In this document: positions 1-53,311 of the stretch, one piece after another
Position numbering within the stretch: the first letter of the stretch is position 1
How the letters are laid out: the number at the start of each line of letters is the position of its first letter
Sequence record: MW512573.1
Length of the DNA stretch: 53,311 nt
Direction: 5' to 3' (one strand)
DNA from: Clostridioides phage phiCD418
The notes under the pieces: generated by a model
Told to the model about the DNA's origin: nothing
The model's input: only the letters and a program-made list of their open reading frames with translations
The model's database searches: none
Program-made: the position numbers and the translations under genes

Positions 1-765
1 GTGCAAGATGTCAAAGAAAAGGTAAAACAAGATTACTTAAAAGGAATGAAACAAAAGGAAATATCAGCAAAGTATGACATTAGTTTAAATACTTTAAAGT
101 CATGGATAAAAAGATACAACTGGTCAAAGGAAAAGAAAAAGGGTGCACCCATAAATAAAAGAGGTGCACCCTTTTCTAATAAAAATTCAGTTGGCCATGG
201 TGCTCCAAAAGAGAATAAGAATGCTGAAAAGTTTGGTTTCTTCTCAAAATACTTACCCGAAGAAACTCAAGACCTAATTAATGAAATAAAGAATAAAGAT
301 AAATTCGATATTCTTTGGGAACAGATAACAATTCAATATGCAGCAATAATAAGAGCACAAAAGATAATGTATGTTAAAGATAAAGAGGAAATGATTAAGG
401 AATTAAAGAAACATGAAAGCACAGAAAATAGTGAGAAGATAGAGTATGAATTTCAATTTGCATGGGATAGGCAAGCATCTTTTCTTAATGCACAGAGTAG
501 GGCAATGAGTGAGTTAAGGAGTCTTATAAAGCAATATGATGAAATGATTCATAAGGATTGGAATTTGGCTACAGAGGAGCAAAAGACAAGAATAGATACA
601 ATGAGAACTAAAGTAGAACTTGAGAAAATTAAGTTGTTTGGTGATGATAAAGATGATAATTCAGAAGCTATACAAAGCTTCTTAGAAGCTACTACTATGA
701 GTGAAGAAGATATAAAAGCTTTATTTGAAGAAGAAGAAGGAGAGTGCAAAAATGGCTCTACTTAG
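1..765 (+). CDS. terS: Terminase small subunit
   Basis: First gene of the packaging module; 3' end overlaps terL. Basic HTH-like N-terminus ([19 protein letters not shown]). GTG start at nt 1, preceded across the circular junction by RBS aagaggtggtgat at the record end. Confidence 0.7.
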
Positions 766-2107
766 AAGAAAACAAAAAAGACAAGAAAAGAGATTTGAAT
801 TTAAACCTTTTTCAAAGAAACAATTAAAACTTCTCAACTGGTGGAGAGAAGGTTCTAAATATAAGGACTATGACATTATCATTGCTGATGGAGCAATAAG
901 AAGTGGTAAAACTATAGCTATGATTTGTAGCTTCTTAATGTTTACGCAAACTAATTTTGAAGGAGAAAACTTCATAATTGCAGGAAAGACTATTGGTTCA
1001 CTAAAGAAAAATGTTATTGAACCTATGAAACAGATATTAAATGCTTGGGGTTGGCGATTTGAGTACAATCGTTCAGAAAATTTTTTAGTAATTGGTAGTA
1101 ATACATATTATATGTATGATGCTAACAATGAAGCTTCCCAAGATAAATTACAAGGTTTGACAGCAGCAGGGGCTTTAGCTGATGAAGTAGCTTTATTTCC
1201 TAAAAACTTTGTTGACCAAATGATTGGTCGTTGCTCTGTTGATGGCTCTAAAATATTTATGAACTGCAACCCTGCAGGTCCATATCATTTTATTAAAACT
1301 GAATTTATAGACAAAGTAAAAGAAAAATTAATCTGTTATTTACATTTCACAATGGATGATAATTTATCTTTATCTGAGAAAGTTAAAAATAAGTTTAAAA
1401 GAATGTTTACAGGTGTCTTTTATAAGAGATATATTTTAGGTCTTTGGTGTCAAGCTGAAGGTGTTATCTATGATATGTTTAATGAGAAGATACACAAGGT
1501 ACTAACTAAACTTAGAGAATACACAGAGCATTATGTATCATGTGACTACGGTACTCAAAACGCTACAGTATTTATATTGTGGGGCAAATGTAAAGATGTT
1601 TGGTATGCAGTCAAAGAGTATTATTACGACGGAAGAAAAGAAGGGAAACAAAATTCAGATAATAAATATTATACTGAGCTAGTAAATTTTTTAGGAAATA
1701 TACATCCCAAAGCTATAATAATAGACCCAAGTGCAGCTTCTTTTATAACTTTAATCAGAGATAAAGGGAAGTATAGAGTTAAAAAAGGTAATAATGATGT
1801 ATTAAATGGAATAAGAAATGTTGGAACTGCTTTAAATAGAGAAATGATTAAATTTAATGATTGTTGCTCTAATATATTTAAGGAGTTCTTTTCTTATGTT
1901 TGGGATGAAAAAGCTTTAGAGTATGGAGAAGATAAACCAGTTAAAATAATGGATCATGCTATGGATGCTATTAGATATTTTGTTCATACGGTATTGTTTG
2001 GAGGAAAAGAACCTAATTATGATGATGAAATCTATAATAAAGGCTTAGGATTGAAGAAAAATAATATACAAAATCAATATAATAAGAAAGGAGGGACTGT
2101 ATTTTAG
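725..2107 (+). CDS. terL: Terminase large subunit (PBSX XtmB / Terminase_3-like)
   Basis: 460 aa. Walker-A-like [14 protein letters not shown] near the N-terminus, acidic nuclease-type C-terminal half, directly follows terS. True start may be the internal ATG near 749. Confidence 0.85.
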
Positions 2108-3630
2108 TGAATATAAAAAATATCTTACTCAATTTAGATGAAAAAGAGTTAAGAGATAGAAAACATGCAGAAAGAGATTTTTTGTTTTATCTAGGTGAAT
2201 GTAGAAATAAAACTATGGGACTGTTAGATGATGATTTTTTAGGTCAAAGTTGGATTACTTTTGATAACCTAGACTATACACCTTCTCAAATTGTGGATAA
2301 TAAGGTAAAACCACTTATAAATAAACAAGCTCGTTTTATGTTTGGAAAAGAGCCAACTATAATACTTAAAGCATATGAAAAAGAACATAAAGAAGCATGT
2401 GAGGAATTAAGGCAGTATATTGATTCAATATTAAATGCCAGCAAGTTTTGGAGCAACACACTAAAAGCTTTTAAGATAGCAACTATAACGAAAAGAGTCT
2501 TATTAAGGTTAGAAGCTGAACCAAATCAACCTATAAGACTCTTTTATCATTCTATAAATGATTTCAAATATCAAGTTGATAGTAATGATATTACAAAATT
2601 AAAGTCAGTTGTATTTGTTAGATTTGATTCATCAACTATAAAAGAAGTAACAGCAAAACAAATATGGTATAGATATACTTACTATATGAAAAAAAGTGAT
2701 GTCAGTAATCAAGAAAGTTGCTTTATAAAGATAGAAAAGTTCAAAGGTGATAACTTATCTAAACCTATTAAAATAACAGAAAATGATACCAAGCTTTCTA
2801 AAATACCATGTTGGGTGATTGTTAATGAACAAAGCATTACAAATATAAGAGGAATTAGCGATATTGAGGACTTAAAACCTTTACAGGACACTTATAATAA
2901 AAGGTTGTCAGATTTTAATGATTCTTTAAAATTTCTAATGTTTGGTCAAACAGTTGTAGTAGATGCGACAGAAGAAACAGTTAATGCTTGCAAGATTGCT
3001 CCTAATGCTTTAATGGCATTAAAAACACTTGAAGAAGGTTCAGAAAAAGCAAAACAAGCACAAGCGTATAGGGTTGAGAGTAGTTTTTCAAATGCAGACC
3101 CTGTAAACTCTTTTTTTAAAAGACTTGAAGATAGTATGTATGAAAAATTAGCAATACCTAGACCTGAACAATTACAGAATATACCTAGTGCCAAAGCTTT
3201 GAAATATTTATATACAGAGCTTATTGCAAGATGTTCAGAAAAGTGGAATGATTGGGAACCTGCAATAAGAAGCATGTTAAGATTAATAGTTGAAGCTTGT
3301 AGTAAATTTAATTGTTATGATGATTGGAATCATGACTGGGATGATTTAATGTTTTCTATTGTATTAAATAAAAATTATCCAATTCCAGAAGATGAAGAAG
3401 ATTCAAAAAGGTTGGCGCTTGAAGAAGTTAATAATAATGTTAGAAGTCATAGAAATTATATAAAAGAATTTGGAGATGATGAAGATTATGAGGAAGCATT
3501 TAATGAAGTACTAGAAGATAATGAAAAGATACAATCAGTAGAGCAAGACCAGTTCAGAAAAGATGCAGAAATAGAAATTGATAATATTGATGAAGAATTA
3601 AATAGTAAATCTAATAATAGTGATGAGTAA
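2107..3630 (+). CDS. Portal protein
   Basis: 507 aa ORF immediately after terL (ATGA overlap). Acidic C-terminal tail. Position and size typical of an SPP1 gp6-like portal. Confidence 0.75.
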   Translation: MNIKNILLNLDEKELRDRKHAERDFLFYLGECRNKTMGLLDDDFLGQSWITFDNLDYTPSQIVDNKVKPLINKQARFMFGKEPTIILKAYEKEHKEACEELRQYIDSILNASKFWSNTLKAFKIATITKRVLLRLEAEPNQPIRLFYHSINDFKYQVDSNDITKLKSVVFVRFDSSTIKEVTAKQIWYRYTYYMKKSDVSNQESCFIKIEKFKGDNLSKPIKITENDTKLSKIPCWVIVNEQSITNIRGISDIEDLKPLQDTYNKRLSDFNDSLKFLMFGQTVVVDATEETVNACKIAPNALMALKTLEEGSEKAKQAQAYRVESSFSNADPVNSFFKRLEDSMYEKLAIPRPEQLQNIPSAKALKYLYTELIARCSEKWNDWEPAIRSMLRLIVEACSKFNCYDDWNHDWDDLMFSIVLNKNYPIPEDEEDSKRLALEEVNNNVRSHRNYIKEFGDDEDYEEAFNEVLEDNEKIQSVEQDQFRKDAEIEIDNIDEELNSKSNNSDE

Positions 3631-3642
3631 TGAGGTGTTGTT

Positions 3643-5262
3643 ATGAAGGACAATACTTATACAAAGAAAGTTCTCGAAGCTAGAAAAAAACTTTTATTAT
3701 TAGATAAAAAAGTACAATTAGAGATATTAAGTGTCTATAAAGATGCTAGTAAAACTATTTTAAGTGATATTGTTAAAAATAAAGAGTTGAATCTAAGTAC
3801 TAAATACTTAAAAAAGCTAAATAAATCAATCGAGAAGTATATCAATGAGCTAAATCAAAGATTAGTACCTGTTACAGAAAAAAGCATAATAGAAGCTTCT
3901 AATATAGCTAAAGAATTACAAATGTATTACTATCAATCAATAGTTCCAAACGAATCTATAAAGTTTGCATGTGATGCTATGTGTATAAAGACAACTACTA
4001 GTGTGGTGGAAAAACTAGTTGCAAGTAACTTTTATAAAGATAAAAGGTCATTAGATAGTAGGATTTGGGGCTATAGTAATAAAAATAGAAAAGATATTGA
4101 TAGATTAATAAAAGCTAATGTTGCAAGAGGTGCTAATGCAAAGACTTTAGCAAAGAGTTTAGATAATTATGTTAATCCAGTTAAAAAGACAGAAGCTAAA
4201 ACGTTAGAAGTTGGAATGAATAAAAGTATATCTTATCAAGCTCAAAGACTTGCTAGAACTTCTATAACACATGCTTTTGTAGAAACAAGTGTCCAAAATG
4301 CAATAAATAACCCCATGTGTATTGGTCTACAATGGAACCTAAGTTCTCAACATTATATTAGACAAGTAAAATGGAGGGGCGAGGATGAATGCGATGAATA
4401 TGCAGAACAAAATAGATATGGATTAGGTGAAGGAGTTTTCCCACCAGAAAAGTATCCTATTCCACACCCTAATTGTCTTTGTTATCCCACTCAAGTTATA
4501 GTGCCAATCAATGAAGCTTCTAAAATGATGAACGATTGGGTAACTGGTGGAGATAATGATATTCTTGATAGTTGGTTTGATGGAATAATACATCAAAATA
4601 ATAGTATTCCAGTCATTAAGAAACAAATAAATAAAAAGAATAAAATAACTACAAATAGTAAAGATGATAGAATTAAAAAGAACCTTACTAATTCAATTAA
4701 GAATAAGTCAAAGAAAGCACCTAAACAGATTCAAAAATATATAAATAAGTATGTAAATACAAATAAAATAATAATTGATAATGGTCAAAAGATGCCTTTT
4801 ATATATTATACTAAGGTTGATTTAATTGGTATTAATCCAAACATCAGAGAATTTAAATCTTATAATAAAGAAGCTGCTTTACTTCATGAGTTTGCACATA
4901 GAATTGATATAAAAGAAATTAAGAGCTATAATAATATTAAGTTCCAACAAGCTATTGAAAGTAGTTCTATGTATGTTTTAAAAAATATTGAAAAACTACA
5001 GAGTATATATGGTAACTCTAATGATTTGTATAACAATGAATTTATTAGTGATATATTGGGAGCATTATCCAATAATGAATTTGATGATTTATTAGCAACT
5101 CATAGCGAAAATTACTGGAGTAAAAACAGAAATAAAGAGAAAGAAATATTTGCTAATTTATTTACACTAAAGTATCAAAATAATAAAGAAATAAATAGTT
5201 TTATTAAAGAACATTTAAATAGTTTAGATAAAATATTTAATGAATTGCTAGGAGGGATTTAG
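3643..5262 (+). CDS. Minor head protein (Mu F / SPP1 gp7-like) with long C-terminal extension
   Basis: 539 aa following the portal. N-terminal about 300 aa has the Mu-F-like head morphogenesis pattern. Lys/Asn-rich C-terminal half. Confidence 0.55.
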   Translation: MKDNTYTKKVLEARKKLLLLDKKVQLEILSVYKDASKTILSDIVKNKELNLSTKYLKKLNKSIEKYINELNQRLVPVTEKSIIEASNIAKELQMYYYQSIVPNESIKFACDAMCIKTTTSVVEKLVASNFYKDKRSLDSRIWGYSNKNRKDIDRLIKANVARGANAKTLAKSLDNYVNPVKKTEAKTLEVGMNKSISYQAQRLARTSITHAFVETSVQNAINNPMCIGLQWNLSSQHYIRQVKWRGEDECDEYAEQNRYGLGEGVFPPEKYPIPHPNCLCYPTQVIVPINEASKMMNDWVTGGDNDILDSWFDGIIHQNNSIPVIKKQINKKNKITTNSKDDRIKKNLTNSIKNKSKKAPKQIQKYINKYVNTNKIIIDNGQKMPFIYYTKVDLIGINPNIREFKSYNKEAALLHEFAHRIDIKEIKSYNNIKFQQAIESSSMYVLKNIEKLQSIYGNSNDLYNNEFISDILGALSNNEFDDLLATHSENYWSKNRNKEKEIFANLFTLKYQNNKEINSFIKEHLNSLDKIFNELLGGI

Positions 5263-5275
5263 ATTGCTTGAAGAA

Positions 5276-5416
5276 ATGAGAAAAGATAAAAAGCTGTTAG
5301 AGTTGAGACGATTATATAAAGAGAAGTATGGTAAGAACGCACCTGGGTTCAACTATGATGAATACAACAGTTATGCTGAGTACAAAGAAAAGTTAAAAGA
5401 ATTGATACAAAAATAA
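5276..5416 (+). CDS. Small hypothetical protein (46 aa)
   Basis: Short ORF MRKDKKLLELRRLYKEKYGKNAPGF... between the minor head and scaffold genes, followed by a hairpin plus TTTTGTT (5417-5458). Not in the ORF track (<60 aa). Confidence 0.25.
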   Translation: MRKDKKLLELRRLYKEKYGKNAPGFNYDEYNSYAEYKEKLKELIQK

Positions 5417-5482
5417 AGTGAGCACTTATTAATTAAATATTAATGAGTGCTTTTGTTATGCTTAATTTTAGGAGGAAATTAA

Positions 5483-6136
5483 ATGTTAGAGTATTTTAAA
5501 AAGTTACTTGGAGATGAAGAAGGACAAAAAGTTTATGAAAAATTATCTAAAGATAAAGAAAATAAGCTTCTTTTAGATAATATTAAAAGTCCTAGATTCG
5601 TTGAAAAGACAGAGCTAGAAAATGCAAATAAAGAGATTAAAGAGTATAAAAAGCAAATAGGAGATAGAGACAAGCAATTAAATGATTTACAAGGCAAAGT
5701 TAAAGATAATAAAGAGTTATCAGATGAAATTGAAAGTCTTAAAAATGCAAATAAAGAAATTAGAGAAAATGCAGAAAAAGAAATTGAGGTTTTAAAGTTT
5801 AATACAGCTTTTGAAAGAGTTATTGAAAGTTATAATCCTAGAAACTCAAAAGCTTTGGCTGCTTTAATAAATAAGGATAATATTAGTTTTGTAGATGGTA
5901 AATTTATTGGATTAGATGAACAAATAAAAGCTTATCAACAAAGCGATTCTTATTTATTCAATAATGAAAAAAACAAAGGAGATGATGAAATTGGAGGAAC
6001 TGGAGGATTAGAAGGCGGAACAACGTCATTACTTGATAATGATAGCGAAATAAGTAGTATAGGTGAGTTGTTAGCTAACTCTAAAGTAAAAAGTGAAAAT
6101 ATAGAAGCTCAAAAGAAATTCTTTGGAGAAGAATAG
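5483..6136 (+). CDS. Scaffolding protein
   Basis: 217 aa, strongly coiled-coil (KEIKEYKKQIGDRDKQLNDLQGKVKD...). Lies immediately upstream of the decoration and capsid genes. RBS aggagg. Confidence 0.55.
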   Translation: MLEYFKKLLGDEEGQKVYEKLSKDKENKLLLDNIKSPRFVEKTELENANKEIKEYKKQIGDRDKQLNDLQGKVKDNKELSDEIESLKNANKEIRENAEKEIEVLKFNTAFERVIESYNPRNSKALAALINKDNISFVDGKFIGLDEQIKAYQQSDSYLFNNEKNKGDDEIGGTGGLEGGTTSLLDNDSEISSIGELLANSKVKSENIEAQKKFFGEE

Positions 6137-6147
6137 GAGGAAAATAT

Positions 6148-6504
6148 ATGAGTATAGAAAAATCTGAGATTTACATGGGGGAAAATAAAACCATATTAAA
6201 ATTTGCAGGAAATTTATTTCAAAATGTAAATATTAAAGTGAAAAAAACCGATGTAGCTATAGTAGATGAAAAGAGAATTTTAAAAGCAGGTACATTAATA
6301 TCAAAAGATGGAAAATTGGTAGATGGTACAACTGTTACAAATGATAAGGCTTTTGGTTTAGTATATAGAGATATAGATTTTACTTATTCAAATGGGAATG
6401 AAAGTATTCCAGTATTTATATTTGGATTTATAGATGAAAAGACCTTGCCAACAGCTATACCAGAAGAAGCAAAACAAGCAATGAAAATGATTATGTTTTT
6501 ATAA
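6148..6504 (+). CDS. Head decoration protein (lambda gpD-like)
   Basis: 118 aa directly upstream of the major capsid gene. DGTTVTNDKAFGLVYRD resembles the gpD DGTTDGAAVGIL region. RBS aggagg. Confidence 0.4.
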   Translation: MSIEKSEIYMGENKTILKFAGNLFQNVNIKVKKTDVAIVDEKRILKAGTLISKDGKLVDGTTVTNDKAFGLVYRDIDFTYSNGNESIPVFIFGFIDEKTLPTAIPEEAKQAMKMIMFL

Positions 6505-6527
6505 AATAAATATTAGGAGGAATTAAA

Positions 6528-7556
6528 ATGGATTGGAAAGACTTTATAGACTCTAAGGAGATAGCTAAATATATAAAAAAATTACCGCTAGAAATGTTAA
6601 TAGGCGAATCTTTGTTTCCAAGAAAAAAGCAAATAGGTATGGACCTAAAATATATTAAGGGAGCGAAGAAAAAACCAGTAGTGTTAAAACAAAGTACTTT
6701 TGATGTTGCTGTAAAAATAAGAGCATTAAAAGCTCAAATAGAAGTTAAATCAAAGAGAATGCCATTTTTTAAAGAGAGTGTTCTTGTAAATGAGGAAGAT
6801 AGACAACAGTTACTTTTAGCTTCTAAAGCTCAAAATAAAGAACTGTTACTAATGATAATTTCACAAATATATGATAATTATTTAGCTCTTGTAGATGGTG
6901 GCGATATGCAAATGGAAAGAATGAGAATGCAGGCGCTAGCTGATGGAGTAATAAATATCGTATCAGAAGATGGAGATTTAGTATTTGACTTTGAAGTTCC
7001 AAGCAATCATAAAGAAGTGTTAACTGGAAGTGCAACATGGGATAATCCAGATGCAGATATTATAGGAGATATTCAAAGATGGATGAGAATAATGAGAGAT
7101 GAAGGGAATCCGTTACCTAAGAGAATGGTAATGACAAGTAAAACCTTTGGGTATTTTGCTAAAAATAAAGCTATTAAATTAGATATAGATAAAGATGGTA
7201 GAGTTATTTTAACTGATGAAATGATTAAAAATTATCTTAAAAATAAAGTTGGTTTATCTGTTGCCATAGTAAGTGGAACATATAAATTAGAAGATGAAAG
7301 TGAAGAATCTTATTTCCCTGATAACAAAATAACTTTTATTCCAGATGGAGATTTAGGAAAAACTTATTATGGTACAACACCAGAAGAAGCTGACAAAGTA
7401 TATGGTTCTAAATTAGATTGTTCTGTTGTTAGAACTGGTATTGCTATAACAACAATGAGATTAATTGACCCAGTAACAGTTCAAACTAAGGTATCACAAC
7501 TAGGTATGCCAAGCTTTGAACGTGCTGATGAATGTTTCTTCGCTACAGTAGCATAA
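6528..7556 (+). CDS. Major capsid protein (lambda E-like)
   Basis: 342 aa in the scaffold-decoration-capsid order. Strong RBS aggagg. Size typical for Phage_cap_E. Confidence 0.75.
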   Translation: MDWKDFIDSKEIAKYIKKLPLEMLIGESLFPRKKQIGMDLKYIKGAKKKPVVLKQSTFDVAVKIRALKAQIEVKSKRMPFFKESVLVNEEDRQQLLLASKAQNKELLLMIISQIYDNYLALVDGGDMQMERMRMQALADGVINIVSEDGDLVFDFEVPSNHKEVLTGSATWDNPDADIIGDIQRWMRIMRDEGNPLPKRMVMTSKTFGYFAKNKAIKLDIDKDGRVILTDEMIKNYLKNKVGLSVAIVSGTYKLEDESEESYFPDNKITFIPDGDLGKTYYGTTPEEADKVYGSKLDCSVVRTGIAITTMRLIDPVTVQTKVSQLGMPSFERADECFFATVA

Positions 7557-7573
7557 TTAAGGGGGTGATAATT

Positions 7574-7780
7574 ATGGCTAAAAAGAAAGATAATTTAATG
7601 CAAGTAAAAGCTTTGGTATATCTAAAGTATGATAATGGATGCTATAAAATAGGTGATGTATTTGAGATTAGAAAAGCAGACCAAGAATCTATGGAAGAAA
7701 AAGGATATATAGAAGTCATAGGAGAAATTGAAGAAAAGAATAATAGTGATAATGAGCTTCTTGAAAAAGATGGTGAGTAG
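7574..7780 (+). CDS. Hypothetical small head protein
   Basis: ATG at 7574 with RBS gggggtga. 68 aa. The ORF track's longer version overlaps the capsid gene. Confidence 0.35.
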   Translation: MAKKKDNLMQVKALVYLKYDNGCYKIGDVFEIRKADQESMEEKGYIEVIGEIEEKNNSDNELLEKDGE

Positions 7781-7782
7781 AT

Positions 7783-8100
7783 ATGTCTATTACCAATTTA
7801 GATAAATTAAAACTTAATTTGCAAGAAGAAGAGTATCCTTATTTTACAGATGAACAACTTGTGATGTTATTAGAATCTAATGAGAATAATGTTTTAAAAG
7901 CTTCATGGAGAGGTTGTTTACTCAAAGGTGCTACAGATGATTGTATTAAAATAGGCCCTATAGAAACTAAGAGTAGTAATAGTTCATACTGGTTATCATT
8001 AGCAGATATATATAAAACTGACTATTTAGAAGAAAAATCAAAGAATGAAACAACTAACACAGGATATAAAACATCTATGATAAGAGTTGATGGGCAATGA
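7783..8100 (+). CDS. Head-tail connector / DNA-packaging protein (gp6-like)
   Basis: 105 aa, tightly coupled (ATGA-type junctions) to neighbours in the head completion block. Confidence 0.45.
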   Translation: MSITNLDKLKLNLQEEEYPYFTDEQLVMLLESNENNVLKASWRGCLLKGATDDCIKIGPIETKSSNSSYWLSLADIYKTDYLEEKSKNETTNTGYKTSMIRVDGQ

Positions 8101-8480
8101 GAAAATTAAGAGCTGATAAGATAATAAAGACTATCAATAGAGGAATAACTTTAAATCCTCAAACAATAACTATAGAGCAAGAAGTGAAAAATATAGTAGA
8201 TGGGGCTATTGAGGTTACAAATGAAGTAAAAGAACTAACAGTAGTTATATATCCCGAAAAAACTAATGATACAGTAATAAATAGTGAAACTATTGGCACA
8301 GCTTATAAAAATAAAAACTTTGGTATGGTTACAGATAAAGAAGCTGATTTAAGATTGAATACTGAAAGTAATATAACATTTAAATGTATTGAAGGTACTA
8401 TGAAATTAAACTATGTAAATCCTGTTGTAGTTGAAGGCAAAATCTGTGGTTATATATGTGGTCTTGAAAAGCTAGATTAG
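8097..8480 (+). CDS. Head-tail joining protein
   Basis: 127 aa, overlapping start, in the connector block. Confidence 0.4.
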   Translation: MRKLRADKIIKTINRGITLNPQTITIEQEVKNIVDGAIEVTNEVKELTVVIYPEKTNDTVINSETIGTAYKNKNFGMVTDKEADLRLNTESNITFKCIEGTMKLNYVNPVVVEGKICGYICGLEKLD

Positions 8481-8490
8481 AGGTGATTTA

Positions 8491-8901
8491 ATGAGTGTGT
8501 TTACTAAGGCTATAAATGAAATTGATAGGAAAAAGTCTACAATGCCACTTCTGTGTATGAATATAGCTTTTATGTTAGAAGGAGAAGCTAAAAATAGTGC
8601 AAAATGGACTGATAGGACAGGAAATGCAAGACAAGGTATAACAGGAACTAGCTTAGGTGGAGGAAATCAATACATTGTTAGGTTAGGACATGGAGTTGAC
8701 TATGGAACTGTTTTAGAGGAAGGTTCAGCACCTCATATTATAAAACCAAGAAATGCAAAAGCTTTGTTTTGGAATGGAGCTTCACATCCTGTTATGAAGG
8801 TTCAACATCCTGGTACTAAAGGTACACATTCTTTAGAGTCCACAATTAGTAGGAATATGCCTAAGATAGGGAAATTAATAGAAGGACATTGGAGTAAATA
8901 A
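8491..8901 (+). CDS. Head closure / neck protein (HK97 gp10-like)
   Basis: 136 aa, RBS agaggtga. Position between the connector and sheath genes. Confidence 0.4.
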   Translation: MSVFTKAINEIDRKKSTMPLLCMNIAFMLEGEAKNSAKWTDRTGNARQGITGTSLGGGNQYIVRLGHGVDYGTVLEEGSAPHIIKPRNAKALFWNGASHPVMKVQHPGTKGTHSLESTISRNMPKIGKLIEGHWSK

Positions 8902-8902
8902 T

Positions 8903-9727
8903 ATGAGAGCAGGAATAAGAAAAGCCTTAATTGAGAACATACCAAAGCTTAAAGATTGTTATGAACCAACTGTACCTAATAAAAAAACTATAAAACCTTA
9001 TATTGTAGTTGTCCAAGGTGAAGATGCTGGCAATGAAGGTGATGTTATAGGTTTTAGAAGGACCATAAATATTTGGTTATATGAGAAAAGGACTACATTT
9101 AATAAACTGGATGAACTTACAAAAGAAGTCATAGAGACTTTAGATTTTAAAACTATAACAGATGATACTTCTAATGAGGTATTTACTTGTATTTATGAGG
9201 GTGCAGTTGGTCAAGATGTTATAGACGAGGAATGGGAAGCTATAATAAGATGTCTAAGGTTTAGTGTAATAGCTTTAGATGATAAAGAGGATATAACTAA
9301 TGATAGATGGGTTGGAGCTCTATCTAAGTACACAAAAGATTTATTAGAAATCGAGAGTTACAAGGATAATTGGAAGAAAAACTTTATAGCGCCATGCTGT
9401 TTGTGGCGAACTACAAATATTGAAAACAAAAGGATTAACTATCATCTGATTGAGATTACTAAAACTATGAAATGTCATGTTGTTAGCAAAAATAAGGATG
9501 AAATAGTTAAGCTTCTTGAAGAATTAGAGACTAAGCTAATAATAGATAAGAGAGTAAGACTTAGAGAAGATAAAAACATGTATTTAACTCTTGTAAGTGT
9601 AGTTGAAGATAGAGAATCGGACATGTTTTCTAATGGTCAATTAACTGTAGTATTTAAAATGATAGGTAAGATAAAAAGAGAAGGACCTATTATGAATAAG
9701 ATTTATAGTAATGGAAACTTAAGATAG
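8903..9727 (+). CDS. Structural hypothetical protein (tail completion region)
   Basis: 274 aa, translationally coupled, upstream of the sheath gene. Confidence 0.35.
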   Translation: MRAGIRKALIENIPKLKDCYEPTVPNKKTIKPYIVVVQGEDAGNEGDVIGFRRTINIWLYEKRTTFNKLDELTKEVIETLDFKTITDDTSNEVFTCIYEGAVGQDVIDEEWEAIIRCLRFSVIALDDKEDITNDRWVGALSKYTKDLLEIESYKDNWKKNFIAPCCLWRTTNIENKRINYHLIEITKTMKCHVVSKNKDEIVKLLEELETKLIIDKRVRLREDKNMYLTLVSVVEDRESDMFSNGQLTVVFKMIGKIKREGPIMNKIYSNGNLR

Positions 9728-9730
9728 GAG

Positions 9731-9943
9731 GTGCAAGGGTTGGCTGAAACAATTAATAAAAAGACTAATGTAAGTAAGCAGGAAGAAAAATATTTGAAAA
9801 GTGATTTTATAAAAAATAGCGAAGCACTTGGCTACAAGAAAGAAGTAGTTGCAGGTGCTTTATTTAATTGTAAGAAAGATGAACTTACAAAATCAGAGTT
9901 TGAGAAGCTTATAAAAGATTTCTTAGAAAGAGAGGTGAAGTAA
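9731..9943 (+). CDS. Hypothetical protein
   Basis: 70 aa ORF with RBS ggaggtg, immediately upstream of the sheath gene. Confidence 0.3.
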   Translation: MQGLAETINKKTNVSKQEEKYLKSDFIKNSEALGYKKEVVAGALFNCKKDELTKSEFEKLIKDFLEREVK

Positions 9944-9944
9944 A

Positions 9945-11366
9945 ATGGCAACTGGTACATGGAATGAAAAAGAAAAAAAGGAGATACCTGGTTTTTATAA
10001 CAGGTTCAAGACTCAAGCAGAAAAGTCTACAAATAAAGGATTAAAGGGTAGATTAGCAATACCAGTTAAGGCTAATTGGGGAGAAGTTGGCAAGGTTGTA
10101 ACAATAAAAAATGACTTGAGACAGCTTAAAACTTTATTTGGTGATGATATGAACTATTCAGCATATAAGTTAGGTAAATTAGCTTTATTAGGGAATGTAA
10201 AGGAATTACTTTTATATAGGCTTGTAGATGGAAATCAAAAGAAGGGTACATTAACACTAAAAGATACTACAGAAAATACTGCAAAAGATGTAATTAAGCT
10301 AGAAACTAAATATCCAACTAGCAGAAATTTTAATGTAACAATAAAATCTAATCTAGTAGATGCAGATAAAAAAGACTTTGTATTCTTCGAAGGAACTAAA
10401 CAGTTATTTAGTTCAAGTGTTAAAGGTACTATAGATGAAATAGTGCTAGAAATAAACTCAAATTTAGATAATGAGTATGTAATTGCAACTAAAGTAGCTG
10501 ATAGTGATACAACATTAGCAAACTTAGTAAATGTAGCACTTGAGGGTGGTAATGATGGTTGTACATCTATAACAAATGAATCTTATCTAAAAGCATTAGA
10601 AGAATTTGAGAGATATAGTTTTGATTCTTTTGTACTTGATGGTGTAGCTGACGAAGCTTTGCAAGAAACAACAAAAGCTTGGGTAGCTAAAAATAAAGAA
10701 TTAGGAAAAGACATACTACTTTTTCTAGGTGGAAAAACAGAGGATAATATAAAACAAATTAATGATAAATCAAAAGGTTTTAATGATGAAAATATAGTTA
10801 ATGTTGGGAGCTCAGCTTATTATGAAGGAATAAAATATACACCTAGCGAAGTAGCTGTTTATATAGGAGCATTAGCAGTAAGCAAAGGTATAACAGGAAG
10901 TATATGTAATGCTAAGACTATATTTGAAGAAGTAGAACCAAGACTAAGCCAATCAGAAGTTAAAGAGTGCTTAAAGGCAGGAACATTAATACTTGATTTT
11001 GATGATGGAGACGTGATTATAGTTGATGATGTAAACACATTTAAGAAGTATACAGATGATAAAAGCGAAGCTATGGGATATATCTCTAATATTATGTTTA
11101 TTAATACTATAAATAAAGATACTTCATTAAAAAGAAAAGAGTTTGTAGGGAAAATATTTAATGATGCAACAGGGCAGACAACTGTTATATGTGCATTAAA
11201 GAAATATTTTGAAGAATTAATGAGCCAAGGTATTATATCAGAATTTAATGTTGATATAGATACAGAGCTTCAAGCAACTGCCAAAGCTGATGAATTTTAC
11301 TGGAAATGGGAAGCTATTAAGGTTGATGTAATGAAAAAAATATATGGTACTGGATACCTAAAATAA
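9945..11366 (+). CDS. Tail sheath protein
   Basis: 473 aa, followed by a 137-aa tube gene. Matches the PBSX XkdK-XkdM pair typical of contractile tails. Confidence 0.8.
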   Translation: MATGTWNEKEKKEIPGFYNRFKTQAEKSTNKGLKGRLAIPVKANWGEVGKVVTIKNDLRQLKTLFGDDMNYSAYKLGKLALLGNVKELLLYRLVDGNQKKGTLTLKDTTENTAKDVIKLETKYPTSRNFNVTIKSNLVDADKKDFVFFEGTKQLFSSSVKGTIDEIVLEINSNLDNEYVIATKVADSDTTLANLVNVALEGGNDGCTSITNESYLKALEEFERYSFDSFVLDGVADEALQETTKAWVAKNKELGKDILLFLGGKTEDNIKQINDKSKGFNDENIVNVGSSAYYEGIKYTPSEVAVYIGALAVSKGITGSICNAKTIFEEVEPRLSQSEVKECLKAGTLILDFDDGDVIIVDDVNTFKKYTDDKSEAMGYISNIMFINTINKDTSLKRKEFVGKIFNDATGQTTVICALKKYFEELMSQGIISEFNVDIDTELQATAKADEFYWKWEAIKVDVMKKIYGTGYLK

Positions 11367-11381
11367 AGGAGGTTATAGATT

Positions 11382-11795
11382 ATGTATAATGATGATTATA
11401 TAGAAGAAGCCAGTTTTCTGAATGGTTCTGATGTAGTTATACTTATTGATGGTGTAGAAGAGCTATACATGGAAGAAATAAAAGCTGATTTTGAGCAAGA
11501 TGAGCAAAGTATCAAACTGTTAGGTTGTCAAAATGAAATATCAAGAGTTGGGACTACTAAGGGTTCATTCTCTTTAAGTGGATATAAAGTAAGCTCAAAA
11601 TTCGCAAAGTTAGGTTTTAAATCTTTTGAAATAATATATAAATTAACAAACCCACAAACACTGGGATATGAAAGTATTAGATTAAAAAATTGTAGACTGA
11701 AGAAAATACCACTTATAAATTCAAAAGCTGGTGAAGATGTAAAGATAGAGCTAGAAGGAAGTTATAGAGGATATGATTTATTAAATGAGCTTTAA
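11382..11795 (+). CDS. Tail tube protein (XkdM-like)
   Basis: 137 aa directly after the sheath, RBS aaggagg. Confidence 0.7.
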   Translation: MYNDDYIEEASFLNGSDVVILIDGVEELYMEEIKADFEQDEQSIKLLGCQNEISRVGTTKGSFSLSGYKVSSKFAKLGFKSFEIIYKLTNPQTLGYESIRLKNCRLKKIPLINSKAGEDVKIELEGSYRGYDLLNEL

Positions 11796-11877
11796 AACAA
11801 AACAGTGCTGAACTCAAAGCTATGAACAATTAATTTTGTTTGTAGCTTTTTAAAATTAAAAATATTGGAGGAATAAT

Positions 11878-12372
11878 ATGTCAGAGATATATAAAAGAGA
11901 GTTAGAAAATGAGGTAATAGAAGAAAATAATGATTTAGATGAAGAAATAGAAGAAACAAATGAAGATAGATTGAAGATGAAAGAGGACGAAATAATAGCA
12001 AAGTTATTGGAGGATTCACCAGTACCCGAAAGGACTGTGTTTTTAGACAGATTAGGAATACCAATCACATTAAAAGCATTAACAGAAAAAGAGATTAGTA
12101 AAATAAGAAAAGATTGTACTAAAATTGTAAAGGTCCAAGGGCGAAGAGAAGAAAAATTAAATGATGATGAGTTTACTCTAGCATTAATAGAAAAAGGAAC
12201 TGTAAAACCTAATTTTTCTAATCAAAAATTACTTGATGCTATGAAAGTAACAAATGCTAGTGAATTTATAAAGAGAAAATTCTTAGCTGGAGAATTAAGC
12301 AAAATAAGCGACCAAATATTGGAATTATCTGGATTTTATGATGAGATAAGTGATGATGATATAAAAAACTAA
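11878..12372 (+). CDS. Tail assembly chaperone (XkdN / gpG-like); -1 frameshift predicted to extend product to 12530
   Basis: Acidic 164-aa protein between tube and tape measure. It ends ...ATA AAA AAC TAA, a classic A_AAA_AAC slippery heptamer. The -1 frame stays open for 160 nt to a TAA at 12528-12530, 19 nt before the tape measure gene. Confidence 0.65.
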   Translation: MSEIYKRELENEVIEENNDLDEEIEETNEDRLKMKEDEIIAKLLEDSPVPERTVFLDRLGIPITLKALTEKEISKIRKDCTKIVKVQGRREEKLNDDEFTLALIEKGTVKPNFSNQKLLDAMKVTNASEFIKRKFLAGELSKISDQILELSGFYDEISDDDIKN

Positions 12373-12548
12373 TAAAAATGGGGGGACGACTGGCTGTTTT
12401 AAATAACATCTTTGTTAAGCATCATGTTCCCCCAGATATTTTTGTTAAGAAAAATTTGATGTCTCAACGCTTAATGAAAGTATTTACTCAAAATGAAATA
12501 GAGCAAGAGAATAAAGCTATGAAAAAATAAATATCTGTAGAAAGGTAG

Positions 12549-15500
12549 GTGAGGGAAATAGCTAAAAAGGAAATGTATCATATTGATGTTGTCATAAGTG
12601 CAAAAGGTGACGGAGAAACAAAAAGCAAACTAAGTACTATGGGAAAATACATGAAGCAGACAGAAAAAAGGATGCAGACACTTAATAGAATAAAAGTTAA
12701 TCCTGCTATAAAAGCTACAGATAAAGCTTCAAGTGTTGTAAATAGAGTTAATAACAATATGAATAAAGCAAAAAAAACTGTTACAGCAAGAATAAAGGCT
12801 ACAGATAACGCGAGTCCAGTAGCCAATAGGGCTAGCAATAATGTTAATAAAGCTAAAAAGACAGTAACAGCAAGGTTGAAAGCTACAGATAATGCGAGTT
12901 CTACTGTTAACAAAGTTAATAATAAGATAAAAGAAGTTGCTAAGCCTGTACCTCCTGTAATCATACGAGGACAAGATGAGTCTAGTTCTATAATAGATAA
13001 AGTGAAAGCTAAGATTCAGAATTTAAAAGCTGATACTATTATAAAAATAAAGTCTCAAGCTGTTGAAGCTATAAATACTATTTCTCGAACTAAAAATAAA
13101 TTACAAGAATTTGTGAGTAAGAGATATGAAGCAGCGGTTAAGATTAGAGATGAAGCTAGTTCAACTCTAGGAGGGTTAACAGGGAAAATAGATTCTTTTG
13201 TAAGTGGAGCTATTAGTAAATTTACTAGACTGGCTACTATGGCAGGAGCTTTAATAGGTGGAATTGGTGTAGGTTCTGCTGTAAAAGGATTTGCAACTTT
13301 TGAACAAAGTATGAAGAATACACAAGCCGTAAGTGGAGCAACAGGAAAAGAAATGGAAGCTTTAACTGCAAAAGCTAGACAACTTGGGAGAGAAACTAGT
13401 TTTACAGCTAAAGATGCAGGAGACGCAATGTATTATATGGGTATGGCAGGATGGAAGTCCGAGCAAATGATAAAAGCAATTCCTGACGTTCTTAACTTGG
13501 CAGCAGCAGGAGGAACAGACTTAGCACTAACGAGTGACATTGTGACTGATGGACTAACAGCGTTAGGAATGACTGCAAATGACACAACTGAATTTGTTGA
13601 TGTGATGGCAGCAACTATAACAAATTCAAATACAAGTGTTGAGTTAATGGGTGAAACATTTAAATACGTAGGCTCTATGGGCGGAGCATTGGGAGTATCT
13701 ATGAAAGATTTATCTCTTGCGACAGGTCTGATGGCTAGTGCAAGTGTCAAGGGAAGCATGGCAGGTACTTCGTTAAGAGGAGGTCTAGTTAGATTAATAA
13801 AGCCACCAGAAGAAGCTGCTTCTGCAATCAAAAAATATGGAATAGAATTAAAGAAAAATAAAAATGGAAGCTTAGATTTAGCAGGAACAATAGGAAGTCT
13901 TAGAGAAAAATTAGGAGGATTAGAAGATGTTGAAAAAGGTGTTGCAATATCTTCTATTTTTGGAAGAACAGCCATGGCAGGTTGGGCGGCTGTAGTAAAT
14001 GCTAGTGAAAGTGATTTTAATAAGTTAACTACAGCTATTGCAGAATCAGAAGGTGAAGCTAAGAGAATTGCTGATATGAAACTAGATACCCTGTCAGGAC
14101 AATTTGAAATTTTAAAAAGTGCTATTGATGATGTAAGAATATCGGTAGGAAGTAAACTAGGTCCTATGACTCGTCAATTTGTAGAAAAACTTATAAAAGA
14201 TATGCCTAAAATAGGTGATGCTATAGTTGGAGTAGTAGAAAAGTTTGTTAATAATTTCGATAAAATAAAAGCAGGATTTCAAGTATTATTGCCTGCAATT
14301 GGTTCCGTTATAGCCTCTGTTATGGTACTTAAAGCCACCTTTGCTTTTGGAGGAGCTATTAAAAGTTTAAGTTTACTTGCAAACACTTTTGGTACAGCTA
14401 AATTAGCTGCATTCGGATTAACAGTTGGAATAGGGGCTATTGTTATAGCTTTTGCAGGAATGACTGTTGCTATTTCTAATAATAAAACTGCTATGATGGA
14501 CTTACAAACACGTTTTGGTTCGTTTGGTGAATATGTAACTACAATAATGGAAACTGTAGGTGGAGTTATAAAGCTTACGCTGGGGAATCTACTTATAATG
14601 CTTGGAGGGATAGGCAAAGGAATAGGTATTCTTTTATCAGATAAGAGCTGGGATGAAAAAGCTTCTTCATTAAAAAATCTTTTTGGTAAAACTACAGCAG
14701 AGATTAAAACAAATACAAAAGAAGCTTTGAGTGATATAAATGGAGAAACTTCTAATGCAACAGCTCTATTAAAAAAGTCTACTTCAAAAGAGTTACAAGG
14801 TGTTACTAAAGCGTTCTCAACTGCTTTTGACCAATCTAAAAATGTAACAGAGAAGAAATCTAATGATATAGCTAGAGCATTAACGAATGGATTAAAAGGT
14901 TTAGATGACCAATCTCTTACTATGATGCGAGGATTAAATGATAATATGGCGATAATTTTATCTGGTGTGACAGCAGATATGAAACCTAGTGACAAAGTTA
15001 ACAAAATCACCAAAAATCTTGATGATGCTTTCAAGGCAGGTAAATTAAGTGCCCAAGAATACAGAAGTAGTATACAAGAAACTTTAAGTTTTATAAGTAA
15101 ATATAGCGCAGATTCTTCAAATAATTTAAAACAAGGCATGAGTGATGCTTTCAATGCCTTCAAGGAAGGGACAAATGTAAGTGGATTAAAAGACGGAGTA
15201 ACAGGAATGTTGAACTCTTTAAAAGCTACAGGGCCACAAGCTTTAGAAACCTTAAAAGGTCTAGGAGGTAAAGCAAGCGAAATTTTTAAGGGAGTGGATT
15301 TTAATTCTTCTATAGATGCACAGAAAACTAAAGTATTACAGAATCTAAACAATCTAGGTTTGGAAGGAACACAAGCTATAGATACATTAAGAACTATTTT
15401 CTCGCAAGCTTCCACTGCACTAGATACTACAAATTTAAAACAAGGTTTAAGCGATACGTTTAATTCATTTAAAATCGGATTTAATCAAGATGGGATAAAT

Positions 15501-16826
15501 GGAGCAATAAATGGTATGCTTGGAACAATAAATCAAATAGGACCTCAAATGCAAGAAGCTCTAGGTAAAATGGATGGAAAGATGGGGCAAGTATTTGCTA
15601 ATGTAGACTTTAGTACTCCAATAGAAACACAAGCCAGTAAAGTTCTTGAAAATTTGAATAATTTAGGGATAGAAGGACCAAAAGCTTTAGAAACTGTAAG
15701 AAGTATATTTGCTCAAGCTTCAAGTCAAATACAAGGTTCAGCTTCTCAAACTGCTCAACAAGCAAATCAACAGGTTGCAAATGCCCTAACACAAGAAAAC
15801 CCAGCTGTGCAACAAGCAGGGCAACAATTAGGTACAGATTTGACAAATGGTGTAGTGAATGGAGTTCAAGCAGGGGTGCCAACTGTTCAACAAAAAGGGA
15901 ATGAATTAGGAGTAGCAACTCAACAAGGTGTTACAGATGCTTTAAATAATGCTACACCTCAAATTAATAATAACAATCTTACAACTGGTATAGATACAGC
16001 ATTCAACCAAGCTACTGCAACAGTTCAGCAAGGAGCGACGAATATGTACAATGGAGCAAAGCAAAGCTTCAGTCAATTAGCCCAAGTTGGAAGAGAAGCA
16101 GGAAGTAGTTTATATAACGGTGCAACAACTTCTTTTAATATGTTAGCATCAAATGTAAGGGTTGCATGTAGTAGCATGTACAACGGAGCTAGAACATCTT
16201 TTACGAGTTTAAGCAGTTCAGCGATAAGTGCTATTTCTGCTATGTGTAGTTCTGTAGTAAGTCAAGTTAGTGCTATGTCGAGCCAAATCATTAGTTACTG
16301 GAATAGTGTAAGAGCAACCGTTTCAGCACCAATCTCTGCATCTTTTAATGTTAAGACTACTCAAACAACTGTCAAAAGAACAGTAAATGAAGGAGGCGGG
16401 ATACTAAGTAATATATTTGGTCGATTTGCTGATGGTGGAGTTGCAAGTAAACCAAGTATTTGTGGAGAAGATGGAGCTGAAATGGTGATTCCTCTTTCTA
16501 ACAATAGAAGAAATCGAGCGATAGGCTTGTATGAACAAACAGGCAAAATGTTAGGTTTAAGCTCAACCCCATCACAAAAAATTGGAGAAAGTTATTCTAA
16601 TGTTGTAAATAATGTTAGACAATTTCCTCTTACAAATGTTTTAGATACAGATAATAAAGAATATAGAGAAGCTACACCAAATAGTGTTAATTCTTCTAAT
16701 AGCACTATAAATCTAGGCGGAATATCTATAAACGTTCAAGAGAGTAATAACAAAGAAGAAATGATACAAGAAATATTATCTCAAGTAGAAAGTGGAATAA
16801 GAGAAGCATTACAAGATATTGGATAA
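12549..16826 (+). CDS. Tail tape measure protein
   Basis: 1425 aa. Internal tandem peptide repeats, hydrophobic central segment, glycine-rich regions. Follows the chaperone. GTG or a downstream ATG start. Confidence 0.9.
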   Translation: MREIAKKEMYHIDVVISAKGDGETKSKLSTMGKYMKQTEKRMQTLNRIKVNPAIKATDKASSVVNRVNNNMNKAKKTVTARIKATDNASPVANRASNNVNKAKKTVTARLKATDNASSTVNKVNNKIKEVAKPVPPVIIRGQDESSSIIDKVKAKIQNLKADTIIKIKSQAVEAINTISRTKNKLQEFVSKRYEAAVKIRDEASSTLGGLTGKIDSFVSGAISKFTRLATMAGALIGGIGVGSAVKGFATFEQSMKNTQAVSGATGKEMEALTAKARQLGRETSFTAKDAGDAMYYMGMAGWKSEQMIKAIPDVLNLAAAGGTDLALTSDIVTDGLTALGMTANDTTEFVDVMAATITNSNTSVELMGETFKYVGSMGGALGVSMKDLSLATGLMASASVKGSMAGTSLRGGLVRLIKPPEEAASAIKKYGIELKKNKNGSLDLAGTIGSLREKLGGLEDVEKGVAISSIFGRTAMAGWAAVVNASESDFNKLTTAIAESEGEAKRIADMKLDTLSGQFEILKSAIDDVRISVGSKLGPMTRQFVEKLIKDMPKIGDAIVGVVEKFVNNFDKIKAGFQVLLPAIGSVIASVMVLKATFAFGGAIKSLSLLANTFGTAKLAAFGLTVGIGAIVIAFAGMTVAISNNKTAMMDLQTRFGSFGEYVTTIMETVGGVIKLTLGNLLIMLGGIGKGIGILLSDKSWDEKASSLKNLFGKTTAEIKTNTKEALSDINGETSNATALLKKSTSKELQGVTKAFSTAFDQSKNVTEKKSNDIARALTNGLKGLDDQSLTMMRGLNDNMAIILSGVTADMKPSDKVNKITKNLDDAFKAGKLSAQEYRSSIQETLSFISKYSADSSNNLKQGMSDAFNAFKEGTNVSGLKDGVTGMLNSLKATGPQALETLKGLGGKASEIFKGVDFNSSIDAQKTKVLQNLNNLGLEGTQAIDTLRTIFSQASTALDTTNLKQGLSDTFNSFKIGFNQDGINGAINGMLGTINQIGPQMQEALGKMDGKMGQVFANVDFSTPIETQASKVLENLNNLGIEGPKALETVRSIFAQASSQIQGSASQTAQQANQQVANALTQENPAVQQAGQQLGTDLTNGVVNGVQAGVPTVQQKGNELGVATQQGVTDALNNATPQINNNNLTTGIDTAFNQATATVQQGATNMYNGAKQSFSQLAQVGREAGSSLYNGATTSFNMLASNVRVACSSMYNGARTSFTSLSSSAISAISAMCSSVVSQVSAMSSQIISYWNSVRATVSAPISASFNVKTTQTTVKRTVNEGGGILSNIFGRFADGGVASKPSICGEDGAEMVIPLSNNRRNRAIGLYEQTGKMLGLSSTPSQKIGESYSNVVNNVRQFPLTNVLDTDNKEYREATPNSVNSSNSTINLGGISINVQESNNKEEMIQEILSQVESGIREALQDIG

Positions 16827-16907
16827 TGTCGAATTGTTGTTAAAAAAATCTCCCTCATAAATGATATAATATTGTTAAAATATGCAAATTTATGAGGGGG
16901 AAATTTT

Positions 16908-17708
16908 ATGTGGCAGAAATTTAAAGGTCTAAATACTTTCTTAAAAGTTATTATAGGTATTATAGCAATATGTTTCTTACCAATCACTTTAGCTGTTTTT
17001 TCAATTGAATTTTTAATGAAATCTATTGAAGCTAAAAATAAAGGCAAAATAATCTTAGGATGTTTTTTAGCATTATTAACATTAAGTTGTGCTAGGACTG
17101 TTTATCTTACAAGAGGTTTAGATGATAAAAATTTTACTCAAGTCAATCAAGTTTCTAGTAATAAAAATAAAGAAGATGCTGAAAAGAAAGCGAAAGAAGA
17201 AACTAAGAAACAAAAAGAGCAGAAGGCTCAAACAGAGAAACAAAAAAAAGATGAAGAAGCTATAAAATTAGCAGAACAACAAAAAAAGAATGAAGATGAG
17301 CAAAAACCATTGGAAAATAAAAAAAACAATAAACCAACAAAGTTTTTTACAGATGTATATTTAAAAAATAAAAATTGTGTTAATATGACATCTTATGAAG
17401 GTATAAAGTCAAACCTAGATATATTTGGTTATAAATATAAAATTATAGAACCAAATGAAACCACACTAAGGCAAATTGATGTATATGATAATCAAAGCAA
17501 TGATACTATTCAATTTCAATTTTATGAAAATGATGCTGGAGAAGAAGTCGTAACAGTTATGCAATATAATAAAAAAGATGAACCTGACAAATCCGTTGCC
17601 ATAAGCGATGATTTTCATATATATCCACCAAAATTTAATAATCATATTAATAATACAAATACGGAAGTTAATAGCATAGAAGAACAAATAAATTTTATGT
17701 TTAATTAA
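16908..17708 (+). CDS. Membrane-anchored lysine-rich coiled-coil protein
   Basis: 266 aa with an N-terminal TM helix (VIIGIIAICFLPITLAVFSIEFL). KKxEE-rich linker. Inserted between the tape measure and LysM tail genes. Confidence 0.4.
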   Translation: MWQKFKGLNTFLKVIIGIIAICFLPITLAVFSIEFLMKSIEAKNKGKIILGCFLALLTLSCARTVYLTRGLDDKNFTQVNQVSSNKNKEDAEKKAKEETKKQKEQKAQTEKQKKDEEAIKLAEQQKKNEDEQKPLENKKNNKPTKFFTDVYLKNKNCVNMTSYEGIKSNLDIFGYKYKIIEPNETTLRQIDVYDNQSNDTIQFQFYENDAGEEVVTVMQYNKKDEPDKSVAISDDFHIYPPKFNNHINNTNTEVNSIEEQINFMFN

Positions 17709-17776
17709 TATTTGTATAATACTTTAAAGCTCTTACGGTTTGTAGGAGTTTTTTATTGTAAAAAAGAGGTGATAAC

Positions 17777-18448
17777 TTGGTAATAGACATTTATCTAAAA
17801 AATGAAAAAGAAAAAATAGATTTCCATTTTCCAGTAACTCCACTTGATAGTTTATCTATTAAAAAAGAAAAAAGGTTTGAAACTGTAGATATAGTAAATT
17901 TAGGTGAATTTGACCTTAAAAAAGAAGGAGAGAAGATAAGAGAAATATCATTCAAGACCTTCTTACCCAACTTATATGACGCTTCTTATTGTAGATACAG
18001 TGAGTTAAAAAATCCAATTGAAATAGTTGCAATGCTTGAAAAATGGGTAGACCAAGCCGAACCTCTAAGACTTATTATAACTGGTTTTGGCTACAATGGA
18101 TTAGTTACAATATCTAGTTTCAGCAATACTCAAACAGCAGGAAGAGAAGAAGATAGAGACATTGAGATAACATTTAGAACTTACAGAGAACTGAAGATAG
18201 AGACATTGAAAAAAGAAACTAAAAGTAATGCTAAAACAGATTTAAAAGACAATAGACCAAGTACCCAAACTACACAAAAGATATATACAGTTACATCTAC
18301 AGATACATTGTGGAGTATCGCTAAAAAGTTTCTAGGCAAAGGTTCGAGATGGACAGAGATTTATAATATACCCGAAAACAAAAAAGTTATTGGTAAAAAT
18401 CCGAATATAATTAAAAAAGGTCAAAAGTTGGTGATACCTTCTAAATGA
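17777..18448 (+). CDS. LysM-domain tail protein (XkdP-like)
   Basis: TTG start with RBS aagaggtga. C-terminal LysM motif YTVTSTDTLWSIAKKFLG...IKKGQKLVIP. Confidence 0.7.
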   Translation: MVIDIYLKNEKEKIDFHFPVTPLDSLSIKKEKRFETVDIVNLGEFDLKKEGEKIREISFKTFLPNLYDASYCRYSELKNPIEIVAMLEKWVDQAEPLRLIITGFGYNGLVTISSFSNTQTAGREEDRDIEITFRTYRELKIETLKKETKSNAKTDLKDNRPSTQTTQKIYTVTSTDTLWSIAKKFLGKGSRWTEIYNIPENKKVIGKNPNIIKKGQKLVIPSK

Positions 18449-19407
18449 AAATAATATTAAATGGAAAATATGATATTGCAAATTTTAACGAGGGAATAAC
18501 ATTAAGTGAAGCTATAGACGGAGTTGCATACAAAATGGATGTATCTTTAATAGAACCTAAACAACTTAAAGATATAAATATTAAAAAAGGTGACAAGATA
18601 GTTCTAATTGACATTGCATATGAGAGTAAAAAAGAAGAGACGATATTTGATGGAGTCATATGGGAAACTAGAAGAAGTGAAAAGAGTAAGAAACTAACAT
18701 TGTCTTGTAGAGAAAGAACAGTTTACATGGAAGAAAGCGAAGAACAATACTCGTTTAAAGAAAATACAGCAACACAGAGGATTGAATATTACTGCAAACA
18801 ATGGAATATACCTTACTACAATCTAGCGAATACTTCTGTAAAACTTGCTAAAGTAATACATAAGACAAATATACTAGATATGATTAAAAAAGACTTAAAA
18901 GAAACAGCGAGTAAGGGTGGAGACTTATTTAGAGTAAGGATGGATAATAAATTAAAACTATTTAAGCTTGGTACTAATGCAAATGTATATAAATTAGATA
19001 GTATATTAGAAGATGCAAACTTTACAAGTAGTTTTAATGATGCAGTAACAAGTGTAAAAGTTTTAGGAAAGAGTAAAGATGAAAATACAAAAGCACCTAT
19101 CATTGGAACATATAAAAAGGACTCAGACAAATATGGAACACTGCAAAAGATTAAACAAGATGAAAAGATAAAAAATACTAAAGAAGCTAAGAAAGCAGCA
19201 GAAGCAATGTTTAATTCAGGTGAAGAAACAATAAGCGTTGATTGTGTAGTAGATATAAATAGAATAAGAGCAGGCGATAAGGTATCTCTAAAAGGTAAAG
19301 AGTACTATGTTATAGATGTTACTCATACATTAGATTCTACTCCAAAAATGAAGCTGAATATAGGGACTTTAGAATATATAAGGAGGAAATTTTATAATAA
19401 TGACTGA
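18445..19407 (+). CDS. Tail/baseplate protein (XkdQ-like)
   Basis: 320 aa, start overlaps the LysM gene stop. Position in the PBSX-like order. Confidence 0.55.
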   Translation: MKIILNGKYDIANFNEGITLSEAIDGVAYKMDVSLIEPKQLKDINIKKGDKIVLIDIAYESKKEETIFDGVIWETRRSEKSKKLTLSCRERTVYMEESEEQYSFKENTATQRIEYYCKQWNIPYYNLANTSVKLAKVIHKTNILDMIKKDLKETASKGGDLFRVRMDNKLKLFKLGTNANVYKLDSILEDANFTSSFNDAVTSVKVLGKSKDENTKAPIIGTYKKDSDKYGTLQKIKQDEKIKNTKEAKKAAEAMFNSGEETISVDCVVDINRIRAGDKVSLKGKEYYVIDVTHTLDSTPKMKLNIGTLEYIRRKFYNND

Positions 19408-19765
19408 TGCTAGATTTAATGGAATTGCTAGAATATTGAAAGAAAATATGAATAAAAGTGTAGCAAATGGCACTTTTGGAATGGGTTGTGAACTTGCAGA
19501 AATAACAGTAAATGGACTTAAGGTTAATGGTTATAAGGATGAAATACAAGATTATCTAGTATTAGAGAGTTTAACATTAAAAGAGGATTATTTTACTTTT
19601 TCAGATGAAGCTTTAGGCGGAGAATATAAGCATAAACATAGAATAGAAACTCCGAAAGAGTTGAAACCACTAAGTATAGGTGATAACGTGTTAGTAGCTG
19701 TTATGGGAGCTCAATTTGTAGTAATTGGGAGGGTTGTAAATGCCAAATCTATTTCCTCAAAATGA
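19400..19765 (+). CDS. Small baseplate protein (XkdR-like)
   Basis: 121 aa, overlapping coupling on both sides. Confidence 0.4.
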   Translation: MTDARFNGIARILKENMNKSVANGTFGMGCELAEITVNGLKVNGYKDEIQDYLVLESLTLKEDYFTFSDEALGGEYKHKHRIETPKELKPLSIGDNVLVAVMGAQFVVIGRVVNAKSISSK

Positions 19766-20201
19766 AACTTTTGAAACTGTAGAATTAAAAAATAATAATG
19801 AGAATGAACTGGACCTAAAAGGGTCTTTTTTATTTGATTTTGAAAAAGGTGAATTTGTTAAAAATGCAGATGGAACATTAAAAAAATGCGATAAAGTTCA
19901 AGCATACAAACAATGGTGTCAAAAGGCTATATTAACACCTAGGTACAAAAGGTCAGCTTATTCTAGTGTATATGGAAGCGAAATAAAAGACTTAATTGCT
20001 AGTAACTTATCTCAAAATGCAAAAGAGCTTGAAATAACTAGATTAATAAAAGAAACTATTTTAGTTCATCCATATACAAAAGAAGTAGGAGAATTTAATT
20101 TTAACTGGTTGGAGAATAGCAGGTTAGTAGAGTATGAATTTGATGTACTAACAATAGATGATGAAAACATAACCATAGATGGGAACATAAAAGGTAGGTG
20201 A
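19740..20201 (+). CDS. Baseplate protein (XkdS / gp25-W-like)
   Basis: 153 aa directly upstream of the baseplate J-like gene. Confidence 0.45.
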   Translation: MPNLFPQNETFETVELKNNNENELDLKGSFLFDFEKGEFVKNADGTLKKCDKVQAYKQWCQKAILTPRYKRSAYSSVYGSEIKDLIASNLSQNAKELEITRLIKETILVHPYTKEVGEFNFNWLENSRLVEYEFDVLTIDDENITIDGNIKGR

Positions 20202-20205
20202 TTAT

Positions 20206-21342
20206 ATGGAAAGAGAGCTACCTATACCAATTTTTTTAACAGAAGATGAGGACTCTGTACATGAAAGGATGTTAAGTAATTTTCAAGATGTGAGTACTTT
20301 GGAGGGTGACTTTATCTATGATGCAACAAGACCTACAGCAGAGCAGATAGCTGAATTAAAACAACTAGGGCTACAAAATAATTTAAAGATAGCATTTCCT
20401 CAAACTAGTTATGGAACTTACTTAGAGTGGCTTGGTGAATGTAAAGGTGTATTTAAGAATCAACCAACTAAATCGGTTGGTATGATTACATTTACAGGTG
20501 TACAAGGTACTATAATTAAAAAAGGAACTATATTAACTACTGTTGCAACTGATGAAAAACAGAGCATAGAATTTGAGCTTCTTGAAACTAAAACTATAGG
20601 AGAAAATGAAACAGTAGATATTAAAGCAGAGTGTAGAGTTGCAGGAATTACAGGGAATGTGTCTAAAGGTAGTGTATCCGTTTTACTAGGTTCTATTAAT
20701 GGTATTAAAACAGTTACTAATAAAGAAGATTTCAAAGGTGGAACAGATATAGAAGATGAAGAACATTTTAGAGAAAGAGTTCTTGTAGCAGAGCAAGAGG
20801 ACAAATTAAGTGGAGCTAGTTCGGATTATATAAGATGGGCTAAAGAAGTAGATGGAGTGGGATATGCTTATGTAGTTTCAGAATGGGCTGGTGCAGGGAC
20901 AGTAAAAGTATTAATACTAGATAAAAATAGGAAAGCAGCAACACAAGAATTAATAGATAAGGTCCAAGAATATATATATCCATTGAATATAGAAGAAGGT
21001 CAAAATCGAGATGGGAAAGCTCCTATTGGTGCATTAGTTACAGTTGTAACACCCGAAACGCTACTTATTAATGTAAAAGCTAGTTTTATATTTAGTAATA
21101 GCTTTAATGAGGAAACTGTACTAAACAATCTAAAAACTAAGATAGACAAATATTTAGATAAGATTGATTTAGGTGGAACAGTCTCATACAATGCTATACA
21201 GGCGATAGTAGGCTCTATGATGCTGACAGATGAAGGTATACAAGACTTTTCTAATCTTACTATAAATGATGTAAAAGAAAATATAAAATTGCAAGACCAA
21301 GTCGTTGGAGTAGGGGAAATAGTTAACGAGGTGGTTGTATGA
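20206..21342 (+). CDS. Baseplate J-like protein (XkdT-like)
   Basis: 378 aa. Position and size. Gly-rich beta-rich central part typical of Baseplate_J. Confidence 0.8.
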   Translation: MERELPIPIFLTEDEDSVHERMLSNFQDVSTLEGDFIYDATRPTAEQIAELKQLGLQNNLKIAFPQTSYGTYLEWLGECKGVFKNQPTKSVGMITFTGVQGTIIKKGTILTTVATDEKQSIEFELLETKTIGENETVDIKAECRVAGITGNVSKGSVSVLLGSINGIKTVTNKEDFKGGTDIEDEEHFRERVLVAEQEDKLSGASSDYIRWAKEVDGVGYAYVVSEWAGAGTVKVLILDKNRKAATQELIDKVQEYIYPLNIEEGQNRDGKAPIGALVTVVTPETLLINVKASFIFSNSFNEETVLNNLKTKIDKYLDKIDLGGTVSYNAIQAIVGSMMLTDEGIQDFSNLTINDVKENIKLQDQVVGVGEIVNEVVV

Positions 21343-22109
21343 TAACATCTAGAAAAGGTAGAGAAATGCTTATTACATTATCCCCTATTTATGAGCAAAG
21401 TTTAATTATGAACTCTATATATGAAGCTATAGGAAGCGAATTTGATAATCTAGAGTTATTGGATGAAGAAATAGAGTTACAATTATTTCCTCAAACTGCT
21501 ACATGGGGACTTGAATTTTGGGAAAATAGAGTGGGCTTATCCACTAATATAGATGAAGATATAGAAGCTAGAAGAAGAAAGGTCATTGCTAAGCTTCAAA
21601 TGAAATATATTGTTAACCCTAACAGATTAGCAACTATAATAAAAAGCTACACTGGTGCAGACGTATATATAAAAGAAAATATAGCTCCATACACTTTTAA
21701 AGTAACTGCTAATGTAGATGATGTTATTAATTATGAAGATTTCAAATATATAACAAATAAAACGAAACCAAGCCACCTTCATTGGATGCCTTCTTTTGCA
21801 CTCAAATTTACAGATATAGAAAAATTTGAAGTAAAGATGATTAATCGAATATTTATAGATTTTAGAGGGAATATAAGTAATTTCTTAGATGGTATGTGGG
21901 CATTAAATGGCAGTAAAAACTTAAGTGCTTATATACTTTATCATGAGCCAATAAGCTTAAACATGAAAAATAAGTTATTTGTAAAAGAAAGTGAAGTATT
22001 TACAAATCTTAAAGTAATCATTAAAAAGAATTTGTATTATTTGAATGGAATAGAAATGTTAAATGGAAATAAACTGCTTAATGCAGAATTAAGAGAGGAA
22101 GTGTTATAA
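21339..22109 (+). CDS. Tail protein (XkdU / gpI-like)
   Basis: 256 aa, overlaps the baseplate J stop. Position. Confidence 0.5.
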   Translation: MITSRKGREMLITLSPIYEQSLIMNSIYEAIGSEFDNLELLDEEIELQLFPQTATWGLEFWENRVGLSTNIDEDIEARRRKVIAKLQMKYIVNPNRLATIIKSYTGADVYIKENIAPYTFKVTANVDDVINYEDFKYITNKTKPSHLHWMPSFALKFTDIEKFEVKMINRIFIDFRGNISNFLDGMWALNGSKNLSAYILYHEPISLNMKNKLFVKESEVFTNLKVIIKKNLYYLNGIEMLNGNKLLNAELREEVL

Positions 22110-22490
22110 GTGGCAAATGCAGTAACAACAGACATTGCAAGGCAAAAAATGTGTAAAGCTAGAGCAGGTGATATAACATTGCCTACTATAGTTAGTATGG
22201 TGTTTGGAGATGGAGGGATTGGAAATGATGGAAATATAATAGCTCCACTTTCAAGTGATATAGCGTTAAAAAATGAGGTGTTTAGGAAAGATATAGAAAA
22301 TTATGTATATCCAATCCCAACTACTTGCAGATATTCAACCACTTTATTAAAAAATGAAGCAGAAGGAAAAAACATAAACGAAATAGGTTTAATAGATTCT
22401 GATGGTGACTTAATAGCAATAAAAACTTTTGGAAATAAGTATAAAGACAGTGATATGGAAATGGTTTTTCAGATAGATGATGAGTTCTAG
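22110..22490 (+). CDS. Hypothetical tail-fibre-associated protein
   Basis: 126 aa ORF in the fibre block. Confidence 0.3.
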   Translation: MANAVTTDIARQKMCKARAGDITLPTIVSMVFGDGGIGNDGNIIAPLSSDIALKNEVFRKDIENYVYPIPTTCRYSTTLLKNEAEGKNINEIGLIDSDGDLIAIKTFGNKYKDSDMEMVFQIDDEF

Positions 22491-22501
22491 GAGGTGAATA
22501 A

Positions 22502-22930
22502 ATGCCTGATGAATTAAATTTTAATAATGAAATAGAAGAGTATTTAATAACTACACCAGCTCATGCGAATGAGTTTAATAATCGACAACAAAAATTGTTA
22601 GACAATGATAAATATTTAAATAATAAAATTGATACAACTAAAACAGAATTAACAAGCAACATAGAAACTGCTAAAACAGAGTTGAACAACAAAATAGGGG
22701 ATACAACACAACTTACTACAATAGATAAAACAAATATAGTTAGTGCCTTAAATGAGGTAAAAGCTAGTGTAGATAGTATAGAAACAACAGCAGAGAAAAC
22801 AAGCTATAATAATGCAACAAGTAATCTTATTGCTACGAATGTGCAAGGGGCGATTGATGAAGTTGTTAGAAAAATAGAAAATTTTAATGAGGTTAATATA
22901 TCTATACAAAATGATATGTTACCTATTTAA
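22502..22930 (+). CDS. Tail fibre protein, coiled-coil
   Basis: 142 aa with repeated ...TELTSNIETAKTELNNKIGD... heptad pattern. Upstream of the Gly-rich fibre. Confidence 0.3.
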   Translation: MPDELNFNNEIEEYLITTPAHANEFNNRQQKLLDNDKYLNNKIDTTKTELTSNIETAKTELNNKIGDTTQLTTIDKTNIVSALNEVKASVDSIETTAEKTSYNNATSNLIATNVQGAIDEVVRKIENFNEVNISIQNDMLPI

Positions 22931-22946
22931 GATAGGAGAGTGAAAA

Positions 22947-24946
22947 ATGGCTATAGTTTATGAATTTAATTATACAGGTGCTGAACAAAGTGTAGTGTTG
23001 CCACCTGGTAAATATAAGTTTGAATGTTTTGGTGCTTGTGGTGGTAATTATTATGATTTTGTACAGTGTGCAAAAGGTGGCTATACTGCTGGTTCTTTAA
23101 TATTGAAAGAAAATACTACATTACATGTTTACGTTGGGCAAAGTGGTTATTGTAAAGGTGTTAATGGTATTGAGACTTGTAGAAGTGGTTTTAATGGTGC
23201 GGGTGGTATAACCACTTATAAAAGTACTTCTGATGGTTATTATAGTCTTGCAGGTGGTGGAGCTACTGATATTAGACTTATTGGTGGTAACTGGGATAAT
23301 TTACAAAGTTTGCTATCTCGCATAATTGTTGCAGGTGGTGGTGGTGGTGGAAGCGGAAATTCACATGATAGTATTGGTCATGGTGGTGGTACAAAAGGTA
23401 AAGATGGTATTTCTATAGCAAATAAATATTTTGCAGGCGGTGGAAGCCAATTTCAAGGGGGGTTTAACTTTTATAGGTTTTTTTATTGGTCTTTTTGTGT
23501 TAGGGGGGGTGGGGGTGGGAGTTGTGGGGGTTGGGGGGGGGGGGGGTGGGGGTTTGGGGGGGGGGGGTGTTTTTTGTGGTTGTGTGGGGGGGGGGGGGGG
23601 GGGTGGGCTGTGGTGGTGGTGGAAGCGGAAATTCACATGATAGTATTGGTCATGGTGGTGGTACAAAAGGTAAAGATGGTATTTCTATAGCAAATAAATA
23701 TTTTGCAGGCGGTGGAAGCCAATTTCAAGGCGGTTTAACTTTTAATAGTCTTTATAATGGTTCTTTTGGTGTAAGCGGTGCTGGAGATGGCATTAGTGGT
23801 GTTGGTGGCGGTGGTGGTTGGTATTGTGGTGCAGGTAGTTTTTATGCTGAATTTGGTGGTGGTGGAAGTGGATATATTCTAACAAAAGATAGTTATAAGC
23901 CAGCAAATTATAGTCCATCTTCTAAATATTATTTTAGCGATATAAATAGCGTTGTAGGTGGAAATACTACGAAACAAGATGGTTATGCTAAAATAACATT
24001 ACTACAAGCATTGCCATTTTTAACTATATCCTCATATAACTCAACCACAGCAACATTTAAAGCTGACCACACAGACCCAACATTGTTAACTAAAATAGAA
24101 TATTTTATAGATGATGTACTAAAAGAAACTATAACAACAGATTTAACCCTTGAAAAAACAATTAACTATACATTAGAAGATAATGCACTACACACACTTA
24201 AAATAGTTGTTACAGACAGTGCTAATGCTACAGCAGAAAAAGTTGTAAGTATAAGCAAAGGAATTGCACCTCTTCCTGCTGGTTCTACAACAGATGAAGT
24301 TACAAGTAAATGGATAGAAATTAAAGATGCATTTAAAAGTGGCAAAACAAGTATTATAAACACTTTAGCATTAAAAAATATAGAAGCAAGTTTAAACAAT
24401 ACATTAGTAGAGTTATCAGAGAAAATTAAAACTTCTTTTGATAGTTCGGACGCTAGTGTGCAGGATTTGATGAACCAGCTAACACAAGCTAATAATACTA
24501 TAAGTCAGTTAAATACAAAATATAAAGTTGCATCAGGACGTACCAGTGCATTAACAGACACAATATCGACTGCTTATTTGTATGTTAATAGCCAGTCTAA
24601 TCCTAATTATCCAATAAACCCAGGAGGGTGGATTAATATTGAAGGATTAAATTTTATTCCAAATATCTTTTTTGCTGAATGCGAGTGTACAGCTAATAGC
24701 CCAACACAATTTTATAAATACTTAGTCTTTGCCACCTATTCAATCCCATCGCTTTCTGATAAAGATTTTGTAATTACAACCGCTCTTCGAAAAACAAATT
24801 CAGATACCAAATTTACAGCTGATAGTCAGGTTTATATAAATAATAGAGGTAATACTTATATAAATAATCAAGGTGTCTATGTTCCTGCTTATAGACCTTC
24901 TGTGTCTTATACTTTGTACAATTGGTATGCTATAAAATTCATATAA
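22947..24946 (+). CDS. Glycine-rich tail fibre / receptor-binding protein; reading frame interrupted at 23459-23613 by a G/T-only tract between two copies of a perfect 120-bp repeat
   Basis: ORFs 22947-23690 and 23522-24946 both encode GGGSGNSHDSIGHGGGTKGKDGISIANKYFAGGGSQFQGG in their own frames. The copy offset is 272 bp (not a multiple of 3). Removing one copy plus the tract gives one continuous fibre ORF. Confidence 0.55.
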
Positions 24947-24959
24947 AAGAGGTGATAAA

Positions 24960-25253
24960 ATGGATAGAGCAAATAGAATTATATGTGACCAAACCGGGAA
25001 AATATTACTCCAAACTGGAGAAGCAACAGGGGATATATTAGAACATGATGAAATAACGGAATTACATTTTGTTGATATTCCGTATGGAAGTATAGACTAT
25101 ACAAGAAATAGAATTATAGGTATAAATATAGAAACAAAAGAACCAATTTTAGAGGAAATACCAACATTTATTTCAGATGAAGAAAAGAGAATACAAGAGT
25201 TAGAAAATCAAATTTTATTAAATGAAAATGAGAAAGTAGGAGGAATTTTATAA
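24960..25253 (+). CDS. Hypothetical protein
   Basis: 97 aa, RBS agaggtga. Follows the fibre gene. Confidence 0.35.
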   Translation: MDRANRIICDQTGKILLQTGEATGDILEHDEITELHFVDIPYGSIDYTRNRIIGINIETKEPILEEIPTFISDEEKRIQELENQILLNENEKVGGIL

Positions 25254-25435
25254 TGAATATAAATAATGTTGTAGTAAGAATATTAGCAGAGAGAATATTA
25301 AATAAGGGATTAAATCCTCTAAAAAATAGAGTATTTGAACTTGATGATGTTACTAACACAGAGTACAGGATGGCAGTTGAAAACTACATTATAGAGCATA
25401 GTGGAGTGGTAGAAGGAGCAGAACCTGCAAAATAG
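25253..25435 (+). CDS. Hypothetical protein
   Basis: 60 aa ORF, ATGA-coupled to the previous gene. Confidence 0.3.
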   Translation: MNINNVVVRILAERILNKGLNPLKNRVFELDDVTNTEYRMAVENYIIEHSGVVEGAEPAK

Positions 25436-25469
25436 GTTCTTTTTTAATATCAAAAATTAGGAGGCTTAC

Positions 25470-25700
25470 ATGAACGAAGAAGTTATAAAAGAAAAAATAA
25501 AACGAAATGAAATAATGATAAACAGACACAATGATGAAATAGACGAATTAAAGATAGCAAATATAGAGTCTAAAGCAGAGTTAAAAGCACTATGTGAGAA
25601 TTTAAATTCCCTTACCAGCATGTTAAAGTGGCTAATTGGAACTATGATTACAACACTGATAGGATTCTTTATATTTGCAATACAAAAAGGAATATTTTAA
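25470..25700 (+). CDS. XhlA-like hemolysin/lysis accessory protein
   Basis: 76 aa. N-terminal coiled coil and C-terminal TM helix (WLIGTMITTLIGFFIFAI). Immediately upstream of the holin and amidase. Confidence 0.5.
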   Translation: MNEEVIKEKIKRNEIMINRHNDEIDELKIANIESKAELKALCENLNSLTSMLKWLIGTMITTLIGFFIFAIQKGIF

Positions 25701-25719
25701 ATTAGGAGGAAAATAAAAG

Positions 25720-25980
25720 ATGGATAATTTAATAAGTTTTATACCCGAGCAGTTGCTAATTTTAGTAGCTGCTCTCTCTATTATAGGTAAAGGTTGCAAA
25801 AAATATAAACAATTAGACAATAAATACATTCCAATTATATTACTTGTGTTGGGAATCGGATTTTCTATTTGGATGCTAGGGTTTAGTCCTAACGCAGTAC
25901 TGCAAGGTGTAATTTGTTGGGGAATATCAATAGGTATAAATCAAACTTACAAACAACTAAAGGAGGAAAATAAACAATGA
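25720..25980 (+). CDS. Holin
   Basis: 86 aa with 2-3 TM helices and a charged C-terminus. Stop overlaps the endolysin start. Confidence 0.65.
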   Translation: MDNLISFIPEQLLILVAALSIIGKGCKKYKQLDNKYIPIILLVLGIGFSIWMLGFSPNAVLQGVICWGISIGINQTYKQLKEENKQ

Positions 25981-26774
25981 AAATAGCAATAGTACCAGGG
26001 CATACTTTAACAGGAAAAGGAACTGGAGCAACTGGATATATAGACGAAGGAAAAGAAAATAGAATTTTAACTGATTTAATAGTAAAATGGTTGAAACAAG
26101 GTGGAGCTACTGTATATACTGGAAAAGTAGATAAATCTAATAACTATTTAGCAGAGCAATGTCAAATAGCCAATAAGCAAAATGTAGACTTAGCAGTACA
26201 AATACATTTCAACGCAAATAAAACAACTCTAAATCCTATGGGTACAGAGACAATATACAAAACTAACAATGGCAAAGTGTATGCAGATAGAGTAAATACT
26301 AAATTAGCAACTGTATTTAAAAACAGAGGTGCAAAATCGGACGTAAGAGGTCTTTACTGGCTTAGTCATACAAAAGCACCAGCAATATTAATAGAAGTGT
26401 GCTTTGTAGACAGTAAAGCAGATACAGATTATTATATTAAAAATAAAAATACAGTTGCAAAGTTGATTGCTGAGGGTATATTAAATAAAAAAATAGATAA
26501 CATTGAGGTGAAACAGATGTATAAGCATACAGTAATTTACGAGGGAGAAGTTGACAAAGTTCTAGCGCAAATAATTAGTTGGAACTACAAAGAAAATGAA
26601 TGTAGAGTATGCGATATAAAAGATTATGTACCTGGTCAGACTGAAAATCTATATATTGTAGGTGGAGGAGCATGTAACAAGATAAGTTCTATAACTAAAG
26701 AAAAGTTTACTATGATAAAGGGTAATGATAGATTCGATACTCTTTATAAGGCATTGGATTTTATTAATAGATAA
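25977..26774 (+). CDS. Endolysin, N-acetylmuramoyl-L-alanine amidase (Amidase_3, CD27L-like)
   Basis: MKIAIVPGHT...TVFKNRGAKSDVRGLYWLSHTKAPAILIEVCFVDSKAD...AKLIAEGILNKKIDN closely resembles C. difficile phage endolysin CD27L. Anchors the host assignment. Confidence 0.9.
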   Translation: MKIAIVPGHTLTGKGTGATGYIDEGKENRILTDLIVKWLKQGGATVYTGKVDKSNNYLAEQCQIANKQNVDLAVQIHFNANKTTLNPMGTETIYKTNNGKVYADRVNTKLATVFKNRGAKSDVRGLYWLSHTKAPAILIEVCFVDSKADTDYYIKNKNTVAKLIAEGILNKKIDNIEVKQMYKHTVIYEGEVDKVLAQIISWNYKENECRVCDIKDYVPGQTENLYIVGGGACNKISSITKEKFTMIKGNDRFDTLYKALDFINR

Positions 26775-27023
26775 AAGGAGTATAGTTAATGTATTTTACA
26801 TTTTGCTTATACTTTATGTCAATATCACGACAATCTATAAAATAAAAATGATATATTAAATATAATCATAAGTCATCTACAAATTTCAGAAAAATCAGGT
26901 ATATGAAGAGTAGACAAACATATATTAATGAGTTATAGGAGGTGAAATAGAAAAATAATAGTGCAATAAAAACGATTCTAATGTAGAATAATATTAAAGA
27001 ATATTATTCTAGGGGGAATCAAA

Positions 27024-27515
27024 ATGTCTTATGAAAATGGAACTGATTTTATAGATTATTTTCCTAATTGTATAGATAAATATAAGGAAGATAGTAAAAT
27101 ATTTGATAGGGCTATATTATTGCTGAATGTGTATATGCAAAAACCAACATGGCCACATTGTATTAATGAGTACAAGAGTCATGCAGAAAAAATTTTAGGT
27201 GAAGATCCAGAGTTTATAGGAAAGTATGGCCTACAATTAAAACAGTTTTATGATGAAGATGAAAATGCAAAACTAAGCAAGGAATTTAAAAATGATTTGT
27301 ATAATTTTTCTAAGAGTACATATGATATATTAGATAATGTTTATTTTTCTAAGAGTCATCCTTTTAATCTTTCGTCTATCTATTCAACTTCTAGAGATGA
27401 TGGTTTTATAGTAAAAATATTTAGATATGATAATAATTTTCTCGAATTAGAGATGTCAAAGAGAGAAGTAGAGTCATTAATAAATTTTTTATCTGACCTA
27501 TTAAAGGAAGAATAG
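27024..27515 (+). CDS. Hypothetical cargo protein
   Basis: 163 aa ORF, RBS gggggaa. First gene after the lysis cassette. Preceded by a 12-bp-arm palindrome. Confidence 0.4.
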   Translation: MSYENGTDFIDYFPNCIDKYKEDSKIFDRAILLLNVYMQKPTWPHCINEYKSHAEKILGEDPEFIGKYGLQLKQFYDEDENAKLSKEFKNDLYNFSKSTYDILDNVYFSKSHPFNLSSIYSTSRDDGFIVKIFRYDNNFLELEMSKREVESLINFLSDLLKEE

Positions 27516-27517
27516 TT

Positions 27518-28084
27518 ATGTTAGAATCAAAGAAAGAGAGAGAGTTTAATCTATTGAGCTTTAATGAAAAAAAGATAGAAAAATGTAAATATAAAAATTA
27601 TCATAATAATGCTTCAGAAGATAAATATAAACATAGTGAAACTAATGAGTTTATAGCTGTTTTAAAGGAGGCAGATAATATGAATGAAGAAGAAAAGAGA
27701 ATACTAGAAACTGAAAAAAGAATATTAGAGACTGAGAAAAGAGTACATCAAGATAATAAAGAAGTAAAAGAAAGTATAGATAGACAATTTAATGACATAA
27801 AGGGAATTTTTAAAGAATACAAGAATGATTTAGACAAAGATAGAATAGAACTAAAAAATGATTTGGCTAGAGAAAGAACTGAGTTAAAAAGTGATTTAAA
27901 AGAAGCTATAAACGAACATAAAAAAGTGACAGAAAAGGATGTAAGCGAAATAAAGAATAGTATGAAAGTTATAGAGGATAGAATTGATTCAACTAATAAA
28001 TGGATTATTGGATTATGTATAACTACTATAATAGGAATTGCTACAATGGCTATTACAATAGGTATATCTATATGGCCAAAGTAA
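27518..28084 (+). CDS. Membrane-anchored coiled-coil protein with XhlA-like C-terminus
   Basis: 188 aa. Perfect tandem peptide repeat KRILETEKRILETEKR. C-terminal TM helix (WIIGLCITTIIGIATMAITIGISIW) resembling that of the XhlA-like gene at 25470. Confidence 0.4.
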   Translation: MLESKKEREFNLLSFNEKKIEKCKYKNYHNNASEDKYKHSETNEFIAVLKEADNMNEEEKRILETEKRILETEKRVHQDNKEVKESIDRQFNDIKGIFKEYKNDLDKDRIELKNDLARERTELKSDLKEAINEHKKVTEKDVSEIKNSMKVIEDRIDSTNKWIIGLCITTIIGIATMAITIGISIWPK

Positions 28085-28163
28085 CATAAAAAGAGGTAAC
28101 TAGGATTAAAATAGTTATCTCTTTTTTAGGCTCAAAAATAACATATTATAGATAAAATAAGAG

Positions 28164-28469
28164 GTGGATAAGATGCTAATACAAGAGAAAAGTTTTTATC
28201 CAAATAATATTTACCTCAAAATAGATTTTCTCAAAATAAAAAGGCAGTTAAAATCAATATACAATAATGATTTATCAGACTGCGGAAGCATATGTATAAT
28301 AGAAAGAAAAGACTATTCTTTAAGTGTAAATAGCATAGGTGAAGTGAATATATACTATGATTTAAAGTTTAAGCAATGTGTTCAAGATGCAATAAGAGAG
28401 ATTGAAGGAATGTTTAAAAGTCAAATTAGAAGTTTTTATTTAATAGATAGATTAGAAGGTAGCAACTAG
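28164..28469 (+). CDS. Hypothetical protein
   Basis: 101 aa ORF with RBS agaggtgga. Confidence 0.35.
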   Translation: MDKMLIQEKSFYPNNIYLKIDFLKIKRQLKSIYNNDLSDCGSICIIERKDYSLSVNSIGEVNIYYDLKFKQCVQDAIREIEGMFKSQIRSFYLIDRLEGSN

Positions 28470-28495
28470 TTAGTTGTTACCTTCTTTTTTTATGT

Positions 28496-28708
28496 CTACT
28501 TTTCTTTCTTTTTCCAAACAACTTCATATCCTATCAAATTAGCAATAGTCAAGATTTCACTATACTTCATAGTCTCATTATTTATTTTTTGTCTTAAATT
28601 TTCAACTGTATTATTCTTATTATTATGTTCATTCATTAAATTATTTAACTCATTCATGCTGATATTTTCTTTCACAAGAATACTTTTGATTTCATTTTTC
28701 CATGTCAT
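28496..28708 (-). CDS. Small hypothetical protein, possibly HTH
   Basis: 70 aa on the opposite strand to its neighbours. ENISMNELNNLM resembles an HTH recognition region. Confidence 0.35.
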   Translation of the reverse strand: MTWKNEIKSILVKENISMNELNNLMNEHNNKNNTVENLRQKINNETMKYSEILTIANLIGYEVVWKKKEK

Positions 28709-28824
28709 TTTTTTTCACACCTCTCTTATTTATATAATAACATAAAAGTTTTAAAAGTAAAAGAATAATCTATGTTAATCAAAGTTATAATTTTGAAAAT
28801 CAAAGAAAAAACTTTGGAAAAGTA

Positions 28825-28853
28825 TTGACTTAGATATTCATATAGACTATAAT
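28825..28853 (+). promoter_or_regulatory. Consensus sigma-A-type promoter (TTGACT-17-TATAAT)
   Basis: Perfect -35 TTGACT (28825-28830), 17-nt spacer, perfect -10 TATAAT (28848-28853), about 35 nt upstream of the 28890 gene. Confidence 0.5.
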
Positions 28854-28889
28854 ATAATTAAAGAAAGATAAACAAAGGGGGATATAAAA

Positions 28890-29339
28890 ATGGAAAAATT
28901 CATCAGACTTGATTACGATAAGGGTTTTAGAGGAAAAGAACATGTAAGTTCTTCAACTGGAGACGGAGAACATTTTGAAGCAGGAATTAGTTGCTATAAA
29001 ATAAGTAAAGAAAAATGTGTTGATGCCATAATAAATTTATGTGAATATTGGTTTGAATTTGCAGGAGAATGCCAATTTAAAGATTTTGATATAAATATTT
29101 TTGAAGGATATTATGTAGGTGAAGGGTGTAGTTATGAGGATTTAGCAACTTGCGAGAACCAGTTATATACTGTAGATGGGTCTTTGTTCAATGAAGTTTA
29201 TGACTTATACTATAAACATAATACATACTTAGAAGAAGATGGAGACATTGAAGAATTAGAGAAAAATTACAAAGATGAATATATAACAACAGAAGAATTT
29301 GAAACTAAGATAAAAGAAATGTTTATAAAATATTTATAG
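28890..29339 (+). CDS. Hypothetical acidic protein
   Basis: 149 aa, Cys/Glu-rich, RBS aaggggga. Downstream of the consensus promoter. Confidence 0.4.
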   Translation: MEKFIRLDYDKGFRGKEHVSSSTGDGEHFEAGISCYKISKEKCVDAIINLCEYWFEFAGECQFKDFDINIFEGYYVGEGCSYEDLATCENQLYTVDGSLFNEVYDLYYKHNTYLEEDGDIEELEKNYKDEYITTEEFETKIKEMFIKYL

Positions 29340-29350
29340 GAAGTGAGAAT

Positions 29351-29998
29351 ATGAAAATTGGTGATAAATTTGAAAACCTTACAATACTAGATATGGAACA
29401 AAGAAATGGCAGGAAATACTGTCTATGTAAATGCGGGAATTGTAGCAATGAAAAGTGGATAAGAGCGGATAGTTTAAAAAGAATAAAAGCATGTGGGTGC
29501 ATGAAAAGTAGCACACAATTTAAACAAAATGATTTAACAGGCAAAAAGTTTGGCAGATTAACAGCAATAAAGAACACTAACAAAAAAGCTAAAAGTGGTC
29601 ATTATATTTGGATTTGTAAGTGTGCTTGTGGAAATGAGATTAAGACAACAGAAAACAATTTAACTACTGGCAGAACTAAATCATGTGGATGTCTAAAAAA
29701 GGAATCTAATATAAAAAATGCAAAGATAGCTTTAAAAGTGCACAAAGAAAAAAATATTGTTGATAATACAAATTTATCTATTATAAAAAAGACAGAAGCA
29801 TATTCTAATTCAAAAACTAAAATTAGAGGGGTTTATTGGAATAAAGAAAAAAGAAAATACTGTGCTCAAATAGAATTTAAGAAAATACATTATAGTCTAG
29901 GTTACTATGATAACATAGAAGATGCTGAAAAGGCATATATAGAAGCTAAAGATAATTTACATAATAAATTTTTAGAAAAATTGTCTGAAGAAGAATAA
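29351..29998 (+). CDS. AP2-domain DNA-binding protein with duplicated Cys-rich N-terminal modules
   Basis: C-terminal IRGVYWNKEKRKYCAQIEFKKIHYSLGYYDNIEDAEKAYIEAKDNL matches the AP2/ERF fold pattern. Two N-terminal repeats of G(R)LT-x-L...CxCGN...CGC resemble zinc-ribbon modules. Confidence 0.5.
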   Translation: MKIGDKFENLTILDMEQRNGRKYCLCKCGNCSNEKWIRADSLKRIKACGCMKSSTQFKQNDLTGKKFGRLTAIKNTNKKAKSGHYIWICKCACGNEIKTTENNLTTGRTKSCGCLKKESNIKNAKIALKVHKEKNIVDNTNLSIIKKTEAYSNSKTKIRGVYWNKEKRKYCAQIEFKKIHYSLGYYDNIEDAEKAYIEAKDNLHNKFLEKLSEEE

Positions 29999-30007
29999 TA
30001 AATATAT

Positions 30008-30505
30008 TTGATAGTAGGAGAGGAAATTAAAATGAATAAACAAAAAATTAAAAGATTTTTAAAAATAATAGATAAGAATATGAATGAAATAAAAGAAGAA
30101 GCTATAAAAGCATATAAAGAAAGTTTTTTAGCAAAAGATAATAATATAAGAATATATATCAATCTAGCAGGCAAAGTTGAAGCTGTAGTAGTTCCGAGCT
30201 GGAGCAGATATATAGAAGATACGTACGAAAAAGAAATTTTTGTTTGTGAATTTGACAAAGAAGAAATCAACCTCAACGAGTTGCTCGGAGAACTTTGCTA
30301 TTTGAACGATTATGAAGAGTTCAAAAAATGGTGCGAAATTGAAAATGAAGATTTGAAATGGGACAGTTATAAAAAATTTAATAAAGATAATTTTGACGAA
30401 TTTATTGAAAGAAATATAGAATATAGTCTATCAGATTTTTTGAAAGAGTTAAGTGAAAGTATAGAAAATTGTAAACAAGATTTAAAATTAATGATTGAAA
30501 TTTAA
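30008..30505 (+). CDS. Hypothetical acidic protein
   Basis: 165 aa, RBS aggagagga. Confidence 0.4.
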   Translation: MIVGEEIKMNKQKIKRFLKIIDKNMNEIKEEAIKAYKESFLAKDNNIRIYINLAGKVEAVVVPSWSRYIEDTYEKEIFVCEFDKEEINLNELLGELCYLNDYEEFKKWCEIENEDLKWDSYKKFNKDNFDEFIERNIEYSLSDFLKELSESIENCKQDLKLMIEI

Positions 30506-30546
30506 ATGAAAGAGTATTATTATTAATGTATATAGTATCGCTTTTA

Positions 30547-30712
30547 AGATTAACTACGAGGGATTTAAAATATTTTTTAATTTATTTAGAAATGATATTG
30601 TAATAAAAATTTTTATATTAACTATAAGGGATTTAAATATCAATTTAATTTATATCGAAATGATACAATATCCAAATTATTTTAGATTAACTATGCGGAA
30701 ATAAAAACAGTG
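30547..30712. repeat. About 68-bp tandem repeat (2.4 copies) with a CRISPR-repeat-like 29-bp core
   Basis: ATTAAC anchors at 30555, 30623 and 30692. Middle copy core TTTTTATATTAACTATAAGGGATTTAAAT is about 25/29 identical to the C. difficile type I-B CRISPR repeat as recalled (GTTTTATATTAACTATATGGAATGTAAAT). The inter-repeat segments are also similar to each other. Confidence 0.5.
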
Positions 30713-30746
30713 TATTCAATAAATACACTGTTTTTTAATGCTAAAA

Positions 30747-31055
30747 TTAGTTATTATGATAACTTAATCCTTCAATTATAAATCCTACATTCGTCGTCAT
30801 TTCTGCTTCATCACTTTGTAATATTCCTTGTGTAAATTTGCTGTCATTCGGTAATGATACTTTTTTTCTTGCAACTACTTCTATGATTGTTTGAAATAGT
30901 TTAATTTTCATATTCTTATCAAATCCAGCAAATTGCAGATAATTTGTTACTTCTTGTGAAAACTTATTTAATTCAGATTTAGTCATTTTTTCAGATAACT
31001 CTTTTCCAACTTGCAAATAAACTTTTTTAGATTGTTCAACATCCATTTTTTTCAA
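30747..31055 (-). CDS. Hypothetical protein (minus strand)
   Basis: 102 aa ORF with RBS on the minus strand. Transcribed divergently from the BlaI-like genes. Confidence 0.4.
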   Translation of the reverse strand: MKKMDVEQSKKVYLQVGKELSEKMTKSELNKFSQEVTNYLQFAGFDKNMKIKLFQTIIEVVARKKVSLPNDSKFTQGILQSDEAEMTTNVGFIIEGLSYHNN

Positions 31056-31481
31056 CCCCTTTTTAAGTTATAATTCAATTATATTTTAAAAATGTTAATA
31101 CTTCAAATATAAATATTTTTGTTTAAGTATAAAACATCAATAACATTACTCAACACACCTTAAAATCGATTTAAATAAGTCTTTTTAATAACATAAATTA
31201 TATGATATTTATATAAGTCTTAGTCCCTATAGCTTTGCGTCACTAAATTTCTCTAGTTTTGCCGATTTAGTTTTATTCTACAACTAAAATAATACACTAG
31301 AATTAGTTATTATTCAACAAGATTGTTTGAAAATTGAATAAATTTATAGATATGAAAGTTATTTTTCTTCTAAGAAAAAAACTAAAACAGTAAAATATAT
31401 GGTAAAACTTACCTCTAGTTTTTGTGTTAAAAAGCTCCTATTATTAATTTAAGTTAGACGAATTTAAGGAAGTGACATAAA

Positions 31482-31859
31482 TTGAAAGAAGAAATATTAA
31501 TAGAAAAATTATTAAGAGCAGAATTAATAGTAATGGAGTATTTATGGAAAAAGGACACTCTAATGCCTAAAAAAGAAATTGTAAAAGAAATAAAACAGAT
31601 TTATGGATGGCATAAAAGTACAATAAAAATACTACTAAAAAGGCTAATTGACAAAGGTTATTTGGCTAGGGATATTATAAAATTTCAATCTTATTATAAA
31701 ATAATAATAGATAATGAAGAATATTATGCTTTTAAGAAAAAGGTACTAAAATCTAGTAAAAGTAGAAAAATAATGCGTTCACTTACCACTACGCATAAAA
31801 ATGTAAGTAAAGAGAAGTTAGACTCATTAGAAGAGTACTATAAAAACTTAAAAGAATGA
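31482..31859 (+). CDS. BlaI/MecI/CopY-family winged-helix transcriptional repressor (paralogue 1)
   Basis: TTG start with RBS aaggaagtga. LLRAELIVMEYLWKK...KSTIKILLKRLIDKGYLAR matches the Penicillinase_R N-terminal domain pattern. C-terminal dimerisation-like helix. Confidence 0.65.
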   Translation: MKEEILIEKLLRAELIVMEYLWKKDTLMPKKEIVKEIKQIYGWHKSTIKILLKRLIDKGYLARDIIKFQSYYKIIIDNEEYYAFKKKVLKSSKSRKIMRSLTTTHKNVSKEKLDSLEEYYKNLKE

Positions 31860-31963
31860 TATGGTAAAAATTGGATGGAATTATTTACCTTAATTCTCTT
31901 GTTTGTAAAACTTTATTGATATAGAATTTAACATATACATAAATCGGTAAAGGGGTGTAGACT

Positions 31964-32347
31964 ATGAAAATTAGTAAATTACCAGAAGCGGAATTAAAAG
32001 TTATGAGATATATTTGGGAAGCTAACAAGGTATTAACTTCTAGGGAATTAGTTGCTGCAATGGAAGAAAAATATGAATGGAATGAATCAACGACATTTAC
32101 AGTTTTAAAAAGGTTAGAGCGAAGAGAATTTTTAAGCACAGAGAAAATAGGCAAACTTACACATTACAATATACTAGTAAAAGAGAAAAAATATCTAAGG
32201 TTTGAAACGAAAGAATTTTTGAAGAACATACATAAGAATTCAATTTCAAGTTTAATATCAGCGTTACATAGTAAAGATGATGAAGTGGATGAAGATAAAT
32301 TAATTGAACTCGAAGAACATTTTAAAAATTTAAAAGAGAAAGAATAA
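31964..32347 (+). CDS. BlaI/MecI/CopY-family winged-helix transcriptional repressor (paralogue 2)
   Basis: LPEAELKVMRYIWEANKVLTSRELVAAMEEKYEWNESTTFTVLKRLERREFLSTEKIGKLTHYNIL aligns along its length with S. aureus BlaI. No C-terminal Cys cluster, so not CopY-type. Confidence 0.8.
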   Translation: MKISKLPEAELKVMRYIWEANKVLTSRELVAAMEEKYEWNESTTFTVLKRLERREFLSTEKIGKLTHYNILVKEKKYLRFETKEFLKNIHKNSISSLISALHSKDDEVDEDKLIELEEHFKNLKEKE

Positions 32348-32361
32348 ATAAAGATTATTTT

Positions 32362-32391
32362 AGGTGGCAAATTATTTTTGCCACCTTTTTT
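32362..32391 (+). terminator. Rho-independent terminator (perfect 10-bp stem AGGTGGCAAA/TTTGCCACCT + T6)
   Basis: Hairpin 32362-32386 with loop TTATT, followed by TTTTTT. Directly after the second BlaI-like gene. Confidence 0.6.
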
Positions 32392-32392
32392 G

Positions 32393-32656
32393 CCACCATG
32401 ACAGTTTAATAAAATAAAATACAAATAAAGAAATATAAATAAAATAGAATAAAGAAATTGTTTTAGATAGGTTGTAAATAAATGTACTCATAAAAACATA
32501 AATAAATATAAATAAACATAAATAAAATATAAGAATTTCTGTGAGAAATACGACTTTTTTATATAAAATAGCAAAATAACAGTGTTTGAGCAAAAAAAAG
32601 AATGTTTTTTATCGTTTTGCCACCTGTTTGCCACCATAACTTTTTTCGGTGGCAAA
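32393..32656. other. Candidate attP region: AT-rich core flanked by four same-orientation TTTGCCACC motifs and a second GGTGGCAAA inverted repeat
   Basis: TTTGCCACC at 32377, 32389, 32606 and 32617. Inverted repeat TTTGCCACC/GGTGGCAAA at 32617-32646. CATAAATAAA direct repeats at 32496 and 32516. Immediately adjacent to the integrase 3' end. Confidence 0.4.
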
Positions 32657-33871
32657 TTATTGTAAAATGCCCTCCAAAATATCTATTGTTTCACTTTCCA
32701 TTTTACTTGTAACATGTGAATATGTGTCCATAGTGGTTGATAATTGACTATGACCTAATCTTTGTTGTATATATTTTACATTAGCTCCATTTTCTAATAA
32801 TAATGTGGCATGTGTATGTCGCAAGCAATGAAAATTAAAGTTAATATTTAGTTTCTTGTTAATAGTTCTTATAGCAGCGTCAATATTGTTGTGATTTACA
32901 AATGAGCCATCTTTTTTTCTACAAACCCAATCATACTCAGTTTCTTTATACCATTTTCCAATTTTAATTTTTTGTTTTTTTTGATTCAATTTTTCCTCTT
33001 TTAATATCCTAGACAAAGTATCACCTATTTTAATATCTCTTATTGATGTTTTTGTCTTAGGTGATGCTAATTCAAATTCTGAAACTTTTCTCTTTATTAA
33101 ATTTTTTCTAACTTTGATTATATTATTATCTAAATCAACATTATCCCAACAAAGACCTAATATTTCTCCTTTTCTCATGCCTGTATGAAACCCTATAAGT
33201 AGAGGAATATAGATATTTGTATTTTTAGGATATATTTCTAGTATTTTATTGAACTCATCTAGTGTTATAGTCTTGTTATCTGACTCATTTTTTACCTTTA
33301 AAACATTTTTTGGTATACTGGCATATTGAACAGGATTTTCCTTAATGAGTTTGTAAGGGTAAACAGCAGATTTTAAAGCAGCATTTAATACAACATAAAT
33401 CGCTTTTAAAACTCCTTTTGTGTAGTGTTTTTCTTCTCCGTTTTGTGTGTATGTCTCTTTTGATTTATTATTTAAAAATTCTTGAATAATAGCTGGATTT
33501 ATAGATTTTAGCTTACATTTACCAAGTCTAGGTTCTATATGATTTTCAATTAAATTTCTATAACTTTCCTGAGTATTGTATTTGCAATTAAGAAGTACAT
33601 ACTCTTTGTACCAAAAGTTAAGATAGTCTGATAAACTCATATTTGTTTCATCAAACACTATACCAGCATTTTCATATTCATTTATTGCATCACGGAGCGA
33701 TTTTTCAGCTTCTTTCTTAGTGTTTCCACCAACTCTTTCTACCTTTTTTCTCTTGCCATCTACTATACCTGCATCAAAGTAGTAATACCACTTCTTTCCA
33801 CGTTTTCTTACGCCGCCTTTCATAAAATCTCTCCTCTCAAAAGCTTTTTTTATGTAATTATATAATAACAT
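32657..33871 (-). CDS. int: Tyrosine integrase (phage integrase family)
   Basis: 404 aa. C-terminal catalytic motifs HCLRHTHATLLLENGANVKYIQQRLGHSQLSTTMDTYSHV (R...H-x-x-R...Y). Confidence 0.9.
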   Translation of the reverse strand: MLLYNYIKKAFERRDFMKGGVRKRGKKWYYYFDAGIVDGKRKKVERVGGNTKKEAEKSLRDAINEYENAGIVFDETNMSLSDYLNFWYKEYVLLNCKYNTQESYRNLIENHIEPRLGKCKLKSINPAIIQEFLNNKSKETYTQNGEEKHYTKGVLKAIYVVLNAALKSAVYPYKLIKENPVQYASIPKNVLKVKNESDNKTITLDEFNKILEIYPKNTNIYIPLLIGFHTGMRKGEILGLCWDNVDLDNNIIKVRKNLIKRKVSEFELASPKTKTSIRDIKIGDTLSRILKEEKLNQKKQKIKIGKWYKETEYDWVCRKKDGSFVNHNNIDAAIRTINKKLNINFNFHCLRHTHATLLLENGANVKYIQQRLGHSQLSTTMDTYSHVTSKMESETIDILEGILQ

Positions 33872-33960
33872 ATATCAATTTAAATAAAATAAATAAAAAA
33901 GACTATAAGAAACAAAGTTTTATGTTTATAATTAATAGTCTTTTTTATTTAGATACATAT

Positions 33961-34176
33961 TTAATGTTTTTTATCACGTGATTCCAGCACTTTTTCTGCC
34001 AAATAAACAACTATTTTTTCATACTCAATATCAGTTTCTAAAGAAAAGTCAACAATAGCAGGTATCGTCATATCTCCTGCATATTTATTACCTAACCAAT
34101 TTTCAATTAATTCCAATTCTTCTTTGCTTAATTCAAATTTTTTCTTTTTATTAAAACTTAAGTTCAATTTATTCAC
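33961..34176 (-). CDS. Hypothetical acidic protein (possible excision or regulatory role)
   Basis: 71 aa on the integrase strand, separated from int by an 8-bp-stem hairpin with flanking A/T runs (33905-33953). Confidence 0.3.
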   Translation of the reverse strand: MNKLNLSFNKKKKFELSKEELELIENWLGNKYAGDMTIPAIVDFSLETDIEYEKIVVYLAEKVLESRDKKH

Positions 34177-34225
34177 CTCAAATAATATTATATATTAAAA
34201 ATAGTATTTGATAGAAACATTCGAA

Positions 34226-34447
34226 TTATTTATGTAATTTTCTTTTTTTAATATATTCATCAGCAAAATAATTTACTAAATATTTTTCCTCCAATCCTAA
34301 AGCTATTTCTAATTCAATAAGAGCAGGGATAGTTAAATCTTTATTCTCATTATTTTCCAACCTAGAAATTTGACTTCTGTGGCAACCAACTCTTTTTGCT
34401 AACTCTATTTGTGTTAATTTCTTCTTTTTTCGTAACTCTTTTAACAT
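34226..34447 (-). CDS. XRE-family HTH protein
   Basis: KLTQIELAKRVGCHRSQISRLENNE is a classic Cro/C1-type helix-turn-helix. Confidence 0.55.
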   Translation of the reverse strand: MLKELRKKKKLTQIELAKRVGCHRSQISRLENNENKDLTIPALIELEIALGLEEKYLVNYFADEYIKKRKLHK

Positions 34448-34904
34448 ATATTTAACCTACCTTTTAGATAATTTTATATATGTTAGTTTGTGTAATTTCT
34501 TGTAATAAATGTGCAATATTCGCACACTTTTTGTTGGAAATTTGTGCTAGAATGTAGTTAAGAAATAACTTTATCTAGATAAAGCAAAAATAATAGAAGC
34601 TATAAAATATAATAATATTTTACAGTTATTTTATAGTTTTAAGCTTTGAAAAAGAGGTGGTTGTAACTATTTTTAAGAACGTATGTTTCGTGGAATTAAT
34701 AAATAAAATATTTTATAGGGGATGATATATTTGAATAAGACGAAATATTATGATATTTTAAAGTTAAACTTATTAATGAAAAAGTTGAAAGAATTGGATA
34801 AAAATAAAATCAATGAATATAAAATAAAAGTGAAAGAAATACATAAAATCAATAAAAAAGAGGAATGATTCCTCTTTTTTATTATATTCATTTTCAGAAA
34901 TAAA

Positions 34905-35309
34905 CTATTTTTTATTTTTTTCGTCTAGTAAAAATAATTCTGCAACTTTTAATGCTTTTTCTCTTGCGTCTGGGCTTAGCTCGCTAAATATATTAAAAAC
35001 TTCTTTCATATCTTCGTCAAGATACATATTCTCAATAAGCTCCTTTTCTGTTTTAAAATTTTCAGCATCATAATCTTTTTCGTTTTTATTTATAAATAAG
35101 CTATTTCTAACATCAGTTCTTCCTAATAAATAATCTGTAGACACATCAAAATAGTTTGCATATTCTTCTATTGTACTTTTCTTAGGTTCTCTTAAACCAT
35201 TTTCTATCCTTGATAGTGTAGATTTGTTTATATGTAAATCCTCGCTTAATTTGTCTAGCGAGATGCCTTTTTCTTCTCTCAATTCTTTTATCCTATTCAA
35301 TTTGCACAA
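34905..35309 (-). CDS. CI-like repressor (XRE HTH)
   Basis: 134 aa. ISLDKLSEDLHINKSTLSRIENGLREP HTH. Divergent from the cro-like gene across an operator-rich 170-bp region. Confidence 0.7.
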   Translation of the reverse strand: MCKLNRIKELREEKGISLDKLSEDLHINKSTLSRIENGLREPKKSTIEEYANYFDVSTDYLLGRTDVRNSLFINKNEKDYDAENFKTEKELIENMYLDEDMKEVFNIFSELSPDAREKALKVAELFLLDEKNKK

Positions 35310-35406
35310 CCCCTTTTTATATTAATTCCAAAATAGCAACTTTTATTTATATTATAGCAACAAAATTAATTATTACAATTTTTTTTGCTAAAAAAGCAAC
35401 AAAAGT

Positions 35407-35435
35407 ATTGACTATAATCACAAAACTTGATATTA
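35407..35435 (+). promoter_or_regulatory. PR-like promoter (TTGACT-17-TATTAT) within an operator repeat field
   Basis: -35 at 35407-35412, -10 at 35430-35435. Flanked by repeated AAAATAGCAAC-type motifs (35330, 35354, 35392, 35453; also inside the cro 3' end). Confidence 0.45.
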
Positions 35436-35478
35436 TATAAATATGAAGTTGCCAAAATAGCAAAAAGGAAGTGATTTA

Positions 35479-35712
35479 ATGTACTTAAATAGATTAGAAG
35501 GATTGATGAAGGAAAATAGACACACCCAAAAAAATGTGGCAGATATATTAGGTCTTAGCTCATATGGTTTTAGATTAAAATTAAAAGGAAAAAACGAATT
35601 TAAAGCAAGTGAAATAAAAAAGATATCTAAATTATATAATGTATCTGCGGATTATTTTTTTTCAGATGAAGTTGCTAAAATAGCAATAAAAGAAGAAAGG
35701 GGCAATAAATAA
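35479..35712 (+). CDS. Cro-like regulator (XRE HTH)
   Basis: 77 aa. TQKNVADILGLSSYGFRLKLKG HTH. Divergent from the cI-like gene. Confidence 0.6.
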   Translation: MYLNRLEGLMKENRHTQKNVADILGLSSYGFRLKLKGKNEFKASEIKKISKLYNVSADYFFSDEVAKIAIKEERGNK

Positions 35713-36464
35713 TGAAGAATCTAACCATAATCAAGCAAAATAATCAATTTTTAGTTGAAAGTAGAGAAGTAGCAGAATTAATAGAAAAGAAGCACGATAA
35801 TTTATTAAGAGATATAAGAGGATACAAGAAGATTTTAGAGGACTCATCAAATTTGAAGAGTCAAGATTTCTTCATAGAAAGTACTTATATAAATACTCAA
35901 AATAAAATTCAACCTTGCTACTTATTAACTAAAAAAGGTTGTGACATGGTAGCTAATAAAATGACAGGTGAAAAGGGAATTATATTTACAGCGATTTATG
36001 TAACTAAGTTTGAAGAAATGGAGCGAGAGTTAAAAGAACAACAACCTAAATTACCAACTACATATAAAGAAGCACTGCAACAGTTATTAATCGAAGTTGA
36101 AGAAAAAGAGCAATTACAATTAGAAAATCAAGTAATGAAACCAAAAGCAGATTACTTTGATGCTCTAGTAGAAAGAAACTTGCTAACTAATATAAGAGAT
36201 ACAGCAAAAGAACTTGGAGTCAAAGAAAAAACATTTGTTTTATGGTTAATAGAGAAGAAATATTGTTACAGAGATTTAAAAGGCAAAATAAAACCTTACT
36301 CTAACAAGATGCAGTATTTTGAACTGAAAGAATTTACAACACCATACGGACATTCAGATACTCAAACATTAATAAATCCAAAAGGAAGAGAAGCATTTAG
36401 ATTATTACTTATAAAGGATGGACTGGTAAAAGAAAAAGAATATCAAATAACTTTATTAGGCTAA
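35712..36464 (+). CDS. Phage regulatory protein Rha / antirepressor (KilAC-type C-terminus)
   Basis: N-terminal IIKQNNQFLVESREVAELIEKKHDNLLRDIRGY matches the Rha/ORF6N family start. ATGA-coupled to cro. Confidence 0.55.
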   Translation: MKNLTIIKQNNQFLVESREVAELIEKKHDNLLRDIRGYKKILEDSSNLKSQDFFIESTYINTQNKIQPCYLLTKKGCDMVANKMTGEKGIIFTAIYVTKFEEMERELKEQQPKLPTTYKEALQQLLIEVEEKEQLQLENQVMKPKADYFDALVERNLLTNIRDTAKELGVKEKTFVLWLIEKKYCYRDLKGKIKPYSNKMQYFELKEFTTPYGHSDTQTLINPKGREAFRLLLIKDGLVKEKEYQITLLG

Positions 36465-36508
36465 AATTGAAAGTACTTTGAAAATTAAAGATTATGGAGG
36501 TAGTTACA

Positions 36509-36763
36509 ATGAGCGAAGACATATTTTATGGTATAAAAAATACTCTTGATGAAATAGCAGAGGTTCAAATTAAAAATAAACAAGGTGTGTTAAAAGAAGT
36601 TGGAATGTTAATAAGTGGTGAGGACAATTCTTGTATAACGCATTGTTTAGATGAAGATTTAATTAAGTTTTACATAAAAGAAGAGGCAGTATTGACAATA
36701 GATAAAGATAGTCATTTGTTATGTATGCTTGATGCTCTATTTTATAACTTTCTTGATAAATAA
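36509..36763 (+). CDS. Hypothetical protein
   Basis: ATG at 36509 with RBS atggaggtag. 84 aa. Confidence 0.35.
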   Translation: MSEDIFYGIKNTLDEIAEVQIKNKQGVLKEVGMLISGEDNSCITHCLDEDLIKFYIKEEAVLTIDKDSHLLCMLDALFYNFLDK

Positions 36764-36784
36764 TAAATACAGAATATTCTTGAA

Positions 36785-37234
36785 ATGGTGGTGAAGAAAT
36801 TGGGTAATATATCTAACTTTAATTTAGATAAACAAGAAGATAAAAGTTTTAATGACCTGGATAATATATCAATTTGTTTTTCAGAAGGTATTCGTAAAGT
36901 TGTAGAAATGAATTTAAACAACTATAAAAATAAAATCTCAAAATACTTAAATGAAACTTCGAAAATAGAATTGTTGGAACCAAAAGAATTAACAATTGTT
37001 ATAAGTAAAGGTTATCCCGATTATCTTATGTCTGTTGAAGAAGCAAGTAAAAGATTGAAAATAGATAAAGTATTTGGATATGAGTTAATAAAAAATGGAC
37101 TTTTGAAGTCAGTTGATATAGGGGCAACTAAAGTTTCTAGTTATGAATTAGATGATTTTATAACTAGGAATCAAGGAAAAAACATCAAAGAAATGCTTAG
37201 AGAAATGAAAGAACTTAGAGAGGGGGTGATTTAA
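36785..37234 (+). CDS. Hypothetical protein
   Basis: 149 aa ORF. Confidence 0.35.
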   Translation: MVVKKLGNISNFNLDKQEDKSFNDLDNISICFSEGIRKVVEMNLNNYKNKISKYLNETSKIELLEPKELTIVISKGYPDYLMSVEEASKRLKIDKVFGYELIKNGLLKSVDIGATKVSSYELDDFITRNQGKNIKEMLREMKELREGVI

Positions 37235-37361
37235 TTGGAACTAGTAACATACAGAAACAAGCTTGTTTTACTAAAAGATGGAGAAAAGATTGCAACTATA
37301 AGTTTAAAAAGGAAATTTCTCAGCAACAGACTTAAATTAAAAATAAGATAGGAGAGATAAA

Positions 37362-37550
37362 TTGAAAATAATTTATAAAAACAAAGTTTACAAAGTAGAA
37401 CAAGACAAAAAGTTATTTAGAATTACATACTATGATGAGCAGAGAGGTAGTAAGAAGTTTAATAAAGAGAAGAAAGTAAAAAGAAGTGTTTTAACAAGAG
37501 ATATAGAGTTAGTTAACTTGTATTTACCAGCACATTTAAAAATAAAATAA
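37362..37550 (+). CDS. Hypothetical small protein
   Basis: TTG start after RBS aggagag. 62 aa, basic. Confidence 0.3.
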   Translation: MKIIYKNKVYKVEQDKKLFRITYYDEQRGSKKFNKEKKVKRSVLTRDIELVNLYLPAHLKIK

Positions 37551-37581
37551 GCTATAAATAATTAAAGAAAAAGGTGATTAG

Positions 37582-37725
37582 ATGGAAATAGAACAAGCAA
37601 CAATACGCCTGCCTAGAGAACTTAAAGACAAGCTTCTAAAACAGGCAAAAGTTAAAGGATATACATTAAAAGATATGATAGTTTTTATTCTAAAGGATTA
37701 TCTTCAAAATATTTCTCAAGAATAA
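37582..37725 (+). CDS. Ribbon-helix-helix (Arc/CopG-like) small DNA-binding protein
   Basis: 47 aa MEIEQATIRLPRELKDKLLKQAKVKGYTLKDMIVFILKDYL: strand ATIRLPREL followed by two helices. RBS aaaggtga. Not in the ORF track (<60 aa). Confidence 0.45.
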   Translation: MEIEQATIRLPRELKDKLLKQAKVKGYTLKDMIVFILKDYLQNISQE

Positions 37726-37855
37726 ATTCAATTTCTCTACCTATAGAACGCTTATCTTTTTGAGCAAGTTGTTCGATTTTCTCAAAAAGAAGTTTATTAA
37801 TTCTTAGTGTAAATCTTTTATCCTCTTCACGAGTATAAATATCTTTATTAGACAT
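37685..37855 (-). CDS. Ribbon-helix-helix small DNA-binding protein (convergent, 3'-overlapping the + strand RHH gene)
   Basis: 56 aa MSNKDIYTREEDKRFTLRINKLLFEKIEQLAQKDKRSIGREIEFILEKY...: RHH pattern. Minus-strand RBS gaggaa 8 nt upstream. Overlaps the 37582-37725 gene by 41 nt. Confidence 0.4.
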   Translation of the reverse strand: MSNKDIYTREEDKRFTLRINKLLFEKIEQLAQKDKRSIGREIEFILEKYFEDNPLE

Positions 37856-37877
37856 ATTTATCATTCCTCACATAAAA

Positions 37878-38008
37878 TTTGACGTCTTTATGACACTTTA
37901 ATAATAAAATAATATAAAAGAAAAGTCAACAAAAATGCTTGACGTCAAATATATGACATGGTATTATTAAAACAAGAAGGGAGTTGACGTCAAATATATG
38001 ACAAATGA
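37878..38008 (+). promoter_or_regulatory. Operator/promoter cluster: three TTGACGTC(A) sites (two as identical 20-mers TTGACGTCAAATATATGACA) with embedded TTGACG-17-TATTAT promoter
   Basis: Sites at 37880, 37939 and 37984. Palindromic core TGACGTCA. -35 TTGACG 37939-37944 and -10 TATTAT 37962-37967. The third site overlaps the start codon of the RHH gene at 37998. Confidence 0.5.
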
Positions 38009-38156
38009 AAGAGTTAGATTTACATTTAGATTACCAGCACCATTGCTTGAAAAAATTAAAAATAGAGCATCAATAGAAGGTAGTTCAATGAACTCACTTA
38101 TATTACACATACTTTGGGATTACATAAAAGAAATAGAAAATAAGGAGGTCAAATAA
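37998..38156 (+). CDS. Ribbon-helix-helix small DNA-binding protein
   Basis: 52 aa MTNERVRFTFRLPAPLLEKIKNRASIEGSSMNSLILHILWDYI: RHH strand-helix-helix. Stop overlaps the next ATG (TAATG). Confidence 0.5.
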   Translation: MTNERVRFTFRLPAPLLEKIKNRASIEGSSMNSLILHILWDYIKEIENKEVK

Positions 38157-38383
38157 TGGTTGAATTGGTAAAAGAATTTGATTTACAAACAATTAAAGTA
38201 GGAAATGCAGTAAAAGTAAATTGCAAAAGATTTGGTTTTGAAATTGATTGTATAGTAGTAGTAGCAACAGAAAAAGAATTAAATTTAGCATACTTTGATG
38301 AAGGTAGAGGCTGTATGGAGTATCAAGCCTTAATAACAGAAGATATTCAAGATGGTGATTATGAGATTAAAATTTTATCTTAG
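38156..38383 (+). CDS. Hypothetical small acidic protein
   Basis: 75 aa, translationally coupled to the RHH gene. Confidence 0.4.
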   Translation: MVELVKEFDLQTIKVGNAVKVNCKRFGFEIDCIVVVATEKELNLAYFDEGRGCMEYQALITEDIQDGDYEIKILS

Positions 38384-38481
38384 GAGGAAATAAAATGGCA
38401 GCTTTAATAATGGTAGGTTTATTTGCAATATGTTTAGTAGGATTAGTACAAAATAGAGATTAAGTGAAGGGGTGTATTTAG

Positions 38482-38724
38482 ATGGAAGCAGCTAGATTAA
38501 TAGCAATGGGTCAAATTAAACAGGCTGAAAAAGAAATAAGTAAATTGCAAGGTACAAAAAACAATAGTAGTTTAATGTGGTGGGAAGCCGTAAAATTTGC
38601 TAGTCAAAATATATTACAAGGGTTGGAACATGATATAGAGCTAGAAGCATCAACTGATTTCAGGGAGTTTATGATAACACAAGAAGAACTTGAAAGAGAT
38701 AGACCTATAGATGTGCAGATATAA
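38482..38724 (+). CDS. Hypothetical small protein
   Basis: 80 aa. Preceded by a 22-codon hydrophobic mini-ORF (38395-38463). Confidence 0.4.
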   Translation: MEAARLIAMGQIKQAEKEISKLQGTKNNSSLMWWEAVKFASQNILQGLEHDIELEASTDFREFMITQEELERDRPIDVQI

Positions 38725-38807
38725 GAAAAGAGCCTAGGGTGAGGCTCAATTCAAATAAATATTAAAAAATTTAATTAAGCTAATTATAGCATAAACGGAG
38801 GGAAATT

Positions 38808-39317
38808 ATGAGTACTTTATATGAATTAACTACAGATTTATTAGAAATAGAAGAAGGTTTAACAGAAATAACAGGAAATGAAGCTGAAAAACTAGAGGAA
38901 ATAAAAGAAATAATAAAACAAGAGATACAAAATAAAAACACTAGGATAGTTTCAGTAATATTAAACATTGACAGTGATATAAACTCTATAGATTCAGAGA
39001 TTAAAAGATTGCAAGAGTTGAAAAGGGTCAAAAAGAATACTCTTGATAGATTAAAAAGCAATATAAAAGACTGTATGGAATTACTTGGTACTAAAAAAGT
39101 AGAAACAGTTTTAGGAAATATAAGTATAAGAAAGTCAGCAGGTAGCTTAGTCATAGAAGATGAAGAAAAGATACCTGCTATATATAAAACAGTAGAGCAA
39201 GTTGTAAAAGTAGATAAGAACACTATTAAAGATTTTATTAAAAAAGGTCATGAGGTTGAAGGTTGCAGGATTGAATATGGAACTACACTAACAATTCCAA
39301 AAGCTAAAAAAGAGTAG
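38808..39317 (+). CDS. Gp157-like protein (Siphovirus Gp157 family)
   Basis: MSTLYELTTDLLEIEEGLTEITGNE...: acidic N-terminal helix and overall size match the Gp157 family that often precedes recombinase genes. Confidence 0.5.
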   Translation: MSTLYELTTDLLEIEEGLTEITGNEAEKLEEIKEIIKQEIQNKNTRIVSVILNIDSDINSIDSEIKRLQELKRVKKNTLDRLKSNIKDCMELLGTKKVETVLGNISIRKSAGSLVIEDEEKIPAIYKTVEQVVKVDKNTIKDFIKKGHEVEGCRIEYGTTLTIPKAKKE

Positions 39318-39326
39318 GTGAGGACC

Positions 39327-39935
39327 ATGGAAACTAATAATGTTTATATAAAACTTGTAAATATACAGAGTACTTTAAAAGCTCCTAAAAGTCAATTTAA
39401 TAGCTTTGGTAAATACAACTATAGGAGTTGTGAGGATATACTAGAAGGTTTAAAACCTATTCTAAAGGAAGAAAAAGCATTAGTTATATTGGATGATAAT
39501 ATTGTTCAGATAGGAAATAGATTTTATGTAGAAGCTACAGCAACTTTAATAGATGCAGAAACAGGAGAGAAAGTATCTACAAAGGCATTAGCTAGAGAAG
39601 ATGAAACTAAAAAAGGTATGGATTTAGCACAAGTAACTGGAAGTGTATCAAGTTATGCAAGAAAGTACGCTTTAAATGGATTATTTTGTATTGATGATAC
39701 AAAAGATAGTGATGCAACAAATAAACATGGAAATGAGCAGAAAAAAAAAGAAGTTAATGAGAGTGAATTAAATACACTATATTCGCTAGGAGAATCTATA
39801 GAAAAAGATAAAAATAGAGTTGATAGTGAAGTATATAAGAAGTTTGGAAAGTTAGCAGTAGATTTGACTAAGCAAGAGTATGAGAAAGTTTTAAATGGAT
39901 ATAAGAGCATTTTAGAGAAGCAAAAACAAGAGTAG
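39327..39935 (+). CDS. ERF-family single-strand annealing recombinase
   Basis: FGKYNYRSCEDILEGLKPIL...YVEATATLIDAETGEKVSTKALARE...SYARKYALNGLF matches ERF superfamily conserved blocks. RBS aggtgagg. Confidence 0.75.
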   Translation: METNNVYIKLVNIQSTLKAPKSQFNSFGKYNYRSCEDILEGLKPILKEEKALVILDDNIVQIGNRFYVEATATLIDAETGEKVSTKALAREDETKKGMDLAQVTGSVSSYARKYALNGLFCIDDTKDSDATNKHGNEQKKKEVNESELNTLYSLGESIEKDKNRVDSEVYKKFGKLAVDLTKQEYEKVLNGYKSILEKQKQE

Positions 39936-40826
39936 GTGATAGTATTGGGGATTATAAGAGTAAGCAAAGACAAAGATAATCCATATGTAGTTTTAAATAA
40001 AACTTGTTTGGAAGATGTAAAATTAAGCTGGCAAGCAAAAGGTTTACATTCATATCTGATTAGTAAGCCCGACCACTGGAAAATCTATGTTAATGACCTT
40101 TGCAAGAGAAGTAAAAATGGAAGAGATGCTACAGCAAATATTTTAAAAGAACTTATAGAAAATGGATATATAACAAGAAAACCTTGTAGAGATTCTAATA
40201 CTAATAAAATGCTTGGAGGGTATGATTATGAAGTATATGAGATACCACTTGAAAATCCTCAGAAGCTAAAATCCCGAAAAACTGATTTCCCGGAAACCGG
40301 ATTTCCCGGAAACCGGGTTTCTCGGAAACCGGAAAACACGGAAGTAGTAAGTAATGACTTTAAAGTAAATAATGATATTACTACTATTGTTATTAATGAA
40401 CAATCCAATAAAGACAAAACCACCTATATAAAAAAATACTTTGAAAAATATATAGGTGTGATTACTCCTAATAACTTTATAGAGTTAATGAGTTACTTAG
40501 ATGATGGAATGGAAGCTGATGTAATTATAAGAGCTATTGATGAAGCAATATCAAATGGAGTTAAGAATTATAAGTATGTAAAGACAATATTAAACAATTG
40601 GATAGAAGCAGGTGTAAAAACTAATTTAGAACTTACAGAGTATCAAAATGAGTTTGAGAGGAAGAAAAAGAGTAAACAGGAGAAGAAACAGTCTAATAAT
40701 AAAGCTGTGAATACTCATAATGTGAATAAAAATAAATTTGCTAACTTCAATCAGACTTTCACTCAATATGAAGAAAAAGAGCTAGATGAGATTATTAAAA
40801 AGAGTCAGAAGGAAAAATTTAAATAA
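39936..40826 (+). CDS. Replication initiator / replisome organiser with DnaD-like C-terminal domain
   Basis: GTG start adjacent to the ERF stop. C-terminal YFEKYIGVITPNNFIELMSYLDDGMEADVIIRAIDEAISNGVKNYKYVKTILNNWIEAGVKT is a DnaD-domain pattern. Contains internal iterons. Confidence 0.65.
   Translation: MIVLGIIRVSKDKDNPYVVLNKTCLEDVKLSWQAKGLHSYLISKPDHWKIYVNDLCKRSKNGRDATANILKELIENGYITRKPCRDSNTNKMLGGYDYEVYEIPLENPQKLKSRKTDFPETGFPGNRVSRKPENTEVVSNDFKVNNDITTIVINEQSNKDKTTYIKKYFEKYIGVITPNNFIELMSYLDDGMEADVIIRAIDEAISNGVKNYKYVKTILNNWIEAGVKTNLELTEYQNEFERKKKSKQEKKQSNNKAVNTHNVNKNKFANFNQTFTQYEEKELDEIIKKSQKEKFK
40271..40333 (+). repeat. Iteron array (about 4 x 16 bp TTTCCCGGAAACCGGA) inside the initiator gene - candidate replication origin
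   Basis: Tandem copies at 40286, 40302 and 40318 plus a degenerate copy at 40271. Same arrangement as the lambda O-gene iterons. Confidence 0.55.
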
Positions 40827-40885
40827 AATTAAACTTCTAGGAAGTAAATATCAATATATTGTTTCCTGGAAAAGGGAGGTATAAA

Positions 40886-41059
40886 ATGGCGAGAATATAT
40901 GCACAAAGAAGTGGTTCTTTAAATGAGCAGGATAGATTGGAATTGTTAAGATTACTTGGGAAAGCTGGATATACAGTAAAGATTGCTAGAGAGAAGCAAA
41001 ATAGCAAGACAACTTATACTTACTTTGTTGAGTATACAGAAGAGCAGGAAGAAAAATAG
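40886..41059 (+). CDS. Hypothetical small protein
   Basis: ATG at 40886 after RBS gggaggtat. 57 aa. Confidence 0.35.
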   Translation: MARIYAQRSGSLNEQDRLELLRLLGKAGYTVKIAREKQNSKTTYTYFVEYTEEQEEK

Positions 41060-41074
41060 AAGGGGGCTAGTTAA

Positions 41075-41482
41075 ATGAATACAATAACTTTAGTTGGAAG
41101 ATTAGTTGCAGATGCAGAATTGAAGTACCTTCCAAATTCAGGTACTCCAAAAATAACCTTTTCAATGGCAGTAGATAGAAGGTTTAAAGATAAAAATGGA
41201 AATAAAATAACTGATTTTATTCAATGTGAGCAATTAGGAAAACATGTAGAGAATTTAGTGCAATATCTTGTTAAAGGTAAGCCTATATATGCTGTTGGAG
41301 AGTTAAATATATATAATTACAAAGATGAAAATGGTTGCTGGAAATCTATTACTAAGGTTAATGTAAATGCTTTAGAACTACTTTCTAGTAAAAATGATAA
41401 TAATGCTAAACAAGAATATGTACCACCAGGATTAGACCCACAAGGTTTTCAAGCAATAGATGATGACGATATACCTTTTTAA
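41075..41482 (+). CDS. ssb: Single-stranded DNA-binding protein
   Basis: OB-fold pattern ITLVGRLVADAELKYLPNSGTPKITFSMAVDRRFKDKNG and acidic C-terminal tail DDDDIPF. Confidence 0.9.
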   Translation: MNTITLVGRLVADAELKYLPNSGTPKITFSMAVDRRFKDKNGNKITDFIQCEQLGKHVENLVQYLVKGKPIYAVGELNIYNYKDENGCWKSITKVNVNALELLSSKNDNNAKQEYVPPGLDPQGFQAIDDDDIPF

Positions 41483-41551
41483 TTAAGTTAAATAGTCTAG
41501 GGAGTAATTATACAATATTACTTCCTAAAAGTTAAAAATGGAGGGATAAAG

Positions 41552-41713
41552 ATGAGTAGAACAGCTATATGTAGTGTTTGTGGGGAGTTTTTAGTTGACA
41601 GTTATGGTGATAAATTTACAAATGCTAAAGTTATAGATTTGTATGGTAGAGAATTTGTAATTGTTATATGTAAGAGTTGCTTAGAAGAATTATTAAGAAA
41701 ATGTGAGGACTAA
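41552..41713 (+). CDS. Small zinc-ribbon-like protein (CxxC...CxxC)
   Basis: 53 aa MSRTAICSVCGEF...VICKSCLEEL. RBS ggaggga. Confidence 0.3.
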   Translation: MSRTAICSVCGEFLVDSYGDKFTNAKVIDLYGREFVIVICKSCLEELLRKCED

Positions 41714-41716
41714 CAA

Positions 41717-41939
41717 TATGAGATTTGAGATAGGTAAAACTTATAAGTTTGATAAAGAGAAATTTATGGAAATTAATGGTGTAGAACAACATAAAAAATA
41801 TAAAGAACTTTGGATTGATGATATTGAAGGTGTTGAATTTACTGTTGAAAAAACTTTTGATGATGGCTATGTTTGCTATCCAAATGAATTTTGGTTTAAT
41901 TTTGGTGTAGTTTCGGAATGGTGTGTTGAAGTTAAATAA
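41717..41939 (+). CDS. Hypothetical protein
   Basis: 74 aa from the internal ATG (MRFEIGKTYKF...). Confidence 0.35.
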
Positions 41940-41956
41940 GGTAGGAGGAATTAGAT

Positions 41957-42337
41957 ATGGCTAAAATTTGGTTAGATGCAGGAACGTTTTTAGAAAAAAC
42001 TATTGATATAGAAGATATGTTTGAACTTAATTTAAGAGCAATAAGAAAGAGAAATGAAAAAATAAAAAATGAAATTGAGAAACAAATAAAATATGAAGAT
42101 TCAGAAATAAAAACTACAAATCGTGGTGGACCAGGAAAAATTATAAAAATTTTCAATATAAATACTGGAGAGGTAAAGATTCTTAAGAGTGCTGAAGAAG
42201 CAAGTAGATATATAAAGGTTAGTCGTAGCTATGCAAGTTATTTAGCTAGAGAAAATAAATCAACTGAGGATGGTTGGAAAGCAGAGTATATTCAAGGAGC
42301 GACAGATGGTATTAGCAAATGTGGAACAAGTAATTAA
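41957..42337 (+). CDS. Hypothetical protein with C-terminal HTH-like segment
   Basis: 126 aa. KILKSAEEASRYIKVSRSYASYLAREN resembles an HTH. RBS aggagg. Confidence 0.4.
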   Translation: MAKIWLDAGTFLEKTIDIEDMFELNLRAIRKRNEKIKNEIEKQIKYEDSEIKTTNRGGPGKIIKIFNINTGEVKILKSAEEASRYIKVSRSYASYLARENKSTEDGWKAEYIQGATDGISKCGTSN

Positions 42338-42441
42338 GTTAGCTGAAAAGATATTAAATAAGAAAAAGTGTTCTGTTAATAAAGCTATTGATATAGCTAT
42401 AAAAATATTGAGTAAATATGAGTACGAGGGGATGTTAAGAA

Positions 42442-42900
42442 ATGAGTCTAATTAAGTATAGAGGTTATGATTTTGAGAATGAGAAGTGGATTTATTCTGA
42501 AACAATAAAGTGGAGTGATGCAGTAGATTGTTTATTTATGCTAAAAGAAGATTGTGAATGGCAAAGAGTATCTAATATTGGAGTATTCTCTAAATGTTGG
42601 TCTGGAAATAATGAAGAAATTTATGAGGGAGATATATTGAAAGAACCCTATAATACTAAAAATAAATATGAATATGGAATTGTAAGACAAGAAAATTATG
42701 CTCTTGAATTATATGTTGAATGGCATTATTTAAAGCGATTTGAAGGTAAATGGGAGGAAATTACAAGTAAAGCAACTATAATGAATAGCAAAAAATATGT
42801 AGTAGTTGGTAATGAATGCGAGAATTTGGAAGAAGTTAGAAAAGAATTTTTAGAGAGTAAGGAGAAACTTGAGAATGAAAATACAAATGCAGTTAACTAA
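42442..42900 (+). CDS. YopX-like protein
   Basis: 152 aa. The N-terminal beta-rich region with IYEGDIL motif resembles the YopX family common in Firmicute phage early regions. Confidence 0.45.
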   Translation: MSLIKYRGYDFENEKWIYSETIKWSDAVDCLFMLKEDCEWQRVSNIGVFSKCWSGNNEEIYEGDILKEPYNTKNKYEYGIVRQENYALELYVEWHYLKRFEGKWEEITSKATIMNSKKYVVVGNECENLEEVRKEFLESKEKLENENTNAVN

Positions 42901-43029
42901 AGATAAAGAGAGTTTCAAAGTTTGTGTAAATTCAGAAGAAGAAGAGTTAGAGAAATTGTTTGATGAACTTGTATCACAAATGTTAGCTTGTAGAAGAAAA
43001 AATAAGAAAGTTCAAGGAGATATTGAGAA

Positions 43030-43203
43030 ATGAAATTAAAAGATATTATAAAACTTGGAGAAAAGTATTGTTATTGTCCTCATTGTGGTAATGACAAGAT
43101 TGGAAGTAACGAAGGCAAATTAATAGTTGAAGAACACACATATTATAGAGAATGTTCTTGTGGATTTAGTATATTGATTGATGATAGAAAGGATGAGATA
43201 TAA
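43030..43203 (+). CDS. Small zinc-ribbon protein
   Basis: 57 aa MKLKDIIKLGEKYCYCPHCGND...RECSCGF with two CxxC pairs. Not in the ORF track. Confidence 0.3.
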   Translation: MKLKDIIKLGEKYCYCPHCGNDKIGSNEGKLIVEEHTYYRECSCGFSILIDDRKDEI

Positions 43204-43482
43204 TGAACATCTTGGCTAGTGTGCTACTGATAGGAATTAGTTTTGTTGTTGGTAGGGTTTATGAGTATAGATTGAATCTGAAAGAGTGTGAAAATTATGA
43301 TAATATAGGAGGTTTTAAGAATGAATGATAGATTAGAAATGATAAATGCTTCTGTAAATTATATACAGATGATATGTGAAAGTTCAAATATAGCTATTAT
43401 AGCAGAGCATGACCGAGTTAGAATATTGGATTTAGAAACTAAAGAAAAGTATGACCTATTAAGAAGTGAGGGGGATTAAAAA

Positions 43483-43806
43483 ATGAGTAAAGTTATACAA
43501 TGTGATTTCTGTAAGGAAATATTTGAAAAATATAATGGAGAATGTATTGAGCTATATAAAAAGGATTGTAGCAAAGGGGTGCTTGGGATAGATAAACACA
43601 TATGCCCAACTTGTTATGAAAAATTCATTGAAGGAAAAATAGAGAAAGTAGAAAATGCTAAAAGATTTAAGGATAAATTAATAGACTTCTTGGTTGAGCA
43701 TGAGGTTTGTGACTGTTGTGCTTGCGACTGTGTGTTTGATTCTAATGACGAAAAAAAATGCAAGGCAGGAATTAGAGAGTGGGTTGAAAGTGAGGTAGAA
43801 GAATAA
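43483..43806 (+). CDS. Cysteine-rich hypothetical protein
   Basis: 107 aa with CDFC...CPTC...CDCCACDC. RBS ggggatt. Confidence 0.4.
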   Translation: MSKVIQCDFCKEIFEKYNGECIELYKKDCSKGVLGIDKHICPTCYEKFIEGKIEKVENAKRFKDKLIDFLVEHEVCDCCACDCVFDSNDEKKCKAGIREWVESEVEE

Positions 43807-43807
43807 T

Positions 43808-44107
43808 ATGGCAAAATTAATAGTTAGCATACCTTTAACTAAATATTTAAAAGATATAACTAAAGAATGGGGAGAAACTTATATAACTAAAACATATGGT
43901 GGGCATGTCTATTTAAGTGATGAAGCTCCAGGAGAAGTATTTAAAAAAGAAGATGATTTAAATTATATAGAGTTTAACGATTCTGATATTGTCATGAGAT
44001 TACCTAAAGAAGTACATCAACATATAAATTTGAAAAAAGGTTGCAACAAGAATCTTAAAGATGTATTAAAAGAAATAAAAAAGATAGAAGAGAAAACAAA
44101 TATATAG
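43808..44107 (+). CDS. Hypothetical protein
   Basis: 99 aa ORF, ATGG-coupled to the previous gene. Confidence 0.4.
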   Translation: MAKLIVSIPLTKYLKDITKEWGETYITKTYGGHVYLSDEAPGEVFKKEDDLNYIEFNDSDIVMRLPKEVHQHINLKKGCNKNLKDVLKEIKKIEEKTNI

Positions 44108-44134
44108 AAAATATCTAATTAAAACAGTTTAGAG

Positions 44135-44207
44135 AGTTGCAAAATATCTTTTAGTATAATTTATTGTTGAAGTGTTTTGTGACTCTCAAAAATGAAATAA
44201 AGGAGGC
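44135..44207 (+). repeat. Direct repeat copy 1 (promoter/RBS-containing, about 72 bp) upstream of the methyltransferase gene
   Basis: AGTTGCAAAATATCTTTTAGTATAAT...GAAGTGTTTTGTGACTCTCAAAAATGAAATAAAGGAGG recurs about 85% identical at 45289-45358. Confidence 0.55.
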
Positions 44208-44213
44208 GTTGTA

Positions 44214-45287
44214 TTGCTTACATTTTTAGATTTATTCGCAGGGATAGGTGGCTTTAGGCTAGGGATGGAAAAAGCAGGACATAAATGTTTGGGACATTGC
44301 GAATATGATAAATTCGCAAATTTAAGTTATAATGCCATGCACAAACCGAAGGAGGATGAATGGTTTGAAAGAGATATTAGAGAAATTAGAACAGAAAATA
44401 TCCCAAGAGCAGATGTCTGGTGTTTTGGATTCCCATGTCAAGACATTTCTGTTGCAGGGAAACAATTTGGATTCAGAGGAGAACGTTCAAGTTTATTTTT
44501 TACAGTTACAAAACTTATTAGAGAACTCAAAGAAGAAGATAGACCCAAGTATTTACTTATTGAAAACGTTAAAAATCTACTTAGTGTTAATGGAGGATTT
44601 GATTTCCTCAAAGTTCTCGTTGAACTGGATGAAATCGGCTATGATGCAGAGTGGCAAGTTCTTAATTCTAAAAACTTCGGAGTACCCCAAAATAGAGAAC
44701 GAATATTCATTGTTGGACATTTTAGAGGACGAAGTACACGAAAAGTATTTCCTATCGAAAGAAAAAGTGGAAAAAATCTTGAGCAACTAAATAATCCAAC
44801 TCATAGTACAAATAGAATTTATGATGCAGTTGGAGTTGCTAGATGTATTAGAAGTCAGGCAGGAGGTGGAGGTGCTAAAACAGGTCTATACTTTATAGAC
44901 TTAAATAAAAACTCTAAAGTAACAATAAATGCTAGATGCCTTAAAGCAAAATATAATGCAGGTGTGACAAATAGAAATTGTGATAATAGTGGAGTTTTAG
45001 TTAATGCAGTTTTAACGCCCGATAGGGTAAATAAAAGACAAAATGGTCGTAGAATTAAAGAAAGCGGAGAACCAATGTTCACATTGACAGCTCAAGATAA
45101 ACATGGAATTTTGAAAAATGGAGATATAAGAAGGTTAACACCAAAGGAATGCTTTAGGTTGCAAGGATTTCCGGATAAATATTACGAAAGAGCAGCAAGT
45201 GTATGCTCAGATAGTCAACTGTACAAGCAAGCAGGAAATGCTGTTACTGCAAATGTTGTATATGAAATAGCAAAAAGAATGGGCTAA
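44214..45287 (+). CDS. DNA (cytosine-5)-methyltransferase
   Basis: Motif I FLDLFAGIGGFRLG, motif IV GFPCQDISVAGKQ, motif VI ENVKNL, C-terminal QAGNAV. TTG start after RBS aaggagg. Confidence 0.9.
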   Translation: MLTFLDLFAGIGGFRLGMEKAGHKCLGHCEYDKFANLSYNAMHKPKEDEWFERDIREIRTENIPRADVWCFGFPCQDISVAGKQFGFRGERSSLFFTVTKLIRELKEEDRPKYLLIENVKNLLSVNGGFDFLKVLVELDEIGYDAEWQVLNSKNFGVPQNRERIFIVGHFRGRSTRKVFPIERKSGKNLEQLNNPTHSTNRIYDAVGVARCIRSQAGGGGAKTGLYFIDLNKNSKVTINARCLKAKYNAGVTNRNCDNSGVLVNAVLTPDRVNKRQNGRRIKESGEPMFTLTAQDKHGILKNGDIRRLTPKECFRLQGFPDKYYERAASVCSDSQLYKQAGNAVTANVVYEIAKRMG

Positions 45288-45288
45288 A

Positions 45289-45358
45289 AGTTGCAAAATG
45301 TCTTTTAGTATGAATATTTTTGAAGTGTTTTGTAACTCTCAAATGAAAATAAGGGGTG
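45289..45358 (+). repeat. Direct repeat copy 2 downstream of the methyltransferase gene
   Basis: AGTTGCAAAATGTCTTTTAGTATGAATATTTTTGAAGTGTTTTGTAACTCTCAAATGAAAATAAGGGGTGG. Supplies the RBS/promoter for the 45365 gene. Confidence 0.55.
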
Positions 45359-45364
45359 GGATAA

Positions 45365-45574
45365 ATGTATGAATATATATTAAGATGGCAAATAGGATTA
45401 TCGTTAGAAAATAGAAAAATACATTATACATATGGAAGTAAAGAAGCTTTAAGAAAGAAAGCAAAGGCATTGGCTAAAGATGAAAATATAGTACTAATAA
45501 CTATAGATAAGGTAGATGAAGTTATAAAAAATACTATAAGCGAGAAGATTATAGAACGCTTTAAAAATTTATAA
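45365..45574 (+). CDS. Hypothetical small protein
   Basis: 69 aa ORF with RBS from repeat copy 2. Confidence 0.35.
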   Translation: MYEYILRWQIGLSLENRKIHYTYGSKEALRKKAKALAKDENIVLITIDKVDEVIKNTISEKIIERFKNL

Positions 45575-45585
45575 GGGGTGAAATT

Positions 45586-46590
45586 ATGATAATACACAAA
45601 TTTATAATACATGTTTTAGATAAGAATAGCGATACACCAATACTAAATGACTTTGAGGGTAGAGTCAGTCAAGATATTGAAGCTTTCTTTCAAAAGAAGA
45701 TAAGCAAAGTATCAAGAGATAATGACATCAGAACAGCAGTATTTAATGACTATAGTAACAATCTAATTAAGAAGTGTTGTGAACAAATTATTTATGATGA
45801 AAGTTCATTTTTAAATAACTCTAAAGAGATTGCAGCTTACTTATTTGATGTTATGAAGCTTAATGCTACATTAGAATCTTGTGACTTAGCAATTTGCTTA
45901 TACTCTCAAAAAGATGAAAAGAAAGTTGCTATATTAAAACTTGATTACAACAAGTCATATACTCATTCAATCGAGTTTAAAGATGATAAATTTAATATAC
46001 AGATGTCAGCTAATGAAGTTAATATACAAGAAACTAAAACGGTCAAAGTTGCTGCTTTGGTTGGATTAAGTGGAATGAATGATGAATACCATCTTAGGGT
46101 TTTAGACAAGGATGCAGAAAAGGAAGAAGCTAATTCTAAGTTTGTTACAGAGTTTTTAAATGCTACTAAAGTGAAAGATGACAAGTACAAGACTAAGAAG
46201 TTCAAAAATACAGCTGAGAATTGGATAACTAATGCTCTTAGTAATGATATAAAACAAGCAGAGGATGTAAGAAGTATATTAAATTATACTTTGATAGAAA
46301 AGCATGAAATTGATATAAATGATTTTGTTGATAAAACAATTAAAGATGATAAGTTAAAAGATAGTTTTAAAGAACATATGGAAGAAAAAGGTCTTGATGA
46401 AGGATTTAGTATAGATAAAAAATGGGTTGAGAAAAAGCTTAAAAAGAGAAATATAAAAACTGACAATGGCTTTGATATAAAAGGTAATCTGACTGATTTT
46501 GAGGACCCAATGAAATATACAGTAAGACAAAATCAAAATGGGTCTATAGATATAATTATTAAGAATGTAACCTTTTATGAGGAAAAGTAG
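45586..46590 (+). CDS. Hypothetical protein (weak nucleoid-associated-protein-like N-terminus)
   Basis: 334 aa. N-terminus MIIHKFIIHVLDKNSD is reminiscent of NdpA/NA37-type starts. Not verified. Confidence 0.35.
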   Translation: MIIHKFIIHVLDKNSDTPILNDFEGRVSQDIEAFFQKKISKVSRDNDIRTAVFNDYSNNLIKKCCEQIIYDESSFLNNSKEIAAYLFDVMKLNATLESCDLAICLYSQKDEKKVAILKLDYNKSYTHSIEFKDDKFNIQMSANEVNIQETKTVKVAALVGLSGMNDEYHLRVLDKDAEKEEANSKFVTEFLNATKVKDDKYKTKKFKNTAENWITNALSNDIKQAEDVRSILNYTLIEKHEIDINDFVDKTIKDDKLKDSFKEHMEEKGLDEGFSIDKKWVEKKLKKRNIKTDNGFDIKGNLTDFEDPMKYTVRQNQNGSIDIIIKNVTFYEEK

Positions 46591-46671
46591 GTACTCATGT
46601 GACTGTTGGCTAGAGAAGGAGAAGTAAATAATAAGAGGATGTAAATTTAAACTAGTTAGGAGGAATAACTT

Positions 46672-47001
46672 ATGAAGATTTTTTTATTGACTATACTGCT
46701 AATAATTATTTGTATATTAGCAAATTATGTGAAAAATCGCATATATAAAAAATCTATAAATAATCTAAAATATAAATATTCTGTAGGGGAAAAGATTATA
46801 TATCATCAAATAAACTGTTACTATAACAGAATGGTTGGTTGTGAAATTTTAGAAAAATGTTATAGTACGAAATTTAGAAAAAGAAATACCCCGCTTTATA
46901 AAGTAAAAGCATATGTAGGTGATAACAATACAACGTGGGTTATACCAGAGTGGAGAATTGAATGTCTTGCTACGACTTATGGAGAATTTCCTAAATATTA
47001 A
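46672..47001 (+). CDS. Hypothetical protein with N-terminal TM helix
   Basis: 109 aa. MKIFLLTILLIIICILANYV signal/TM. RBS aggagg. Confidence 0.35.
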   Translation: MKIFLLTILLIIICILANYVKNRIYKKSINNLKYKYSVGEKIIYHQINCYYNRMVGCEILEKCYSTKFRKRNTPLYKVKAYVGDNNTTWVIPEWRIECLATTYGEFPKY

Positions 47002-47098
47002 ATAATAAAAATTGGTTGGAGTATAAATAGTCAAGGTAAGTTTGTGAATGAAACTAGAAGGCTATAGACTTACTTTGACTTATAAAAGAGGTGAGATT

Positions 47099-47362
47099 AT
47101 GATTACTACTCAAATGTATAAGATAAATAATGAGATATTTCTAAATGATTTATGTTTAGAAGAAAATAAGGAAATGACCATATGGGTAGAAAAGAATAAA
47201 GATACACATGAATTTATATGGTTAAAAATAGCAAATGTAAATGGCAAGTTAGCTATATTTATACAAGATATTGAAGATGCAGTAATAAAAGAATGGCAAG
47301 GTCAAATAGCATATAAAAAAGTTATATATCAAATAGAAGATGAACAAATTGAAATAGACTAA
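47099..47362 (+). CDS. Hypothetical protein
   Basis: ATG at 47099 after RBS aagaggtgag. 87 aa. Confidence 0.35.
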   Translation: MITTQMYKINNEIFLNDLCLEENKEMTIWVEKNKDTHEFIWLKIANVNGKLAIFIQDIEDAVIKEWQGQIAYKKVIYQIEDEQIEID

Positions 47363-47527
47363 ATAGGTGAGTTAAAAGGAAGTGATTCTTTGAAAAGGAT
47401 AAGATGCAGTTGGTGTGGGAAATTATTTTATATTGATGAAAAATCTAAGGGTGTTTATTGTTGTAAGGAATGTAGGAAAAAGGCTAAGAAGGCGAAGAAC
47501 TTTAATGAATAAGGAATACCATTTAAA

Positions 47528-47573
47528 ATAAAATAATTAGAAGGTAAAAAAATATATTTAGCCAATTATATTT
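47528..47573. terminator. Bidirectional rho-independent terminator (TAGAAGGTAAAAAA / TTTTTTACCTTCTA)
   Basis: 14-bp perfect inverted repeat with A-run and T-run arms. Lies between + strand genes and the minus-strand membrane genes. Confidence 0.55.
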
Positions 47574-47596
47574 TTTACCTTCTAAAAATAAAAAAC

Positions 47597-47971
47597 TTAA
47601 CTATTAAGATATTTGTGAGGTTTGTGTATCCAAAATAATAATATTGTTGCAAATAGAGGGCTAAACCAAAATGCTAGTAAAGTGTAAAGACTAGTATTTA
47701 AGGCATTTTTAGTCGCAACTCTATTACAAGCGATTAGTAGTATTATGGACAAAATATGAGCAATAATTTCTAATATATTTGAATTAAAGTCTTGAAAAAA
47801 GACTAAAAAAGAAAAAATATAAGAGATGCTCATACATATAAAAAAACAATAATTCAGTATTTTAAATTTTAATAGTTGTTTTTTATTATCGTTGATTGCC
47901 ATAAGTATTCCTAAAATTATAGACAGAATGATAAATGTATTTGATGCTTGTAAATAAGAAAGGATAGTCAT
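47597..47971 (-). CDS. Small integral membrane protein (about 4 TM)
   Basis: 124 aa, hydrophobic helices throughout. Minus strand, opposite to the surrounding genes. Confidence 0.5.
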   Translation of the reverse strand: MTILSYLQASNTFIILSIILGILMAINDNKKQLLKFKILNYCFFICMSISYIFSFLVFFQDFNSNILEIIAHILSIILLIACNRVATKNALNTSLYTLLAFWFSPLFATILLFWIHKPHKYLNS

Positions 47972-47989
47972 AAAATTATTCTCCTAATA

Positions 47990-48193
47990 TTAACTATAAA
48001 TTGTAAAAAAATAATATAAACAACTAATAACTGAATAACCAATAAAAAATGTAAATAAATAAAAAAGAAACTTTTTAAATCCATTTAATTTAAATCTTTT
48101 TTCTAACTTTTGACAAATGAAATTTATCGGAATAAAAACAAAAATCGCAATTAAAAAAGTTATTAAATACTTTGACACAGGGTAATAGTCCAT
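47990..48193 (-). CDS. Small membrane protein (2 TM)
   Basis: 67 aa. Minus-strand RBS gaggtga upstream of the ATG at 48193. The overlapping alternative-frame ORF 48090-48317 is judged less likely. Confidence 0.45.
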   Translation of the reverse strand: MDYYPVSKYLITFLIAIFVFIPINFICQKLEKRFKLNGFKKFLFYLFTFFIGYSVISCLYYFFTIYS

Positions 48194-48394
48194 GAATAAT
48201 CACCTCATAAATTAGTATAACCATAGAGTAATATGAGCTGTTAATAATAGCAACCAATTTTGTAGAACTGTAAATAAATTGAAATAAATTATTCAAAAGA
48301 AAAAGGAGTGCTTTCACACTCCACTTGTCAAAAATATAAAACTTTTATATACAAATATTATTATAACATAAAAAATTGATGGGAGTGTGGAAGT

Positions 48395-48877
48395 ATGAAT
48401 AAAAAGACACTATTTCAAGAGGTTGAAGGTAGATTATATAACTACAAAAAACTAGAAAGTCAAATAAGAATAAAAGATATATATATTAAAAAATTAGAAA
48501 ATGAATTTTGCGGATGTAAGGCTCAAAGTTATGAAGAAAAAACTGGAGAAACTTATAATATAAGTTCAATTGTTGAAAATGAAGTTATTAAGAGAGAAGA
48601 AGATTTAAATAGATTAAAAGAAGATAAGAAAACATTAGAAATTGAAAAAGAAACTATAGAATGTGCATTAACAAGTCTAAATAGCTTTGAAACAGAGTTT
48701 TTCAATGAAATGTATATGAACAATGAGAAAATCAACATGGATTATATGTCTAATGCTATGCACATAGATAGAAGTCATTGCTTTAGAATAAGAAAAAGGA
48801 TAGTTTGTAAAATTATGGATATGTTATATCCAAAAATAAAAGAGTTTGAATTACCTATTTTTTCATGGAAAGCTTAA
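48395..48877 (+). CDS. ArpU-like phage transcriptional regulator (putative late-gene activator)
   Basis: 160 aa. N-terminal LFQEVEGRLYNYKKLESQIRIKD resembles the ArpU/sigma-like family that usually sits upstream of packaging genes in Firmicute phages. Confidence 0.45.
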   Translation: MNKKTLFQEVEGRLYNYKKLESQIRIKDIYIKKLENEFCGCKAQSYEEKTGETYNISSIVENEVIKREEDLNRLKEDKKTLEIEKETIECALTSLNSFETEFFNEMYMNNEKINMDYMSNAMHIDRSHCFRIRKRIVCKIMDMLYPKIKEFELPIFSWKA

Positions 48878-48880
48878 AAA

Positions 48881-48943
48881 TGAGACTATTTTGAGACTTT
48901 TTGGAGACTATCTTGAGACTTTTTATTGGCAAAGACATGAGAT
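48881..48943 (+). repeat. Helically phased GAGACT direct repeats (x4, plus a GAGATA variant)
   Basis: GAGACT at 48881, 48892, 48904 and 48914 (spacings 11, 12, 10). GAGATA at 48938. Immediately downstream of the ArpU-like gene. Confidence 0.35.
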
Positions 48944-49121
48944 AATAATATTGTGGAAATAAAGATTTCCCTCTCAAAATTAAATAATTGGCTAGAGTTA
49001 AGGGGTTATTTTTGCTCTAGCCAAAGTGAATAATTTTTATAATTAAGGATATTATATAAGCAATTAAAAAATTTTAAATGACGCTTTAAATATAAAAAAT
49101 ACACATATTTGACTTTTAATA

Positions 49122-49150
49122 TTGACACTTTAGCACAAAAAGCCTACAAT
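49122..49150 (+). promoter_or_regulatory. Near-consensus promoter TTGACA-17-TACAAT
   Basis: -35 at 49122-49127, 17-nt spacer, -10 at 49145-49150. 35 nt upstream of the 49186 ORF. Confidence 0.5.
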
Positions 49151-49185
49151 AAATATATAAAAATATGCAGGAGGTGTATGCCTGA

Positions 49186-49941
49186 GTGTCAAATAAAATA
49201 AAATTAGAAGTTCCTAATGAAATAAGTTACGTCATTGTTCAATGCTTTAGTAAGGCAAGAGAAGAAATTAGAGAATATACAGGAAAACAAAACTTTATAA
49301 CTAAAAATGGAATACCTTTTCAGTTCTGGGATTTGTTAAATAATGCAATTGATACCGCATTTAATAGTTCTAATTTTAAAGCGTATAAATCTAAACGTGG
49401 ACGTTGGAGAATGATTTTTATATATGATAAAAATAGCAAGTATCTTTATGTATTAATGAGAGAGCAAAGATATAAAGAACTTCATAACAATATCAATAAA
49501 AGAGAAAAAATGCATTATGTAGATATTTTAACTAAAGCATTTAATAGAGATTTAAAAGCTCCTATTGAACAACTATCATTTTTTTCAATAGAATTTGATA
49601 ATGAAGACAAAGTTGAAATATATTTACAGAAATTAATTGATAGTATAAATAAAGATGGTGCTATCATTGAACACCATGTATTATTATTATTTAATCAAAC
49701 AGCTGAATATGAACTGACATCTATTCGTGCTGTGATGGTTGACACAAATTTAAATATTGTATCAGAACAAAATTTGAGTTCTTATATATCTATAGAAGAA
49801 AGTACAGTTGTAGAAAAAGTTGATAAGACTAATCCTGCTGCAAATAATCCTACTCTTGGATTGAAATTAACTGCAAAAGCAGATGCAAGAAAGAAAACAC
49901 ATCCTTTAAAAAAGGCGAAAAAGGAGGAAGATGCCAAGTAG
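49186..49941 (+). CDS. Uncharacterised 251-aa protein with Lys-rich C-terminal tail
   Basis: GTG start (uncertain). No family recognised by eye. Low-complexity tail KADARKKTHPLKKAKKEEDAK. First gene of a two-gene operon with its own promoter. Confidence 0.45.
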   Translation: MSNKIKLEVPNEISYVIVQCFSKAREEIREYTGKQNFITKNGIPFQFWDLLNNAIDTAFNSSNFKAYKSKRGRWRMIFIYDKNSKYLYVLMREQRYKELHNNINKREKMHYVDILTKAFNRDLKAPIEQLSFFSIEFDNEDKVEIYLQKLIDSINKDGAIIEHHVLLLFNQTAEYELTSIRAVMVDTNLNIVSEQNLSSYISIEESTVVEKVDKTNPAANNPTLGLKLTAKADARKKTHPLKKAKKEEDAK

Positions 49942-49974
49942 TCACTTTTTAGTGAATAGATGGAGGAAATAATT

Positions 49975-51123
49975 ATGGAAATTAATTTTAATGGAGAGCG
50001 TTTAAAGAAAGCTCGTATATATAGAGGAATGACAGTAGCTGAATTAGCTGAGAGAATTGACTGTCAAAGACAGACTGTTTCGATGTATGAGAATAATAAA
50101 TCGAAACCAAATGATAATAATGTAGTGAAACGAATAGCAAGAGTGTTAGGTTTTCCAGTTAAGTTCTTTTTAGAAACAGGAACTAATATTGCAGTAGGTT
50201 CAACATATTTCAGGGCATTATTGACTACAAATAAAAAATATAGAGCGGAGCAAATTCAAAAAATGGAATTTCTAGCTGAAATATATTTCTTCTTACAAGA
50301 TTATATTGAATTCCCAACATTAGATTTACCAGATTGTTCTGGAAAAACACCAGAAGAAGCTGCTTTACTTTTAAGAGAAGCTTGGGGATTAGGATTAAAA
50401 CCTATTGATAATATCATATATGAAGTAGAACAACATGGAATACTTGTAACAAGCTTTTCGACTTCTACAGATGATATAGATGCATTTAGTCAGATGATAG
50501 ATATTTCAGGAGAAACTGTCTATCTTATTGGATATTCTAGTAATAAGACTTCTGCTTCTAGAATTCATTTTGATATAGCTCATGAATTAGGGCATATATG
50601 CTTACATGAATGGAGTGAGGATGTAGAAGCTTTAGAAAAGCAAGAGTTTAAAGATAGAGAATCAGAAGCTAATCGCTTCGCGTCTACATTCTTATTGCCA
50701 GAAGAAACATTTAAACTTGATGCCAAGAGAACCCCTTTACGTATTCCAAGTTATACAGAATTAAAGCGTAAATGGAAAGTTTCTATTCAAGCAATGATTC
50801 GTCGTTCATATTCTTTGGGAATCATCAGTATGGATGAATATCAGTCTATGATTCGTACTTTACAACGTAGGGGACTAAGAAAATCAGAACCATTAGATGA
50901 TGAATTATTAACTTCTCTACCAGCATTGTTAAAAACAGCAGTTTTGATGTTATTAAATGAGAAGGTATTTACTCCAAAAGAGTTTATGGATGAACTTTCA
51001 TTTTCCTATAACTTTAGTCTAGAGCCAGAAGAAGTAGAATATCTATTAAGTTTACCTAAAAATACTCTAACTTCTGCTAAAGTTATACCATTTCCTGATT
51101 TACAACTTAAAAAAGATGTTTAA
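49975..51123 (+). CDS. Fused HTH-XRE / ImmA-IrrE family (M78) metallopeptidase
   Basis: N-terminal LKKARIYRGMTVAELAERIDCQRQTVSMYENNKSKP HTH. HEXXH zinc motif AHELGHICLHEW in the central domain. About 150-aa C-terminal extension. ATG at 49975 after RBS ggagga. Confidence 0.7.
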   Translation: MEINFNGERLKKARIYRGMTVAELAERIDCQRQTVSMYENNKSKPNDNNVVKRIARVLGFPVKFFLETGTNIAVGSTYFRALLTTNKKYRAEQIQKMEFLAEIYFFLQDYIEFPTLDLPDCSGKTPEEAALLLREAWGLGLKPIDNIIYEVEQHGILVTSFSTSTDDIDAFSQMIDISGETVYLIGYSSNKTSASRIHFDIAHELGHICLHEWSEDVEALEKQEFKDRESEANRFASTFLLPEETFKLDAKRTPLRIPSYTELKRKWKVSIQAMIRRSYSLGIISMDEYQSMIRTLQRRGLRKSEPLDDELLTSLPALLKTAVLMLLNEKVFTPKEFMDELSFSYNFSLEPEEVEYLLSLPKNTLTSAKVIPFPDLQLKKDV

Positions 51124-51138
51124 ATCATATTTTAAATA

Positions 51139-51161
51139 GAGCGAGGACTTATGACCTCGCT
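51139..51161 (+). terminator. Hairpin terminator-like element (GAGCGAGG-ACTTATGA-CCTCGCT)
   Basis: 7-8 bp GC-rich stem directly after the peptidase gene stop. Weak U-tract. Confidence 0.4.
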
Positions 51162-51191
51162 TAAATTATATAGAATAGGGGGAAATATGAA

Positions 51192-51323
51192 ATGGGAATA
51201 TTAGAAGGTGCAACTAAAATAAGAGAGATAGCCAAAAAGATTGCTATAGAAAAAGGAATAACAGAGCAAGAGGCATGGAATGATGCTATTAAAGAGTACA
51301 AGGAAAAATATGAATTTAATTAA
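51192..51323 (+). CDS. Small hypothetical protein (43 aa)
   Basis: MGILEGATKIREIAKKIAIEKGITEQEAWNDAIKEYKEKYEFN. RBS gggggaaat. Followed by a strong terminator. Confidence 0.25.
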   Translation: MGILEGATKIREIAKKIAIEKGITEQEAWNDAIKEYKEKYEFN

Positions 51324-51348
51324 GACCAATGTATGGTCTTTTTTTTAT
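51322..51348 (+). terminator. Rho-independent terminator (AAGACCA-ATGTA-TGGTCTT + T8)
   Basis: Perfect 7-bp stem and 8-nt T-run. Confidence 0.6.
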
Positions 51349-51489
51349 TACTATGAACAGACTAGGTAGGGCGTGAGGACGCTGTTAGTTCAATTCTAAC
51401 TATGTTCAAAATCTATTGATACACTATATTAAGTATTTGAATTGAGATTAAAATCTCATACAATTTTGTATCTTAATTCAGAAGTCTAA

Positions 51490-51570
51490 AAATCGGGTGG
51501 GGCTTGGTAACCTCACTCACCATGCAAGGACTGGTTTTTAATCTAGGTTCGATTCCTAGAACTTGCGACA
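51490..51570 (+). other. tRNA-like fragment: canonical T-arm CTAGG-TTCGATT-CCTAG plus acceptor-like 3' strand, no anticodon arm
   Basis: The GGTTCGATTCC 11-mer at 51546-51556 is a hallmark T-loop. A 5-bp GCAAG/CTTGC pairing forms a minihelix with it. No cloverleaf could be built. Confidence 0.3.
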
Positions 51571-51593
51571 TAATATGTATCTCCCCTTTGAAA

Positions 51594-51630
51594 AAGGCTA
51601 AGTTTACCCTAAACTTAGCCTTTTAATTTT
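51594..51630. terminator. Strong bidirectional terminator (12-bp perfect stem AAGGCTAAGTTT/AAACTTAGCCTT)
   Basis: Loop ACCCT. A-run upstream and T-run downstream. Confidence 0.6.
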
Positions 51631-51882
51631 TAAAAAGAAAAAAGAAATTTTTATTGTCATAATACTATTTGTTTAGGTATATTATAATGTGCATATTGTA
51701 ATATTAAATACTTAGTAATTGTTTGAGTGAATATATAGAGAATAGGTGACATAAGTTTTTATAATATGAGTTATTTAAATTAATACAAATAACAGTGATT
51801 TTATTATATAAAATGTACATATTGTGAATAATAATAATAAAATCATGTACAAAATGCCAACTGATAATTCCTCAAAATGTAT

Positions 51883-51910
51883 TGCATATTTGACGTGACG
51901 TCAGTATAAT
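51883..51910 (+). promoter_or_regulatory. Promoter TTGCAT-16-TATAAT with TTGACGTGACGTCA operator in the spacer
   Basis: -35 at 51883-51888 and -10 at 51905-51910. The spacer carries TTGACGT/TGACGTCA, the same palindromic core as the operator sites at 37880-37992. Confidence 0.45.
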
Positions 51911-51943
51911 TAAATTATAATAGTGAAGTGGAAGGTGGTACTT

Positions 51944-52117
51944 ATGGCTACAAAAAGTATTTTAAAAAATGTAGATGTAAGAAAAAAGGCGTTTGGAAGG
52001 AATCTAGTATCAGCTCTAGAAAATGCTAAAAATAAACAAGAAAAAGAAGTTGTATTAAGTAAAAAATGTTCAGAAGTACCAAAAGATAAAATAAAGGATA
52101 TATTCAGGAGATTTTAA
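51944..52117 (+). CDS. Small protein, candidate antitoxin partner of the GNAT toxin
   Basis: ATG at 51944 after RBS ggaaggtgg. 57 aa. Stop overlaps the toxin start (TAATG). No clear RHH/DUF1778 signature. Confidence 0.35.
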   Translation: MATKSILKNVDVRKKAFGRNLVSALENAKNKQEKEVVLSKKCSEVPKDKIKDIFRRF

Positions 52118-52728
52118 TGAGTGGCTATTTAATTGTAAACTTAAGTAATATGCTAGGAGAGCTGGAGGAAGAAGAAGTTAAAAAAATTCTCTCCAGTTTT
52201 TCTTGTCCCCTTAATAAAGATGTAGAAGAATTTTTAAAAAACAAAGCTATTGAATTTTCTAAACAGGGTTTGGCTAGTACACATTTAGTGCTAACTTCTT
52301 ATAAAGGCAAGCCTGTTATAGTTGGATATTTCACTCTAGCTAATAAGTATTTTACAATAAAAAGAAAAACATTATCAAACTCTTTAGCTAGGAAAATAGT
52401 GAAGTTTGGACAATACAATGAAGAACTAAGAAGATATATTATTGGAGCACCTTTGATAGGGCAAATAGGAAAGAATTATTCAAATAATTATAATAAATTA
52501 ATCAAGGGTGATGAACTTCTAAAAATTGCATGTGACAAGATAAAAGCAGTACAGTTAGATATGGGTGGGAAAATAGTGTACCTTGAATGTGAAGATAAAC
52601 CTAAATTAATTGAATTTTATAAGGATAATGGATTTGTAGACTTTGGAAAAAGAAGCCTTGATAAAGACGAAACAGATTCGTTAGATGGGGATTATTTAGT
52701 TCAAATGTTGAAATATCTAAAAAAATAA
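52117..52728 (+). CDS. GNAT-family acetyltransferase toxin (AtaT/TacT-like)
   Basis: N-terminal FSCPLNKDVEEFL matches the AtaT/TacT F-x-C-G...FL motif. PVIVGYFTLANKYF matches QVLGYYTL. C-terminal KLIEFYKDNGF matches the GNAT FYxxxGF motif. GQIGK...IKGDELLKIA is the acetyl-CoA loop region. Confidence 0.6.
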   Translation: MSGYLIVNLSNMLGELEEEEVKKILSSFSCPLNKDVEEFLKNKAIEFSKQGLASTHLVLTSYKGKPVIVGYFTLANKYFTIKRKTLSNSLARKIVKFGQYNEELRRYIIGAPLIGQIGKNYSNNYNKLIKGDELLKIACDKIKAVQLDMGGKIVYLECEDKPKLIEFYKDNGFVDFGKRSLDKDETDSLDGDYLVQMLKYLKK

Positions 52729-52805
52729 AAGTACATAAAATCTAAAATGACTATCTTGATAGATGGTCTTTTTTTATACAATAAATTAAGAAGGAGAATA
52801 AGATT

Positions 52806-53207
52806 ATGAAAGTATTTTTAGGGGGAACTTGTAATGAAAGTACCTGGAGAGATGAATTAATTAATTTGCTAGAAATTGATTACTATAATCCAGTTGTACC
52901 GAATTGGACAGAAGAATGTATGAAAAAGGAAAGGGAGCAAAGAGAAACTTGTGACTATTGTTTATATACGATAACACCACTTATGACTGGAGTATATTCG
53001 ATTGCAGAAGCAGTAGAAGATTCTATAAAAAGACCCCACAAGACTATTTTTTGTTTATATGACTCTATTAAAGACAAAAAAAGATTTACTGCATCAGAAC
53101 TAAAATCTTTAAATCAAGTTGGTAAGATGATTGAGAGAAATGGTGGAAAATATTTTGCTAATTTACTTGATGTGGCACTTTATTTAAATAAAAAAGGAGA
53201 ACAGTAG
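52806..53207 (+). CDS. DUF4406-like protein (nucleoside 2-deoxyribosyltransferase-like fold)
   Basis: MKVFLGGTC...YYNPVVPNW...DYCLYTITPLMTGVYSIAEAVEDSIKRPHKTIFCL parallels the DUF4406 pattern MKIYI(S/A)G...NP...CDAVYMLPDW..S.GA..E...A...G.PV. RBS aaggagaa. Confidence 0.45.
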   Translation: MKVFLGGTCNESTWRDELINLLEIDYYNPVVPNWTEECMKKEREQRETCDYCLYTITPLMTGVYSIAEAVEDSIKRPHKTIFCLYDSIKDKKRFTASELKSLNQVGKMIERNGGKYFANLLDVALYLNKKGEQ

Positions 53208-53311
53208 CATGGAGAAAAAAGAAATTGAGGAACTGAGTAAAAACTGTGAACCAATACTAGAATAAACGACTAATCTTTACTCCCAAAACAAACAAATAAA
53301 GAGGTGGTGAT

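Follow-up and report, generated by a model that had tools for sequence, protein, structure and literature searches.

Clostridioides phage phiCD418 (MW512573.1), a temperate Clostridioides difficile myophage, was analyzed over its whole sequence record, a stretch of 53,311 nucleotides (nt) that is called the window below. The window begins at the terminase small subunit gene, and no terminal repeat was found in it. In its tail region, a Mu Gp48-like baseplate gene is followed by two fiber genes, a receptor-binding protein gene whose reading frame is broken as assembled, a 97-amino-acid (aa) open reading frame (ORF), and the genes for XhlA, holin, and amidase (Table 1). This gene order is the ptsL-ptsM-ptsN arrangement.

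The broken gene had been labeled a tail-fiber or receptor-binding gene in an earlier note made from the DNA letters, and this label is borne out by homology. Once the interrupting 272 nt are taken out, as described below, the repaired protein matches Pfam family PF12810 (ALK/LTK glycine-rich domain) with aa 15 to 262 on profile positions 2 to 243 of 243 (E = 3.7e-45), and this match spans the junction at aa 171. The protein also matches phrog_1589 from end to end (aa 1 to 575 on profile positions 1 to 563 of 563; E = 1e-255), and its aa 288 to 575 match PDB chain 31he_AAA, "Tail fiber protein" (E = 3.5e-84). A 2026 review (PMC13324602) describes a crystal structure for the phi027 PtsM C-terminal domain, and 31he is presumably that structure. 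In PtsHN10M, PF12810 lies at aa 14 to 267 (PMC9615553). The gene lies upstream of the lysis cassette, flanked by the baseplate-attachment fiber gene on one side and a small chaperone-like gene on the other, which is the placement of a PtsM-type gene. Together, these matches support its prediction as a PtsM-type tail-fiber/receptor-binding gene.

Like the PtsM-type receptor-binding proteins of C. difficile myophages and prophages (PtsHN10M, PMC9615553; phi027 PtsM, PMC13324602), the predicted product has an N-terminal Gly-rich domain and a variable C-terminal half. The order of the baseplate gene, fiber/BPAR-like genes, receptor-binding gene, 97-aa PtsN-like gene, XhlA, holin, and amidase is likewise shared with them. 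Unlike in these systems, the gene is split as assembled by 272 nt of apparently non-biological sequence. The C-terminal half is predicted, from homology only, to bind the host S-layer protein SlpA.

The 97-aa ORF is named "rhodanese-related sulfurtransferase" in RefSeq relatives and in phrog_1626. This label is probably misleading, because the ORF has no Pfam rhodanese match and occupies the position at which the fiber chaperone PtsN is found in PMC9615553.

The baseplate-attachment fiber protein is a single ORF of ~260 aa in JD032 and CDMH1 and is represented by two genes here. The first encodes a tail-collar N-terminal module (PF12571) in diverged form. The second, a C-terminal module corresponding to phrog_2137 positions 154 to 267, has its own GGAGGTG ribosome-binding site and ATG, and a separate C-terminal fiber gene is also present in LIBA6276. 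A second assembly-made split at this pair was rejected on these grounds, and the two-gene arrangement appears natural.

Table 1 Features of the receptor-binding protein locus, with genuine and spurious parts assigned as interpreted in the text
Feature	Position	Strand	Basis or remarks
Mu Gp48-like baseplate gene	21339-22109		
Fiber gene, tail-collar N-terminal module	22110-22490		
Fiber gene, C-terminal module	22502-22930		
Receptor-binding protein gene as assembled	22947-24946	+	
Genuine 5' part of gene: codons 1-170 plus 2 nt of codon 171, N-terminal Gly-rich domain	22947-23458	+	100% nt identity to LIBA6276 glycine-rich protein gene; PF12810
Repeat copy 1, 121 nt	23338-23458	+	Genuine; exact match to 23610-23730; single occurrence in nine related sequences
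G/T tract, 151 nt, degraded copy of 23731-23880	23459-23609	+	Gapped alignment; BLAST; absent from collections
Repeat copy 2, 121 nt, genuine sequence repeated past the chimeric join 23609/23610	23610-23730	+	Exact repeat
True sequence, template of the degraded tract	23731-23880	+	Alignment; identical in LIBA6276, IMG/VR, and metagenome loci
Genuine 3' part of gene, including C-terminal receptor-binding region aa 288-575	23731-24946	+	Stop-free join; 31he_AAA match
Spurious truncated ORF 1, 247 aa	22947-23690	+	Genuine N terminus, then G/V/W/F-rich junk, then copy 2 out of frame
Spurious ORF 2, 474 aa, TTG start inside tract	23522-24946	+	Mechanical ORF
Spurious poly-proline ORF, 101 aa	23361-23666	-	G runs read as CCC codons
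97-aa ORF	24960-25253		
XhlA	25470-25700		
Holin	25720-25980		
Amidase	25977-26774		

Direct repeat, G/T tract, and broken reading frame

The interruption consists of an exact 121-nt direct repeat and the 151-nt spacer between its copies, which are offset by 272 nt. No other exact direct repeat of at least 40 nt is present in the window. Composition measured over 23459-23613 is 60% G, 33.5% T, 4.5% A, and 1.9% C, and that of the whole window is 18% G and 29% G+C. Within the window, 50-nt stretches with at least 92% G+T occur at 23476-23628 only. The tract contains G runs of 14, 12, and 18 nt. Chance is excluded as an explanation for the 121-nt repeat and the G/T stretch.

The earlier note had described a perfect repeat of ~120 bp at 23342-23458 and 23614-23730, enclosing a 155-bp spacer made almost wholly of G and T with G runs of up to 25 nt. 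The repeat is indeed exact at an offset of 272, but it measures 121 nt and its left edge lies 4 bases earlier. The spacer is dominated by G and T as stated but is 151 nt long, and its longest G run is 18 nt, not 25.

Copy 1 of the repeat starts in a (GGT)n run of Gly codons, and the join 23609/23610 falls at the start of such a run, GTGGTGGTGGTGG. Upstream of 23610, no similarity to the true upstream sequence was found. At the other end, the repeat goes on beyond the 121 nt and through the tract at lower identity, and the repeat search reported it as a 212-nt family at 86% with the same offset.

Because 272 mod 3 = 2, the insertion shifts the reading frame. The split of the Gly-rich gene into two overlapping ORFs and the presence of one 40-aa peptide in both, two further points of the earlier note, were confirmed: the ORFs are 247 and 474 aa long, and each encodes the 40 residues GGGGSGNSHDSIGHGGGTKGKDGISIANKYFAGGGSQFQGG. 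No gene on record encodes the exact 247-aa product. Because of the G runs, the minus strand holds a 101-aa ORF, which a gene caller might list as a proline-rich protein.

Derivation of the G/T tract from the next 150 nt of the gene

A gapped alignment of the tract with 23731-23880 spans its whole length with three gap columns, two in the true sequence and one in the tract. For the first 60 nt of the tract, the local alignment score is 59, and 1000 shuffles gave a mean of 26.6 with a standard deviation of 4.4 and a maximum of 48. Identity per 30 columns runs 0.73, 0.73, 0.70, 0.53, and 0.47, and the G fraction rises from 0.21 to 0.83 in the 5'-to-3' direction.

The differences follow a narrow pattern. 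Relative to the true sequence, the tract carries 52 substitutions (T>G, 22; A>G, 11; C>G, 7; A>T, 6; G>T, 5; C>T, 1), none of which creates an A or a C (log10 P = -17.3 under random target bases). The original base was retained at 48 of 53 G, 39 of 61 T, 7 of 24 A, and 3 of 11 C positions. In the first third of the tract, A was replaced by T three times, and C by G twice and by T once, and A>G did not occur; A>G and T>G predominate in the later thirds.

A BLAST comparison of the relatives' loci with the window returned two alignments with query ranges that overlap by ~209 nt. One of them runs from copy 1 for 89 nt into the tract, to 23547, and this extension is independent evidence that the tract is homologous to the true sequence of the relatives. 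Taken together, these data show that the tract reproduces the 150 nt that come next in the gene, rewritten by strand-specific errors that rise from 5' to 3' and lead solely to G or T.

The repaired gene and its relatives

The gene was repaired by joining 22947-23458 to 23731-24946, which yields a 1728-nt gene with a 575-aa ORF and no internal stop. The same repaired gene results wherever between 23338 and 23459 the removed 272-nt block begins. Its product is colinear with the homologs in LIBA6276 (571 aa), JD032 (565 aa), and CDMH1 (564 aa), each of which is encoded by a single ORF. Over nucleotides 1 to 700, the repaired gene and that of LIBA6276 (MF547662) agree at 100% identity, and the 272-nt insertion is the only difference of the assembled window within this region. 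In the IMG/VR prophage L005 (IMGVR_UViG_2925404430_000005), the whole repaired gene is present without interruption, at 1725 of 1728 nt and with one amino acid difference.

Nine related sequences were compared at the site, namely LIBA6276, six IMG/VR contigs, and two metagenome contigs, the contigs having been found with a 29-nt anchor that matches both repeat copies. The anchor is present in a single copy, followed by the true continuation, in all nine. Neither the tract nor the duplication is present in these sequences, which include ones with 100% identical flanks. The tract was not found in LIBA6276, JD032, CDMH1, or the six IMG/VR and two metagenome loci. Searches with a 44-nt tract pattern returned no match in IMG/VR, and a 27-nt junction pattern gave none in GTDB genomes and JGI metagenomes. 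The fiber annotation at this place is wrong, as the earlier note had held, the true gene being one 575-aa ORF.

Mosaicism is seen in the receptor-binding gene itself, whose first 700 nt are those of LIBA6276, a phage of 134 kb, and the last ~150 aa of its product resemble the 35-kb phage JD032 and not LIBA6276. This pattern looks like the swapping of C-terminal receptor domains between unrelated C. difficile phages. On a larger scale, the structural genes from position 1 to ~24500 are ~90% identical to those of phiMMP02 and phiCD508 over about 55% of the stretch, and phiCD508 carries a different fiber and receptor-binding protein pair at the same position. Within 28400-53311, the part matched at ~31200-52800 (integrase, methylase, DnaD, antirepressors) is 97 to 98% identical to phiMMP03, phiC2, and CDKM15. 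Judged by these matches, the genome is modular. In INPHARED, no phage record reached 80% coverage of any query stretch. The megablast of 28400-53311 also listed, among C. difficile phages, a few matches to phage records named Staphylococcus (two) and Terrisporobacter (one) and to one with the host Escherichia coli.

Origin of the 272 nt

From the assembled sequence alone, the 272 nt are very probably a sequencing and assembly artifact within an otherwise intact PtsM-type receptor-binding protein gene. In the two-color Illumina code, a red signal only is called C, a green signal only T, both A, and a dark cycle G, and poly-G tails are explained by signal fading in late cycles (fastp paper, PMC6129281). 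In the mechanism proposed here, one plus-strand read, or a merged read pair, would have lost fluorescence toward its 3' end. Loss of the red channel would turn A into T and C into G, and with the green channel lost too, every base would become G; the gene's next 150 nt would thereby be called as an increasingly G/T-only string. This G/T-rich tail would then have been joined to the G/T-only (GGT)n run of Gly codons at 23338, a plausible site for a spurious overlap because it is the nearest genuine G/T-only sequence to such a tail. Through this join, the assembly graph would gain a loop, passed once by the assembler, giving the true sequence to 23458, the junk tail, and the true sequence anew from 23338.

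The spectrum and order of the substitutions match two-color signal decay under this code (PMC6129281). The sequence comparison found what such decay would leave behind: a monotonic 5'-to-3' rise on one strand, a recognizable template with errors to G and T only, and absence from independent assemblies. As in two-color poly-G tails of NextSeq and NovaSeq instruments (PMC6129281), G enrichment grows 3'-ward, T and C are miscalled as G as the signal fades, and G/C and A/T contents are strongly separated; a failing red channel would account for A>T and C>G. Such tails differ from the present case in that they are usually trimmed or clipped, whereas here the tail would have been kept in a finished contig and looped back, making a false 121-nt duplication.

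Some observations do not fit smoothly. Six substitutions (five G>T and one C>T) require added green signal, which counts against an account by fading only; they are presumably due to phasing in a T-rich template. Low-coverage tips of this kind are usually clipped by assemblers, and this too counts against the artifact mechanism. A four-color instrument with a failing A/C laser channel could likewise yield G/T-only calls. The repeat length of 121 is odd, like a de Bruijn k, and 151 is a common Illumina read length. These numbers are suggestive but a matter of speculation, with no fully consistent assembler scenario built on them.

The earlier note had offered two readings of the locus, a poly-G assembly artifact collapsed around a repeat and a slip-prone, phase-variable G tract. 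The first is strongly supported by the decaying copy and the G/T-only errors, but not as a collapse around a genuine repeat: the artifact includes the second 121-nt copy, and there is no genuine repeat.

The second reading describes a real G-rich contingency locus, in which slippage in the G runs toggles the receptor-binding protein between an out-of-frame (off) and an in-frame (on) state. Several features would suit such a locus, which we nevertheless consider highly improbable. G runs of 12 to 18 nt would slip readily, and a host-range determinant is the kind of target favored by phase variation. With the tract lengthened by 1 nt or shortened by 2 nt, a single long ORF would be regained, since no forward frame of the G/T-only tract contains a stop codon. 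As in homopolymeric-tract phase variation, long G runs lie in a surface-recognition gene and the frame is set by the tract length. Unlike in that system, there is no single clean tract or simple repeat, but three separate G runs (14, 12, and 18 nt) in mixed G/T sequence together with a 121-nt duplication. The tract lies, moreover, within a false duplication and goes back to the neighboring segment through base-call errors that run one way; at a contingency locus, nothing would lead one to expect a copy of the adjoining 150 nt that decays with errors solely to G and T. Nor is it conserved in any relative: even a short G run is absent at the site in nine of nine relatives, including flank-identical genes, and the tract was not found in IMG/VR, GTDB genomes, or JGI metagenomes. 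The "on" form would add ~90 residues of duplicated and G/V/W/F junk sequence in the middle of the conserved PF12810 domain. To our knowledge, the phase switches known so far in C. difficile work by DNA inversion and not through homopolymer tracts. The proposal of a slip-prone, phase-variable tract thus fails on the lack of a clean homopolymer, on one-way G/T errors that rise from 5' to 3', and on its absence from the nine relatives.

There is only a very slim chance that the tract is physically present in phage DNA as a hypermutable G-rich insertion with a 121-bp duplication that toggles an S-layer-binding receptor protein. If true, no homopolymer-based phase switch would have been known before in the fiber gene of a C. 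difficile phage, and the likeness of the tract to the sequence downstream would call for some undescribed, templated copying process biased toward G and T.

The structure could formally be described as a 272-nt tandem unit, the first unit consisting of 121 nt of perfect and 151 nt of diverged sequence, and tandem duplications with frame disruption do occur in prophages. The locus would then be a genuine 272-bp tandem duplication, the distal half of whose first copy was later scrambled, leaving a pseudogenized receptor-binding gene in a decaying prophage. Such a history is very unlikely in view of how the divergence is distributed: the first 121 nt show none, the next 151 nt start at 27% and climb to 53%, and the changes are one-stranded and lead solely to G and T, a pattern that no known mutational process produces. 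Furthermore, the remainder of the gene and the neighboring genes are intact, the gene is 99.8% identical to that of L005, and an undegraded duplication intermediate is absent from the relatives examined.

A diversity-generating retroelement, with the tract and 23731-23880 as a pair of imperfect repeats in the usual range of ~100 to 150 nt (template and variable repeat) diversifying a fiber gene, as phage fiber genes are known targets, has a vanishingly small probability: changes should hit template adenines only, but the 52 changes fall on A (17), T (22), C (8), and G (5), none of the seven aligned tract A's differs in the opposite orientation, and the "variable" copy wrecks the reading frame. 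A non-exhaustive YxDD scan for a reverse transcriptase in ORFs of at least 200 aa found only the gene itself and a DnaD/DnaB_2 replication protein, and none is named among the feature labels listed for the matching phage regions. The retroelement was rejected on its non-A-specific substitution spectrum and the lack of a reverse transcriptase among these.

The tract and the duplication are almost certainly not a real biological feature, and a faded read tail built into the assembly remains the preferred origin. As assembled, the locus presents a receptor-binding protein that appears broken, two fragment ORFs that overlap, and a bogus minus-strand poly-proline ORF. Annotation pipelines, host-range predictors, and phage therapy screens would take these for signs of a pseudogene, a novel phase switch, or a phage that is defective. 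The earlier note had cautioned that host-range inference depends on the fiber gene. Such inference is less harmed than was feared, with the C-terminal region (aa 288 to 575) reading intact downstream of the artifact. Elsewhere, a G/T-rich insert that is flanked by perfect repeats and aligns, with errors solely to G and T, to the sequence after the second copy would mark a faded read tail, a test that can be made without reads. For phiCD418, the importance of the finding is practical and not biological: removal of 272 nt gives a corrected 575-aa gene, predicted to be of the PtsM type.

Follow-up and report, generated by a model that had tools for sequence, protein, structure and literature searches.

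The window analysed here is a stretch of 53,311 nucleotides from Clostridioides phage phiCD418 (MW512573.1). Within it lie three very short genes of the ribbon-helix-helix (RHH) type, with repeated boxes and two predicted promoters between the second and third genes and a small cargo gene after the third. The features are:

37582..37725, + strand: RHH1, 47 aa; closes the rightward early operon and converges on RHH2
37685..37855, - strand: RHH2, 56 aa; predicted leftward repressor, in the position of Mnt; beta-strand KRFTLRI
37685..37725, no strand: tail-to-tail overlap of RHH1 and RHH2, 41 nt; a pseudo-palindrome (inverted repeat)
37879..37896, no strand: putative operator site 1, TTGACGTCTTTATGACAC; a pair of TGAC boxes with 11-bp spacing that covers the predicted P-left start site
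37901..37929, - strand: predicted promoter P-left, TTGACT-17-TATTAT, 10/12 matches in a promoter scan; points at RHH2
37939..37967, + strand: predicted promoter P-right, TTGACG-17-TATTAT with a TG extended -10, 10/12 matches plus the TG; points toward RHH3 and the downstream genes
37939..37958, no strand: putative operator site 2, TTGACGTCAAATATATGACA; over the -35 element and spacer of P-right
37984..38003, no strand: putative operator site 3, a 20-mer identical to site 2; at about +10 to +29 of P-right
37998..38156, + strand: RHH3, 52 aa; predicted Arc/Mnt-family repressor, in the position of Arc; beta-strand VRFTFRL
38156..38383, + strand: cargo gene, 75 aa; its start overlaps the RHH3 stop (TAATG); phrog_1564, of unknown function

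The three RHH genes

A first-pass annotation had proposed three small RHH reading frames at this locus, and its coordinates proved right. All three products match phrog_582, the "Arc-like repressor", with E values of 2e-8 to 1e-11 (1.9e-8 for RHH1 and 3.9e-11 for RHH2). RHH3 also matches the Pfam Arc family (PF03869) at 34 bits (E 2.6e-8), over the curated cut-off of 20.4, with RHH1 at 14.6 bits and RHH2 at 15.5 bits under it, and is 40% identical to the N-terminal domain of P22 Mnt. When family profiles were compared with the sequences of the PDB, RHH1 matched Arc (9.6e-5) and CopG (3.5e-4), and RHH2 matched Arc (1.2e-6) and Mnt (6e-5); the HMMER alignment places R14/T16/R18 of RHH2 over Q9/N11/R13 of Arc. 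The reality of the three genes and their membership of the RHH family are directly supported. The genes themselves are not new, since RefSeq labels all three "Arc-like repressor" in phiMMP03 and CDKM15. A model of the RHH family built for this work matches these three reading frames and no others in the 53 kb window.

Structure prediction had been suggested as a check on the peptides, and for RHH1 it returned the expected family. The AlphaFold2 model (pLDDT 85.6) has an extended N-terminus at residues 1-11 followed by helices at 12-25 and 29-44, the predicted topology being beta-strand, helix, helix, and the best Foldseek matches are the RHH proteins ORF56, Arc, CopG and AmrZ (TM 0.67-0.79). 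The alignments suggest that RHH2 and RHH3 would share this topology. For RHH2, the 56-aa form is right because the ribosome binding site GAGGA (37869-37865) stands 9 nt from the ATG at 37855 and 0 nt from the ATG at 37864.

Coding constraint was assessed across nine variants of 90-96% nucleotide identity by counting variable sites at codon positions 1/2/3. A third-position bias is seen in RHH2 (4/0/12) and RHH3 (13/8/25) and not in RHH1 (9/4/6), yet the RHH1 frame of 47 codons is intact in all variants. A protein homologue search with RHH1 recovers solely close C. difficile relatives (81-91% identity), and its positional homologues in distant cassettes, at about 21 of 27 loci, come from the locus surveys. 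Homologues of RHH2 occur in other hosts, in the same architecture, at 55-77% identity.

Putative operator boxes over two predicted promoters

The boxes TTGACGTC lie at 37879, 37939 and 37984, between RHH2 and RHH3. The motif gives five matches, counting reverse-strand reads of two palindromes, versus 0.21 expected, a number reached by none of 100 shuffles, and no further copies are found in the 53 kb window. The three repeated sites described earlier were recovered, with the 20-mer TTGACGTCAAATATATGACA exactly duplicated at 37939 and 37984, as were the TTGACG-17-TATTAT promoter with a site embedded in it (37939-37967) and the site on the RHH3 start codon (37984-38003). The idea that the 20-mer is the operator unit was not supported, given that the conserved core of the boxes is about TTGACGTCAAA (also given as TTGACGTCAA) and that the ATGACA part of site 3 is the RHH3 start codon plus the next codon. 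Site 3, with that ATG inside it, fills the space between the RHH3 ribosome binding site (37976-37983) and the first RHH3 codons. Between the -35 elements of P-left and P-right lie 9 bp.

Comparison with other loci, for which four classes of repeat box were assigned by eye, shows how much of this anatomy is retained. The eight class I cassettes come from C. difficile phages, an uncultured Clostridiales genome, Tyzzerella, Limosilactobacillus and metagenomic viruses, and the core of the boxes is present in all eight. In the class I intergenic regions, identity in 8/8 is confined to the boxes, both -10 elements, the ribosome binding sites and a few isolated positions. The 11-bp spacing of site 1 was counted in seven of these cassettes and seen by eye in the eighth (L083), and the -10 element of P-left is kept beside site 1. 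Sites 2 and 3 are spaced by 39-45 bp; site 3 holds the same position throughout, with the RHH3 start codon inside the box or directly after it. The TTGAC -35 element and the -10 element of P-right are kept across the classes. Among close variants the boxes are invariant and the spacer between them varies. The anatomy of promoters and operators is thus conserved across different hosts, and the identity of the boxes in all eight intergenic regions upholds the suggestion that these repeats behave like operators.

The sole other copy of TGACGTCA belongs to a promoter at 51882-51910, where it falls in the spacer. Its reading as a remote operator was rejected: TAACGTAACGTCA stands at that site in phages that carry the cassette (phiC2 and phiMMP03) and in phages with no cassette match (phiMMP01, phiCDHM19 and phiCD119), and the copy is therefore not linked to the cassette. 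As for an operator for RHH1, comparison of cassettes with the same RHH1 strand revealed no common motif in their intergenic or upstream sequences.

Repeated putative binding sites beside RHH genes could also be a partition site, with the RHH proteins acting as ParG- or omega-type centromere-binding proteins of a plasmid-like prophage, and some of the weaker PHROG matches are indeed labelled "partition protein ATPase" (phrog_795 and phrog_2685). This label looks like an annotation artefact, because RefSeq gives P22 mnt the same one. A ParA-type ATPase is absent nearby, only three boxes exist and each falls exactly on a promoter element, and a 404-aa reading frame (32657-33871, - strand) is taken to be a putative integrase from its position. 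A role in partition is therefore extremely improbable.

A mosaic cassette and its box classes

The convergent arrangement of RHH1 and RHH2 described by the first-pass annotation was confirmed at 37685-37725. The stop codon of each gene is antisense to the helix-B F-I-L codons of its partner, 2 of the 41 sites vary among close variants, and the overlap leaves no space for a terminator; no terminator-like site was found in 37500-37900. Tight packing is kept in the 21 pairs that were measured, with 17 overlapping by 4-62 nt and four separated by at most 11 nt, and overlaps of 41-44 nt recur in L021, L022, L025, L057, L081 and L083. The overlap folds no better than shuffles as a hairpin (z -1.16 on the + strand and 0.12 on the - strand), and no match was found in 37000-39000 to the curated families of Rfam, a kind of search that an uncurated RNA escapes. 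Antisense or collision coupling of the two genes is plausible.

The unit from 37568 to 38156 is a discrete mosaic cassette: it is the only stretch that L030-L033 have in common with the window. A search for the cluster in related phages, proposed earlier, finds that it recurs. The layout, RHH1 rightward and RHH2 leftward, three operators, then RHH3 and cargo rightward, is present at about 21 of 27 surveyed loci, with carriers in Clostridioides, other Clostridiales and Limosilactobacillus. Several phages have two cassettes of different class.

The beta-strands of RHH2 and RHH3 change with the class of the boxes. The strand RFTLR is paired with TGACGTCA boxes, RYTLR or KFTLR with TGACG(C/G)(A/C)A, YPLR/YMLR/YQLR with GATATCA and HFAIR with GGCAACA. 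The strand of RHH1 does not follow: (E/K)Q(T/I)T(I/L)R(L)P is common to cassettes with TGACGTCA, GATATCA and GGCAACA operators. Therefore, the proposal that all three regulators share one operator family fits RHH2 and RHH3, and not RHH1. Within RHH1 the N-terminal strand is kept across classes and the C-terminal half is swapped together with RHH2. In the B2 allele (L040-L054), the N-terminal half of RHH3, RHH2 and all three boxes (TAGGCAACAYATAGAYAACA) are replaced, and the C-terminal half of RHH3 is identical. Conservation, modularity and the co-variation of operators with beta-strands are observed directly; the co-variation is partly explained by co-inheritance and so cannot assign sites to RHH2 or to RHH3.

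In the window, a cI-like helix-turn-helix gene (34905-35309, - strand) and a cro-like gene (35479-35712, + strand) are divergent, with strong promoters at 35351-35436. It is very improbable that the RHH cassette is itself the primary lysis-lysogeny switch of phiCD418, given that this conventional pair stands beside the putative integrase frame and that the cassette is part of the rightward operon, 2.1 kb downstream. The notion takes its force from Tyzzerella L058, where a homologous RHH2/RHH3 pair adjoins an integrase, has no leftward helix-turn-helix repressor and appears to hold the primary-switch position; this suggests that the two genes could form a switch of their own. For phiCD418, a secondary switch apart from cI and cro, as first proposed, is the best reading.

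Cargo and the proposed switch

The gene after RHH3 differs among cassettes and may encode an antirepressor, a Tad2-like protein or an HTH_36 replication protein. In the window no antirepressor follows RHH3 directly, the 75-aa gene standing in its place. In the 92% identical B1 cassette (L031 and L033), the next gene, with an 8-nt overlap, is an AntA+ANT (ANT/KilAC) antirepressor, and other cassettes carry Bro-N/pRha+ANT antirepressors. Antirepressor cargo also occurs in L099, L107 and L109 and, as annotated, in phiMMP03, CDKM9, phiCD505 and phiCD27. Homologues of the 75-aa protein are found in Clostridioides only and are all unnamed; its AlphaFold2 model is unusable for a fold search because the pLDDT is 58.

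The TAATG overlap of RHH3 with the 75-aa gene invites comparison with a type II toxin-antitoxin pair, in which an RHH antitoxin and a coupled toxin would be controlled through palindromic operators. RHH antitoxins are common, and several of the Foldseek matches of RHH1 are antitoxins. This pairing is nonetheless improbable, given that the gene after RHH3 is not constant, that the 75-aa gene is present without the cassette, and without any RHH partner, in phiCD27 and phiCD505, and that searches of Pfam, NCBIfam and PADLOC gave it no toxin or defence match.

Taken as a whole, the locus is fairly probably a self-contained RHH regulatory cassette with the function of a secondary immunity switch, comparable to P22 immI. 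The binding of each repressor to its sites, which protein represses which promoter, expression in the lysogen and the part played by RHH1 are all inferred. RHH2 would be transcribed leftward and RHH3 rightward from two back-to-back sigma-A-type promoters. The three sites, all of one operator family, are spread over both: site 1 lies over the P-left start site, site 2 over the -35 element and spacer of P-right, and site 3 over its early transcribed leader. Because the predicted contacts on the beta-strand, Arg-Thr-Arg, are identical in RHH2 and RHH3, both would bind the same sites. In the prophage state RHH2 would keep P-right shut, in the manner of Mnt; once P-right fires, RHH3 would repress P-left and limit its own promoter, in the manner of Arc. 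Transcripts from P-right would carry RHH3 and the 75-aa gene and would probably extend into the recombination and replication genes that follow; in sister cassettes P-right would drive the antirepressor. RHH1, the last gene of an early operon presumably controlled by cI, would run head-on into RHH2 with no terminator between, such that RHH2 may be turned off by early transcription, by the RHH1 protein or by both.

Another reading, which we hold to be unlikely, is that these are autoregulated early repressors, each of which dampens its own promoter, with no bistability and no role in immunity. Operators over both promoters fit negative autoregulation, and the cassette in the window has no antirepressor cargo. 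In addition, the downstream genes could be expressed by read-through from the early operon, independently of P-right, and the switch may therefore only modulate their expression. Mutual repression fits better because a divergent pair with the same predicted contact residues shares one operator family with sites on both promoters, because antirepressor cargo is frequent in sister cassettes and because the L058 pair is in a primary-switch position; these points count together.

P22 uses separate operators for Arc and Mnt (O-arc and O-mnt), and the cassette departs from immI in that one operator family, in three copies, is predicted to serve both repressors. It resembles immI in having two small, divergent Arc/Mnt-family RHH repressors with closely spaced promoters under predicted operators, a rightward repressor gene that is first in its operon, antirepressor cargo in sister cassettes and a place as a secondary layer of control beside a cI/cro-type region. 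In P22, Mnt represses arc and ant, and Arc represses mnt and moderates ant (PMC11016777). Further differences from immI are that RHH2, at 56 aa, lacks the C-terminal tetramerisation domain (coiled coil) of Mnt, that an additional RHH gene runs toward the leftward repressor, that the cassette is in the early region, that the cargo in the window is not an antirepressor and that the hosts are Firmicutes. As to an antisense RNA like sar, the Rfam search of 37000-39000, which would pass over an uncurated RNA, gave no match.

Two divergent repressors predicted to compete for three operators over two back-to-back promoters also recall cI and Cro at lambda OR, as does the difference among operator copies: site 1 is a pair of boxes with 11-bp spacing, and sites 2 and 3 each combine a palindrome with an A-tract. 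Unlike lambda OR, the fold is RHH rather than helix-turn-helix, and the module is secondary in this phage. As with MetJ, CopG and omega of pSM19035, RHH dimers would read short palindromic or tandem boxes via a two-stranded beta-ribbon, and tandem boxes one helical turn apart, as in cooperative RHH operators, are present in site 1 and in the 11-bp repeats of class II operators. The met-box AGACGTCT resembles the TGACGTCA core of the cassette boxes. MetJ, CopG and omega differ in being single repressors that regulate metabolism, plasmid copy number or partition, not paired phage repressors. In linear plasmid-like phages, small, exchangeable modules are likewise reported to add a layer of control to prophage induction (Silpe et al. 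2023, PMC10432266). Those modules use other protein families and another logic, in which cI is inactivated by a small ORF that is switched on by a transcription factor.

What is new, as read from the sequence, is the placement of boxes on two predicted back-to-back promoters, one for RHH2 and one for RHH3; the discrete mosaic cassette (37568-38156), with a layout that recurs across Clostridioides, other Clostridiales and Limosilactobacillus; the four by-eye box classes, which change with the strands of RHH2 and RHH3 and not of RHH1; and the ANT/KilAC antirepressor as predicted cargo of the 92% identical sister cassette. The first-pass annotation had not included P-left, the modular nature of the cassette, the antirepressor cargo of sister cassettes or the RefSeq label. 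Full-text search found no literature on these cassettes, and neither the JD032 transcriptome paper nor a review of C. difficile phages mentions Arc-like genes. To our knowledge, the C. difficile phages described so far are without exception temperate, a property that restricts their therapeutic use. These phages have several repressor and antirepressor genes with functions that are speculative or unknown (PMC11172241). Three genes labelled "hypothetical / Arc-like" can now be described as a defined, testable circuit of two predicted promoters, three operators, two predicted cognate repressors and a candidate input gene. If correct, the circuit would be a second barrier to lytic development and to the release of antirepressors, would predict immunity-like groups among co-resident prophages and would offer small, possibly orthogonal, repressor-operator pairs as genetic tools in Clostridia and lactobacilli.

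A bolder and doubtful extension of the immI-type reading is that temperate Firmicutes phages generally use the cassette as a plug-in bistable latch that comes in orthogonal classes, with RHH2 and RHH3 as the toggle and RHH1 as the input adaptor. RHH1 would be a poison subunit that inactivates RHH2, helped by head-on transcription, and firing of the cI-controlled early operon would throw the latch irreversibly, freeing the cargo, be it antirepressor, anti-defence or replication genes. The classes would then be a second layer of immunity groups, deciding cross-induction by co-resident or superinfecting prophages.

Two variants of RHH2 were also seen: L058 has a 99-aa form with a C-terminal tail, and L084 and phiCD505 have a tandem double-RHH form.

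The three small genes and their convergent overlap

The window, a temperate myophage or prophage of Clostridioides difficile from the phiC2 / phiMMP03 / CDKM15 group, shows 99.6% identity to phages of that group across 37300-38472. The RHH genes themselves are already annotated: RefSeq labels all three in those phages "Arc-like repressor", GenBank mostly labels them hypothetical, and the exact RHH1, RHH2 and RHH3 proteins are each called as a gene on hundreds to >1000 C. difficile contigs. A full-text search of the literature found no description of these RHH cassettes; the cassette architecture, its operator classes and its proposed immI-like logic are a previously undescribed variation on a known type of system.

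Small genes of the cassette
37582-37725, plus strand: RHH1 open reading frame
37685-37855, minus strand: RHH2 open reading frame, 56 aa
37998-38156, plus strand: RHH3 open reading frame

The three ORFs of the first-pass annotation are present at these coordinates, and their membership of the RHH family is supported by profile matches. All three proteins match phrog_582, "Arc-like repressor" (E 2e-8 to 1e-11); the Pfam Arc threshold is passed by RHH3 and not by RHH1 or RHH2. Profiles built from positional homologues and run against PDB sequences matched Arc (1.2e-6) and Mnt (6e-5) for RHH2, and Arc (9.6e-5) and CopG (3.5e-4) for RHH1. Structure prediction, suggested earlier for all three, was run on RHH1 as the weakest case; its AlphaFold2 model (pLDDT 85.6), an extended N-terminus with two helices, is RHH-like and has RHH proteins as its best structural matches. 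Within the window, an RHH model from cassette proteins matches only RHH1, RHH2 and RHH3. RHH2 is assigned 56 aa because its RBS, GAGGA, lies 9 nt from the ATG at 37855 but directly abuts the ATG at 37864.

Nine variants with 90-96% nucleotide identity were compared: counted by codon position (1/2/3), the variable sites are 4/0/12 in RHH2, 13/8/25 in RHH3 and 9/4/6 in RHH1. Given the last counts, the synonymous-rate signal proposed as a check on the peptides is not clear for RHH1, but its ORF is intact and of equal length in every variant. An RHH1 homologue also occupies the equivalent position in distant cassettes.

RHH1 and RHH2 do overlap tail-to-tail by 41 nt (37685-37725), as first claimed. 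The overlap is a coding pseudo-palindrome: translated on either strand it gives ...F-I-L-x-x-Y-(L/F)..., and the stop codon of each gene falls antisense to the helix-B F-I-L codons of the other. Overlaps arranged in this same way (41-44 nt) occur in cassettes with RHH2 only 51-73% identical to that of the window. Among the 21 RHH1/RHH2 pairs that were measured, an overlap (4-62 nt) is present in 17, and the other four are apart by <=11 nt. The length of the overlap may just reflect the position of the first antisense stop codon; the conserved trait is the lack of space between the genes. No terminator is predicted between RHH1 and RHH2, and a folding test found no stable hairpin in the overlap. 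Because there is no space between them, the two transcription units must collide, and we infer that the collision is functional.

Operator boxes, promoters and survey classes

In the 53 kb, TTGACGTC occurs at positions 37879, 37939 and 37984 only, and the 20-mer at 37939 is exactly duplicated at 37984, in agreement with the three operator-like sites, two of them identical, reported at first. Matches on both strands number 5 versus 0.21 expected, and 0/100 shuffles reached 5. A promoter scan recovered the TTGACG-17-TATTAT promoter already described (P-right) and a second, P-left, that had been overlooked; the two are predicted to lie back-to-back, with -35 elements 9 bp apart.

Predicted promoters and putative operator sites
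37939-37967, plus strand: P-right, TTGACG-17-TATTAT, TG extended -10
37929-37901, minus strand: P-left, TTGACT-17-TATTAT, directed at RHH2
37879-37896: site 1, over the predicted start of P-left
from 37939: site 2, over the -35 element and spacer of P-right
from 37984: site 3, ~+10 to +29 of P-right, between the RBS and first RHH3 codons

The search for this cluster in related phages was extended to 27 loci centred on RHH2 homologues from IMG/VR and GTDB genomes, among them an uncultured Clostridiales genome, a Tyzzerella MAG, a Gastranaerophilales MAG and two Limosilactobacillus species. The full triplet is found in ~21/27, and several contigs carry two cassettes. Repeat-box class, assigned by eye from printed intergenic sequences, tracks the RHH2 beta-strand, an association that is not independent evidence for each cassette because adjacent genes and sites are co-inherited.

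The four box classes, with RHH2 beta-strand and box
Class I: RFTLR; TGACGTCA
Class II: RYTLR or KFTLR; TGACG(C/G)(A/C)A, direct repeats 11 bp apart
Class III: YPLR, YMLR or YQLR; GATATCA
Class IV: HFAIR; GGCAACA

Site 1 consists of two TGAC boxes exactly 11 bp apart, a spacing counted in seven class I cassettes and read by eye in an eighth (locus L083); sites 2 and 3 are 39-45 bp apart in class I cassettes. When eight class I cassettes from different hosts are aligned, identity across 8/8 intergenic regions is confined to the boxes, both -10 elements and the RBSs, plus a few isolated columns.

The RHH proteins are linked with the sites by an allele swap at loci L040-L054. Here the C-terminal half of RHH3 and everything rightward match the window at 94-99.7%. 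RHH2 is replaced together with the N-terminal half of RHH3, the C-terminal half of RHH1 and each of the three boxes, with TAGGCAACAYATAGAYAACA (twice) and TTTGGCAACAATTATATCACA at the window's three positions. HMMER aligns RHH2 R14/T16/R18 on Arc Q9/N11/R13, the residues through which Arc contacts DNA (Arc-operator structure 1PAR), and RHH3 carries R-T-R at the equivalent positions. Because R-T-R occupies the Arc contact positions in both, we infer that RHH2 and RHH3 probably read identical operators. The idea of three regulators on a shared operator family is not supported for RHH1, which departs from the pattern: cassettes of class I, III and IV have its strand, (E/K)Q(T/I)T(I/L)R(L)P, in common.

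The leftward middle gene of some cassettes encodes 103 aa, with one RHH domain at residues 4-38 and another at 58-89, which makes the product a natural single-chain RHH pseudo-dimer (L084 1972-2283; L110 3954-4265; phiCD505 PHICD505_20045, L056 190-501).

A proposed switch on a mobile cassette

It is proposed that the cassette acts like P22 immI, where Mnt keeps arc and ant repressed and Arc, besides repressing mnt, moderates ant (PMC11016777). In a lysogen, P-left would yield RHH2, which would shut P-right via sites 2 and 3. Upon inactivation of cI, the early operon, which runs from a cro-like gene through Ant onward to RHH1, would proceed antisense into RHH2 and make RHH1. P-right would then open, and RHH3 would repress P-left via site 1 and limit its own expression. 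All of these regulatory steps are proposals drawn from sequence, and plain autoregulation with no switch is possible; readings of the cassette as a toxin-antitoxin or partition system are poorly supported. Unlike immI, the cassette would have both repressors act on a single operator family, which is nearer to cI/Cro logic, and has a short Mnt analogue (RHH2), an extra convergent RHH gene (RHH1) and variable cargo.

In the Tyzzerella MAG (L058), an RHH2/RHH3 pair adjoins a tyrosine integrase; RHH1 and a leftward HTH repressor are both missing, and this context suggests that the pair alone can serve as a switch. The RHH2 homologue there (reverse complement 2357-2656) has 99 aa and a charged tail resembling a coiled coil, reminiscent of two-domain Mnt, and could be that prophage's primary repressor; for the cassette, a primary-switch reading is poorly supported. 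The first-pass observation is confirmed, and its interpretation partly supported.

RHH1 to RHH3 form a discrete, mobile cassette. All that four viral contigs (L030-L033) have in common with the window is 37568-38156, exactly RHH1 through RHH3. Directly behind RHH3 in L031 and L033, and overlapping it by 8 nt, comes a 259-aa AntA+ANT antirepressor, and L033 carries a second cassette type further downstream of the window type. A second cassette of equal (+,-,+) layout, then an antirepressor, is present in phiMMP03, CDKM9, phiCD505 and phiCD27. Antirepressors, a Tad2-like protein and an HTH_36 replication protein are among the cargo of other cassettes; in the window the cargo is a 75-aa protein without assigned function, and behind it come homologues of Gp157, Erf, DnaD and SSB (phiMMP03 annotation).

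In a class I locus (L076 1966-2193, = L021), the gene directly 3' of RHH3 matches PF11195 (E 9e-9), the Thoeris anti-defence Tad2-like domain, so that the switch, as proposed, could gate anti-defence cargo.

A ~40-nt conserved leader (CACTTTGAAAACTAAATAYAGAATATTCAAAAGAGGTGATTAG-ATG) precedes RHH1 in first-position cassettes of whatever operator class (L030-L033, about 2540-2585; L001, phiMMP03, 1335-1379), and is repeated in L031 and L033 ahead of a 31-aa hydrophobic ORF. This leader could mark a junction between modules or serve in recombination.

Elsewhere in the window

The spacer of a TTGCAT-17-TATAAT promoter (51882-51910) carries TGACGTGACGTCA (51891-51903), upstream of a 57-aa ORF (51944-52117) and a 203-aa gene (52117-52728; RefSeq label 'acetyltransferase'). 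Five related phages, with or without an RHH cassette, have TAACGTAACGTCA in its place. Both 5-nt repeat units carry the same G/A change, the surrounding 100 nt are almost identical, and in the 57-aa protein a single residue differs (R55 vs G55). It is the variant in the window that gives class I-like boxes.

The non-coding stretch at ~51340-51580 holds a tRNA-like 3' part (GGTTCGATTCC); it could be a tRNA remnant or belong to an attachment site, and no tRNA was found by ARAGORN in the window. Between the 75-aa and 80-aa genes lies a 22-aa hydrophobic ORF (MAALIMVGLFAICLVGLVQNRD, 38395-38463) with its own AGGAGG RBS.

Follow-up and report, generated by a model that had tools for sequence, protein, structure and literature searches.

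What is the two-gene unit that the Clostridioides phage phiCD418 carries behind its late-regulator gene, and what might it do for a lysogen? An earlier note, made from the letters of the window alone (the window being the whole 53,311-nucleotide stretch analysed here), had described a self-contained cargo operon under a promoter of its own, resembling an immunity, exclusion or abortive-infection module, and had put it forward as a candidate for an undescribed system. Our results support a reading whereby window 49122-51162 is very probably a toxin-antitoxin module of the RosmerTA family, a ~2.1-kb moron in a temperate C. difficile myovirus that is likely autoregulated and would, as a toxin-antitoxin or abortive-infection system, protect the lysogen. 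By their sequences, both proteins are members of catalogued Rosmer families, and the system type is already known: RosmerTA was first described in 2022, and its PADLOC models cover both proteins at full length. The immunity-type reading is supported in the form of a toxin-antitoxin, exclusion or abortive-infection class built around an XRE-fused ImmA/IrrE-type peptidase. For the phiCD418 pair itself, we infer toxicity, defence and toxin target by analogy.

The cassette and its neighbourhood

The following features, all on the plus strand, define the cassette and its borders.

48988-49024, plus strand: hairpin TTGGCTAGAG-N17-CTCTAGCCAA after the late-regulator gene, a perfect 10-bp inverted repeat
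49025-49121, plus strand: AT-rich left end of the cassette, preceding the promoter; a TTTGAC copy at 49108-49113 stands 8 nt ahead of the -35 element
49122-49150, plus strand: predicted SigA/sigma-70-type promoter TTGACA-17-TACAAT, from sequence and conservation; the spacer end AAAAGCC is conserved
49170-49176, plus strand: predicted ribosome-binding site GGAGGTG of rmrT, from sequence; most loci share it ahead of the start codon
49186-49941, plus strand: rmrT, GTG start, predicted 251-aa DUF5986-type Rosmer toxin, from Pfam and PADLOC
49975-51123, plus strand: rmrA, predicted 382-aa antitoxin, from Pfam, PADLOC and comparison with E. coli RmrA
51139-51162, plus strand: GC-rich hairpin closing the module, without a U-tract, from folding
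51192-51323, plus strand: 43-aa open reading frame (phrog_17098), inside the insertion relative to phiC2 and outside the Rosmer module
51322-51348, plus strand: canonical intrinsic terminator, 7-bp stem followed by T8, the right junction relative to phiC2-type phages; homology resumes at 51350

The cassette is an insertion of ~2.1 kb behind the RinA/ArpU-like late-regulator gene and is absent from phiC2, phiCD119 and phiMMP03, in agreement with the proposed self-contained cargo unit inserted between the late regulator and the packaging genes. The earlier placement between the ArpU-like regulator and terS holds for this slot but not for the neighbour, as four more small cargo genes follow downstream and terS lies at 1-765, at the opposite end of this whole-genome window. 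In sibling prophages the same slot is occupied by genes of defence type, namely those for KwaA, the DUF4868 protein of phiCD119, whose domain we take to be KwaB-type, and a NACHT/nSTAND protein.

The hairpin at 48988-49024 marks, on sequence homology, the left junction of the cassette and lies outside the module: homology to prophages that carry rmrA only reaches 49024, and at the equivalent position of phiC2 there is a variant hairpin, with the counterpart of the window from 51350 onward immediately after it. The AT-rich stretch at 49025-49121 was found neither in phiC2 nor in phiCD119 or phiMMP03; it has 90-95% identity in a second C. difficile Rosmer prophage (L056), and a TGwC element recurs at the position of the TTTGAC copy in the closest relatives (L001, L011, L012 and L017).

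At the right border, folding confirms the stem of the 51139-51162 hairpin, at -17 kcal/mol and a z of -3.5, with 0 of 200 shuffles folding equally well, and homology between the window and L056 stops at ~51170, just past it. The closing hairpin of the earlier note therefore stands as a structure; lacking a U-tract, it is not called a canonical terminator, the next of which is at 51322-51348. The 43-aa open reading frame was rejected as a third component of the system, since no other locus but that of phiCD27 has it after rmrA and L056 lacks it too; it is present elsewhere in L051. No tRNA or Rfam element was found within or beside the cassette.

The two proteins and the catalogued Rosmer families

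The PADLOC RmrT model PDLC03930 matches the 251-aa protein at 9.7e-79 over profile positions 1-245 of 247, and the RmrA model PDLC03944 matches the 382-aa protein at 2.6e-164 over positions 3-382 of 384. The two genes are adjacent on the same strand in what is predicted to be one operon, 33 nt apart and served by one promoter upstream of both. This arrangement is a family trait: an rmrA homologue follows rmrT 27-146 nt downstream in 45 of 46 loci, the sole exception being a contig end, and the order rmrT-rmrA is fixed in the DUF5986 subfamily. GenBank has contained the pair since the phiCD27 record, whose gp71-gp72 is the same pair at 96% identity. Our literature search found the term DUF5986 in no paper and no paper reporting Rosmer in C. 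difficile phages.

The second gene was rightly recognised as a helix-turn-helix fused to an HEXXH-type M78 peptidase. RmrA has an N-terminal XRE HTH (HTH_3; residues 10-62, nt 50002-50160) and an M78/ImmA-IrrE Zn-peptidase domain (Peptidase_M78; residues 152-277, nt 50428-50805) with the motif AHELGH, in which H203, E204 and H207 are encoded at 50581-50595 and the catalytic residues are intact; the HEXXH motif and E229/E231 are invariant or nearly so across the family. The linker between HTH and peptidase is conserved (GSTYFRALLTTNKKYR). The additional C-terminal domain, put earlier at ~150 aa, comes to ~105 aa beyond the Pfam M78 domain and is wholly helical. Translation most likely begins at the ATG at 49975, with GGAGG at 49962-49966, and not at 49960. 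By BLASTP, RmrA is homologous to the experimentally verified RmrA of E. coli OLC-716 (34% identity over 309 aa, E 1e-50). Its match to the NCBIfam 'spr1629 family repressor/antitoxin' (1.9e-60) scores 205 bits, below the family cutoff of 335, from which we conclude that its subfamily differs from that of spr1629.

The 251-aa protein, to which no family had been assigned, belongs to Pfam DUF5986 (6.5e-78) and to phrog_26280, and it matched no structural or replication family that is well characterised. It is predicted to consist of a globular core (approximately residues 1-200) and a disordered tail rich in Lys and Arg (residues 205-251, nt 49798-49938), in line with an AF2 model whose pLDDT is 79.9 overall and below 57 in the tail. 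The tail carries the motif P222-x3-L-x-L-T-x-K-A-x2-R, of which P222, L226, K231, A232 and R235 are invariant in the family alignment, and the protein is predicted to have a conserved surface rich in Arg, His, Tyr and Glu. Its predicted fold matched none of the solved structures searched, and no membrane or hydrophobic segment was found in it. Among 41 members of the RmrT family NCBIfam gave no informative match, the genome scan for homologous loci returned none in Streptococcus, and a search of 72,556 plasmid records for DUF5986 homologues found none.

Membership of this protein in a catalogued RmrT family comes through PDLC03930, whereas the toxin of the verified system belongs to PDLC03935; hhalign between phiCD418 RmrT and the verified E. 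coli RmrT gave a probability of 0.18%, and no homology was found. Because the verified E. coli toxin is unrelated and the toxin of Gordonia phage Kita is a membrane protein, the predicted toxicity of phiCD418 RmrT is extrapolated from its co-occurrence with RmrA. As a tentative best guess, RmrT might act inside the cell, on nucleic acid or on replication or translation, and not on the membrane. One putative identity considered for RmrT was a PD-(D/E)xK nuclease, in which strands 2 and 3 of a restriction-endonuclease-like core bear D...(D/E)xK. Two more specific likenesses were considered and rejected. The N-terminal half does not resemble RelE/ParE/YoeB by profile, sequence or structure, and a clamp-binding QLxLxL motif in the tail fits as 'TLGLKL' in this sequence only, the family-invariant residues lying in another register.

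Promoter and candidate operator

The near-perfect TTGACA-17-TACAAT promoter noted before is found at 49122-49150. Within 47500-53311 only two sites match at 11 of 12 positions, this one among them; the scan returned 40 promoter-like sites where 36.3 were expected and is by itself not significant. We accept the promoter because of its conservation across loci, as in all 42 distinct loci the rmrT homologue is preceded by a perfect TTGACA and by TA(T/C)AAT, with 17 nt between them. Each locus has the extended pattern a single time, and the window has one exact copy; its family consensus is TTGACAtttt-N6-AAAcGCCTAtAAT, and the flanking bases are not conserved.

The conserved bases beyond the promoter hexamers look like an operator, and the conserved promoter bases, here TTGACA...AAAAGCCTACAAT, are a candidate binding site for the RmrA HTH. 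An inverted repeat, TTGACAT...ATGTCA, brackets the promoter in 28 of the 42 distinct loci. The phiCD418 promoter does not have the downstream GTCA half-site that these 28 loci have, so that the operator proposal is weakest at this very locus.

Comparison with characterised pairs and proposed function

The RosmerTA system of E. coli OLC-716 is an experimentally verified defence system (Millman et al. 2022), and the 2022 description reports that Rosmer protects against phages and that transformation with the rmrA deletion failed. As in the phiCD418 pair, its operon comprises two genes, of which the toxin gene leads, and PADLOC Rosmer models match both pairs; the two RmrA proteins have in common an XRE HTH and an M78 Zn-peptidase, a length of ~370-380 aa, an FRA linker motif and HELGH. 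The toxins differ (PDLC03935 versus PDLC03930/DUF5986, unrelated in sequence), as do the hosts, a Gram-negative chromosome versus a Clostridioides prophage, and defence has been shown for the E. coli pair whereas the phiCD418 pair is known from sequence. The Rosmer pair of Gordonia phage Kita is phage-encoded, also with an ImmA-type antitoxin, and illustrates how Rosmer travels on temperate phages as cargo able to exclude other phages (Ernits et al. 2023); a phage-borne Rosmer system has been shown to protect E. coli. The Kita RmrT (D5) depolarises the membrane, in which a segment at its C-terminus sits, whereas phiCD418 RmrT has no hydrophobic segment and has a basic disordered tail.

RipAB of Streptococcus pneumoniae (Spr1630/Spr1629) shares the antitoxin architecture and the toxin-first order, and its toxin is cytoplasmic. 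The pneumococcal HTH-ImmA antitoxin neutralises, in a ClpX-dependent way, a toxin whose target is the DnaN clamp and which drives competence; the RipAB antitoxin belongs to the other RmrA subfamily, however, and the role of the pair is competence induction. More broadly, the COG2856/XRE-associated type II pairs likewise combine a Zn-peptidase/HTH antitoxin with interchangeable toxins, for example PIN-like DUF4411 proteins. In that wider family gene order is variable (58% toxin first), whereas the phiCD418 toxin is a DUF5986 protein, not a PIN nuclease, in a subfamily of fixed order. Assignment to the ImmR/ImmA (ICEBs1), CapH/CapP (CBASS) or DdrO/IrrE (Deinococcus) type was rejected, as no separate repressor gene adjoins rmrA. 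Those are separate genes that control a downstream operon, whereas in phiCD418 HTH and peptidase form one 382-aa polypeptide and the partner gene, which lies upstream within their shared operon, codes for a predicted toxin; moreover, the C-terminal region of RmrA is helical rather than GAF-like, and cleavage by RmrA is putative.

Taking experiments on other Rosmer systems as a guide, we suggest that host SigA polymerase would transcribe rmrT-rmrA from the prophage, that the RmrA HTH may bind the conserved promoter-proximal bases and repress its own operon, and that RmrA would keep the soluble, cytoplasmic RmrT harmless. A superinfecting phage, or another stress, might then disturb RmrA by self- or trans-cleavage in the linker, by titration or by loss of synthesis, and the freed RmrT would arrest the cell and abort the infection; such action could be called signal-gated. 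As a side effect, loss of the prophage would be penalised.

This side effect could instead be the main function. Thus, the pair might be chiefly a prophage addiction or stabilisation module, or a RipAB-like switch of host physiology, with no meaningful anti-phage activity, a view that RipAB itself favours as a Rosmer-type pair serving competence rather than defence. The cassette also sits on a mobile element, which gains from post-segregational killing, and homologues occur on other mobile elements with relaxase or resolvase genes. We consider this explanation unlikely, because the tested Rosmer systems, one of them phage-encoded, protect against phages, because chromosomal homologues adjoin not only resolvases and relaxases but also a Shedu SduA_C-domain gene and a HaeIII restriction-modification system, and because the slot in siblings holds the other defence-type genes described above; in addition, addiction and defence roles can coexist.

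That close relatives without the pair are viable, that the pair is also found behind this promoter outside phages, in chromosomes of Clostridia and Negativicutes, and that a CI-like repressor, an antirepressor and an integrase are encoded elsewhere in the phiCD418 genome make it very improbable that the cassette is a regulatory circuit of the phage, with RmrA as an ImmA-like anti-repressor or late-gene regulator and the DUF5986 protein as a phage-development protein instead of a toxin. The position directly behind the late activator gene would fit such a circuit, as would the role of ImmA-type peptidases in governing induction in ICEBs1 and many Gram-positive phages, the annotation of phiCD27 gp72 as a transcriptional regulator, and the purifying selection on the rmrA-only genes of several sibling prophages. 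Among the rmrA genes of C. difficile prophages, four clusters or more have lost both rmrT and the promoter, and the phiCD418 locus could be a decaying or inactive remnant on the way to the same toxin loss. We give this hardly any credence, since both reading frames are intact with all family-invariant residues of RmrT and RmrA present, paired rmrA genes have a dN/dS of 0.06-0.09, the promoter is a perfect family match and the identical RmrT protein is found on 529 contigs.

As a genome-scan result the outcome is chiefly negative, as the candidate belongs to a catalogued defence family that PADLOC or DefenseFinder would flag. It has some practical value for C. difficile phage therapy and prophage biology, both of which depend on the exclusion systems carried by lysogens. 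The DUF5986 subfamily also offers a clean entry to the unsolved Rosmer mechanism, with its family-conserved promoter and candidate operator and with a toxin that is predicted to be soluble, of unassigned fold and equipped with a conserved tail motif. We speculate, at rather long odds, that DUF5986 represents a new fold in which a fast-evolving, recombinationally swappable effector (perhaps also infection-sensing) core is joined to a basic tail motif that is co-inherited with RmrA and held or cleaved by its peptidase, and that the rmrA-only genes of siblings are counter-defence antitoxins enabling superinfection of Rosmer lysogens. Natural variants with a swapped toxin core, or with the antitoxin retained after toxin loss, likewise add to the value of the subfamily for work on the Rosmer mechanism; in another C. 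difficile prophage, RmrA is 98% identical to that of phiCD418 and the toxin core only 50%.

RosmerTA assignment of the two-gene module

Judged by sequence, the module is a RosmerTA toxin-antitoxin/abortive-infection cassette of a catalogued subtype, in which rmrT would encode the toxin and rmrA the antitoxin. The window is a complete genome of the C. difficile myovirus type with the following features:

1-2107: small and large terminase genes
32657-33871, minus strand: integrase
34905-35309, minus strand: CI-like repressor
35712-36464: antirepressor
48395-48877: RinA/ArpU-like regulator gene, 160 aa (phrog_36, 1e-30; TIGR01636, 2.4e-06)
49122-49150: promoter TTGACA-17-TACAAT, 3' of the late-regulator gene at the right end of the window
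49186-49941: rmrT, GTG start, 251 aa, with a GGAGGTG ribosome-binding site in front
49975-51123: rmrA, 382 aa, with a second GGAGG site in front (stretched to 49960 in the mechanical ORF list)
51139-51162: GC-rich hairpin without a U-tract (-17 kcal/mol, z -3.5)

The promoter, both ORFs and the hairpin described in the earlier note are thus all present, with small corrections. The note had placed the operon between the late regulator and terS, but terS does not come next: the remainder of the window holds a 43-aa ORF, a pair of genes for 64 and 203 aa, and a deoxyribosyltransferase-like gene of 133 aa.

RmrT matches Pfam DUF5986 (6.5e-78), phrog_26280 (1.9e-137) and, over its full length, the PADLOC RmrT model PDLC03930 (9.7e-79). 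RmrA contains HTH_3 (residues 10-62) and Peptidase_M78 (152-277) domains and matches PADLOC model PDLC03944 over its full length (2.6e-164) together with 13 other RmrA models; in PADLOC, CapP and CapH are distant matches only, and the match to the NCBIfam 'spr1629 family repressor/antitoxin' (1.9e-60) lies under the family cutoff. The earlier note had assigned no family to the 251-aa protein and had named the pair a candidate undescribed system, neither of which holds given these full-length matches of both proteins to RosmerTA models, while its interpretation of the locus as an immunity, exclusion or abortive-infection module was right in kind.

The name RosmerTA comes from Millman et al. (2022), in whose work the rmrA deletion was not transformable. 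According to Ernits et al. (2023), the ImmA-type antitoxin is a hub that has many unrelated toxins as partners, and the Rosmer pair of Gordonia phage Kita protects E. coli. In RipAB, the pneumococcal Rosmer pair, the toxin targets the DnaN clamp. The verified E. coli OLC-716 RmrA, with its sequence as published in the 2022 study, is 34% identical to RmrA of the window over 309 residues (E 1e-50), both having the (Y/S)FRA linker motif and HELGH among the shared stretches, whereas the verified RmrT of the same strain shows no relationship to DUF5986 (hhalign probability 0.18%; PADLOC PDLC03935 versus PDLC03930). The locus therefore belongs to a known system, but its toxin family is without prior study: in the literature searched, no paper uses the term DUF5986 and none ties Rosmer to C. 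difficile phages. Toxicity, neutralisation and a defence role remain putative properties of the DUF5986 subfamily, which offers leads in its unassigned toxin fold, its conserved promoter with a candidate operator, the toxin-core swap and the antitoxin-only prophages.

A profile search recovered 470 DUF5986 cluster representatives, nearly all single-domain proteins of ~250 aa. Our 46-locus set draws on phiCD27, on metagenome contigs and on 39 GTDB genomes; it spans Oscillospiraceae, Lachnospiraceae, Christensenellales and Negativicutes, plus a small number of MAGs with Coriobacteriaceae, Bacillus or Staphylococcaceae labels. An RmrA homologue lies 27-146 nt 3' of rmrT in 45 of them, the sole exception being at a contig end; identity to the window proteins is 58-82% for RmrA and only 32-49% for RmrT. 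Chromosomal homologues adjoin a gene with a Shedu SduA_C domain, a HaeIII restriction-modification system, resolvases and relaxases; no DUF5986 toxin was found on plasmids in PLSDB.

Promoter, candidate operator and predicted structures

A single-sequence scan gave 40 promoter-like sites against 36.3 expected, which is not significant alone, yet comparison across loci settles the question because all 42 distinct upstream regions contain TTGACA without mismatch, followed by 17 nt of spacer and TA(T/C)AAT. The distance from promoter end to start codon is 28-29 nt in most loci (range 22-35; 45-102 in four loci). The consensus is tCTTGACAtttt-N6-AAAcGCCTAtAAT, with flanks that lack conservation, and the extended pattern is present just once in each locus, always 5' of rmrT, with a single exact copy in the window. 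Conservation extends to bases dispensable for RNA polymerase, namely AAAcGCC ahead of the -10 hexamer and, at 28/42 loci, GTCA located 3-9 nt past the -10 in an inverted-repeat arrangement with the -35 hexamer. We infer that these extra conserved bases are a candidate operator for the highly conserved HTH of RmrA, suggesting autorepression. The clade of the window lacks the downstream GTCA and has in its place a TGwC element 8 nt 5' of the -35 (TTTGAC, 49108-49113).

The RmrA model is of high confidence (pLDDT 88.3, pTM 0.87). Its predicted C-terminal region (243-357) is helical and not GAF-like, with about 105 helical residues past Pfam M78 in place of the extra domain of ~150 aa proposed earlier. 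The invariant linker GSTYFRALLTTNKKYR is a predicted strand (residues 72-79) and, because it is also conserved in E. coli RmrA, may be a cleavage or pseudo-substrate segment. The RmrT model is reasonable (pLDDT 79.9, pTM 0.72) and predicts two long N-terminal helices and two three-stranded meanders with intervening helices, followed from residue 205 by a disordered, Lys/Arg-rich tail. R71, G72, W74, R92, E93, R95, H110, Y111, N120, Q129, H164 and R181 form an invariant cluster, and a tail motif (P222, L226, K231, A232, R235) is likewise invariant. No hydrophobic segment of RmrT is long enough to span a membrane, in contrast to the Kita toxin, which has a membrane segment. A RelE/ParE-like N-terminal half was tested and found no support.

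Insertion, toxin exchange and antitoxin-only prophages

Cassette DNA is 96.1% identical to phiCD27 gp71-gp72, and no other nucleotide-level match was found among 50,697 phage records. Homology to phiC2, phiCD119 and phiMMP03 ends at ~49007 and restarts at 51350; in these phages only ~10 nt separate the equivalent points. The left junction lies directly 3' of a hairpin (48988-49024) and the right junction 3' of a canonical terminator (51322-51348). In a second C. difficile Rosmer prophage (L056/L057), the module lacks the 43-aa ORF and homology stops at ~51170, just past the hairpin, so the Rosmer module proper spans ~49025-51170 and the 43-aa ORF is a separate small insert.

Between this prophage and the window, RmrA is 98% identical and the promoter region 90-95%, whereas the RmrT core (residues 1-200) is 50% identical with a dS of 0.72, against 0.13 for the RmrT tail and 0.14 for rmrA. 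Recombination has therefore put a divergent allele in place of the toxin core and left tail and antitoxin together; in the comparison with window 49134-49790, the breakpoints lie just past the promoter and near RmrT residue 200. rmrT has a dN/dS of ~0.4, and paired rmrA one of 0.06-0.09.

Four other clusters of RmrA proteins from C. difficile prophages (P0270, P0288, P0296 and P0299), 79-86% identical, occupy the same slot between late regulator and terminase, and neither rmrT nor the Rosmer promoter is present at their loci. Here rmrA directly follows the hairpin, with a GGAG ribosome-binding site; the proteins keep HEXXH, and purifying selection acts on the genes (dN/dS of 0.14-0.27 when compared with each other). 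These genes could be orphan antitoxins with an anti-addiction or counter-defence role, or repurposed regulators. The loci (L051-L055 and L058-L063) correspond to window position 49025-49982 and have intact rmrA (370-380 aa), the HTH giving a weak Pfam match.

The slot behaves as a C. difficile phage defence hotspot, and in a C. tetani phage that is unrelated, a DUF5986-regulator pair lies immediately 5' of terS. Sibling prophages carry a NACHT/nSTAND3/SNaCT5 protein (L051, 7281-9143) or KwaA (L061, 3885-4469) in the slot, and phiCD119 a KwaB-type DUF4868 protein, gp77 (L003, 7038-7982).

Other features of the genome

A c-di-GMP-I riboswitch aptamer lies near the lysogeny region (31184-31273, minus strand; Rfam RF01051, 37.2 bits versus a gathering score of 35). 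A 334-aa NA37-family nucleoid-associated protein gene (45586-46590; PF04245, 8.2e-64) is common to several C. difficile phages. Two small hydrophobic ORFs of 124 and 67 aa (47597-47971 and 47990-48193, minus strand), opposite to their neighbours, gave no family match; there is also a terminator-like hairpin (48322-48305, minus strand). Directly 3' of the late-regulator gene (48882-48924), GAGACT occurs four times at 11-nt spacing, followed by the degenerate copy GACATGAGA, within a stretch ~69% conserved in phiC2-type phages; this could be a late-activator binding array or a packaging-related site.

The ~570 nt at 51350-51920 show 83-92% conservation in many C. difficile phages and contain a 15-bp terminator-like hairpin (51592-51624), no ORF of ≥60 aa and no Rfam or tRNA match. 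The 64-aa (51923-52117) and 203-aa (52117-52728) genes overlap by one base in a toxin-antitoxin-like arrangement conserved in phiC2, phiCD119 and phiMMP01/03; no Pfam or PADLOC match was obtained for either protein, and PHROGs classes the larger as an acetyltransferase (phrog_1758, 3e-63). The 133-aa ORF (52806-53207), with a nucleoside 2-deoxyribosyltransferase-like domain (PF15891, 4.3e-10), adds to the variable cargo ahead of the packaging genes.
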